In this document: piece after piece, positions 1 through 64,000 of the stretch | How positions within the stretch are numbered: position 1 is the first letter of the stretch | Layout: each line of letters starts with the position of its first letter | Source of the DNA: Perna viridis | Taxonomy: Eukaryota | Assembly: GCA_037379345.1 (NCBI GenBank) | Contig: CM074517.1 | Location: forward strand, 23,436,001 to 23,500,000 | Reading direction: 5' to 3' | DNA length: 64,000 nucleotides | Translations under genes and position numbers: made by a program | Notes under the pieces: generated by a model | Told to the model about the DNA's origin: nothing | The model's input: the letters and a program-made list of their open reading frames with translations, nothing else | Databases searched by the model: none

Positions 1-530
1 ATTACCTGGGTACCTGTAGATTATATAATTGCCGTATGAAATGTCAATATATACACCAGCTGGTAAGAAATTTTCAAATATCTTGATATCAACTGAATCA
101 ATGGTACCTAATCCAGGACTAGTTTTTCAATACATAAAAAAATGGACTTTTCTCTCTTCTTGACTTACTTGGTTTTTATTAGTCTCCAACTTGAAATGAA
201 TTTACAAAATAGACCCTCGTCTTTGACTTAAAGGGGGACTTGATCCAGAACTAGTTTCTCAAATACCCAAATCTTAAGGACTTTAGTATTGATTCTTTAA
301 AAAGCATTAATCTTTTTGAAGTACTCGAGAGTCGTTCAGATAAGGTTGTAAACAGATACATCTTATACTAAGATAGACATGTACTTTACATATTTGAATA
401 GCCCCATGGTAATCTAGTGTTCTCCATTATAAAATCTGACCACGAATAAAAATTTAATGTAAATAAACTTAATAAATGTTTGTATTTTGATAGGGTAGGG
501 TGATAAATGTAGTAATAATGGTGACAAAGT

Positions 531-1140
531 TTTAGTGGGGGGAGGGGCTGGTTACTTTGGTTTAGTGGGGGGGAGAAGCTGGTTACTGATATAGTAGGGT
601 GATAGATGTAGTAATAATGGTGACAAAGTTTTGTATTGTGTCTCTTGATCTAAGCTTTGTTTTGTATTGTGTAAGAAATAAGTATTTCTGGTTGGTTTAG
701 TGGGGGGAAGGGCTGGTTACTGATATGTTTTAGTTTGGGGGAGGACTGGTTACTGATATTTTTTAGTGGAGGGAGGGGTTGGTTACTTTGGTTTATTGGG
801 GGGAGGGGCTGGTTACTGATATGTTTAAGTGGGGGGAGGGGCTGGTTACTGATATGTTTTAGTGGGGGAAGGGGCTGGTTACTTTAGTGTAGTGGGGGAG
901 GGGCTGGTTACTGAAATGTTTTAGTGGGGGAAGGGGCTGGTTACTGATATGTTTTAGTGGGGGAGGGGCTGGTTACTGATATGTTTTAGTAGGGGAGGGG
1001 CTGGTTACTTTAGTGTAGTGGGGGAGGGGCTGGTTACTGATATGTTTTAGTGGGGGAAGGGGCTGGTTACTTTGGTTTATTGGGGGGAGGGGCTGGTTAC
1101 TGATATGTTTTAGTGGGGGAGGGGGCTGGTTACTGATATG
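531..1140 (+). repeat. G-rich intronic minisatellite, unit about 31 bp (TTTTAGTGGGGGAGGGGCTGGTTACTGATATG)
   Basis: Roughly 17 visible copies, interrupted at about 590-690 by unique sequence that includes a duplicate of the upstream flank TAGGGTGATA-ATGTAGTAATAATGGTGACAAAGTTTT. Confidence 0.95.
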
Positions 1141-2425
1141 TAATGACTACCTTAATGTATTGATATTTTAGACAGATTCAAATAGCATGAAAGTACTTTT
1201 GAACTGCTATGATTAATGATAGTGAGAATTTTATACGCCCATATTTTTTTTTACAATAGTTGAAATGGTACTCTTTTAACCTTTCAGTCTTTCTATTCAT
1301 CAATAGGTCATACTATAACCCAAAATGTTTTAATGCTGTTCAATATTTTCTGTCAGAGTTATGGGACTTTTTAACACACCACCCCCTCCCCAAGGTGGTG
1401 GGATGGGTCTGGTGTACTATGTAATTTCTGTAACCAGTTATTAGCTAAATACAATTATTTTTTATAATGATACAGCATATCTGACTGTCATTACACAAAA
1501 ATTGAAGTATTCATGCATGCATTTTGGCTGTATTTATCAGAACTTATCTAAATTATTTAATTTGCCAGGGTTAATGCCCTTTCTTTAGCAGACGTATGAT
1601 AACTAATTGTTTAGCGAACTCATGCATGTAAATATTACAGTCAAGCATACTCAGATATGTTCTTCATTAATCATTCAGGTGAATAAACTATCAAAAATAA
1701 TTTAGACCTTCAGGTCACCATTCAATGTCCTGTTATATATTTACTACCAGTTTCTAGTGTATTCAAACAATAAAACATTCTCAGAAAGAAGTACTCTAGC
1801 TAAACTTTTTTAGGAGTTTGGAGTACAGTGAAAATATAACTGCAAGACATCACTCCCAAATTTTGATAGTGCTAAAAGAAAGGAGATTTGCTTTCAAACT
1901 CTTAATATATTAAGTATATGTATTATTCTATATTACATCACCTATAACCCCATTCCTTATCTCAGGAAGACACACATTGTTGATTTGGGACTACTATACC
2001 GTCAGCCTGGCCCTGTGTTCAAGTGACACTAGTTAATTACTTACAGTATCACTGCATTTAATTTTGATAATTGTACATTTGAAGGTTCACGCACTTCTGT
2101 AGGTAGTTTTGTTTGTTGGTGATGGATTTGGATTCCTATTTCGATTGTATTTATTTTGAGTACTTTTTGTAAACAACAATTTTTTTATTTAGATCTTTCT
2201 GTGTATTTGACTCTAATATTGTTGATGAGAGGTTAGTCCATGAAACATGTGTACAGCATTTCACACTTTGCAATATTCTTTTATATTTAGTACATTTTTG
2301 TACTATAAAGCATGTTTATAGTCAGGATTAAAATAGAACAAATTCAATTATTTTGAATTTTTGTTAGAAGTAATATGAAAGAAAATAAAAAAAAAAACTT
2401 AGTTGATCAATTTTGTTTGTTTTAG

Positions 2426-5400
2426 AAATTGAAAGAATCAAAACAGAGACAACATCGGCAGTATTAGAGAATCTATCCCCTGGACATGTATACATCATTA
2501 CTATTATGGCTGTCAACAGTGTAGGTGCTGGAGAACAGTTTGATTTCCATGCTGCTACAGGTAAACTTTACATACAAACTCAATGGGGCAAGTAATTAAA
2601 GTGTATTTTCTTCTGTATGTCTGACTGTCTGTTTCTGCTTATAAAGATAAGTATCTTAGCTTTTTTTTTAAGAGATAGAAAATTCATGAATCTTGGTATG
2701 ACAATAGTCTGTTTTTTGTATGAAATTATGAAGATAAATGTTACTGATGATTTGAAAGACGAAAAGGAAAATGAAATTATAAAGATAAATGTTATTAATG
2801 ATCTGAAAGAAAAATTCTAAGTACAGAACCAGTGTGGGGTCAGCATACTTTATTGTTTTCTAAAGCCTTGATGGATTTTTTTATTTCATTGCTAAAGAAG
2901 ATGTGATGTAGACAAAAAATTAATTATATCTACTCATATTATAAAATATTTAAAAAAATTAAAAAGTGATGAAATTTGAATTGGCTACCTTTTTTTGTTT
3001 TGAGGAGGCGGAGGGGGCGGGTTGGGGTTGGGGGAGGGGTGTATGAGAGATTCAGAGGTACTGCCTTGCATACTTTGAACAATGACCATTTAAAATACTG
3101 CAAAGTAGATACATGGAAATGAGTTTAGATCAAACAGACTAGATTATTTTTTCCAGTCTTGTTGCCTACAGTACCAACAGAACCTACAACAGAGGAAATA
3201 ATGACAACAGCAACCTTTACAACAGGGAACACTTTAGGGTCAAAGGGAGATAACTCATTCCTGTCGTCTGCTGTATTTGGTGGTATTGTCACAGGATCAG
3301 TATTTGTTGTCATGGTGATTATACTGGTTACCTGTTTATGTATCAGAAGAAAAAGACAAGACCAAAGTAAATATGGTTAGTTTTGAAGTAAACATGTAGT
3401 TAAGTTCATTGGTCATCATTGTCCATGGCTGAATTTGATGCCTATGATAATAAGGACTTATGTGATTATTTCATGTTTAGGCCTATAAGCCCATTGAGTT
3501 TTGAAAGTTTACTCATGTGAAAGATCCAGAATCATCTAGAAATTTTATTGGACTACCTACACTAAATACTACTGAAATTGGAAATAATTTTATTACAGTG
3601 TATTACTAATAATGCTTCTAAAACTTATCGTTGGAGTTGATTTATTGGATACAAAAGTCTGTCATTGCAGTGTCATCTTGTAAGGGAAATAAGCGAAAAT
3701 TCATATGCTGAAAATCCTATTTCAACCATCTTGTATATTTTTTGGGGGCCAATTTAAAGTATATCAGATCCTTAATTTTATTTGGCCATTTATCTCCGCA
3801 GAAGCATAGCATGTCCAATTTGCAAATACTATCTTTCTTTTCTTTAAAATCATCTAGTATGTATGCAAAGTAAACCTTTTGGGATTTTTTTGTGAATAGT
3901 GGTATAATTAAAAAAAAAATGCAGAAATGGAAGATGCTAGTGAATGTTTAACAAAGATTTTTTTTATTAATTGAAATTATAAGAATTGACTAAATAAGAT
4001 GTTAAAATTTGTCAGGAAGTTAATATACATGTTGATATATTGTAAAATATAGACCTTTCAAATCAGTTAGATTTAGATATAATGTTACATGAAAGGAAGT
4101 CTTGTATACTATTTAATAAGACCACAATACAACTTATTTTATCAACCCACTTAATGCAATGGTATCATTTTCCATTATTAATTGTATTCAGCATACTTAT
4201 TATCTACAGTGAAATCTGTCTAAACTGAACACATTTTAGACTTTAAAATTTATTCAGTTTAGACAGGTGTTTGGTTTACCAAGGTTAAAAATATGTTTAA
4301 GTGTAAGTATTTGTAAGAATCAGGCAAGATGGGAAAAATCAGAAACATACACTGTTCTGACAATGTAATGTCACTCAAGGATACTTTCTCTATTTGAAAA
4401 AAAAACCATTTATTTGATCTCTGTATCACTGGCTTTACTCAGAGGTTTTCAATAGAATGTTAGAAAAATGAGGTTTTTGACTGAGTTATCTGCCCCTGAA
4501 ATGTTCATTTTCAGTGCATTTCAATGAAATTATAACTCAAATAGCCAAAATGATATGGAAAATATTCTTTTTACCTTGATTCTGATGGTGCAGATTGTCA
4601 AATTACACTATCAAAATGATGGTTTTTTTTTCATACCATGTTTCACCCACTGCCTGATTTTTACGAAGACTGCTACTTAAATATATACAGGGAGTTAAAA
4701 ATGTGTCTGGTTTAGTCAGGTTTTCAGATTACTCAGGATTTGGTTTAGACAGGTTACACTGTATATGATTATGAATGACCCATTTATTAAGGATGTGATA
4801 CTGCAGATCAGGTTACATGTAGAACAGGGAAGTTCCTGTTTCTTTCTAATAAATCTTAATACCTCAGGTGTGTCTACAGCTGAATGAGGAAAACTTAATA
4901 TTTTGATGTGATTTTTTTTTGTGGTGTATAGTTTTCCTACAATAGATTTCATTGATATAATGGAAAATGCTGCTTTTCTAACTTCATGTAAGAATTTGGA
5001 GTGATATTTTTAAATTTGTTTTTGATTTCTAAATTCATATTTTTAAAGTTTTGTGTACAGAAAATTTAATATATCGAACAATTTTTATATCTTTTCTATC
5101 AATAAAAATTGGGATTTTCTTTAACTGAAACAGAATTAATTAATTTTTTTTTGCCTATCAGATGTTTTATATGACACCTATAACACCAGTCATTTTTCTC
5201 TTTTTCAGCAAAGAATCCAGATGTTTTTGGAAATATAGATGGCAACAAATCTTTAGGGTAACTACTTACTTTAATGATTATAGCTTTAGAAAAAGAAAAA
5301 AAAAATGATTTGCTATTAAAGAGTATTGTAGTAAAGTTATGATTTATTGGAGTCTGACCCATTAATGATCACTGATCCATGACCCATCCGTGATTATATG

Positions 5401-8132
5401 ATCACATATCCATGACCAATCCATGATATATTTTGACAGATTAGATAGCTTATCACAACTCCTCCTTAGCTTTTCATTGGATTTGCAATTGATTAATATG
5501 CTTGAAAAAATCTTGTTCTATGCCTGCTAAGGTAGATAATTCCTGTTAAGAGGGAGATAATCCAACTACATGGATTTACATGTTAAAAAAAAAACGACTT
5601 TAAATGGACTTAATGAAAGTTTTAGCAATGGTTAGGCATAATTGTTGATGTGCATAAAAGAAGATAACCATTGTATCAAAGCTTTATAGACATGTAACTA
5701 CCTTTCCTGTGTGTCATCTTTAATATTTCCTTCATAGTATATATATTCTATTGATATAATTTTGTACTATTTAGAACAAAAGACAGAGGAGCCGTTAGGA
5801 GAATAGACTTCACGGGAGAACATACTCAGTATGGGTCAAACAGTAAAACGGAGAAGGTATTTTTCACTAAGAATATCTCTAAAGATTTTAGATTGGTTCT
5901 TCTTGCACAGCTGAAGAATGATATGAATTTATTGTAAACCTGAAAGTTTTGTAATATTTATACCTCACAAAGAGGGGGTATGTCTTAGATTCACCTTTTT
6001 CACCTGCCAATCCGTCCATTCATCTGTTGAAGTTTCGTATCAGTGGATTTCAAATTTGGTATGTGGCTTTATATAGATGGGGTATACATTGTCAAAAATT
6101 TGTGTTGCTGTCTGATATCAACTTTCTGTATGCGTTGGGGTATACTAGTATACCTAGCCAGACCATGTGTGCAACGTCATGTTTGTTATTGTAGAAGATG
6201 CAACTAGGATCAATTTGTGGATCATAATAATTCACATTTTGAAAATTTTTGATGGAAATGATGAGGATTAAAAGTTAAAAAAAGATATTTTTCATATTGC
6301 AAAAATGATGCTTCTGGGAGTTTTCTGCAAAAAGGGTTTTTGCTATCCCCCCAAAAATACAAATTGTGGTCATCTCTGAATATATTGGCAGTACTGTTTC
6401 CACTAAAAACTTTGGAGTATGTACCAGGTGCACCAGTAGGCAAAGCTCACTCTGCTTTTCTAGACACATCTGCCCAGTTGCTCATATGATGTCAAATCTA
6501 ATGATTTTGGGATGCATGCATATACATACATATTGTATTTTAGACTTGATCTCGTATTATCTCATATTTTACCTATTGTAGTTAACAACTGGTTGTATAA
6601 ATAATTTTACTGGTTTTATTGTAGGATAACCAGAGTGCCCATGTGTCAGCTTTAGAAGTTCCTGATAGAAAACTGTTGAAGAATTCAAACACTTCTATAC
6701 ATGGTAAGTCTACAGGTTTCTTTAATCTCCTACTGGGGGAAGCCAAAGATGACCAGTTTAAGGTTCCATTAATCTATCTGTCCTTGGTCCATTTCATACC
6801 CAGATGTATGGGCTATTAAGATATTTGATTTTAATGTAATAGATCTATTTAGATGAATTGTTGATTGAAATAAGTTTTGATGGAGTTAAATCCTCTGGTT
6901 TAGTATTTTTTCATGAAATTTTCAGATGTCTGGACTTTCATTAAGCAATTTGAAATATGGGCTTATATTTAGATGAGCTACATATGAAATTTGAATTTTT
7001 GTTTAGTCTAATTGTACCACCCCACAAACAAAGTTTGGGGGTATATAGGAATTAACCTGTGTGTCTGTTCACATTCTTGTAAGCTCGACTCTTCCTAAAC
7101 CGCTCAAGGGATTTTGATGACATTTTATAGGAATGTTGAGCATCATAAAGGTATATAACTACTGTCAATGGACTTGTAAGGGAGATAATAAAACTGTAAG
7201 GTGATACATTGAACTACATTTGAAACGGGGTTATTCACTTTGTGAACTTGCTCACAGTATTTCTAGTTCTTCCTCAGCTTTAGTCATTCTAATGAAATGT
7301 TATGATTTTTAAACAAAAATAGAACAGAATCAGAATAGACCCAAGAGAAACAATCCAATGGCAAGATGAAATGGTAAATACTGAATAATTTCCAAAAATG
7401 ACCAATTTTAATTTAGAGAAATACAGTATTGTGTTTCAGTTATCAATTTGATTTGCAGGTATAGAGAACCCAGGGTACAGCGAGGGAAGAGGGGGAGACA
7501 CAGAATCAATAGCTGTCTCAATGACATTGTCATCAGAGGATTTACTCTCACAGGTATTTTCGGAAGCAATGGGAAAGGGGTTAATAGGTATTAGAAATTT
7601 TGTGATGAAAAAAGGTGAAGGAGACAGACACCGTTGCCACTGTAGAATTTACCATACATGTCGTAAGGGCATGATTAAGTAAGTTACAGGGACTTGTGGT
7701 AAAAAGGTGTGAAGAAGGTCACATAAAAATGTTTGGATTTGGTAAGAGGTTTCTTCAATAGTTGGAGTTGAGTAGGGAATAAAGTTGATTAGATACTTAA
7801 ATTTAAAAAAGATAACTCATATGGAAAAGGTCTTTATCTGTTATTTATGGTCGTAACACATAATTTGAAGACAAAGTGGCCATTTGACAACATATAAAAA
7901 TATCATTTGTGATGATATGAACAAGTAAATCTTTCATTACTTTAATGATTCTTTTCAATTGCAGGGGGGAGCTAGTCTTAAAAGGACCAGCAGAATGAAA
8001 AGTGAAAGTGCAGCAGCTATTGCAGTTATGAGGAACAAGCGGTTGCCACGGTTACCAAAATCCATGGATGACACAGACACTTTAATCAATCATGATTCAG
8101 TGGTAGTATATACAGAAAGAACGGCGCTGTAA
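2426..8132 (+). CDS. 3' part of a fibronectin type-III single-pass (type I) membrane receptor/adhesion protein; 5' exons lie upstream of the window
   Basis: Phase-compatible GT-AG exons: 2426-2560 (FN3 C-half SAVLENLSPGHVYIITIMAVNSVGAG), 3157-3375 (Thr-rich stalk, TM AVFGGIVTGSVFVVMVIILVTCLCI, stop-transfer RRKR), 5209-5257, 5775-5856, 6625-6703, 7459-7553 (GIENPGY), 7965-8132 (ends VVVYTERTAL*). Confidence 0.85.
4207..4761. mobile_element. Tc1/mariner-type MITE (CAGTGAAA..TGTCTAAAC family) carrying a nested insertion
   Basis: TIRs CAGTGAAATCTGTCTAAAC / GTTTAGACAGGTTACACTG, flanked by TA on both sides. Confidence 0.75.
4301..4676. mobile_element. TTAA-flanked non-autonomous DNA transposon (Kolobok/piggyBac-type target site) nested in the MITE above
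   Basis: TTAA at 4297-4300 and 4677-4680; imperfect TIRs GTGTAAGTATTTGTAAGAATCAGGCA / TGCCTGATTTTTACGAAGACTGCTAC; ends resemble the elements at 21125 and 47483. Confidence 0.65.
7013..7268 (+). mobile_element. Short degenerate HINE/Helentron-type non-autonomous element
   Basis: 5' hairpin CCCC..AAAC/GTTTGGGG, GTCT-type microsatellite remnant, 3' palindrome TGTGA..TCACA and terminal TTTCTAGTT; same layout as the 56989 element. Confidence 0.5.
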
Positions 8133-10725
8133 CAAAGTAAACAATTTTTCCATCAGTTTTACATGTGAGAAGATTGTAATTGGAAGTTGACAAAACTGGT
8201 TTTCTGCTGTTTACTGAAAATTGGCTTATAGTAGAAAGAAAGTGTTCAAATCCAAATGTTGATTATGCTTTTTTAAGTTGTGAGATGAGTGAGAAGTTGA
8301 AAAGCAAACATTTTTGTGCTGTTGCACGTTAATTATGTGCTTTTATGGAGAGGTTTTCTAATTATGTGATGCCACTGTTGATGAGTTCAAATTATTTTCA
8401 AAGTTTAATGTTGATCAATAATTTGAGAACTAAATGAGTTGTTTGACTTAGATTTGTGAACAAGATTTATCAATGCATTATGAGCATGAAAGTTCATGTT
8501 TTTTGTGGAATTTAAGTGATCCGTAAAGATTTAATGTTGTAGAACAGTACTATAACATAAGGTACTAAGTTTTTTTTATATTTTATTTTTAATTGTGAAG
8601 GATAGACAGTGTAAACTGTTATGTTTGTGTGTTTGGTACTTGTAGTTTTTCCTCAGTGCAGTTGGGATATTTGCGGAATTTGCACAACTCAAAATCCTTA
8701 TTTGGTCATTAGTAATGAAATGCAGTTTTTAATGCAAGGATTTTTTAAAATAATATACAGAATTATACTCAATTCAACAATTTAAGAAGAAAACAAATTA
8801 ATTTTTTCATGAAGTTACATCAGCGTATAATGGCTCACAGTAAGGGTATTCAGACAATATGTAAAATGAATAGATATATATAGTTTTTGGTATTAACACT
8901 AGAGGCCTCAAGAGCTTAAATACTTCAGAGGTCAAGAAGGTTACTTCCAAATGCACTTAAATTTTAATTGTTGGGATTGTATTTCTTCCATTTCTAAATT
9001 GTTGTGATAATTATCACTTTGTCTCAAAACAGTTGCAAATTCCTTTTATATGATGTAATTTTTACCATAGCTTTAGATACTCTTGATTTATAGATTCTCC
9101 TGTAGTAATGAGTTATTTAAATTATTTCTTCACTGGAGATGGTAATACTAAGATTTTCAACATGTAGGCTTAAGTGAATCATCAATAAATAACCTGAAGG
9201 AGAATCCTTTTTTCCCATGAAATTTGTAAAAAACTTGGAAAATGTAAAATGGTGGGAAAACTATTACAGAAATTTAATCACTGCCTGATAGTTCAAAAGT
9301 CACATGTATTTTTAATCACTGTCTTAGAATGGGACAAAATACTTTTCATACTGTATCAGAGTATTGTTTTTAGTCTGTATTTACAATATTTGATAGATAA
9401 AATCTGTAATGTATAAATGTAACAGCAAAGCTGTCATTTTAATAGGTGGGAGAGTTGTTAAATTTACTGATGCTGCTAAAATAATTCTCCCTGTGACAAG
9501 ACTAGGGTTTTCATGACTTCTTGTTGGGTTTATGACCTAAAAAGAACAAAGCTAGTTAAGCTACGTGTATAATTTTTTCTCAGCACAAAAACAAAACTAT
9601 GTAAGAAAATCCTTCACTGGCATTCTAGATAGAGTCTTTATTATATATCCCCAGTGATTTCATCTGATGTTTAAATGAACCTTGCATTTGATTAATTAAA
9701 TTTAGTGCATAATTTACATAGAAATTCAATTAATCATCTTTAAGAATTTTATTCATCAACATTATTATACATTTTAATGATGCTTGAGCAAAAATAGTCA
9801 TATTTTTTTTTAGTAGAGGAAAAAAGGGGTAGATAGGGACGGAGGAAATTGTCATACTTTTTTTTGGTCTTACAGCAATATTAGTGTTAAATTCACAATC
9901 ATTGTTTGTCTTGTGTACATTGTTGATATTTACGATAGAAACTATGCAGATTGTAAGTAGTATGTAAGAAAAATGAAATGTTGTTATTGTTTTCTAAGGC
10001 ATCTTTACATAGTGATACAAGTTATGTTTCCATTGTCATTCATTGAAGACCCATGGGTGGCCTTTAGCTGACATTTTTCATCCCGGTGGGGTTGTTGTTC
10101 CTTTTAAATATTCGCCATATCCCTTCTTGCTATATGTTAAGAACACTACTATCAACAATTTCAATTTCTCCATTTTCCACCCAACACAGTGGAGTCACCA
10201 TTTCAAAATGTGTCTGTAGCTTACTTTTTATGACTGCATGCAACATATATATCATGATTTTTATACATATCATTTCAAAATAATTGAAAAGTATTGAAAT
10301 ACAGAAATATTTTCTTAGTTTCTGCTTTAGCAGAGACACGGATGAGTCACAGTGAAGAAAAAAAAATGGTTCCATTGTGGAGAGAGGAGAACTTAAAATT
10401 TAGGTTAATACTTGGTTATCTTACTATAACACTGTTTGGAGTGTGACTTTCCATGTCAATACACATCTCTTTCAATAAAGGAAGAAAATTAAACCCTTGA
10501 ACAGATATCTGACTCCACTGAAGATTTCTTCATTATACACCTTTATAGAAAAAAGAGCTTTTTTGGAGGTAGAAGGAGTTAATATGATTCACACTATCAG
10601 TCTGTCTGTCTGTAGGGCATTATTAGGGAAGCTTTGAGTTCAATCAATGAATGAATGTTTTGCAGTTCCATACACTCAATTGAAATGAATTTTATCGTTT
10701 TAAAAATGAAGAGTGTTTCATGGTA

Positions 10726-10858
10726 CAGTGTAACTTGTCTAAATCACTTATTGAAGTCCTTCTATATCAATTAACGTATATTTTGAACTTTGGTAAACTA
10801 AACACCTGTCTAAACTGAACAAAGTCCATAAGGGGTTAAGTGTAGATAGATTTCACTG
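10726..10858. mobile_element. MITE of the same TA-flanked family as 4207-4761
   Basis: TA|CAGTGTAACTTGTCTAAA ... AGATTTCACTG|TA. Confidence 0.65.
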
Positions 10859-13145
10859 TATAAATAATTATTTTCAGTTGAACAATTTGTCACACTTATT
10901 TTTCTGTTTGGAAAACTCTAAAATTAATGCTCATGTTATATACATGAACATAGTACTGGTTGCCTTGGACTTTTATCACATTGTAAACCTGCCTTTATTT
11001 GTTGTTAAATGTTAGTTTTCTGACTTAGAATGTGTCAATATGTATTTATAGTCATTGCAAGAATTACATTGTTGTTGTAGTCAATTATAATACTCAGGTT
11101 AGAAGATTAGCGAGTGTCTTATGACGCTGTGTCAAGTGATGGCATTTAGCTTTTTAGAAATAGACAAGTTTAGAAACTAGTTTCATGACAGACTATTTTG
11201 AGTACTGTAAATTCTGTATTACTGCATCATTTTTATTTTGGCAAAAATTTTCATTATCACGAAAATATAAATGACTTTTTAGGTAAAAAATAATTTAATC
11301 ACAAAAATAAAGATATGCAGCGATTTCTTGAATTGCAGTTAAAGGACATATGGTAGTGTATTTATACATAGACCTTTACCTAAAGTGCCCTTTATCCAGT
11401 ATATTAACTTATAAACAGATTACAGACCACACCAATTAGCTAAGTAATGATTGAATCGGTCATTCATTCACTAAGTAAACATAGAAAAAGTTGAAAAAAG
11501 AATTTTTTAATTGTCAAAGCTACTTTTATGGATATGAAAAAATTCACATCAGTTTGTAAAATGTTCATTACAGGTTGAAATCAATCCATGCAAAATATTT
11601 TTACCATATTTTTTATATGGGAACACCATAGTTTTTGTCAGCCATCTATAATTCTGGTACATTATAGTAGCTACAGAGAATCTGATAAAGCATGTTCCCT
11701 ATTGTCAGTTATGCTAGAAGTATAGGTTATCATGTTTTCACTTCACCATATTTTCATTTTCCAGATTTTCAAAACTGTGAAAGGGAAATAACTCAAGATT
11801 CATGATTGTGATGCAACACTACACAGTTAGGTGTCTTTCATAGATGCTCTTAATCAAAATTATACGTTTTTGTGATCATTTATGTGATATTTTTTATGTG
11901 TTCACATTTACTGTTGAATAAAATATATAGCAAATGTTTTTATTTCTCTATGAAGTGGCTTTTTTGAAGACCTTCCTTAGGTCTCACTAACCACTTCCGG
12001 GTCCAATGGCCACCCCTATGTAGTACCATAAACACACTGAACCTAGATCCAAGCATTGTAAGAGCATTATTTGTGTGTATCCTGATCAAAAGTAGTCAAG
12101 ATAAAGCTGAGAATGTGTACTTTAAAATGAAATTTGTAATTTACTACAGAAGTATGAATATTGTTTACATGTGTGAGTAATTTGCCTCCATGCTGTCAGT
12201 TAGCAAAAAAAAAGTAAAAGTGTAGATTTTGAGTATTATTTATTCAAGTAAATTTTCTGAAGAATTTCTACAATCATTGTACCATTAGCGTAATTTTTTT
12301 GGAAGCTTCGTAACGTAACTTTAAGATGTCATTTGTCCTGGGAATTTACAGTGAAACTGAAAGTTACTTGTTTAACATGTAAAGTAATGGAAGCGTAAGA
12401 AGTGGTTAATGAGACCTTACTCCTCATAGGGTTGGGCTCTGGAGAACCAATAGTGTTTAAGTTAATGGTTTTTGAGATGTCATGAGCAGTTACTTTTTTA
12501 ATAATCTTAAAAGTCCTAAATGTGTTTACCAGTCTCAAAACTAGACAATGTCCCAGTTGCAGAGACTACAATATTTAGTTAAGAAGATGTAGCAACCCTG
12601 AAAGTAGAAACAAAGGGAAGATTTTTGGAGAAAACCATGCTGGAACACCAAAAACACTGATAAAAGTGTTCATCCTTACAAAAAGAACACTGAAAAGTTC
12701 ATTTTCCTTTCTGTAACCTAAAAAATAACCCATCAATGTTATATATCACTGTAGGGAATAGAACACAAGTCTTCACATAGTTTGTACTACCTTGCCTCGT
12801 CAGCACAGGTGATGAACAAAGCTACGAGGGCTTTAGTCTAGGAGCCAACAACAGTCAAATCTTCATTATCATGTCAATTCAGGTTTGATAAGATCTTAAA
12901 TACTTATTTCTTGTCCTAATTATGTACAATAAAAAGCAAATTAGCTATATTGTAGGCAATAAATTAGGGTGGATGAATGTATGACTTAGATGCAAAAAGT
13001 AAACATGACAATCCTGTTCTATCATTTTGCATTGTAATTGTTCGATTAAGGCTGGGCTTTTGTCTGTCTTCATTGGCTTTGTCTTTCTCAGCTTAATGGT
13101 GTTTTTGACAACTGAGTATTTGCAGAGAAGTTTTTGTTGGGTCTT

Positions 13146-16100
13146 ATGGTATTATATTCTTTCCTCTTTATGACAGGCCTCCTTGTACAGACTAAATATG
13201 GTGAGTTTGCATTTCATTTCAATATTTACGACCACATTTTAAAAGATGTGCTTTGCTATTGAGTTCTACTGATTTTTTAGGATTGATTTTCTCTCATTGA
13301 AATATATTCTTCAACATTTGGTGAGTATTTTGTAGACTTCAACAACAGTCAGCTCCAAAATTAAAATGATTTTACTTCTTATCTTGATTACACAGATTTT
13401 AAAGATATATCAAGGGTCATCTGGTTTTTAACATTTTCAAGATGAAATGACTTTTTTCAGATGTTCAAATGGACTTGCTTTAATACAAAATTTAATTTTC
13501 GAACGAGAGAATACTGCTGATCCTGATGGAAATACATCTATGATACCCCTGCCAGGGGCACAGTTCCTTCTAAGGCAGGTACTGCTAGACCAGTACCATT
13601 TTTTTATTTTTGATACATCATGCAGTACCTTAAAATAGTATTTTACTCCCTAACTAATTAAATTCAAATACAACTGCCATAATAATTGGGTGGTCCTGCC
13701 ATTTTTAACAAAGTCATTATTATGTAAAAGAAGTCAATTGGAGAGTCATATTGCTCAAACTTTAAATTGGTGATAGCTATGTATGTCCACATGATTTAGA
13801 AATAAGAATGGAATGTTGATTTAGTTACAGGAAAGTGTCTGTCCAATACCAGATACAGAACAATGGATGGTTCCTGTAATAACTTGTTACATCCATCATG
13901 GGGTAAAGCTGGCACTATACAGAGAAGGCTACTAGATAAAGATGGACTGCCTATGGTAGAATATGGTGATGGTAAGTAAGTGGCAAAGTCTTACATTCCA
14001 AGGTTATTTTACTTCTCAAAATAAATTGCTATAACGTATCTGTTGAGAAACAAGATATCCATCAAGTCATGATTCAAGACTGTTTCTCTAAATTTCAACA
14101 AGCTGAAAGCTAGATCTTATGTCTTTTTTTTAGGTTTACGAATACTGGTATTGATAAAGTTTTAAAAGTTTACATGTAAAATGTGTACCATATATATTTA
14201 GATTATAATTCTCCACGAGGCTATCCAAATAAGCTTCCTGATGCCAGGATGGTGAGTAGAGTGATAGCCACATCTACCAGCAACAATGTGATGGACAACA
14301 AGAGAACAGGACAACATATGTCGTATGGACAGTTACTCGCTCATGATTTTATAGAAACAAAGATACCTTCAGGTTTGTGGACAAGGATCCATTAAATTGT
14401 CTGAAATGAGCAATTCTAGTAGATGGGCATTGTATGTACAATGTTTATAAAAGCAAGCATACTGTGAGAAAAAAAACATCTTCGTAATGCAAAAAAAGAA
14501 TTTCATGTGAATTTATATGTCATTGAATTTATTGAGTGTTCACAGCATTTTCATATTTATTTAGGCTTCAGTAAACCTCATATGTAAGATACTATTCTAT
14601 TAAATGGGAGATAACTCAATTTATTAAAGTATAGTTTTTTTTCAAAATTACATTAACAATTGTGGCATCTTTTTTCTTGACCTATTACATTCAGTTAGGT
14701 TTCCTTTGTAGGTATAAATTGCTGTAATGCATCAGACATGGTTTATAACAAGTAAGCTTTTGTGTATCTGCCATCAAAATAAAATCCTTCCAAATTTTAG
14801 TATGTGTTATTTGAAATTGTTGAATGTTGTCTAAGGGTTGAAAAACCTCCTAAAATAAAATTGAAATTAAGTATGAAATATCACGATGCAACATCTTGAA
14901 ATGTATGTTTTATAGTGTATCATTTATCTTGGGTCAGGTTGAGTCAATTTGTGAAGAATTATTGCACTAGAAAATGAATTATATCATCTTCAGGAGTAAT
15001 CTAAGTCACAAAGTTTTAGTTGCTTTTGTCAATATTAAGAAAATTTTGGTTTTCTTTATGTTTTTAATTCAAGATCTTTATTTTTTTCAGCATAGATTTC
15101 TGCTTCCCATTTCAAGTCCCCTCAGGTGATAGATATTTTTCGCCTGGATGTAAAAATTTTGTGAGAGCAACAAAGGCATCATCTCCAAATTATGGAAGCT
15201 TACCAGGTAAAGGTATATATATTCATAAATAATTCAATTCAATTTGATTTGTAACAACCTAGCTTTCTGATTGGTTGGTTCTCTTTGAGCAAACCAGTTT
15301 ACTTTGTATAATCTGGCTTGGTACTATGATGATATGAACATCAATTGGACGACACTTCATGATTCAAATAATCCAAAACAAAATAACATTTTGATTACAA
15401 ATCAGTTATTTGGACTGTCATTAATTAGAAAGTAAATTATTATGAATGTTTATAATTGTTTAACAGGTTTCAAAAACCTGGGTAGGGCCAGTTTACAACT
15501 TGTTCAAAAATAAGAAAAATTCCTGAAGTAAAATCCAATTCTGAAAACCTTAAAAAATTTACAGAAGAAAAATATTTTATACAATCATCTACTGTGAAAG
15601 TACTGTTTTTATGGAGTTCCAATTTTCATGGTTTTTGTCAGTAGGTCAGTAGGTCAAACCACGAAATTTGGTTCCTGACGAATAGTTGTTTCCCATTGGT
15701 GTGTGTACTGATAACTTAAAAACCACAAATTCAAGAATCCACGAACTTGAGTTTATTCCCTGATCCACGAAAATTAGTATCCATGAACAAAATTGCTTTC
15801 ACAGTACATTTTGACTGCTTGAATTTTTATTGAGTTAAAAATTGTATTATTTCAGCTTACAGAGAGCAGGTTAATCTATTGAGTTCCTTCATTGATTGTT
15901 CATTCTTGTACGGGGACACAGAATACTACACAGCCAAACTCAGGGTTACTAACAGTTGTAAGTTTTGTTGTTCTAAGAGGTTGTCCATACATATTATTCA
16001 TACAACATATATCTTTACGCTAGCTGCTGAACTCTCTCTCTTTTGGTCCATGTAGCAAAAAAAAAAGATAAGGATCGTAAGAGTTATGGTTCCATAGCTA

Positions 16101-19100
16101 TCCTTACACTAGTCAAACAGCCCAGAGTTATATTGAAGATCTGTGAATGTTGCAATACTATTAACAAATCTATAACATGGATTTTTCTTGATATGGATAT
16201 TTATTAGAATACATGTATATGCATTTTATTAAATTCAATACAACACTGATGCTGGATTTATCTCCAAATAATAAGTGCATTGAATGTTTTTTTTTGTCTC
16301 ATGCAATGAGTTGCAAGGGGCCATGGAAATGCTGGGTGCCTGTCCGTCCGCATTTTCCGCACTTTTTTTGGGGACATTGGAATGCTGTTCCTTTTATCAT
16401 TTTATAGCAGACACAGCAGGAAAATGATAATTCTGATAGCCAGTATTACACTTGTAGTGCACAGTTGCCTTAGGTGAAATACTTGTACATAATCAACTAA
16501 CCAGTCTGGCAACTGTTGGCACAAAACAGAAGTTCCTCTGTTCCAAACAGAAAACATTATGGAATTTATAATATTTGTTCCTTTAAGAATTTGCAATAAT
16601 AAAAATTTTGTCTACTGAAAAATAACAAAAAGTGCAATAAACAAAATATGCACATGGAAAATTTATGTTATTTTTCAATAGACATTATTTTTATTATTGC
16701 CAATTCTTATAAATTAATTTTGAAAGATATTTTTATCTTTAAACATGAAAAAAGTAGCTCGGAATTCAACTGAATAGGGGCGTGTCAATATTTTTTTGTC
16801 CATTGAGATATAACAGAATTATTTTAACCAAAATTATTTTAACCAATCAGATTACAGTATTTATCTCAAATTAATTTATTATGGAAGAAATGTTATTTAT
16901 ATAATGTTGATTATAAATTAGTGTTTGTTATAGTTACTACAGGAACATTGGTTATAAAGAACAAAATTACATTGACAGCTACAGGAAAATAAAACAAGTG
17001 ATATGAAAAACATCAAAAATAAGTAAATATAATATTTAAAGAATTTTGATAGGGATATTACATCCTTTAGTTAGGGATGTGAAGGTGGACTTTAAACTAT
17101 GACTTGCACGGATGAGGATACTGCTACATGTATTACATGTATAATGGTTTTATTTGATGTGTTAAATATTTCAGGTTTATTAAAAACAGATGAAGGAGAC
17201 CTGTTACCAACATATGACAAAGGACCATGTTTTAAACTTGATCCTGCTCATGATAAGTGTCCCCTTTCTGGTAAGTTTTCATTTTAAAATAATTCCCTTC
17301 ATGGCAATCACAGTGAAAACCTAACAGTAAAACCTGTCTAAAGTGAATCTCATTGGGACTAATTAGACAGGTGTATGACCCTAATTCAAATGGACTTTAT
17401 AACATCATTGACTTATGGTATTTTTGATATTTTAGTATTTAGGATCCTACAAAACCAATCATTCTTTCAGATGATACTAACTCCAAAAATTTACAAGTTG
17501 GATTCTTGTATTCTGTAATTGTTACTTGTACCATCAAGTTCTAACTTTATTATGTACAATTAGTTTCATATTCCAGGAGACAGAAGAGTTCATGAAGCTC
17601 CCAATCTCGGATTGAATGCTCTAGTTTTTGTCAGAGAACACAACAGAATATGTGATCAACTCCGCCAACTGAACCCACACTGGCATTATGAGAAAACTTT
17701 TCAAGAGACCAGAAAACTATTAATTGCTGAGGTTCAGCATATTACCTACAATCACTTTCTGCCATTGGTTATTGGTCACATAAACATGTGTGTATATGGA
17801 CTATACTCTAAATTAAAAGGCCATGACAATGTTTATAACTCCAAGATTGACCCATCAATATTCAACAGTTTTGGAGCCACTGCTTGGCGATATGGACATT
17901 CTCAAATTATGCCAGAGATCTCAGAGTTAAAACAGAATTTTCGAACAATAAATGTACATAAGATTGAAGACAATCTTTTCTCTCCTAATCTATACCAGCA
18001 TAACTATGGTGATAGAGTGGAGGATCTTAGTAGATGGCTGGCTGTTAAACCTGCCAGTAAAATTGATCAGTAAGTGTCAGAAAAGTAGCTGTAACTATTT
18101 GTTGTCATCATGGTCATTCCAACAGAGAAGTTTGGCAGCATGATAAACCATCTAGTAATACAAAAAATGTAAAGTATTCCAGGGTTAGAACTTTTCACTT
18201 TATATTCTATTAATTGCTGACTAAAACATAAGATGAAACTAACTGGTTTGCTGTCTTTAACCATAGTAATGTTGGTAATTTCGAAATTTTTAATCAGATA
18301 ATGCTTTACTTCTAATACAATTGTATATCAACAGATTTCAAGTTGGAGGGATCCAAAACAAATTATTTTATCTATCATCTCCCCCTGGATCTGATCTGTT
18401 TGCCATGAATGTACAGAGAGGTAGAGACCAAGGAATCCCAGGGTACAACAAGTGGAGACAACTCTGTGGGCTAAACAGTTTTATTAGTTTTAAAGACTTT
18501 GGAGATGTAGGAGATGAGCTAGCCAGTATTTATAGGTTCATAAAGTAGTATATTTGTTTTTAATAGGAACATTAGAAATTAATTATTTTCATACCTAGAT
18601 GAAGTTTGTTATGGGTGTTAAAGAGTATTGACTAAATATAAAAGGAGATAATTCATTCTTTTAAGTCTTAAAACAAATACACTCTGACAGAAAATTAATG
18701 ATTTTAAATTAGTTTGTTATTTATGATTACACAGCAATGTTGATGACATAGATCTGTATGTTGGAGGAGTATTAGAGACAGGTCCAGATGGAACAGTTGG
18801 TCCAACATTTGCTTGTCTGATTGGAATTCAATTTAAACTACTGAAAATAGGAGACAGACATTGGTATGAATCTGATGACCCAGTCCTGGCATTTACAGCA
18901 GGTATATACAGACATTGGTATGAATCTGATGAAACGGTCCTAGCATTTACAGCAGGTATATCATAGATATTGGTATGAATCTGATGACCCAGTCCTGACA
19001 TTTACAGCAGGTATATACAGACATTGGTATGAATCTGATGGCCTAGTCTTGGCATTTACAGCAAGTATATCATAGATATTGGTATGAATCTGATGGCCCA

Positions 19101-22100
19101 GTCCTGGCATTTACAACAGGTATATCGTAAATCCAAGTTGGTATGAATCTGATGATCCAGTCTTGGCATTTACAACAGGTATATCATAGACATTGGTATA
19201 AATCTGATGGCCCAGTCCTGGCATTTACAACAGGTATATCGTAAATCCAAGTTGGTATGAATCTGATGATCCAGTCTTGGCATTTACAACAGGTATATCA
19301 TAGACATTGGTATAAATCTGATGACCCAGTCCTGGCATTTACAGCAGGTATATACAGACATTGGTATGAATTTGATGACCCAATCCTGGCATTTACAGCA
19401 GGTATATACAGACATTGGTATGAATCTGATGACCCAGTCTTGGCATTTACAGCAGGTATATCATAGATATTGGTATGAATCTGATGGCCCAGTCTTGGCA
19501 TTTACAACAGGTATATACAGACATTGGTATGAATCTGATGACCCAGTCCTGGCATTTACAGCAAGTATATCATAGATATTGGTATGAATCTGATGGCCCA
19601 GTCCTGGCATTTACAACAGGTATATCGTAAATCCAAGTTGGTATGAATCTGATGATCCAGTCTTGGCATTTACAACAGGTATATCATAGACATTGGTATA
19701 AATCTGATGACCCAGTCCTGGCATTTACAGCAGGTATATACAGACATTGGTATGAATCTGATGACCCAGTCTTGGCATTTACAGCAGGTATATCATAGAT
19801 GTTGGTATGAATCTGATGACCCAGTCCTGGCATTTACAGCAGGTATATACAGACATTGGTATGAATCTGATGACCCAGTCCTGGCATTTACAGCAGGTAT
19901 ATACAGACATTGGTATAAATCTGATGACCCAGTCTTGGCATTTACAGCAGGTATATCATAGATGTTGGTATAAATCTAATGACCCAGTCTTGGCATTTAC
20001 AGCAGGTATATCATAGATATTGGTATGAATCTGATGGCCCAGTCTTGGCATTTACAACAGGTATATACAGACATTGGTATGAATCTGATGGCCTAGTCTT
20101 GGCATTTACAGCAGGTATATACAGACATTGGTATGAATCTGATGGCCCAGTCTTGGCATTTACAACAGGTATATACAGACATTGGTATAAATCTGATGAC
20201 CCAGTCCTGGCATTTACAGCAGGTATATCATAGATATTGGTATAAATCTGATGACCCAGTCCTGGCATTTACAGCAGGTATAACATAGATATTGATATAA
20301 ATCTGATGACCCAGTCTTGAAATTTACAGCAGGTATATCATAAATACAAGTTGTAATCTTTTGGTGGTGTACTTTTTGAGGCAAAAAAGAGTCAACAGGT
20401 AAAACAGAAACTCTCATATAGACAAAGTTACTACTGGGTACTTTCTCTCCATAGTTGAAAACTACAACATACCACAAGTCAAGAATGTCCCCTTAAATTG
20501 TCTTCTAGGTATATCAAGCTATTAAACAATATCATTGTCTCAATCAAACTGCCCTGGTTTTGAACAAGAAGTAAAAATTTAAGTTTGTTATATCCTGTTC
20601 ATAGTTTTATGTTTTGAAGATAACAAAATAATATTAGAGAATAAATCAGTCACTAGCACATGCATTAGAAAGACATTCATACAGTGTATGTACAAAAACT
20701 CAGAAAGAACCAAGTGTAGAAAAAATGCATGCCTAAAAAAACTAAGAAAAAGAAGGCACAAAATGACATTTAATGCACCTTCTCCTTTTTCATTACAGAT
20801 CAGCTGAATTCTATCAAAGCAAACACATCTTTAGCCAAGATTTGGTGTAAAAATTTTGGTTTGGATTACATACAGCACGATATTTTTCAAGTGCAATCAC
20901 CTTGCAAGTACGTTTCATCTCATTCAATTTTTTTTTTAATAGGCAGGTTGACATCAAATTGTCTCATAATCATTGCTTACGTTTTTTATATCACTGTAAT
21001 GGCCTAAGATATGCCTTAAATAGAAAACTACAATTTGGATTTTGCTGAAAATTGAACTTAATCTATATTTCATGGTACTAAACAACTGTGCTAAGTTTAA
21101 AAAAAATCATTGCTCAATTCTAAAGTAGTACTCCAGCTAAGAATTATGCAAAATGTGAATCATGGGTGAAAAACCTTCATATTTTTTTGGGGGATATTTT
21201 GTTTGAAATGCCATAGTAAACAGAAATTAACAGTTGGTTTATCATATAACCCGTGCTCTTACGAGAAAAATATTATAAAGAATGCACTGTAGATTTCAAA
21301 ATTAAAGGAGACAACTCTGTAAATGACACTCAAATACAATAGAATCCATTACATTTTCAATGTTGATTATCTCCTAAGACCAGGCAGATACAAATAAATA
21401 ATTATGCATTTCATAATGTAGACCCATAAAATAACTTAATTACAAAAATAAAAATATGTAGCCTTTTTTTTGGGTGCATCACAATTTTTAGATTTTGCAT
21501 GATTCTTACAAAGATTGCTACTTAAGTTATTATTTGGAAACCATCAGGGGATGACAGATGGACATGCAGTCCACACAACTTTTGGAGGGTACCACATAAA
21601 ACCTTGCCACCTCGTGTGGAGGTATATGACAAAAGAGAAATGTTAAATTTGCCAATAAAATCAAGGACAAAGTGTATTTCTGTGTACCATATACAGTTTT
21701 AGGATGACTATAGTATGTTTGAGTTTATGAGCATGTGGTGTTCCATTTTCAAATGTGCATTATTTTGCATTGATATTATTTCACAGACAGGAAAAAACAA
21801 GTGGTGTATAATAAAACAGGCAATCTTAGAAATCAAAATTATAGTGTAACAACTAGAATCCTTGATGAAATGACTAAACACATAGTAAAATTAGGTCTAA
21901 ACATGAAGTTACACACATTGTCATGCTCGGTACACTCATACAGGAAGCTGATATCAGACAGCACCCTATATTGTTTACAGTTTATGCTTTATCAATATAT
22001 CACCAAATTTTGAATTAATCCACCCACTGAGATCTACGACTTTTATGATGAAAAGATTTTTTTCTATAATTTCAAAAAGTAAAAAAATGGAAAAGATCCA

Positions 22101-22471
22101 CAATAGGAAGTTGATAACGGAGAGTACACAAAATCACTTACATCATATGCCTTATCTACATAAAGTCACATGCCAAATTTGAAATCAATCCATCCACTGG
22201 AAGCCAAGATAATGTGACAAAGTTTGGATGAATGGCACGACAGATAAATGGATGGACAAGGTGATTCCAATATACCACAAACTCATCAAACGGGGGTATA
22301 ACATGAGGTGATAAATGAAAATCTGAAAACAAGTTACTTCTGAAATAAAATTCGTGAAACATTTTTCTCTTCAATATTATTCAGTTATATTTATTTGTTT
22401 ACAGTAAACTTACTTTCTGTGACAGTCTACCTGAAGTGGATCTAAGCTTATGGAAGGATGGGAAAAGTTGA
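13146..22471 (+). CDS. Secreted animal heme peroxidase (peroxidase-cyclooxygenase superfamily; peroxinectin/chorion-peroxidase-like), about 585 aa
   Basis: Exons 13146-13200 (signal peptide MVLYSFLFMTGLLVQTKYG; least certain exon), 13831-13971 (YRTMDGSCNN), 14202-14372 (GQLLAHD, distal His), 14712-14751, 15091-15206, 15856-15957 (REQVNLLSSFIDCSFLYG), 17175-17270, 17577-18069 (GDRRVHE, REHNR, RYGHS proximal His), 18335-18535 (NVQRGRDQG), 18735-18901 (DIDLYVGG, GPTFACLIG, GDRHWYE), 20799-20907, 22405-22471 (DLSLWKDGKS*). Lengths sum to 1758 nt with an open frame. Confidence 0.93.
15590..15806. mobile_element. MITE, TACTGT..ACAGTA family
   Basis: Inverted ends CTGTGAAAG / CTTTCACAG with TA flanks; homologous copies at 22764-22962 and 26412-26627 share AATTCAAGAATCCAC and TCCACGAAAA. 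Confidence 0.8.
18854..20341 (+). repeat. 27-copy tandem array (54/55/59-bp units) of a peroxidase exon 3' end plus splice donor
   Basis: Unit ACAGACATTGGTATGAATCTGATGACCCAGTCCTGGCATTTACAGCAG|GTATAT; the first copy is the coding exon end (RHWYESDDPVLAFTA). Confidence 0.97.
21125..21521. mobile_element. TTAA-type non-autonomous DNA transposon
   Basis: Ends GTAGTAC..AAGAATTATGCAAAAT / ATTTTGCATGATTCTT..GCTAC|TTAA; reverse-complement homologue of 47483-47876. Confidence 0.75.
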
Positions 22472-22763
22472 CAAAAGGATTATAAAACTTTGCACAGTTT
22501 TGGGTGCAACAAACCTGATTTGTAGATTACAGTTAAACATTCCTATAAATCTAAAAATTATTGTTATGTTTTTTTTTTTTTTCATTGTGAAAATTGCTAC
22601 TGGGACTTAATACAAAAAATTTCAATTAGCATTTTGAAATTTCATTTTGAGCATTATACTTGTACTGATATTACAAACATTACAATCAAATAAGGCACAG
22701 ATCCTATAAAAGGAGTGGCGGTCACCACCCCTTTAATTTATGAAATTACAGTATAATCAACCA

Positions 22764-22962
22764 CTGTGAAAGTACTATTGTTCATGGGTTACCAATTTTT
22801 GTGGTTTTCATTGGTAAGCTAGCCCAATTAAATTAGGTTCCCAACGAAAAGGAGATTCCCACTGATGTGTGTACAGAAAATCATGAATTCAAGAATCCAC
22901 AAGCTTGTGTATTTTCCCTAATCCACGAAAACTGGTATCCACAAATTAAAGTACTTTCACAG
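22764..22962. mobile_element. MITE, TACTGT..ACAGTA family
   Basis: CTGTGAAAGTACT ... AGTACTTTCACAG TIRs; homologous to 15590-15806. Confidence 0.8.
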
Positions 22963-25189
22963 TAAACAAGAGAGTTTGACCACACCCATCCAAATTTCCC
23001 TGTTACATGTGACCTATGCTTCAGAAATGACCCAGGAACAGTAATGTATTTTATTAGCTAAAACATTGGCAATATCAAATAGCTTTACAAAACTGAACAT
23101 TTAGCAACTTTACATGTAGAGTTAATGCCCATACAAATAATGATGTAATTCACAATGAAATAGTGTTAATGAATAAACAGCTGTGCTAAATCACTCAATA
23201 CATCTGTCCCAATTTCAGGTCTTTTTTGGGTTTCTCAAGTGTGAAACTAACACTGAGAATAATTGAAAATAAACATTGTCATACCTGTTAACCTTTGAAA
23301 GAGTTCATATGGGTGATTTTAACACTGTCTTGTGTAGGGGGTTTTTATGTAATTTACACAATAATTCAATTATTTAGTATTTTTCTACAGAAAATATAGG
23401 AATTTTAATAAAAAAAAATCCTACAAATCTTTCATTTCAATGTGGGAGATTCTAAATTTGTCACTGATTTTGTGGGAGTCTCCCCCCTAATGTGGGAGGT
23501 TTAACAGGTATGATTTTTTCCCAAATAATTAGTTTTAAAATAAAGGTACATGAGAGCTTGTGTAACCTGTGGTAATAAAAAAAAGTAAACCATAATACAT
23601 TTGTCAATAGAATGCCTTATAAAAACACACCTGATGCTGCCCAATTCCCAGTAATTAAAAAAAATCTGTTTCAAATGTAACAAATGATAACTGCTCCATC
23701 ACCATGAAGCTACATATTAAAGGACTAAGTATATTTACGGGAGTTTTTGACTTTCCGTTACATGATAATTTGCCCATTTGTTGCCAAATTTGATAAGGCA
23801 CAGGACCATTACCACATAAAGTTTTTTTTTAATTAAAAATTTTCTTGTAATGACAAGTCAAATGTTGTTTTAAAAAAAATAGCTGAACTGGATAGATAAC
23901 TGATCATTTTTTATTCAAAATTGCAATTCCTGTTCAAAGATAAACCCACAAATATTTGTGAACTAATATTAGTCTTTCAATACTGGAAGATTTTAAAGGT
24001 TTACATTTGTACTGGTTCTTGTCTGGTCTTGCAATATCTCAAGTAAATAATCTTACTTTGTCTAGTGGTAATGACAAAATTGTGCAGTATGGACTAATTT
24101 TAAATAAACCCTATTTAACTTGAGGTCTATCACCTAAAATCAACAAGTAAAAATATGCTTGGACTTGTCTATTTTCACATAAATTAGGAGGCCAATATTA
24201 CATGTACATGTACCACAACCTTTGAAATAATCTCAATAAGTAGAAGCCAGACTATTTGGACCAAATGACTAGACAGACAAAGTTATTCCAATATACAACC
24301 CACTTGGGCAGTAAAGGTGTAATACAACTTGTTTTAGTAGATCTTCAAAAAAAACCAAAAAAAAAAAAACTTATAAAGTTACATAAAGTGCTTATTAATG
24401 CTGAGATATTTGGTATACATGTACTTTTCAGTAACTTCATAGAAAACAAAATATAAGAATAATATAGACTTTCTGTAATTAACATTACTATGTGTATACT
24501 TCATAACTTCATGTGAATCCCTGAATTAAAATGGTGATGAAAATGTTTGAGTATTTTACACAATATTCATTGTACATGTATTATATAAAAACTAATGCCT
24601 TTACAGCCTATGAAATACACAAAACTAATGATTTTGTACAAAGCTATGAAATAATTGCACTATTTTTGGACAATATCAAATACGCAGAAAAGCATCAGAA
24701 ATTTGTTTTTTTTTTTAATTTTAAATGTTAATGAATGGTCTTTATTTGAAGACAGATTATAAGTTGTTTGTTTCTATTGGAAAGTCTTCAAACTCCTGGA
24801 AAAGTATCTAGTTGACAAACTAAGCACTTTGTAGTTTTAACCAGATACAATTGTAACTTCAAAACTAGAGATTTATACCTAAAACACATTTTGCACATGT
24901 TCAGATTGCACTGAATAAAAAAAAAACCTAAAGATACAAGATTACAAAAACACATGTGAATGTAGAAAGAAATTCTTAACATTATGTGACACTGACAATT
25001 GGAATAAATATTGCAAAATTTCTTCAGTAAAAAACTCAACCAAGGAGTCAAAAAGACAATTAAAGACCTTGCAATATGTTCAGACTCATATGAACAAATT
25101 ACTGTCAAGATATAAAAATAAGAACACACAGAAATAAATGTGAATAGATTATCTTAACACTTTGTGACACTGACTGCTTTCTTCATGTA

Positions 25190-25489
25190 CACAGGAAAAA
25201 TTGCAACAAATGTTTTCCTATGTTTCAAAACAAATGGACACATATTTTTAGGACCACTATGGACATTTACATTTATATATATTTTTGCACATTAAATCTC
25301 ATCAACTGTATATTTTGCCCCAATCCAAGAAAATATATGCCTTTAATGAATGAAATCATGTAGCAAAGATTTGTTTTCCTATTATTTTTTTAATAAAAGA
25401 TAAACATATATTTATATCTAAATGAAAGCACATGTATTTAATGGTGGTCCTAAACATGTGTAAAAACATATGTTGCAATTTTTCCTGTG
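25190..25489. mobile_element. Fold-back MITE with perfect 19-bp TIRs, in the presumed TNNI3K 3' UTR
   Basis: TA|CACAGGAAAAATTGCAACA ... TGTTGCAATTTTTCCTGTG|TA. Confidence 0.8.
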
Positions 25490-26270
25490 TAAAAAAAAAC
25501 AAACCAAGAAGTCACAAAGAAAAAACATAATTAACAATCATAACACTAAAAATAAAGCTACATAGTTACCATAATCAATGTTGTTTATATAAATAACAAA
25601 ATGCTGATCACAAAACCATTTGATATGTGACTCTCTCACATCTGGAGACACATGTACACATATTAGGCACTTCCTTGAGCTGTAAATAAGCTATCCAGGA
25701 CTAAGTTTACTGGTGAGGTAAACGTATATGTACATGTAGAGTGTGTTGTATTTCTTTAAGAAATATTACTACAATTTAAAATCCCATGCTCTCATGTAAA
25801 TAGAAAATATCTTCCAAGAAAACAGCATCTCTAGGGAATATGGGATATCTAATAATTGTGGTCAATCAATGACCCTTTGAACATCCTATAGGTCTGATGG
25901 ATATCAACAATTCTAAGGTAGTTCATCTCACAATATTGATCATGATCAGTTTCTTTCAAACACCTGCTAAAAGTTTCTAGCACTTTTATTAATTAAATCA
26001 ACAGAAACCTGGTCTAAGCTTGACAAAGATTTGCTTCAGCATTGCAGATGGGTGGTAGTTTTATCATTCATTCCATCAAGCACATTGCATCAAAAGATGT
26101 GATGTATAAAAATTACGTATGGCACTTCAAAACTAAGCATCTGTGATGTCAAATATTCCATCATTGTAGCCTGGTCAATACTTGGAGCTATCTACTTCAA
26201 CTTGTGTATGAGCATGTACCTTACTAATTGAGTCACTATAGGGATAATCATCTTTGAAGTTATTCAGCCA

Positions 26271-29200
26271 TTATGTTAAGCTTGACGTCGTACTAGAAGC
26301 ACTACTTAAATTACCAGTGCTAGATGAGTTGGAGAGAGGTAACGTTACTGGTAGTCTCAGAGTACTTAGTGGATCTGATACATAACCTGTAAGTATAAAA
26401 GTTAAAATAGTTACTGTGGATTTGCTATAGTTCATGGGGTATTAATTTTCATAATTTTCATGTGTAGGCCAAACCATGAAATTCAGTTCCCAACAAAAAT
26501 GAGATTTTCATTGATGTGTATACTAAAAACCCCAAAACCACAAATTCAAGAATCCACTACCTTGTTATTCTTCCCTATTCCACGAAAACTGGTACATGTA
26601 TTCACGAATACAAGTACTTTCAGAGTATCCTATATAAAGAAAACATTGCACTGTGCAATAACATCATACTTATGAATATTGCTGGTGACACTTAAAACAG
26701 GGACTTTCACATGCCTTCAAACTGTGGTTTAATTTTTATGTACTCATTAAATTTCTCCTCATGTCATATTTTGCTGATATTGTTTAGATCTATACTCGAC
26801 GTCATATATAGCACATTTTCGAATTGAAGCTCTACTTTTTAAACCGTCGGGACTTACCACAAGACTTGTCTCTCTTTTATTTAATCTGAAGATAGTTCGC
26901 ATATATGCATGACGTGTTAGTACCAACGAGTCGCTTATTGGCATAAATCATGTGTAACTAAGCGTTACGGGAAAATTCCATACTAATACCCGCCATGTTG
27001 GTTTCTACGGGACGATTTGTTTACAAATGAAGTTTGTAAGTTCCCGTCGAACTCCGGTGACAATCGTCTGCATGATCAACTTCTCGGTATTGTACTTTGT
27101 TCGCATAAAATAAATCTGAGATATCCGAACTAATGCCGAAATGCATTCTGGGTTCTTCAATTTTTGGCCAAACCATTTAAACGTAAACAACATCTCCTAG
27201 CAACCCGATCACTGTAAACATGGCCGACTTTTGAGAATGTAAATATTGGGACCGAGAATTAAAATCTCACCGGAGTTTAACAATTCAATGTTAAGGGAGA
27301 AGCCGTTTGGCTAAACAAATGAGCAAGTCATTTAAGACAATTTAAACAATGGTAGGTGTCAATAAAGTCGTAGAAAATATTTTTATTCAAATTTTAACAG
27401 TATCTTATTTATGTGATGCCGAGTATAGAAAATGTAGAGTGCTCTAACAGTGTTAATATTAGCAGATACTGTCTACAGATCGTATCTGGCTTATCAGAGT
27501 TTGGGGTTAACAATGTTAACATTAAATACAGCACTGCTCTCAAAAAGCAAGATTATGAAAACCTTTGTTAACAGATCATTTGCGGAACAATCATTGCCTC
27601 TGGATATAGTAGGTAATGGAATGACCAATGAACAATTAGTTTACTGATAAGCTTAAATTCGTCAGATTGTACTTAGGAATATTCTGTTTACCTACCATTT
27701 TTATCAATAGTTGGGAACTGTAGTCTTCTTCTAATTTCCTCCACTGATACACAGCTGTAAATAAAGTAAGAATAATGAATCTGTGAACGATAGCCATGTT
27801 TAAAAGGTAAAAAAAAAAACTAAATACAAATTAAATATGAATAAGATGTAAAAACAAATTGATAAATGTGAGCCAAAATTTTCGGCTTTACAGCCTTCAT
27901 TAAGGGCAAAAGGTATTGACGATAAAACTGTCAATTCCTTCCAAAGAGACAAGGTGCCCTCCAAAATTGATGTAAAAAAAGGTAATTCAGTATCTTTTTA
28001 CTGCATTTTATTATCAGAATAAAAGTTTTATGAACACTGCAAAATATTATTTCCAATTTAATTGTTTTATAGAGAATTTTTCTTACCATCTTGTTCATCA
28101 GAATATCTGCTTAGTCAATTAAAATGCTCCTTAAAATTCAAATACATAATCTAATATTTATATCACATAATTTTTTATCAAACATAGTTTTTGTAAACTG
28201 AAACGTGTGTAAACAAATAGTTTTTGTAAAGCACATGACAACCATTCTAATTTTAAATTGGAAACATTCAATAACTCAAAAATAGCAACAAAAAAAAACC
28301 CTACAAGGAGTTCTTAAAGTACTGTATCAATGGTGCATGGGAAGTGGAATACCATAATTTATCTACTAAACCAGGTTGTATTATAAAAACCATTATAAGC
28401 ATTGTGTGGGGTTTAATGAGGGATGATTTTACAAGATCAAGAAACAAAGCAGAAATTGTCAAAATTGAAAGTAAATATGCAGTACAAAAAATACGAATTT
28501 TAACAGTAAAATCTGGATTTGAAATAGCAGAATTCCGCTTAAAAGCAGAAAAATATCCTCCCTGTATAATAACCTGCTGTTTCTATTGGCTTCTAGCTCC
28601 CATTTGTTTCTCAGAGCAGACACTGTCCCCACAACAGGAGGTGTAATCCTCCCCTCGTCCTCTGATTCGTCATCTTTGATTTGAGGTAATGGAGAGGTAA
28701 AGTGAGCCACTAAACTTGCTGTAGAGGAGGTATTATTGATAGTCCCAGCAGCTTGAGATTCTCGACACTCTTCAATGAAAGGTAAAATCTCACGAAATTC
28801 TGGACGATCCTATAATTAGAATAGATATTACATTATCAACTTTGATACAATTAAGGACTTGTCACTGAACTTGCTAAATGTGAACAGATTAAGCAGAACT
28901 ATATCATCCTGTTTTTCTTCAGGTTCTTTTTATTAAAACCACAAAAAATGAAATCAATGAAAGTGAATGAAGCCACAGTTATTTGGATATGAAAATTGTA
29001 TACATACACAAATGTCTATAGACTTCATTTAAGTTAATACCTCTGGATTAGCATGCCAACCTCTCTGTAGAAATGCCACAATAGGTTTAGGAAAGGTAAG
29101 AGCTATTGGAGGTCTAGAGTTGTGATACGCCATTTCTGCAGCTGCAGCAGCTGTAATACAGAATGTTCAAACAGTTAAAAACATATTATGATACAGTCTA

Positions 29201-32200
29201 CTATACAGGCAATTTTTTTTCATATTACACCTCATTTCACATTAATATTGTGTTAATTTTTTATGTTAAATTCATGCTACTTTACTCTATTAATTTTAAT
29301 TGTCTGTGACAAGAGGAAATAAAGGAAAGTTGATTCATCAATCACAAAACTTTTGTAGGGTTTGGTAATGCTATCCTGAGACCATACCATCAACTGTTTA
29401 CCCGACTCAATGTGAGATTTACAATTCTACGATATAAAATCTGAATCTGAGTACATTTAGTACTAACCTGGCTTTAAATGAGCAAATGGGAGTTCTCCAG
29501 CGAGTAATTCCCAGAGACAGAGTGAGTAACTGAAAACATCAGCTTTAATGCTATATTTATTGCATTGAGTAAAGATTTCTGGGGCCATCCATCTTAAATT
29601 CTGAAACAAATGAAATGTATAAATAGTTTCTATCTTCTCTTCTTGGTTTCTTTTTTTATCTGCAGACAAACTTAAAGGAATCCTTAGATTTATAAGATTT
29701 GTACAATCTAAGGATCTGCTTTACAGTTACATACACTGCAAAATGTTTTTCTTTCAAAAATCTGTCTTGTATTAAAAAGAACTTTTTCTTCTGTCTTAAA
29801 CCTAGTGAAAATTTTGGGTTGTTTCAGAACAGCTTTTATTTAAAAAAAAGAAAAAAATTATATGGTATATTGGTTGCAAACTTACCCCAGGTTGTTTGGT
29901 CATGTTATCTTCAGTTGACCTCAGAAATCTGGATTCTGAAATAAGACAATAAAAAATATTCCAAGAGTTACAAATCAAAGTTCAAGCAAATAAGTATCAG
30001 CAACTGCAAGTTATAAGATTATAGTCTGTGCCACTTTTCCTACAAAACCTTCAGAGAAAGTACTATAAAAAGTACTCTAAAAAAAAAACTACAAAAACTG
30101 TGAGCACACAATCACTCAACGATACCCGCACATCTCAAATGGTCATAATACATGTATAAACAAAGTCATCAAACAATAAGTTGAGTTTCTTGCTTGAGCC
30201 TGAAATTGCATCCCATGATATGGCATACCAGTACAGTCCTTGAACCGATCCGCACAATGATTTGACGAATTGATGACCGTTGACTGATTGATTGCTGACG
30301 GATCGATGACCGATTACCGGTGACCGATCTGATCACAGTTGTGTTACATAAAATGACGTAAGATCTGTTTTAAATTTAAGAAATGTAAAATAAAAGTATA
30401 AATTAATGTTTATATCTATTACATTATGTAAATATGTGTAAAATTAATAAAGCAAACAACAAAAACAGTAAAATACATTGACCGCTATGTGGTCACGTGA
30501 TGCGATCACCAGTTAAATGGATCGGTTTGACAAATCGATGACTGACCAGAAACTAATCGGTGATCGATGACCGACCCCAATTTTTGTTGCACGGATCGGT
30601 TCAGGTACTGTATAAAGCATTAGCATTAAGTGCCTACCTCCAAAATCAGCAACTAAGGCATGCCCATCATCATCCAATAGTATATTGTGACTGTTTAAAT
30701 CTCGGTGGATAATTGGTTGTGGAAGGTTGTGAAGGTACATCATACCCTTAGCAACATCACTGGCTATGGTCAGCTTGGATTGTAGGTCTATTAATCTAAA
30801 ATACATGTACATATATAAATATCAGTAATCTAACATGTTACTACAGATGTAAAGCAATCACAATTTGACTGTTTCTTAGTTCAAGCAAGCATTTCAATAA
30901 CTGTGTAACTAAAAGCAGAGGCTTTTGATCTACTAGATTTTACTACAGAAATTGGTTCATTTCCATATTATTTGATCAAGCAGAACAAAAATAAAATTAT
31001 CTATAGAGCACTGTCCAACACCTACAAAGTTTCTCTCAATTTGTTATCATTTTCAAGACATTTACATGTATATAAAGCTAAAAAACTAAAAGATAATTAT
31101 TCTTTACTTTTCAATGGCAATACCTCTTAATATTATACATTTATGATTTTCATTTGTTTACTTTCATAGATATAATTGCCGGTCTATATAACGTCATATG
31201 GACCAGTGGGAAATTATATGGACTGCCTTACTTTCAAATTAAGAACTGGATGTCATAATTTAAGAAGATGTGTACAGTCTAGAGTAAACTATTTATAAAA
31301 AGTACTTTAGCAAATAAATAAGGTCACATTGCAATATATGGACTGGTCGGTTGCCCCAAAAAGGTTCAATGGACCACAGCTAAGCTTCAGTCCATATAAT
31401 TTTTGGGGTGACCAACTGATCTATATATTGCCATATTATCCTCAGCATCATGAATTATTTGCTAAATAAGAATCTGCAATACAACTTTGAGCTTTGGAGA
31501 CATGATCACATTATCAAATACCTCAAAAACTAATATATTATATTAATCATTCTACTTCAATATGTAATGCACCCGTAGATAAAGCTGATATACCTTTTGT
31601 GTTCATGTAGTATACTGAATACTGATCCACCACTCACATACTGGGTAACTATTGCAAATTGCTGATAATGATAAAATGAGAATTAATGATAAATAAGGGG
31701 TAACAATGGCAAGTTACTGATAACAACAAAGCAAGAATGAATGAGAGATAACAAAAGTCTGAAATCCAATTCAATTATCATTAGAAAATGAAATAAAGGA
31801 ACTGAATTGATAGAGGATACAATTTTGGAATTAACATTCTAAAATAATCTTATCGCTTTTTGTTTGTTTGTTGGGGTTTAACATCCGAGCAGCAATATTT
31901 CAGCTATATTCCGACGATGAACATGAAATTAATGATAAAATGAACATGAAATGATGATGAAATGAAAAAGGGATGGGACACAAGGACAAAGGGGTCGACA
32001 AATTTTGATTGCCACTAGAAATAGGGAGAGGTGGGTAGGGTCGCCTCCTGTGTGGCGGAGCCCTATGGTTCCTACTCCGGGAGAAAACCACAGTAGGGTT
32101 CTTTAACGTGCGAGGAACGTGGCATTTTTCCCAACACGGTGCACCACTATGGATTGCGGTCAGGTTTTCCGTATTATAGCCTGACAACCCCAGCATGTAA

Positions 32201-35200
32201 TATGCCAGGGGTACCCCATTCCACCACTTGGGGCACACATCCAAGTTGCTCTGTGGGCAGAGCGCCTAGCCCCCGGCTAGGGTTCTGAGCACTATTTAGT
32301 CGCCTTTTACGACAAGCTTAGCGCTGCTGCAGGCCTATTCTTTTGACACCCGGACCTGCACGAGTCTAATCTTATCGCAAATTATTTTTACAACATATGC
32401 TCAATTAAAATGACAAGCTGTAAAATGTTTTTATTTGTTCATGTTAGAAGATCTAGGTCACAATGTCTGAAGTCTTTATTCCAGTTTTTTATGTTAAATG
32501 GAAAATACAATCACACTTATTTCTAATATATACTGACCACTACACTAAATTTGTGACTAGTTGGATCTGAAATTATAGCTCGAATGAAAAATTTGTTTTT
32601 TTTTCTTCAAAATATAATTGGACATATATAACTTTCATTTTAAATGCTTCTCTAAATGATCTACTTACACTAGGGTCATCCAGCGTGGCTCCTACAAAGT
32701 TGATCACATAAGAGCTGTTCAACTTGGATAAAATGGCTACTTCTCTACAGAACATATCTACATCTGACTTGGCACCAAAGGAATTCCCCCTGTATCTATA
32801 AATAGAAAGTAACAATAAGGCATTGTAAGTATTATATACGAACCAACTGAAAATAGCCATACGTTCTGCAGATATAATTTGAATTGTTCACCAGTAATAA
32901 CATTCTGGAAATTATGCCGCTACATGGCACACACACAATGATACATTGTATAATTAAAGCAAAAATTACTTTGAAATTACTTCCTCAAACTACACTAAAT
33001 CATGTGTCAAGTTACTGGAAATAAGTTGAAAGTACATATTAATGGTTTATATAAATTTTCAAACGTGAGTTGAATCTTTGTTTTCAAACCTTTCAAATTT
33101 CAATATAACTAAGCAATTTAACTACATTGATAAAAGTTACAAACAACTAGATAACTGAAATGAAAAAGTCAACATAAGATAAAACCATCATTTTGCTATG
33201 TCAATTGCTATACGAAAAAATCTTAGTACAACACTGTTACCAATGTTATAAATAGTAGATACTTAACCAGATTAATAAGAATACCTTTTGATGGCAACAG
33301 TTTTTCCACCACATAAACCTTTGTACACTTTTCCAAATGACCCACTACCAATGGGTTCCTGGAAGGTAAGGTCTGTCAGTTGTAACTGAAACTGACGTGG
33401 TAATGTAGCCCGTAACTGTAATACATCTATCTTTTCTAAAATAATACAAGGTAGAAAATACAGGTATTTCTTCTACAAAGTTCCTCATTATTCTTGTTTT
33501 GTTTAATGCATTTTTTCTCTCTGTTTGGCCAATAAGTAGACAACATTCCTTCTTCTGTTTTAAACAATATGGTGGTAACATAGATATTGTTAATTTAAGA
33601 AATAAATCAAGGAAACTCATTAAATAAATCATTGTTTTACCACGGGAGGGCCATTTACATCGCACTGTTTTACCAAGAGCAATAGCGAGGGGTTAAATAA
33701 CGACATAAATGGCCAGCCTGTCGTAAAACAATGATATAATGAAGTTTAATTCAATTCTAATAGGACTAGTTTATTTCATATTTTTAAAAGACCCAGTCTG
33801 TATGTTGTACAAAATGTTGGTCATGTGTTTATCACTTTTTTACTGTGGCTGTAGTCTGAAAAGCTTTTTAAAAAACACATCAAATTAAAACAGTATTTTC
33901 TCCACACCTCTGTTTCACATGAAGCCATAATGAGATTTTAATTTACATGCTGTAATAAATAGAAATTGACATCAGGATTGAAAGTATTTCTTATTACTTT
34001 TAAGAACATCTTAAATCAAACATTATCTGATTTAATGTTGTGCCTTTATGTATAAATGATAATTGGAAGCACTCAGAAGAGTTTTCGTAAGAAACACCTT
34101 CATCAATTTCCCAATATACACATAAATAATCACTCACCTCTTGTCATACTTTTGAGTTTACCAAGGGGTGAAGGCACAGAGACATAGGACCCCTCTTGTC
34201 CTGGCTGGGAGTAGTCCCCACAGGCTGACTCTTCCTGGGGTAACTTATGGTGCTTCAGTAAAGTTACAATGGCATCATGCCCTAAGTAAGTGATAAAAGA
34301 AAACAAGTCATGGAAAATCTTCTGTTGTTACTATCAATATATCCTGAATTTTAGGTTTTGTATATTCTGTATGTAAAGTATGACAATAGGATGACTGAAG
34401 ATATTAAAATCATTTCACACATGGAATAACATATTACATTTGAAATGATAATATAGTACGATATGACTATATGATAGTCAATTAGGTTGCAATGATGATT
34501 GTAGAACTTTTGGGGTATAACCATTATATTTGGGCTATGTCTCATTATATCCATACCTTGCTCATAAGCCCACATAAGGGCAGTTTGATCCTCAACTTTC
34601 TCCCCATCCTCCTTTTGTTCTATGACTTGTGCTGTGAGATTCATATCAGCCCTCCACTCCAAAAGAAACTGTACCACCCTGATGTGTCCATGGTAACAGG
34701 CACTGTGTAATGCTGAAACGAACAACAAATAAATACCTATAACTTTGCTCAATGACCTGAATTTCAAAAGAGGACTAATCCTAAGTGAGGATATTTGCTT
34801 TGTTGTCAGGAAAACTGGTATCATTTATTTTACTCTACCATTCTTTTCTGTTTACAAACATGTTTATAATTGTTTTACCAACTTAATATTACTGAAATCA
34901 ACTGCAGATTTATTTTCCCATCTTTTTTTTCTATTTTTTTCAACCATTGCTTTGCCATTTTAAGAACACATACTTTTCATGCCTTTCCCTTAATCCACCC
35001 TGGTGATGTAGAAATGTCACTTACCAGTATGTCCATCTTTACCCTGGTAATTAATGTCAACACTAGGTTGCTCAAGAAGGAACTTGATCAGTTCTAGACT
35101 TCTCCCATTAGTACATGCACTATGTAGGGGAGTCTCCCCAAAAAGGTTCTCCATCACTAAGCTATCAGGTCCAGTGAGAGATATCAGCTGTTTAACTACT

Positions 35201-38200
35201 TCTACCTTGGCATTATAACAGGCTCTGGAATTAAAATATCAGGTCAGAAATTATAAGAAAACAAAGAAAAACCTAGATTGCAAGAGATCTGGTGATAGGT
35301 GTTCAAAATAACTAGAAATGAATAAAGAATAATGTATTGCAGAAACTCTTTGCTATTTTCCCAAGGATTTTGAAACAGGAAACAAGCTTGTCAAATTTAA
35401 AATAAATTGTCTCTAAATTTCTTCTCATTCTAAAATTTCTGAAGTGCCAAAAAACTAAAAGGATAAAGCTTGTTAAACAGTATTAAGAAATATATTTTTA
35501 GAGCACTGAAGTCACAAAATGGGCAAAAAACATAACAGTGACAGCATACATATGCCATATTTTTAAGAGATGTCTGCTATTCATTTAAAGTGTTCACCAT
35601 GGGCATTGAGGTTATTTCAAATAGACCAAAAAAATATAAAAGTCATTCCTTATAATTTAAATTAAGTACCAAAATCCAACATGTACATCATTAAAAAAGT
35701 TTGATGACATCACAGTCATTACAAAATTTGGTCTATGTGAAGATAAACAAAATTTTTGATCCAATCAAAAAACGTGTTACTTGTGAAATTAAATTATTAT
35801 TTGATAATAAATAAATAAAATTCTAAGGTATAATTGTTCAAGTTTTGTTCACCTAAAAAAAGCAAAAATCATATAATTAACAGTAAGTATTGGTTCACTC
35901 TCAAACTGCCTGGTTATTTCCACTTTATCCATGTACTTACAAATGAAGAGGTGTATCACCATAGATGTTTTCACCATGTGCATCAGCATTATGTTCCAGA
36001 AGATAGTGAAGAACCATCAGATGGCCAGATTTACAACAGAAATGGATTGGTCTGTGGTTTTCTTCATCTGTTACATTAACTGTTGACAAAATTATTATTT
36101 TGAACATATTCTAATTTGAATGAATATTGGTGTGTTTATTTTGTATAAATGCACGAATAAACATTCAACATCAAAATACTATATTAGTTTTTGTTATTAC
36201 GATCACGTAACTGATGAAGGTTCAACCAGAAAAGTATGTTTTCATGCTAAGAATATATACAATATATACTAGATGTGAGCTGAGTCTTCCCTACATTTAT
36301 ATCATATATTTAGATTAAAATATGCCTTTTTTGTATAAGGATTGTAAGTGTTTGTTTAAACCCTATATTGTTTACCCTATATCACACCTCTAGACCTATA
36401 TCACACCCCTAGACCTTTATCTCATACCCTATACCACACCCAACAGAGAACACACTCAAAGTTTATGTAAAATATTTGATACAATGAACATGACATGTTA
36501 AAATCTGTATCACATGTAGTATAAACCCTCAACATATATCATCCTGTGGGCTAATGGCCCTTGGGTTGATACTGAGTGCAATACAGATTTTGACATGTAA
36601 CATTCAGTATATATCATAAATTTTCTACTACATATACTTGAAGCATAAAGAATATCATAAGATTGCTCAATGATGTGTTATTTGGATTGGAAAAAAAAAC
36701 AATATCATATTAAGTTTATCATATGTTTAAATACTCAGACATGTACATGTAAAATGTTAATCATGTAACCTCAATCTTTTGGGATGCCTTATTAACTATT
36801 GATATACTGTCACTGATACATGATACTGAGCTTATGTCAATCACATATGTAGAAAAACGTATATTTTTTCACCATATGATATAGCTCTATAACATCAAAG
36901 CACAGATTATCACTTTTGAAAGCATCATAAAAATTTAAAAGTAACAAACAGCTTCTTACTGATTAATTCTAATTAGATATTATATTAACTGCTTTTCTAT
37001 GTTATTCATATTCAAATTTGATGATATGATGAAGTGTTAGTGGCATCATATATACATGGAGTCAGATACATGAATGACTAAAAATCATTCTCTCAGTAAT
37101 GACCGGACTTATTTGGAAGTGATGGCTTCAACTTTTAAAGCAGGCATAGATAGGGTGTTCTAGAAAGTTTGGAATAATCCCATAGATCAAGGCATCAAAA
37201 TGCAACATTAACAAATTCCTGATTTGAGTCTAAATAGCTATATCTTCACAGGTGTGTCTAAAATCATGTAAACTGGTAAATTGTGACAAATGCTGTAATA
37301 AAATGAATGTTGGTGGGCTTTATGTTTCCCTAGTAACAAGATTAAGTTATTTCACAGACAATATTGTTGGACAGGGAAAATATTTGTTAAGATGAAATAA
37401 TTCTATTCAAAAATGTGAGGTGACTGTAAGATGTTTTCATATACCTGTGGCTAATGTATAACTTCAGCTATCCAACTGAGTCATTTTAACAGGAAAATAT
37501 GCATTGGTCCAGTGACATTCTAAAGAGTCTAAATGTTGCAACAATCGACAAGTAAAAATAAAGATTGGCAAGGTGTTTTGAATAATATACAAATTTTTCA
37601 CAGGTGAGCTGCTCACCATCAGTAGTGTTACTTTACTACCCTTTACTGTTGCAGATGGTGAGGAACAACATTTTCACCTCTAGATTTCCACTACAGAAAT
37701 ACCTATTACCTAACACAAATGACTCAATTGAATGGCTGGAGTGATACAATAGTCACAGGTAGACAAAACATCCACAGTAATCTCACATTAATTTTACCGT
37801 GTAGCTTTACCTTACATAATTGTTACATACCATCTGCCTTTTGTTTGGATGTTCCATTAACCAATAATTTAGTGATATTTAGATGACCTTTAGAGCATGC
37901 TAAGTGTAATGGTCTGTCACCAACACCTCCAGATATGTTTACATCAGCACCTTGTGAAATTAATAAATCTACAACCTGAAAAAAGACACAGAAATTGTCA
38001 AGAGTTGAATGATGAAATACAACATCATGAGCAAGAGAGAGAAATTATAGCCTATAATGAATTCATGAAGAGGCAAATTTTTTGATAATGCAATACTTGA
38101 AAATCATTCACACATATCATATTCTACTTTAGAGAGGCTTCGACATAGTTATTACAGAATAATGGCAGTTTTGAAGTTTTGAAGATGAAACAGAAAAAAT

Positions 38201-41200
38201 AAGAGTGAGTCGTCGAGATTGAGATTCAATGGTTTGTCGAGACTCAAAACTGGTGTTATTTTGTTTATTGGTAACACCACAGTTAATTTGAAGTAATGTT
38301 GTTATTTGGATATTGAAGTAATTTTTTAGTATCAGGGCAGTAACCCGAGATAGAAAAAATGTCTGGAAGTAACTATGACAGAAAAACGATAGAGTTACCA
38401 ATAGAAGTTGAAGTATCCCACAATTGAAATATCATTTAATTTAGAAAATATTTGTTGATTTGATAGACCTACAAAGGGAAACAATATACCAGGGTAGGAA
38501 ACTGACTCAAATTCCAGCCAGTCCTGAATACAATTTTTCAATAGTAAGTATATTTACTTACTATATGGCTATATAAATTTTTGCTAAAATTAGCCAGCCC
38601 CGCCAAAAAATAGCCAGACTTTGACTGGCGGGCAGGCTACTATTTCTAACTCTGAATATACAACTCAAAGTGGTAAGCTGTATAAATACAACATACCTTA
38701 TCATGACCAAAGTTACAGGCTAGGTGTAATGGAGAAAACTTTACAGCATCCCCTTGGTTTATTTCTGCTCCATTCTCAAGTAATAAACTGGTAATCTACA
38801 AAAAATAATATGCAGCATAAAAGCATACACACTGTACTCGAGTAATATGACAGAGGCAATGGCTTTATATGTATAGAGTAGAACTGTTTTTTAAAGAGAC
38901 AAATATCCCCCTGTGACTGCTAATGAGCTAAGTTAAACCAAATGACATCAAGTGCTGCCATATGCCAGGAACTGACAAGCCAATTAAACTGTTGAATAGT
39001 TTATTCCAATAGCACAGAATGATGTAATATGCGAATGCATATGCCTATGGTGAAAAGCTACAAAGAGAAATGAAGCTTCCTTATAACATAGGTTTAAGCA
39101 CATAAAAATCAACAACAATGCGTCAAATAACCAAAAATGCATGTACAATAAACCTAATCTACCAAATATCAGTTATGAATACTAACTGTAAACATAATCA
39201 ATCATACATCTCAAATACCTAAATTACCCACAAAATTACAAAGCATTCATCATACATAAAGAAAGACACATATTCCTACCTATAAACAGCAATTAACACT
39301 TTTGATGACTCCCATGTACACACATGGCGCGCACCCATGTATGTAACTTGTAACTATAAAAATCGATTAACATACACACCTACAGTCATTTCACAGGTAA
39401 ATGGGTGAACAGAAATAATTACATTTAACAGAAAGAAACGGGCAGAAAAGTTATCGTTTATACAAATACGATAACTAGAACACATTTAACCAGTAATAAT
39501 ACAAAAATTAACTGACATCGTGGTATCAGAAGGATTAATAAGCCGAAAATGAGGGGCTCTGACAGAGCGCCGTAGTAAACTAACGGTAACCTCCGGAATG
39601 ACAACCGGACCGATTTCCGGAAAATATGGAACATCAATAACCAAAAATACAGGGGTCGTGACTACCCCAGTTTAGGATGTGTCATGCTTAAGTATATACA
39701 TTTGTACCAGTATTCACATCTTTTATAAAACTTGTTGAAACACTAACTAATCCACCACAATATGCAAATTTTTATACAGTAATCTAACAATGGATAAATT
39801 TTCACGAAAATCCAGTGAAAAAAGTACTTATCCACAGTAGATTTTGTTATCAAGGGTCTGATTGTAATTTATCATCCATTGGCAGATATTTCATGCATTT
39901 CAGGAAAAGAAAGCTTTTTCAATCAAACAGACCCGTCCTTGTACTACGCCAACATTCTGTGCAAGATTTTTACTGTGCTAGCTCAAAGAAACAACAGCCT
40001 TCAGAAAGGCATGTCATCCAAGCTGAACTTTTTTGGGTAAGTTTTACAAAATATATTGAATACATATACAGTAAAACTTTGGTAACTCGAACTCAAAGGG
40101 ACCATCCAAATGTGTTAGAAAATTTCCTTCATTTTTGTTGTTGCCGATCTAAGTTACTATATCGTTAGAAATTGCTTATTTCCTACAAAGTTGTTTAGTT
40201 CTGGGAATTTTTATTTGTTTTCAGAAGATTATGTTTATATGTAGACTGTGTCTGAGAAATCCTGGGTGTTTGAGCCATTCTAGTTGAGGGTGACTGAAGT
40301 ACATCTGTATTTAAAGATAAATTGTATTCTTCAGTCTTATCTGCATAATAAAACCGTTAAAGTACCAGTTGAAAATCATTTTATTGTATATTATCATGAT
40401 TAAAGACTTTTTTCTGCAAATATCCACAACAAAAGTAACTTTGATTTTTTATTGGAATATACAGAACTAAAATATTAAGACAAAAAAATGATCAAATTTT
40501 TAACTGAAATACATGTAGGTAAAGAAAACTATAACCTATGCCATTACCTCAGAGTGCCCACACATTGCTGCAATATGCAGAGGAGTAATACCACTATTTC
40601 CTGCCAAGTTGATACCAACATTGTCATGTTCTAATAGATATTGTACACATTCAATATCGCCCTGAAAAATGATTGGTATGAAGAGAGAAAATATTTACAA
40701 GTAATGATTTTCATTTAGCAGTTTCCTTTTATGGATACCAAAGAGATGTGTTAATCAGCCAGTAAATGTTTTTAATATTGAAAGTTTTTGCATTCATATC
40801 TTCAGCTTCAAAGTACACAAATTTGAACCATATTTTATGTTTAATATACATGAAGTAGCAGTAAGGAAATATGAAATTTAATCACAAACCTTGTATGTAG
40901 CCAGATGTAAAGCTGAGAACTGGTTCTTTGTAAGGCAACATGACTGAACACCATTCCCTATCAACAGATCTACTAATGACCTGCTTGCTGAAATTAAAGC
41001 CAGTACTGGTAATTTTAAGAAAACATAACTGTACATGTACAACTGACTTCCAGTAAAAACTAAAGAATAAGTTAATGAAATGAAAAAGTACTTACATTCT
41101 GATACATATAAGGTTCTTACAAATGGTATGTGCCTGCATTTGTTGTTTGCATTTTGTCTCTTGTTTTTAATTTAGATTACAACTTACTGCTATAAGCTGG

Positions 41201-43672
41201 CACTGAGAAAGAAAATTTTTCTTAAGACTGCTGAGTTTTCAAATGTACACAGTTTTTAAATTCCTTGTGTTTGGTACATGTACATACACAAAGATAGAAT
41301 TCAGACCTTAACCTTGAGAGTAAATATTCATGTAAAAACTTCTTTCCTCTACTATGACTACCAGTAGTTATGAAGATAAAAGGCAGGGTTAAATATGTAT
41401 TGAACAGCCTGATGGACAGATTTCTACATTGCCAAAATTAGCTTTTTAGTGACAGGCCCTATTATATTGGCAAAATAAAACCATTACACTGTCTTTGGGT
41501 ACCCTTTTATTATTTAACTGAACCCTACCAATTATTATTTTCTATGATAGAAATAATTTTGTCACCTCTTAAAGTCTGATATTTATCAGTATAAGAAAAT
41601 TATTTTTTTTTAGATTAAAACACATCAGTCTTCAAACTATGACAGTCATACACTTACTGCCTGATAAACTAGCTATATGTAACAATGTAAAGTTCCCATC
41701 AGTTTTCTCTGTAACATTCTCCTCTGTTAAAATTTCTCTCACTTTGTTTACATCACACTTTCTGCAAGTGAAATAGATAGAAATGCTAGGATAAAACAGT
41801 ATATGTCTTAATCCTATTTTAAACACCTGTCTTAACTCGGAATATTGTAAGATGTATGTAATTATTATTACATGTATGTGTAAACACGTGTATTTTGGAA
41901 AGGAAATAGATATGATTTGAGAGAAAGCCATACATCATCAGAAAAATGAAATTAAAAAACAAAATGTACATGTGTAAATGTGCTTCTAAATTTTTTGTGA
42001 TCAAAGACAGTCTTAATTGCTGATATAAGATGATATGTCTCCCTTGAAGTTAAATATTGGTTGAATGCACAGCACATCATTGAAGATCTGATGGTAAAAG
42101 AGTGTTTAAAAGATCCAATATGACTGAATGAATACTCATTTCCTGAAATGCTTTAGGCATCTGTCAACTGAGGTATATATTAAGTTAAGTATCAGTACTT
42201 ATAAAAATTTGACAAGAGGTGATTCATGCATGTCAAAAAACCCACCAAATTCAGTTTTATTTCTTGTTCAAAAAGAGTTAATGATTACATAACAAGTCTT
42301 AGTTTTTTATTTTGTTGTTGCAATTTTGATTTAAAAATTATGTAGATTGTACATGTATGACATTAGCAAGAGTTATCATTCTGGGTTTTGTTTGATTTGG
42401 TTCATTTTAGTGGGAGATACATGTAAATATATGATTTTCTAAAAAGTGCAGATCTGAATGCAGAAATGATTATTGTTATACAAATGTATATCATATGTTG
42501 ACTGAAAAAGCATCATTTGTTTGGTGTTTTTCTCCACCATGAATCACTTTACCATTGGCAGTGTCTGATTTTTATGTAGACTGGTACTTAACTACATTCT
42601 ATCAATTTATGTTTGGAACAAATGTACACAGATTACTTACGCACAGAATTGTTGAAGATCTGACCAGTCAGAATCTCTTGGTCTTAAATCTTCTATCACT
42701 CTTGATCGAAAAATTGAATAGCTTTCACTTATTTTCTTTTTCAATTCATCTGAAAGTAAATACAGGGAGAAAACTTTTCATGGAAAATATAACTCTCCTA
42801 GATATGAAAGTGATTACTATTCACTTCTGATAATTTAGTAACTAATTAAAATAAAATCTACATGTACGAATGTGTATCACTCCTCATAAGTGAACTTCTG
42901 GGTATTGACACAGAAGATTTAATTTTTATGCTGTTTAAAGCTCTATACAATACAGACAAGGCTGCTACTGTTCCAATATATCAAATGTAAAATGTTTTAC
43001 TTTTTTTGTCTACAATCATGATAATAACATGATCACTTCTATCAGTCAAACTATATATCCCATGCCTTCTAAAGCAGTTATATGGTAATTACACACTGTA
43101 CTGCTAAGTAATGATTTTTTTCTGATCGTTTTCGTACTATTCCCTACTTGCGGAGCTCAGGATGCAGTCAGATTTTATCCTGTTTTTGCAGAGTTACCTC
43201 CCGTAAGAGCAGGTATAATTTCAAAGTCTCTCTAATCGATGTTCGGATTCAGGTGCAGAAAAAAGAGGTAACTCGAATGAAAATGGAATTCTCAGCAGAC
43301 AAACACAATGGTGTTTCTAAAATTTACAGGGTGTTTCATTTTGTTGGTAGGTTACATAAGGATGATTTTCATTTGTATCGGGTAAAGAAAATTTATGGCA
43401 GGGTCAGTAGAACGAGAAATTCCCTTTTGACTTTAGAGATTTTCTAAAGTATCATCGATATCGGATGGAAAACCTTACTTGTTCCGAATAGACACCTGCT
43501 CCAAAGGGAGATAAATGTTGACAAAATGTTGGTCCGCAAGTCGGGAATACCAGGTATGTTAATGTGATTCTGCTTAAAAGAAATATACACTGTAAGAAGT
43601 AACCATGACCATGCCAAGAATAAGTATGTTACCTGCACAAGAAACAGTGGGTCTGGATTTATAGTTTCCCAT
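26271..43672 (-). CDS. TNNI3K: Serine/threonine-protein kinase TNNI3K (ankyrin repeats + TKL/MLK-type kinase + Ser-rich tail), about 851 aa
   Basis: 21 phase-compatible exons: 43633-43672 ([13 protein letters not shown]), 42641-42749 ([11 protein letters not shown]), 41658-41761, 40890-40987, 40548-40661, 38697-38795, 37831-37975, 35941-36079, 35025-35224, 34557-34712 (ankyrin repeats), 34138-34281 ([12 protein letters not shown]), 33285-33435 ([17 protein letters not shown]), 32669-32795 ([11 protein letters not shown]), 31594-31661, 30638-30795 ([18 protein letters not shown]), 29886-29935 (ESRFL..NMTKQPG), 29468-29600 ([17 protein letters not shown]), 29041-29150, 28574-28809, 27696-27754, 26271-26386 (GYVSDPLS..*). 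Sum 2556 nt; these motifs match vertebrate TNNI3K as I recall it. Confidence 0.96.
26412..26627. mobile_element. MITE, TACTGT family (diverged)
   Basis: Internal homology to the 15590 and 22764 copies. Confidence 0.7.
26795..27423. mobile_element. 629-bp non-autonomous TIR element with TA(TA) flanks
   Basis: TATA|CTCGACGTCATATA ... TATGTGATGCCGAG|TATA; interior is CpG-rich relative to the host intron. Confidence 0.7.
30234..30610. mobile_element. Tc1/mariner-type MITE with GATCG/ACCG-rich subterminal repeats
   Basis: TA|CAGTCCTTGAACCGATCCGCACAA ... TTGCACGGATCGGTTCAGGTACTG|TA. Confidence 0.85.
31309..31465. repeat. Long imperfect palindrome (element-derived hairpin)
   Basis: TAGCAAATAA..GCAATATATGGA..GGTTGCCCCAAAAA / TTTTTGGGGTGACC..TCTATATATTGC..TTATTTGCTA. 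Confidence 0.65.
31857..32366 (-). mobile_element. 510-bp SINE-like non-LTR retro-element with 12-bp TSD
   Basis: TSD TAATCTTATCGC at 31845-31856 and 32367-32378; 3' (CAAA)n tail on the minus strand; internal GCACGTTAAAGAACCC and 5' GCTTGTCGTAAAAGGCGACTAA motifs that I recall from invertebrate SINE/RTE-related elements. Confidence 0.88.
33618..33742. repeat. Long imperfect palindrome
   Basis: ATCATTGTTTTAC..GGCCATTTA / TAAATGGCC..GTAAAACAATGAT. Confidence 0.65.
36485..36606. repeat. Long imperfect palindrome within a dispersed repeat
   Basis: TGAA..ACATGTTAAAATCTGTAT / ATACAGATTTTGACATGT..TTCA; the upstream CCCTATATCACAC motifs at 36360-36440 recur at 61283-61385. Confidence 0.55.
38490..38654. 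mobile_element. Small CAG..CTG TIR element with 7-bp flanking duplication
   Basis: AATATAC|CAGGGTAGGAAA ... TTTCTAACTCTG|AATATAC. Confidence 0.65.
43138..43549. mobile_element. Non-autonomous TIR element in TNNI3K coding intron 1
   Basis: 17-bp TIRs TATTCCCTACTTGCGGA / TCCGCAAGTCGGGAATA (1 mismatch). Confidence 0.75.
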
Positions 43673-44129
43673 CCCTGTTCATCATATATCTTCTGCATTA
43701 TGATCATCACTTCATCTGTTACTACATCTCTATGCCAACTTAACTACGTAATATTAATATACAACAAATATCTACTCACTAATTAATTTTAATTCAATAT
43801 CAAATTGGTGAAAGTAGTATTATACAAAATGCAAGTATATCATTTACAACTTAACATGTTACTATACACAGAACTCAAGTAACTTTTAATCAATATCAGT
43901 GTTTGAACCTGGTGGAAAAAAATTGGGTGTTGAATACCTATGCATGTGGGTACTACTAAACAAAGGGTGGTAAAGAGCACAAAAGCCTGGTAAAGACTGG
44001 TACCGAAATATTTATTTTATTGAATAAAAGTTTCTTCGTATCTAAATAGTGATATTCTTTTATTTTTAGCTAAAATGTTTTTGGTGCATTTCTGTAGACA
44101 TTTATTCACATACGGTCACAACATTTTCG

Positions 44130-44775
44130 TTTCTCCAACATGGCGGCCGTAAAGTCTGGAGGTACACAATTCGTGACAATTTCAGAGTGTAATATTGTTT
44201 TTATGCAAGTTGTAGTTTAATCATGTTATTTTGTCATTTTCATGTTTTTAAAACTTTTTCAGTCTTTAATATTGTATTTTATCACTCATTTATAACTCCC
44301 AGATGTCACGACAGATTCGTTGTAGATTGGAAATTGTCTATGTCAGACTGGGGCTAGTTAGAGAATTAGCCCACTCTGAATGTAATTGAAAAGTGTACAT
44401 GCTGCAAAACATAAAAACAAATCAGGAATTTTTTTAAATAGTTTATAGACTAAAGAGAATGACTGTAGAACATCAACCCTAGGCCTAGGTCAATAGACGG
44501 ACGAGAAGGCGTTCTCTCTACCAACATATACATGTACCGAACTGGATACGATTGCTGGTGTGAAATTATCATAAAAGAAAAAAATGAACGGTCAATGTTG
44601 AGTTTGTAGCACGCTTCGTACTTTAAATGTTTCTTTCTAATCTGATAACATTTGAAGTTTCTTACATTTGCTCAATCCAGTGTTAGGAAAGTTTCCGAGT
44701 AGTTCCGATTGAATTTCTAGCTTACCAAGTCGTCTCAAGACTTTTTCGATCCAATATATCCAATCGCTCAATGGG
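44130..44775 (-). promoter_or_regulatory. Probable TNNI3K promoter / 5' UTR region
   Basis: CpG-enriched; YY1-like CAACATGGCGGC at 44137-44148; two CCAAT boxes near 44751 and 44760; minus-strand donor G|GTAAG near 44725 suggests a non-coding first exon. Confidence 0.35.
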
Positions 44776-45000
44776 AAAAAAGAACATGCAAAAAATCCAA
44801 ATTTACTATATTTCAATTAGTTTGATAAATTATTATAGTTTGAACAGTTTTCAATTATCATATATGAAAGATTTTAGATAAAAACATTCAGTCAATTTCA
44901 AAAAGAAGTATAATCAAAACCGGGGACCATGGGGTCGGACCCCCATTTCTAGGACAATTTTGTTCATTTCGTAAAATGAGCAAATGATAGCATTGGATAC

Positions 45001-45540
45001 CGATATAATTATATCGAGATAACGATATAATAAGAGATAAAGACATGACATAATTATATCGAGATAACAAAATAAATATATCGGTATAATGATATAATAA
45101 TATCGAGACACCAAATTAATCATATCGAGACAACGAATTCATTATATCGATACAATGAAATTAATATATTGAGATAACGATGTAAATATCGAAATAACAT
45201 AATAAACATATCGCGATAACATAATATATCGATATGAAGATATAATTATATCGAGATAACGTTATAATTATATAGAGATAACGGTATAATTATATCGAGA
45301 TAAAGAAATAAATATATCGAAATAACGATATAATATAATTATATCGAGATAACGACATGAAGATATCAAGATAATGAAATGAATATATCGATATAACGAT
45401 ATAATTATATCGAGATAACGAATTAATTTATTTCAATATATAACGAAATAATTATATTAAGATAACGAAATAAATATATCGTGATAACGATATAAATATC
45501 GAGATAACGATATAAATATATTGAGATAACGATATAATTT
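45001..45540. repeat. About 22-bp AT-rich tandem array (CGATATAATTATATCGAGATAA), probably internal to a non-autonomous element spanning about 44920-45571
   Basis: More than 20 degenerate copies; flanked by the hairpin GGGGTC-G-GACCCC (44931-44943) and GGTTCCCTATGGGCTTCAGTA. Confidence 0.9.
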
Positions 45541-45771
45541 TATTTTTTTAGGTTCCCTATGGGCTTCAGTAAATCAGTTAATCAAACACATACAAACTCG
45601 GTGATTCATGATTAGGCTGGATTTCGTAATAAATTTGACAATACATAAACTGAACTTTTAACTTTGCATGGAAGCATGTGCATACGTGTACATGCTGTTG
45701 ACACAATATTTATGTCGTATGATGTTTAACTGTGCGCCAGGCTGATGTGGCTTGTATTGCAGTATCCTCTG

Positions 45772-45937
45772 CAGGGGTGGATCCACACTGAAAAGAAGGG
45801 GTGCCGGCCGGGCTTCCTCGGAAAAAGTTTATGTGTGTTATTATTACCTTTTTTTTGTCAATTTTACACATGAAAATGACAAATTTTCCAATAAAAAGGG
45901 GGTGCCAACCCCTGCATCACCTCTGGATACGCCACTG
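45772..45937. mobile_element. CAG(G/T)GGCGGATCC-family MITE, 5-bp TSD
   Basis: CTCTG|CAGGGGTGGATCCA ... TGGATACGCCACTG|CTCTG. Confidence 0.8.
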
Positions 45938-46565
45938 CTCTGAACAGATTATAATAAACGAGTTGGAAACAAAAAAAAACTGATTCCTTGTAAAAATTCC
46001 AACACAAAAAGAAGAAAGAAGTTCAGACACAATAGAACTTTATGAATTTTTTACCTCTGACCAAATACTCCAGTTATAGTAGCCGTATAAATATTAGGAC
46101 ATAATGTTAACATACCTGTAATTGAATATTAGCTCAAAGGAAACATATCATTGACCAGGGCAGGGGCAAATCAAGAATATTAGAAAAAAAGAGGGACTCT
46201 GTTCAAAACGTTTATAAACAGGTATACAATCTATCATTTGCTATTTACTGTCTATAAGTTGTCATAAACCTACTTTTTTTGCGGCGTAAACATTCATTGA
46301 CAAAGCAATTGTAGTAAGTGGATTGTGCATTAAATTCATTGGTATAAAAAAGAGTTACTTCTTTTGTCATTTTGACAAGGCAGAGAAGTTTTTTGAATAT
46401 TTACAATGCCATAATTTTAATTTTCCGGCAGCCAATCACGTCTGTCTCTTAACGTAAAGAATGAAGACGTGAGCCACTTTAAAAATATGGTTGACTTCTC
46501 GAATTCTGATTTGCTATAATCTAATACCATTAAAACTGAATCTGGGATTTATCACAACTGTAAAA

Positions 46566-46747
46566 CAGTGGCGGATCCAGAGGGGTGGCGGGGGCCCGTG
46601 CCCGAGCCCTCTCTTAGAAAAAAAATCGTTGAAAATTGTGTGTGTTAAATCATGAAAAATACTTACTTCGTGATCCTCACCGGTGATCCTGTCAAGGAAT
46701 TTTTTTTTGCCCCCTCCCCCTTACCTAAAACTCTGGATCCACCACTG
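46566..46747. mobile_element. CAG(G/T)GGCGGATCC-family MITE, 5-bp TSD
   Basis: TAAAA|CAGTGGCGGATCCAGAG ... CTCTGGATCCACCACTG|TAAAA. Confidence 0.85.
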
Positions 46748-46761
46748 TAAAAGCAGCTTAA

Positions 46762-46832
46762 CTAGCCAAGGGTTACGGTCTTACCCCCTCCCTTCATTCC
46801 ATGGGAGGGGCAGAATCGTAACCATTGCCTAG
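46762..46832. repeat. About 70-bp hairpin element
   Basis: CTAG-CAA-GGTTACG..CCCCTCCC / GGGAGGGG..CGTAACC-TTG-CTAG. Confidence 0.7.
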
Positions 46833-47482
46833 CGAAGATGCTGTAAGAGCTAACAATCGGAAATAAGCCACTCATAACTTGGAAACTTTTGATCGGTCTA
46901 TATGATAGTAAAGGCCGATTTTATTCAAAATAATCCATTTACAAAAAAAATCTTTGTAACGTTCTCTTTTCACCGTCACATACTTGATGACTTTTAAGCA
47001 ATGCTGGAGTTTCCCCTCATTTGTTTAAATCCGAAATGACATCATTTATATCAGAACAGATCGACGGGCGCTTAAGGAAAACAGAGAAAAGGCGTTAGAA
47101 TTAATATCCTACCAATGAACCTGGTCCAAACACCCAGTTTATTTTGTCAAGCCTGGGTTGCTAATTAATTATTTAAATTTATATATGTTATTGTTAAGAC
47201 TATCTTTGGTGCCTTGTCTTGACTACGAATATCCTGTTCTTCGGTCCAATTTCACCAAAACGAACATTGTTGAGCGCTCAATTATTGAATAACCAAAAAA
47301 AAAAAAATATGTCAAACTTTTATCTATCAACTTAAAAAAACCACTTAAAATATTGATCATGTCAAAAATAAGTTACTTTGGATAAAATTCATGCTTTTCT
47401 GTTGTAAGAACAGTTCAGAAACAGAACAGGTTGTCCGGGAATTTATTTCATATTTTACAATTATAGTATAATGAGTAGTTAA

Positions 47483-47876
47483 GTAGCTGTCTTTGTAAGA
47501 ATCATGCAAAATCTGAAAAATGTGATACACCCAAAATAAGGCTACATATTTTTTCTGTAATTAAGTTGTTTTATGGGTCTATACTATGAAATGTGCAATC
47601 ATTCATTCAAATCTGCCTGCTCGTAGGAGATAATCAACCATTGAAAATCCAATAGATTCTAATGTATTTGAGTGACATTTACAGAGTTATCTCCCTTAAC
47701 TTTGAAATCTACAGTGCATTCTATATAACATTTTTTCCCTAAGAACACGGGTTATATGAAAAACTGAATGTTAATTTCTGTATATAATGGCAAACAAAAT
47801 ATAATATCAAAAGTAAAAATATGTAGGCTTTTTACCCATGAATAACATTTTGCATGATACTTAGCTGAAGTGCTAC
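47483..47876. mobile_element. TTAA-flanked non-autonomous DNA transposon
   Basis: TTAA|GTAGC..AAGAATCATGCAAAAT ... ATTTTGCATGATACTT..GCTAC|TTAA; homologous to 21125-21521. Confidence 0.8.
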
Positions 47877-49297
47877 TTAATATGTGAAAATTTGCAAATT
47901 CAAACTCATTTTTTCAAAGCCCATGTTGCAGATCGAATCGAGAACGTTGTGCTTATTTTATTTGTTATTCAATACAGAATATTTAGATATACATGGTAAT
48001 ATTCTACGCGGTGTTTTATTATCTCTTAATCACTGAAAATGCACTAATATGCAACCAATTTCTGGCATTTTTTTTTCAGTGATTAAATAGTCAACTTTAC
48101 ATTTTTAAATTCTGTGCATGTGATCCCAATACCTGCAATAAAATATTTCACTTAAATTACTTATCAAAGTGTACTGGGGTCGATTGATCTTTGACCCCTC
48201 ATCTAATTAATGCAAAATAGCAGAAAACTTTACTTTTCAGTTAGAAAAGAATAATATTCAAAAACAACATTGATTTTTCTTTCCATTGACAATGCCCGTA
48301 TACCCTCTAGGCCCATTAAACTCGAAAACTAAAGCACTTTTTAATACCTGTCCGCAGCACTATATTGAATAAAGCATTATCAAAAAAATATGTTCAATAT
48401 TAATTTCGCCGTCATAGATAGATGTATCAAAAAATTTGCGAGCTTGAATATATAGAGGGCGCGCTCCAGAAAATAGTGAATTGCATCTTCTATCACCCAA
48501 CTGCAGTCACATTTAGGACATTGTTTTAATCCAACACGAAATGTCTTAGACATTAAAGAATCATAAAATTTATGTGATCTTGGAAAGGTACCTCGGATAT
48601 TGTGTCTGTAGGATGGAGATGTGGAAAATCGGATACTAAGATCCAGAGCATTCTATAAATTTACCGTTGATGGAAAGGAAGAATAAGAGAATAACCGAAG
48701 TCTTGTAACACGTTTACTAAACAAAATAAAAAAATACAGGACACAGCTATAGGTCTTTAAAATCGTCTTTCTGCATCTGCTTTAGATACACACATGTGAA
48801 CGTAAATATAATGTGGTCCCAAAGATTTTATTTAATGTTTTTTATGAGTATACATATATGCGTCACAAAAATATATAATCGACATTTAAGTGACTAGGAA
48901 TTTAATGAATATCTAAAGACCCAAGAGTTTTGATCAAAACATGGTTACAAGAGTCCATACAAGAACAAACTCTGTTTATACCACTCGACATCAGTGCAAA
49001 ATCCGAAATAATCCATGAGACACATTAATTCGCGTGGTATGGTTATGAATTATATGAAAAAAAAAGTTACCAGAATAAATTTGTTTAAGGAATCACAAGC
49101 CGGTAGGAAAGATAATGTTTGAACAGTTATTCTCCAGCAGCAACACACATTAAAAGGATTTGAATTATATTTGGAAATTATTTTCGATGGACTAGAACCA
49201 GGTTGACATTTGAGAATTTAAAATCCGAGTTACATATATTAAAAGAATTATTATTCGAACAAACCCGATTAATTGAATGAAGATCACAATACAGTCT

Positions 49298-52200
49298 TCA
49301 TCGTTCAAAATTCTGAAATGATCCTGGCATTTGGGTAAGCTCACGTACCGCCGGATATCTCCTACGAGTAGTGTCATTAATTTTCTTTGTAACGGTTATG
49401 TCTGGCTTTGGCTGAGGAGTTTTCATTGAACTGTGCTTATCTACTGAAAATAAAGAAATATTAGCCTCTGACATAACCATATCTATACTTGATGGCCTCT
49501 GAATTGACAATGGTGTTGAAGTTCTTGGAAATGAAGTGCTAACAAACGAATTGTCAGCTTGGGCAGATGGAAATGCTCCATTCGATATTTTATTTTGGCG
49601 CATGCTCGACGTTCTAGATTTGGATCGTGGATTGTGTACGTATAGGTTCATTCTATATTCTAGCGGAGCTAATGAGGGCACTTGACTTGTTTTACTGGCC
49701 GCTGCAGCTTCTCTCGCCATTTCTTCACGATCAGTCTTTTCTTTAGCCTTTAACACGGAAATAACACGAAGTTCTCTCTCTAAGTTTGTTCGAACTCTAT
49801 CTATCCTTAAAGCGTTACTTCGTTTTCTTTCGGACTCTTCCCTCATCTGTGTAGCTATACGACTTTTCATGGTGTCAATTCGTTCGATCGGAGGTTGCGG
49901 CTTTGTTACCAGTTTTAATCTGCCTTCAGGTTCCTGGAATTCTTGATTATGTTTCCATTGTTGGAGTTCCATACTCTGTGGTTGTCCATTTCTAATGGGT
50001 TTCACCTGAAGGTGCGGCTCTGTCAATAATTCCTTGTTGACAACCGTTGATGTATCTGATAATGTTACAACAGTATGTGCTCCTCTCGGTAATGGTTTTG
50101 GAACTGTTAAAAAATAAAATGAGTGTCACGTATAACTCTTTTTGCCATTGAAAATATTCTGTTTATATTTATAGCAGATTTTGGTATACGCATATCTCGC
50201 TTCCGTGGCGAAAAAACGTGTTAAGTTCATCTTAATTTCATTATACCACTTTCTATCATCATCATCCCATTTCAAGATTTAACTAAATCACTTCATATAA
50301 TAGTAATGTTTATATTAGAAGAACAATACATTTGATATACCATGAAACTTGTCTTAACCGAACCCTGAGTAATCCGAAAACCTGTCTTAACAAGATACCT
50401 TTTAAAGTCTTTTTTTATGAATTTAAATTGTATTTTGAAGCTTGTTAAACCTAACACCTCTAAAAACCTAAACAATCTTAAAGTCCAAAAGGGATCTGAT
50501 TAGACAGGGTTCATTGTAAAATGTTTAAACGCAAATGTTTTCAGATAAGAACCAACCGTAATGAAGAATGGATAATACTTTGGAAGAAAACATTTCTATA
50601 TATTTTATTGGTTCGCTTTCATGCATTTTATGTTAAACTGTTAAGCAAAGAACTATATTAATCAAAAAGAAAACATATCAAACCTACTTATTACAATTTT
50701 CTTCTCGTGTTTTTTTATATGTCTTCTGTAAAGACAAATCCCGATCACGATAGCTAAGAATATGATAAGCATGATGGAAAAGACGATTGCAAGTATCGCA
50801 GCAATGCTCAGATAATCATTCGATGACACCGGAGCTGAAAGAAAGAGGAAAATTCAAATGCTTAGATACGCTGAAAACGTAGTACTATTAGATTTTGAGA
50901 CGCCATTTTAAGAGCGTTTAAAAGCCTATAATACTAAATCGTACTATATTACGGTTAATTGCTTTTTTTCTACAGCTACTATGTTGTTGGTCACTGCTAC
51001 TCCAAAAATAATACTAAATGAAAAATTCAATCGATAGATAGAGAAACAAAGACCTCATGTTAAAATACGAATGATAATAATAATAATAATACCCCCCTCA
51101 AATAAGACTTATTCTGTGATACAGTATGGAAGCCAATCCTGACAAGTTTCAGGCTATTACGATTAAGAGAACATTACTATTGATTTAGATGGTAATGATA
51201 TCCTCTGTGAGGATGAGGTAAATCTACTTGGAATAACATTTGATTTTAAATGGAACTTTAATAGCCATATCTGTAATGTATGTAAAAAGGCATCACAACA
51301 ATTTAATGTATTAAAAGAATTGGAAATCATCTCAGTAAATTGTGTAAACTTACAATATATTATTCTTTTATACTAGCAAATTTCAACTATTGTCCATTAG
51401 TATAGCATTTTTGTAATGAAAGCTGTACCAAAAAGTTAGAAAAGATTCAAGAAAGAGCTTTCCGCATTATTTATAATGATGATAAAAGTACACATGAAGA
51501 GTTGTTAATAAAGTCTAAGATACCATCCTTAAGAATTAGACGATTGAGATTTTTAGCTATACATGTATATTAAATAATAAACAAACTTACTCCTATATAC
51601 TTACATGAATCGGATATGATAACTGTTAAAGAAAGTTCTTACTCTTTTAGGTATACAAACTTGGTGAACATACTAAGAGTAAACACAACCAGGTATGGCC
51701 TGCAGCTATGGGGTAGCTAAACTGTGAAACCAACTTCCAAATGAATTAAGAGGGGACATGGGATTTGATCAATTTAAAAGTTTGATAAATAAGTGGGAGG
51801 GGAAGGGATGTTCTTGTTCCTTTTTACAATAGTTTGGCTTTCCCAACTGACAGGCGCAACATCATCTTCTTAAAATCTTTCAATTATTATTTTAATTTTG
51901 CCGGCTTGTTAATTTTAATGCTTTTAACTGCTTAGTAGTATCTGCTTTTAAATTGTGTCTGCATTGCTCTTATTATTGTGCTTTTTTTATGTGCTTGATT
52001 ACTTTCATGTTATTTATAACCAGTATGTCATATTGCTATAAGTTGATATGTATGTCTTGTGTTTTATTTATGTCGATTTTAAAAGCTCTTCATAGCTTAT
52101 GTTTATTGTTTGACATATCGACTTTAAATAAAGTTTACTTGACTTGACTTGACTTGACTTGAGTTTAATGTTCAATTTATTTGCTAATGTTTGTCTACCA

Positions 52201-55200
52201 TCATGAATTCAGAGATGATTATCCCTTATCAAATATCCCACAAACTTACCACAGGAAACTATAAAAATAAAATAAAATAAGCATATCTGATTAGTTTACA
52301 CCTGTAAGTAGTAGGAGAAAGAGCAAAACTCGTCATGAAATTGAAACTCGACAATACTAAAAATTAACAGAAGATGTCAGAAGTCTAGCTAGACAATAAA
52401 TATCGATAGTTTCATTTATGATATAACATTTAAGAAGACTTATGTACACTAGCAGAAAATATTACGCAAAACATGAAAAAAAGAAATATAAGATGTGTAA
52501 AAACTGTATTAACCGAATACATTTCAGGAATTTATAACTTATGAACTAAAAATATTATTACTAGTATAATATCATTGTTTGATTGAACTCCGAGTCTCTT
52601 CCTGCAACACGCAACACACCATAAACATATGCGTCTAAGCCATTCTTATACATTAACACTGCCATTTAAAAATATGTGTAAATGTAAAGTATATTAAGTT
52701 TGATAACTAACATTATCTACATATTAACAGAAATCTGATATATTTTTCATTCCGGCTTCTTATAATTTACAAAGATCGTATACTACCTTCCTGTCTTCAT
52801 AATTCCAAATCTTTATCATTACATTTGTTAAAATTTTGGTACAAATCTTCCATAACTTTTTTTGACATTCTTGTGACATTGTAGTAAGACGTGTATTTCA
52901 TTTTCTATATTATCTTTGCACAGTTGACATACTCTTTTCTTTACATGTATGTTTTGTGTCTGCCAACTTCAATTTCCAAACAGTGGCTTCTAATTCTGTA
53001 TTTACTCATAATATTTCTATATTTAAAATTTTCAAAATCTTAATAAGTTTCACACTGAAAATTGGTCTCAAACAGTCTAAATCTACGCAATTTGTTTTAT
53101 GTCTCATTTTTTTTCTAATATCATTAAAAAGTTTAATCTTTCCAATTTTTTTTTGCAAGTTCAAAATAAAATTTTCAAAATGTTGATTTTTTTTCCAAGA
53201 TCTGTGAGACAGATATTTAAAAAAATGTATAATGCTATAGGTACCAATTGTAGTAAGTTGAAGCAGAGCACCATCTGTGGGGAGTGTGGAGGGACTGGAT
53301 GTTGATATACATTTCTCTGGGGTTTGACTGACATTGGTACCACTGTCATACTGTTCAACAGTCTACAATAGAGAGATGATTGATCCAGTAGTCGTTGATT
53401 AAGCAAAATACAAAAAGTAAATGCAAAAAGAGTATTTACATATGATATACAATAGAGACATAAAAGGAATAACACATATTAGAAATATATTTTGTATAAA
53501 AGAAAAAGAACTTTCGGCATAAAGATCAGCTTAGTGGGTGTGCATTGATGACTACAGGAATATTTCAACACATGTGCCATGCGACACATACACTAACAAA
53601 CGCAAGGAGTCTTCTCTTGCCCTTGAACCATGCAGGGAAAACATTATGTTCCAGGGTTTAGAAATTAATGATTTTTTATCCAACTTTTGCAGTATATAAA
53701 GTAAAAAAAAATTCCAAACTTACAAAGCATGTGAACCTTTTCGTGGAAGCTCCATTTACGGATGTGTCGAAGTTATATATTCCTACGTAATACACAGAGC
53801 CATCCTGGATCGATACAATACAACCGAGGGATCCGGATGCTACAAGANNNNNNNNNNNNNNNNNNNNNNNNNNNNNNNNNNNNNNNNNNNNNNNNNNNNN
53901 NNNNNNNNNNNNNNNNNNNNNNNNNNNNNNNNNNNNNNNNNNNNNNNNNNNNNNNNNNNNNNNNNNNNNNNNNNNNNNNNNNNNNNNNNNNNNNNNNNNN
54001 NNNNNNNNNNNNNNTACAGAAGAATTTATTTTGCCTGAAAGCTATAAGATACAGAATATATCAAAGGGGCTGTAAATTCGCATCAAAAAACATATAGAAG
54101 ATAAATATAGTATGACAAAGCAACGTTTTTAGCATAATATAATAAACATATAGAGTAGAAAGTGCTTTACCAGAAAAACCAACAAACTGACTACCGCAAG
54201 CGGTATTGTTGAGTGTAATAGCTGATGTATTGGAACATCCATTCCAGTACGCTGAGCTACCACACTGTGTAGCAGCAGTTCCGAAGTTCATAGTGTAAGT
54301 AAAGTCTCCAAGTAGTGGAACTGGACATTCACTCAGACCTGATGTAGCTGTGGCTGTGCAAAAAGAGTTCAAATTTTTATTATAAGACTCCAGTTCTGAG
54401 AAAATTGAACATTAATTGGCAAGGAAAATCTCAATACATCGGCACTGCAGATGATTTTGCTGTAAATTATAGTAAAACATTCCTTCAGTTTCTGGATTCG
54501 AGTTTCATATTCTTGTGTTTTTTTTTTAGATTCCGTTTTTTTATGTTCAAATAAAATAAAAAAAAAAGGTAATACAATTTGAACAACCTTAAAATTGTTT
54601 CCGAGATATTACTTGTCCAATGCGATACTTACCAGAATCAACAAGCATATGGAATTCAGCCGTCGATGGCGAAGTATTACAAATTTCAGACTCGGTTGAT
54701 GAAAGTGATGCACCTATAGGAACCACATCTCCAAAGTTTAAGTTGTTGGTATCCGCTTTAAATTGATAAACAGTGAAATAGTAGAAAATAAGTTTGTGTA
54801 TATCATATCGACTACCTTTCACCAAAATACACGGAAATTTGTGATATAAACAGTGGAGTTTTACAGAGCTACGTAACCAGAGGTAAAATGGACATATTTT
54901 GAGTAAAACAAATCGGATGTGCTTTAACCTAAGTAGAGTCAATTATGTGTATTTAAGCATTGAAATATGCCTTTAAAACCATTCATAAAAAAGATTTAAA
55001 GTAAAAAGTTCACCTAGCAGGCTGATTACAGATATTTTTGGATGTTTTATTTTAAGTACAGAAATTATTCAATCACTGAAGTATAAGAAATATATAGATT
55101 TAATGTTTGAATTTTTTAACAATAATAGATTGAAAGGTTTAATAAAAAACGAAATATAAGATGCATGAAAGTGGATTAAGATAATAAAGCGTTAATTATA

Positions 55201-58200
55201 TTTTAAAATTTCTATTTAATGTTGATATTGGAAAAAAGGGGAAGTGGTCTCAAAATCATATTTTCGAAATGCATTAAAAAACAGACCACAATAAAAATTA
55301 ACCGCCTTTACATGGTTTACTTTTTTGATATAATAAATTTCATATTTATGAGAGAGTTCGAGACAGTCGTGTTTATGTAGTTTTAATTGAGACAATGAAC
55401 ACATCAATACTCACTTGATCGAAGATAGTAATAATATGATGACGCTGTTTTGTACTTCATTTCAAAGCATATCCATACATTTACATCAAACCCACCAAGA
55501 ATTCCCAGGGTAACTGTTTGAACACTTCTAAAAAACACATGAAAGAAAAATAATTAAATTTTTATAAAATGATTATAAATGGCTTTTCACAAAACTTTCT
55601 TAGTCTGTTATATGTAAAAAACAAATTAGTTAAATTGAAATTCAGCGTCAACTACACACTTGCACCATTTGTGAACGAATAAATTTTTTCATTCATTTTT
55701 CTCATTTCTGTAGCAGTTATGTTCGAAGATAGAGTAAAAATAACTAAATGTCTGATTGAATCATATATCGATTTAAATTTCGAAAATTGGTTTGAGTCTA
55801 CACTTTAAATCTGCATTGTTGTTGCTAGATTATTATGGTATTTTACTTATTTGCAATATCACTGGTGCCGCCGGAGGAGCACGACATGCTTATCCTCCCA
55901 GAGCACCTGATTTCACTTCCGGTTCACGTAGGAGTTCATTTTGCTAATGCTTTAGTTTTTCTGGTGTGACGTCTTGTTTCCCTTATCTTAAGTTTCATGT
56001 GTATTATTTTATTTGGTTCGCTACATTGTATATGTAGATCGTCTTTCTTTCATCTGTTCACATTTAGGTCATGCTTTTAATTTTGATGTATTTGAATCAT
56101 TCCACTGCTTACGATTCGGTATTTTTTGTTTGTTTGTTTTTTTGCTGATACCAAAGTGATTGTATTTTCCTTTACCTGGACTTGTTCTTATGCACATAAA
56201 AAGAGGGATATCACGTACACATTATTGATACATATAATATATTATACCTATACCTACTTAGATACATAGATATCTCCGTTGTTTATTTCACAAGTAAAAT
56301 TTGTATTGGAGATTCCTGAAAGGAATGACTTTGTTCTCATATTCATCCAAGAATTACCGAACTCAATGTCATCATACACACTGTCTGACCATACACCTCT
56401 AATGGAACTTGGGTAAGTACACAGACTACCTAATAAGTTAAAAATAAAGAATTTTACTTACTGATTCGATGCATTAAACGTTCTTGTCTACTTTGTAGAA
56501 ATTGTAAGTAGGAAAAACGTTTGTAGTGATCATGGCTTAACCCGGTAAATATATGGCCAAAGAAATTCTGTGAAAAGTTTCTATATACAGAATATTAAGC
56601 AAATGGTTTTTGATACTGGCTTTATCACGGGTATTTCAGGCCGAGCCCGTCAGGGCGAGTCTGAGATGTCCATGAGAAAGCTATTATCAAAAACAAATTG
56701 CCTAGTATTCTGTTTATCAGTAATTTATGGGTAATATTTTATTTTCGTTTTTTGTATGTTAAAAAATACAAATATCAAAATTTTGACATTGTAAAAGAAT
56801 ATTTTAAAATGACCTATTTTGTCGGAATGAGTCAACGTAATACACCCTTAAAACGGCCGTCCGGTTTTGTATCAGGGTCAGTACGCTGTGACATGCATTA
56901 TCGATCTGTGTTCACCAAAGGAAAATATCACAAATTACCGATAAAATGTCATATATATCATGTGCAGTTTCTACTCTACCCTTGGCTGTTTTTTGTCCCC
57001 TTTCGGCAAATGCCGAAGGGGACTTAGGTTTGCACTCCGTCCGTCAGTCAGTCTGTCAGTCCGTCAGTCACACTTGGTTTTCCGGACTTTTTTTGTAATG
57101 CCTCATCCAATTGATTTCATATTTGTTATATAGTTTTATCATGACAAGTTACAAGTTAAGTTCGAATGACATTATGGTTGAACGATTTTTGCAGAAGTTA
57201 TGGCCCTTGGACATAGAAAGTTTCATAAAATTTTATGTTTTCCGGACTTTTTTTGTAATGCCTCATCCAATTGATTTCATACTTGGGATATAGTCTTATC
57301 ATGACAAGTACAAGTTAAGTTCGAATGATATTACGGTTGAATGATTTTTACAGAAGTTATGTCCCTTGGACATAGAAAATTTCATAAAATTTTATGTTTT
57401 CCAGACTTTTCTTTGTAATGCCTCATCCAATTGATTTCATATGTGTTAGCTAGTCTTATCATGACAAGTTACAAATTAAATTTAAATATTATTGCGGCAA
57501 AATGGTTTATATGGAACTTATGGCCCTTTGACATAGAAAATTACATAAAATTTTATGTTTCATCATTTTGATGCAAATTGCTGCTGTCATTCTAGAGTTA
57601 TTTGCCCTTTAATTCACAATAACGAGATTTTTTTTCAACTTTCCAGGTGATAGAAAGAGAATGTCTATATGCAGCTTTCTGTAATGCAAAAATGTTATTA
57701 TCTAATGTAAAATGAAGCTCAGGTTTGATTTTGATGGAATTTCTTTTGCTGTTCAACAGTTATTTTCTCTTGATTGTTAAAAAATAACACCATCCATCGT
57801 TAGTTCACATATATAAAAAAAAATCTCATAAAGGCAATGAGTTCAAAGCCAAAAAGGGGACACTGTATTGCATCAGCAATACTGTTAGAATGCTTGTTAC
57901 AGTTTAGTGGGACTGTCGTCTGATCTGACAATTTTCCCGTTTTAACTGTCTTCTTTAATGAATAAAAAAAATTGAAAAACGCTGATATGTAATTAATTTG
58001 GATGATATTTATGTTACATATAGATATAAAAAAAGATAGTATAATTTGAATTGAACGAAATATAATAAGTTAAACTTTAATATAACGAAAACAATGTCAT
58101 CAAAATAATGTTAATACACGCAACGAAAACAAGGCCTAAATCAAATAAAGTAGTATATAGGTATGGATGTCTATATGGTTTCAAATTATCATATGCTACT

Positions 58201-58267
58201 TTCCATTTATCAATTTCTTACCGACTCTCTGTAGTATAAACATAACTACACAAATGACAAGCAGCAT
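49298..58267 (-). CDS. Uncharacterised type I membrane protein with a Cys-containing, probably beta-rich ectodomain and long cytoplasmic tail, about 610 aa
   Basis: Exons 58222-58267 (signal MLLVICVVMFILQRVG), 56258-56429 (CTYPSSIRGVWSDS), 55415-55527, 54633-54755, 54171-54353 (CPVPLLGDFTYT), 53724-53839 (GCIVS..KRFTCF), 53245-53362, 52250-52258 (microexon), 50688-50834 (TM IAAILAIVFSIMLIIFLAIVIGICLY + RRHIKK), 49298-50103. All phases are compatible; total 1833 nt. Confidence 0.82.
50341..50517. mobile_element. Degenerate MITE of the CAGTGAAA..TGTCTAAAC family
   Basis: CATGAAACTTGTCTTAACCGAA ... TTAGACAGGGTTCATTG|TA. Confidence 0.55.
51110..52161 (+). mobile_element. 5'-truncated, decayed CR1/L2-group LINE (RT C-terminal region, 3' UTR and tail)
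   Basis: Broken frame with MEANPDKFQAI, LLGITFD, HICNVCKKASQQ, NFNYCPLV, KKLEKIQERA; ends in AATAAA followed by (TTGAC)n. Confidence 0.9.
53848..54014. other. Assembly gap (167 N) inside an intron of the membrane-protein gene
   Basis: Run of N; the exons on either side are phase-compatible. Confidence 0.99.
55863..56000 (+). repeat. Dispersed repeat of a type I recall from mussel genomes (GCTTAxCCTxCCxGAGCACCTGA family)
   Basis: TGCTTATCCTCCCAGAGCACCTGATTTCAC..GCTTTAGTTTTTCT; a diverged reverse copy may lie near 58820-58930. Recognised from memory, not searched. Confidence 0.55.
56598..56702. repeat. Long imperfect palindrome (element-derived hairpin)
   Basis: GCAAATGGTTTTTGATA..GCTTT..GCCC-GTCA-GGGC..AAAGC..TATCAAAAACAAATTGC. 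Confidence 0.7.
56989..57898 (+). mobile_element. HINE/Helentron-type non-autonomous element with an internal 160-bp tandem array
   Basis: 5' hairpin GTCCCCTT-TCGGC-AAAT-GCCGA-AGGGGAC; (GTCH)n microsatellite; three units of about 160 bp starting at 57081, 57241 and 57400; 3' subterminal inverted copy AAAGGGGACA; 3' palindrome GTATTGC-ATCA-GCAATAC; T-rich insertion context. Confidence 0.88.
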
Positions 58268-60193
58268 TATGATAGCCTATCTTATCCATTATCCAAGATA
58301 CGTATCCAAAGTGTAGAGTGGAGTGACATATTTAAACATTTTTCAAGTTACTGAATGAAAATTAAAAATCAGCCATGGTTTTTGTCATTAATTGTAACTT
58401 AAAATATGTATCAAATTTCAACTATGTTAATTGAAAACAAAAAGTATGATATTTAAATTGAGATAACCAACAAAGCATAATTATTCTTTTGTTTGTGTAT
58501 ATTGTCTTTTATGTTGATAGTAACAACCCAAAGGAAAGAAAATCGGGTCTTAAATTCCTTCTTTAAATGTATGCATTGCTGTGCATTTACACATATCAAT
58601 ATATGATTCTATTGAGTAAATATCGGCAAAATACCGAAGTATCATTATAGTATCATTAACGAATGACCATCAGAGGCATTGAAACCTGAATATTTTATCA
58701 AAAAGGTGAAAACAGGAAACAGAGACGGTATACATACATGTACACCTGTATATATTGTAACATATACAGCACATATAGTAAAGATAAAGATAAAGTACTT
58801 GCACTTTGAACTCTCATGCACACAAAACAAAACAAAGAAAGAACAAAAAGCAAGAAAACAAACAAACACATACAAACCTCCTCCTACAGAAAAACGGTGA
58901 CCTCAGGTCCTCTAGAAGAATACACATTCAGGGGAATTGTCCACAGGTCAATAGCTCTTACATTTTCAAAACTGATGAGAAAAAACAATAGGTAAATGCA
59001 GGAGGAAGCTGAAGTAACGATTTGAATTTAAATCAAAACTTATTTCTATAAGACTTATAATCTGAAACAGCTTTAGTGCACTTTTTAATTGTAAGAACCC
59101 AAAGGTATGCATTCAAATAACAAAACATAAATAGGACTAGGCTATCTACACACAAACTACTTGGACATGGACAATTTGCTCCTTGATTAATGAAGACATT
59201 AAACATCAGTATGACAAACGACTTCCAACTGTTTTTGAGTCTATTCCAGACTTGACTTTCAACTACTATTATAGTGGAGGTCTTGCAGGCAATAAAAAAA
59301 ATGCCTATCTTTCCGGAACGTCTCCGGTTTTAAGAAACTTAACTAATAAAAAATATAAAAAATAACCACAAAAAATAAATAAAAAATTTACACATAAACA
59401 AATTAAGAATCTACATAAAAACAAATAAAAACGAAAATGAACATTACTTGAAATAAAAAAAAAACGTTTACAAAAAAAAACAAACAAAAAACAAAAAACA
59501 ATAATAATAATAATAAAAAAAATAATAATAATATTAAATGTAGCTCTAACCGCCAAATTTAAATCGAATTCATTTCTACATTAAAACAGACACCTCATTG
59601 TTTAAGATTTCATGTTAGTGATAAGATGTAGTAAATGTTCAAAATCAAAAATTTATATACTTACGTCGTCTAAAACGTGCAAATAATAGAATGATATAGA
59701 ATACAACATCTATAACATGTACAACCTTACATAATTAATAGAAAATGTCCACATAAAATATATTAAGATATACGAATCTGAACTCAATCTGTAAAAAGAT
59801 CCAGATAGGTGATACTCAATATTAGATGTCATTCAATAAAAGAAAAATAAAATTAAAAAGTTTGATACAGGGATAAACTTATTATTTCTATATTTTTCAT
59901 TGAGTTTTATCTGTGTTAAGAAGAAGGTACCAAAAAAAATTATAATAAATGAATAAATAGATATATACCAATCCTTGTTATACGTGTAAGCAATTTTAGT
60001 ATTGAAAAGATTTGTTTTTGCATACGGGCATCTTACTAATTAAATCACAAACGTTAGGTGAATATGATCAGTGGTGAATCCAGAGATTTTGAAAAATGGG
60101 GTTCCAGTTTGGTTCCAAAGGAGGGAGTCAAGGCTGTTATTTGTTCATTTTTGCAAAAATCTTCTGCAAAAATAAAAAAAAATTACGACAAAA

Positions 60194-60215
60194 GTGTGTG
60201 TGTGTGTGTGTGTGT
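60194..60215. repeat. (GT)n microsatellite
   Basis: Direct reading. Confidence 0.9.
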
Positions 60216-60900
60216 TTGTAGGAGGGGGTATGATTAACCGTATGTTAGGTTTGGTTAAGTTTAAGTTTTAATTAATAAATAGTAAATCATGCTCAGAACA
60301 AATACACGAATTTTGACACATACTTTATAATCTACTGGAGACAATTTGAATGTTAGTCTTAGAAGTGTTAGATGATGCAGATGTTCCAATAGAATTATAG
60401 GGTAGAACTGAGTTATCTCCTTGATCATGAAATTTCAATACATTTTGTATAATTTATACCTCGAAAAATTGACACTTACGTAAAAAAAAAAAAGAAACGA
60501 ATACCATTTCTGCATTTCAGATAACATTTTGAACAAGATTTCATGGAAAGAATCGTATAGTTTATTTTGTTCCATCAATGTTCAACCACTGTCTGATTCT
60601 TACAGAGAACAGAACGTCAATGGATAATGATGATTAAAAAATATGCTTAAATCTATCATTTCTGAAAAATACATAGACCTTTAGACGAAAGTTAAATAAT
60701 TGCCAAGAGTATCGAAGCCTAGGTATGGTTAACGGGAAGATTTTAAGTTTTGAATATTGAAACCTACAAATCTATCAAGTTTCAAATGTTAGAGTGAATA
60801 TAAAAGAAATGATTTTAAACAAAAGAACTCAATGAAGCAAACTTGTTTTAACGGTTGGTGGTTACAGTTAAATGAATAAGGACGTGTTGATTATCAAAAA

Positions 60901-60903
<3 letters not shown>

Positions 60904-60933
<30 letters not shown>
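60904..60933. repeat. (AT)n microsatellite
   Basis: Direct reading. Confidence 0.9.
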
Positions 60934-60935
<2 letters not shown>

Positions 60936-61811
60936 CATTTGCATACAATGTGCATTTATGATGTAAATGCCCAAATAAATGAATAAAAAAAAAACGCATT
61001 TAAATGAAGGAAATGAAAATTAAAATGATCATTAAGTTGACAATCGAAACGACGTCAACCATAGAAAGCTATTATTTGCATTTCCACGAAATTTATAATA
61101 GTTTTAGTATGTTCTTATGCTTAGGTGAATTCGACTACATATTCTTATGTCGGCTTCCCTTTTGCACTAGTGAGCAAATATCTTTCTTCAAAGTAAGAAT
61201 ACTGCACTTTTTATATCTATATAAATCATTTATTTAAATAAAGTAATACCTTTTTTGTATATTCATTGTAAGTAATTGTTTAAACCCTATATCATTTACC
61301 CTATTTTGCACACCTTATTTCACACTTCCAGACCTATATAGTAATCCTATGTATCACACACTTAGATCTATATCACATACCCTATTATCTCTACAATTAT
61401 TTCATTCTATTTTATATCGTCAATTAAAATAACGAAAATAAAGAAACATAATATTATCCCGAAAGTGTTATTGGCAGAAAATTGCATTAACACCAGAGTT
61501 ATGTTCTAAAGGTTTTTCAAAATTTACTGACGAACAAGAAGTAATGATTTCTTACATATGAATAATGCAATATGTTACACTATTTTGTAAAAATAACACA
61601 ATTTAATTGGTTAATTTTCTGACAAAATCTTTTGATCGCGTGATACTTTTTTAAAAAAAATCATCATTGCAACATGACACAAATTATCCCCGTCAATAGC
61701 TTAAACGAAAGCCTTAGGATTCGTCTCAAAATGGCTACTTCTTTATTGAGACAATGAACATTTTGATATTAATATAATATTCCATATTTGAATGCTTAAT
61801 ATTTAATTATT

Positions 61812-63715
61812 ATGGATATTAAAATTGGATTTATTGTATGCATTTTAGCAATTTCACATAGAGGTAAGTATGTTATCTTATGTTGACTATTCAACAAAAC
61901 AAGATAAAAAAGGAAACCTATTAGTTAGCGTTTATTTTATCATACTGCATATGATATTGATATCAAATGACAATATTTATAAAAGCAATATGAAATTCAA
62001 ATTTATATCTACATGTAACATCAAATAGTATTTTTTGAGTGATTTCAGAAAAAAATATCAAAAAGGGTTCTTAATAGAGATAAAAACATCTAAAATTAAA
62101 GATCGTATTTCACCAGTCGTATATATTTTTAAGACATTGTATCAAAACTGAAGTAGTAAAATAAACGATCGGAGTAGAGTTATGAGATAATGATCACAAA
62201 TGTACTTTCTTTCAGTAAATTATGATTGTACATTCGACGATGGATTTATTGGAACATGGTTCAGTAGTTAATATAAGACTATAACAGTAACCAAATCCTA
62301 TCTGACACTAGGTTCCCATAACTTTTACATAAATGAGGATAAAATTGTTATGTATTAGTAAAACTTCTTTCGTTTGGATAATGTTAATGCCGTTAGGATA
62401 ATTTATATCTTAAAAAAAAGTTCAGGTACAGAAAATCCTGAAAATGGTATCATCAATTAAAACATCAACTAAAACACCAGCTATCAATTAAGCACGACCT
62501 ATGTAAAGATAATAAACAAAGTATGTATATTTTCTTAATGACATGTACAAATGTGTTCCAAAATGCATGTATCTAAATGAAAAAAAAAAACCTTAAAAAA
62601 ATAGTTTTACTTTTCTTTCAGATCCGAATTTTTTTTATTAGGAATTGAAGCAGTTGCATTTATTTGTATTGGAGCTACACAAGTCAACAAAAATAGTATT
62701 TATTTCTACATGAATTCCCATAAGTATAAAATAAATTAAGTGTTGAAATAAAACTTGTTTAATGTTCAAATACATTGGTGTTTTAAAATAAATTAGAAAT
62801 TCAATCATTTATTTTTATTTCAGACAGGAATGTAATCGTCGGTTCTGAGAGAATTTCAATATTTTCAACGGCTCATATTCCATCTAGAAATGCAACAGAA
62901 ATATGTACGTAGACACCGTCACAGGCTGAATATATCAGTATGGTCAGGCAAGGTTATTTACCCATAACTTTAAAACAATATGTATTACTTAGTACATTAA
63001 CTACAGTTAACGATGGTATCCCTTGGATTTCAGTTAACAATGGTATCTTTTGGATTTTAGTCCACGATATCCCTTGGAATTCAGTAAACGATGGTATCCT
63101 TTGGAATTCAGTAAACGATGGTATCCTCTGGAATTCAGTTAACGATGGTATCCCTTTGGAATTCAGTTAACGATGGTATCCCTTTGATTTTGTTTTAATC
63201 TTCCAACGAATATCCTGCATTATGTACTGGTAAAGCCGGAACAGACACAAAAAAAAACCTTATATATATTATGATCTCCTGTTGTCGATCTGAATTTGAA
63301 ATGGATTTAATTTGTCTTTTTTTATTTCTTGCTTTAAAACAAAAAAAAAAAACCGTATCTTAATACTTATATGGACTGGTGTTCAAAAACATAGGTACAT
63401 TTGAATACATAATATTAGAGATAAAATCACATTTACACACCCGAACACACAATACAGCAGTTAAGTCACAGTATATATTTTGTACAATATGTTAATTCAT
63501 TTGTACGATAGTAGCAATCATTTTTATTTATCGTTTTGTGGGTTCAGGAGCAGATGCCGTTCCGGACTGTCCCACAACACTTCACAGAACATTTACGTAT
63601 ATCGTTAATACAGGCGGTTCAGACAAGTGTTCGGCAACGAATGGCGTTGCCTCTTTTTTTAGACAGCAATTGAGCATCGATTATGACATTTGTAGTAATA
63701 CATTTATGTATTTCG
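61812..63715 (+). pseudogene. Unprocessed pseudogene paralogous to the 49298-58267 membrane-protein gene (may continue past the window end)
   Basis: Exons 61812-61863 (signal MDIKIGFIVCILAISHR), 62216-~62351 (CTFDDGFIGTWFSS*, TAA at 62269), 62622-62719 (donor reads ATAAGT), 62824-62952 (EICT*TPSQAEY, TAG at 62910), 63542-~63715 (acceptor reads TGG; CPTTLHRTFTY). Exon order and Cys/Trp pattern mirror the minus-strand gene. Confidence 0.8.
63003..63187 (+). repeat. 27-28-bp minisatellite (CAGTTAACGATGGTATCCCTTGGAATT), about 7 copies
   Basis: Direct reading; intronic in the pseudogene. Confidence 0.92.
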
Positions 63716-64000
63716 GCAAGAGGGCAATCTTTTTTATTTCCGAAACAAATTTGTTTTAAGTAGTAAGTATCTGTTGAAGACACTATACTGACTGTTTTTA
63801 TGCGATTCAGAAAACAAATATAAAAAAAACACAAAGTATAAAAAAAGAAAACAAAAACAAAAAAACAAAAACAAAAACAAACAAAAGAAAAAAAATAATA
63901 AAACACAAAACTGAACCAACGCAAATCAGAACAAAACGGAAAAAAGCGGAAATGTTTCTTTATGGTGTACATAGGCAAATGTGCCACACATGAGAACCGC

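Follow-up and report, generated by a model that had tools for sequence, protein, structure and literature searches.

In Perna viridis, the last 48 nt of exon 10 of an animal haem peroxidase gene (18854-18901) and the GTATAT that follows form the first unit of a tandem array in which this exon end, together with its splice donor, is reiterated 27 times. We consider it probable that this array is a minisatellite specific to the lineage, with a first monomer that lies across the exon-intron boundary of an intact gene and with donor 1 as the donor most likely spliced. All positions refer to the window, that is, the whole stretch of 64,000 nt that was analysed.

The host is an open haem peroxidase gene

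For Pfam and homology searches, the exons were queried one by one. The host gene encodes an animal haem peroxidase (Pfam PF03098); the exon matches cover positions 211-377, 373-439 and 425-500 of the profile. Its exons follow the same order as those of Mytilus peroxidases, at 61-65% identity, with exon 8 reaching 65% against Mytilus coruscus P0155. The upstream exons between 13824 and 17272 are open frames with typical An_peroxidase motifs. By tblastn of Mytilus orthologues on the window, no first (signal-peptide) exon was recovered. The gene is open through to the stop codon, and so are all homologous exons, including exons 11 and 12. Searches of protein collections, for which exons 8 and 10 and one orthologue from Mytilus served as queries, gave a 95-aa genomic ORF fragment (P0001) as the only entry from Perna viridis.

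The end of exon 10 agrees with the Mytilus orthologues (...FT(K/I)/DQL), in which ...FT(K/I) runs straight into DQLNSIK and the intron stands at the same place and phase. This end position is also common to 21 paralogues. On the other side of the intron, the acceptor at 20799 is predicted from homology, not from RNA. The features are collected in Table 1.

Table 1. Features of the peroxidase gene and of the array at its exon 10 end (window positions)
Feature	Position	Strand	Evidence or remark
Upstream coding exon	13824-14006	+	approximate; tblastn of Mytilus orthologues P0155, P0151, P0153, P0158
Upstream coding exon	14213-14377	+	approximate; homology, tblastn of Mytilus orthologues
Upstream coding exon	15107-15193	+	approximate; homology, tblastn of Mytilus orthologues
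Upstream coding exon	15816-15956	+	approximate; homology, tblastn of Mytilus orthologues
Upstream coding exon	17171-17272	+	approximate; homology, tblastn of Mytilus orthologues
Exon 8, large peroxidase exon	17577-18069	+	Pfam An_peroxidase 211-377, E 1.4e-41
Exon 9	18335-18535	+	Pfam An_peroxidase 373-439
Exon 10	18735-18901	+	Pfam An_peroxidase 445-499, E 1.5e-16 alone; 167 nt
Tandem array	18854-20342	+	every unit ends in exon-end sequence, then GTATA
Donor 1 (CAG/GTATAT)	18902-18907	+	yields conserved protein; orthologue alignment
Donor 2	18956-18961	+	if used, +18 aa (GIYRHWYESDETVLAFTA) in frame
In-frame TAG	18964-18966	+	read by any transcript passing donor 2
Donor copies 3-27	19011-20338	+	all out of frame or downstream of TAG
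Unique intron remainder	20343-20798	+	ends in pyrimidine-rich tract (0.85 pyrimidines) and AG
Exon 11 (predicted)	20799-20907	+	starts ...DQLNSIK; 65% identity to P0155 residues 553-590
Last coding exon (predicted)	22405-22471	+	stop TGA 22469-22471; homology to Mytilus C-termini

Anatomy of the array

An earlier note on this DNA had described the exon 10 end and its donor as tandemly repeated, with 27 donor copies, and two counts bear this out. Tandem Repeats Finder returned a single array at 18856-20342, with a score of 2194, 27.0 copies of period 55 and 89% matches, and with an alternative reading of period 109 and 13.5 copies. A search for the boundary between exon end and GTATA found 27 instances, the first three at 18902, 18956 and 19011 and the last at 20333. 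The array is about 1.5 kb long, far exceeds chance expectation and is built of units of 54, 55 or 59 bp, with boundary spacings of 54 bp in 11 cases, 55 bp in 12 and 59 bp in 3. The description of the unit as 48 nt of exon plus GTATAT holds for the 54-bp units, which carry 48 nt of exon and 6 nt of intron, but not for the others: the 55-bp units comprise about 45 nt of exon and 10 nt of intron, and the 59-bp units 38 nt of exon and 21 nt from the beginning of the original intron. Unit 1 is identical to the array consensus, and the most diverged units are those at the edges (2 and 27), as in ordinary arrays. A higher-order duplication of 500 bp inside the array is 95% identical, and eight units contain TATAAA variants. 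Variants between units fall on codon positions 1, 2 and 3 in 8, 4 and 5 cases, and therefore no coding constraint on the units is apparent. A coding repeat was ruled out by the stop after donor 2, by the lack of codon-position bias and by the lack of an insertion in the orthologues.

The array is local and appears young

That the array might be an assembly artefact, an outcome that the earlier note had named as fatal to its reading, or else one copy of a satellite or transposon that is dispersed in the genome, was weighed against the genome and against an independent DNA sample from a second individual (X5). All 12 matches of the array unit in the 723-Mb genome fall within this array, and no occurrence was found outside the locus. 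In X5, a contig of 2 kb runs from the left flank into the array (to 18883), an 869-nt contig exits it on the right (from 20284), and an exact internal piece of 121 nt is present at single-copy depth. Words from the array reach up to about 10 times the depth of the flanks in this sample, and the unique intron remainder is at single-copy depth. The array is thus multi-copy in X5, with flanks as in the assembly, at a copy number that lies beyond short-read contigs. The impossibility of sizing the array with such contigs is the one point in favour of an artefact; set against the flanks, the internal piece and the genome-wide search, it leaves both an artefact and a dispersed element extremely improbable, and we rejected them.

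The array is absent from the corresponding introns of Mytilus orthologues (about 283 and 764 bp), and none of 37 paralogous exons in the Perna viridis genome carries a repeat across its end. Judged from these comparisons of sequence and from the variants between units, the array appears to be young and non-coding and is most likely a lineage-specific minisatellite. Its absence from the Mytilus orthologues and the lack of any sign of selection on its units are easier to reconcile with a tolerated by-product than with a regulator.

Donors and reading frame

It had been claimed that donor 1 gives the normal protein, that splicing from donor 2 lengthens it in frame by 18 aa and that donors 3-27 read the TAG at 18964, and our count of the frame agrees on all three points. 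The donors had also been called near-identical: 11 downstream copies (the other donors of the 54-bp type) carry the immediate motif of donor 1, CAG/GTATATAC, and the flanks of donor 1 are repeated almost exactly in many units. Donors 4 and 13 read CAA/GT and donor 26 reads GTATAA; donor copy 27 (20333) retains the original intron context. Only position can single out donor 1 among the copies with its motif and flanks. Donor 1 itself is weak (CAG/GTATAT), without the G at +5 that is present in 17 of 21 paralogous donors.

These features invite the reading that the 27 donors compete, that much of the pre-mRNA is spliced unproductively and that the number and order of the units set the output or length of the peroxidase as a heritable dial. 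In its favour, the motif and flanks of donor 1 recur almost unchanged in many downstream copies and the donor is weak, so that sequence alone gives donor 1 no advantage. Nor are the later copies hidden by RNA structure: the first 396 nt fold less well than shuffled sequences (z +1.9), which ruled out masking by structure and counts in favour of competition. On the other side, neither orthologues nor paralogues carry the array, and its units evolve without constraint. Together with the RNA evidence and the human precedents given below, this makes competition among the donors unlikely in our judgement.

It was also considered whether each CAG/GT could be a recursive splice point or the border of a 54-nt cassette mini-exon. 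Every unit does abut ...CAG with GTATAT, and splicing from donor 1 to any unit end would regenerate the same donor. Recursive splicing is characteristic of very long introns, whereas this intron measures only 1.9 kb and its donor is the weak GTATAT. The tract before the unit ends has a pyrimidine fraction of 0.5, compared with 0.85 at the real acceptor, and the combination of a strong pyrimidine tract, AG and a strong donor in a very long intron was not found at the array. Orthologue proteins contain no inserted units, and no such joints were seen in RNA contigs or reads. We regard recursive splicing or mini-exons as very improbable and set them aside, given the weak tract before the unit ends.

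RNA evidence

Expression of the host gene is very low across the three RNA-type runs X10, X13 and X21. A contig from X13 joins 18069 to 18335 (the junction of exons 8 and 9), and a 269-nt contig from X10 joins 18533(+2) to 18733(+2), which confirms the acceptor of exon 10 at 18735; both joints have GT..AG ends. Among the contigs and reads of the three runs, in which the gene is barely covered, no junction from exon 10 to exon 11 was found from any donor. The missing junctions from downstream donors speak against competition among them, but donor 1 has none either. X10 also yielded low-depth contigs inside the array (19019-19151 and 19519-19575) and none on the unique part of the intron or on exon 11; the contigs inside the array count in favour of competing donors. 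They can be explained by nascent RNA together with the multiplicity of array words, which clear the assembler threshold more easily because they are repeated, but also by retention of the array.

The same data bear on the possibility that the array damages the gene, so that transcripts retain it or end within it and a weakly expressed gene is on its way to becoming a pseudogene. Low expression in all RNA runs would fit, as would the array pieces in X10, the TATAAA variants in eight units and the lack of coverage of exon 11 in X10 and X13, where exons 8-10 have some. In X21, a run of raw reads that is essentially silent here, one fragment falls in the array and none on exons. However, at the depths of 2-4 seen over the gene, entire exons are lost by chance (exon 10, for example, is missing in X13); the ease with which repeated words pass the assembler threshold could account for the array pieces; and all homologous exons, 11 and 12 among them, are open, with 57-65% identity to Mytilus. 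Damage to the gene is in our view improbable.

Against the reading that the first donor is used stand the lack of an exon 10-11 junction in the three runs, the weakness of the GTATAT donor, the downstream copies with the motif of donor 1, the contigs of X10 inside the array and the mammalian origin of the first-donor rule.

Comparison with exon-boundary minisatellites in human genes

The array consists of tandem monomers within the range of roughly 10-100 bp, the first of which spans an exon-intron junction, as in intron 7 of human F7. It belongs to a kind already described in the human genes F7, IFI6, CBS, LMNB2 and PDGF, whose extra donors are mostly silent (PMC1557585). In F7, LMNB2 and PDGF splicing is confined to the most upstream donor, and functional, identical pseudo-donors in F7 do not compete with the first, which argues against competition here; in IFI6 and CBS, on the other hand, the first three donors are used, that is, the authentic one and two extra (PMC1557585), as competition would have it. 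The rule of the first donor comes from work on mammalian cells and not on molluscs. By this human precedent, donor 1 is most likely the donor in use at the peroxidase gene.

A close likeness is with the minisatellite of F7 intron 7 ('HVR4'), which is polymorphic, with 5-9 copies of 37 bp (PMC1557585). There, as here, the first monomer spans the exon-intron boundary, and the authentic donor is followed by identical intronic pseudo-donors. Exon sequence makes up only 4 nt of the F7 unit, compared with 38-48 nt here, so that any exonic enhancers near the donor would also be copied in the mussel gene. The two further differ in copy number (5-9 versus 27) and in host (human versus bivalve); use of the first donor and polymorphism have been shown for F7. 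As to the idea of a heritable dial, associations reported for the F7 intron 7 repeat are weak or inconsistent (PMC3166910).

Intron 2 of IFI6 (6-16), with 25 pseudo-sites, and intron 13 of CBS, with 15-20 repeats, resemble the array in their many reiterated donors. Were their pattern followed here, donor 2 (+18 aa) would be a real minor isoform; their extra-donor use is documented. In the peroxidase gene, a premature stop would result as soon as the third donor is used. LMNB2 (100 bp, 10-15 copies) and PDGF intron 4 (81 bp, 16-18 copies) have long units and copy numbers comparable to those found here, and only the authentic donor is used, although these are other genes in another phylum.

A likeness of another sort concerns intron gain. 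Tandem genomic duplications of an AGGT within an exon reportedly give rise to a new intron, with the frame rescued by splicing. Duplicated splice signals would likewise have become intron at the peroxidase gene, but here an ancient intron would have been lengthened from its 5' end.

Proposed origin and significance

If the array is a tolerated minisatellite, it would have arisen when slippage or unequal exchange duplicated the last 38-48 nt of the exon with the first 6-21 nt of the intron. Later duplications of several units at once would have raised the number of units to 27, while the intron grew from roughly 0.47 kb to its present 1.9 kb. Everything after unit 1 would then be intron, and the spliceosome most likely joins donor 1 (18902) to the acceptor at 20799, a choice of donor that we infer from precedent. 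Donor 1 is the only donor to close a normal 167-nt exon behind the upstream acceptor, and the 26 downstream copies would be removed as silent pseudo-donors. Donor 2 (+18 aa) or donor 3 (premature stop) may be used to a minor extent.

We give a low probability to an active array, in which many weak donors are used in graded unproductive splicing, or in which they serve jointly as a landing pad for U1 that offsets the weak GTATAT. If this were true, array length would be a heritable setting of peroxidase output, and the bivalve would offer a natural system for the choice of the spliceosome among identical donors outside mammals.

As a minisatellite that reiterates a splice donor, the array is a clear invertebrate example, with more exon in each unit than in the human cases. 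Its relevance is mainly to annotation, as gene predictors and short-read aligners can choose the wrong donor among 27, and it provides a ready natural test in a mollusc of first-donor choice versus competition among identical 5' splice sites. The array alone opens no new question. Tandem arrays are frequent in this 64-kb window (about 8), and therefore an occasional overlap with an exon end is to be expected.

The array and its host gene

The end of exon 10 of a haem peroxidase gene, together with its splice donor, is the first unit of a single tandem array (18856-20342), for which Tandem Repeats Finder gave a period of 55, 27.0 copies, 89% matches and a score of 2194. When the array was split at every GTATA, 27 boundaries of the type CAG/GTATAT (the slash marks the exon end) were found from 18902 (donor 1) to 20333, among them two with CAA/GT and one with GTATAA. 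This bears out the claim of the earlier note that an exon end and its donor were amplified 27 times. The boundaries are spaced by 54 bp (n = 11), 55 bp (n = 12) or 59 bp (n = 3), and the three unit types differ in the point at which exon and intron are joined (Table). The intron part of the 59-bp type matches the true intron start, which is still present after the last copy at 20333. Such differing joins indicate that the array was made by several duplication steps over one exon-intron junction.

A search of the 723-Mb assembly for the array unit gave 12 matches, each of them within the array, and the unit was found nowhere else. In X5, an independent DNA sample from a different study, a 2-kb contig enters unit 1 from the left flank (to 18883), an 869-nt contig leaves the last unit (from 20284), and an exact internal piece of 121 nt (19597-19717) occurs at single-copy depth, while array words reach up to about 10 times the depth of the flanks. 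These contigs and word depths indicate that a multi-copy array is present in at least two individuals, although short-read contigs such as these give no exact array length.

The translation of the exon ending at 18901 corresponds to positions 445-499 of Pfam An_peroxidase (E 1.5e-16). Searching the exons one by one, we found them collinear, by homology with Mytilus peroxidases (61-65% identity), from about 13824 to the stop codon at 22469-22471; the matching Mytilus proteins are annotated as PXDN, myeloperoxidase-like and salivary peroxidase/catechol oxidase-like. By its best-matching proteins, the host is probably a mytilid-like bivalve. The gene looks intact. Damage to it by the array is quite unlikely. 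In protein collections, no product of the gene was found except a 95-aa genomic ORF. The genome contains dozens of An_peroxidase genes, and tandem clusters on its sequences C8 (~42.78-44.45 Mb), C3 (~20.26-20.47 Mb) and C7 (~2.28-2.33 Mb) show that the family is strongly expanded.

Table. Unit types of the array and other tandem repeats in the window and in peroxidase paralogues
Feature	Position	Repeat	Description
54-bp unit type			6 nt intron + 48 nt exon
55-bp unit type			~10 nt intron + ~45 nt exon
59-bp unit type			21 nt intron + 38 nt exon
G-rich minisatellite	692-1141	33 bp x 14	
Minisatellite	44996-45543	22 bp x 25	Unit partly palindromic
Minisatellite	57077-57560	160 bp x 3	
Minisatellite	63004-63186	27 bp x 7	
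Paralogue L044	291-386 (L044)	24 bp x 4	~70 nt past donor; exon end outside repeat
Paralogue L017	1338-1739 (L017)	21 bp x 19	Homologous intron; exon end outside repeat
Paralogue L047	1211-1436 (L047)	37 bp x 6	Homologous intron; exon end outside repeat

Age and constraint

In Mytilus coruscus and M. edulis, the orthologous intron measures ~764 and ~283 bp, respectively, is identical in position and phase, and carries no array; that of M. edulis has a similar GTATAT donor. Likewise, none of 37 paralogous exons in the genome, each taken with 1.5 kb downstream, has a tandem repeat over its end, and a few paralogues have unrelated repeats deeper in the homologous intron. Tandem arrays are frequent in the window (about eight in 64 kb), so that they can be expected to overlap exon ends occasionally.

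Unit 1 equals the array consensus. Among the units, 17 distinct variants were counted (8/4/5 at codon positions 1/2/3). Private substitutions are most numerous in the edge units, with four in unit 2 (18902-18955) and five in the last unit (20278-20332); interior units have 0-3 substitutions, most of them shared. Arrays usually show such an edge effect. Duplicated blocks of 114-500 bp within the array share 95-99% identity. By these sequence features, the array appears to be an ordinary, recently grown, non-coding minisatellite in which protein-level selection would hold unit 1 alone.

Choice of donor

Splicing from donor 1 would join ...LAFTA to DQLNSIK, in agreement with Mytilus ...FT[K/I]DQLNSIK. 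As the earlier note had stated, donor 2 (18956) would add 18 aa in frame, and all donors after it read TAG at 18964-18966. Unit 2 is the sole unit that keeps the frame when included.

The donor CAG/GTATAT matches 7 of 9 consensus positions; it has no G at +5, where 17 of the 21 donors of this intron in paralogues have one. The motif of donor 1, CAG/GTATATAC, recurs in eleven downstream copies, the remaining donors of the 54-bp type, in unit sequences that are the same or nearly the same as its own, and the RNA, folded over the first 396 nt, has weaker structure than shuffles (z +1.9). Hence, position alone can tell donor 1 apart; of all copies, only this one, with the acceptor at 18735, bounds an exon of 167 nt. 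Recursive splicing or mini-exons were also considered; the unit ends are poor acceptors (pyrimidine 0.5 vs 0.85 at 20799), which argues against them.

Minisatellites whose first monomer lies over an exon-intron boundary were described as a class in human genes by Borensztajn et al. 2006 (PMC1557585). The peroxidase array is exactly of this class and adds a new case to it. Only the first donor is used in F7 intron 7 (37 bp x 5-9), LMNB2 (100 bp x 10-15) and PDGF intron 4 (81 bp x 16-18), while the authentic donor and the next two are used in IFI6 (6-16; 25 pseudo-sites) and CBS intron 13 (15-20 repeats); the authors explain this choice by 5'-to-3' scanning and exon definition (PMC1557585). Most likely, the peroxidase array is a tolerated, lineage-specific minisatellite at an exon boundary, predicted to splice from the first donor. 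The earlier note had suggested that copy number and unit order could act as a heritable dial on peroxidase output or length. Its interpretation was right on the anatomy it observed, which we confirmed, and is unsupported on function; we regard the dial as quite unlikely. The F7 repeat is polymorphic, and its associations with phenotype are weak or inconsistent (PMC3166910).

RNA evidence

Junctions 18069/18335 and 18535/18735 were confirmed by contigs of the RNA-type runs X13 and X10, respectively. Coverage of exon 11 by RNA contigs was zero, and none bridged exons 10 and 11. In X10, a few contigs of depth 2 lie within the array; the unique part of the intron has none. The array contigs can come from nascent RNA, since repeated words would exceed the abundance threshold of the assembler where unique intron words fail; alternatively, they could come from retention of the array. 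X13 has unspliced pieces upstream and nothing from exon 10 onward, and in the raw-read RNA run X21, the array is hit by about one fragment and the exons by none. The unspliced X13 contigs span the acceptor of exon 8 (17400-17605) and run 35 nt beyond the end of exon 9 into intron sequence (18536-18570); their presence beside the spliced 18069/18335 contig indicates a sizeable unspliced share of peroxidase RNA in this run.

The intron that follows the one with the array contains a very high-copy repeat (21018-21400), presumably a transposable element. Its word depth runs into the thousands in the RNA-type runs, and the DNA run gives depths as high as about 900,000. X21 reads from both strands lie on it, with numerous loose ends.
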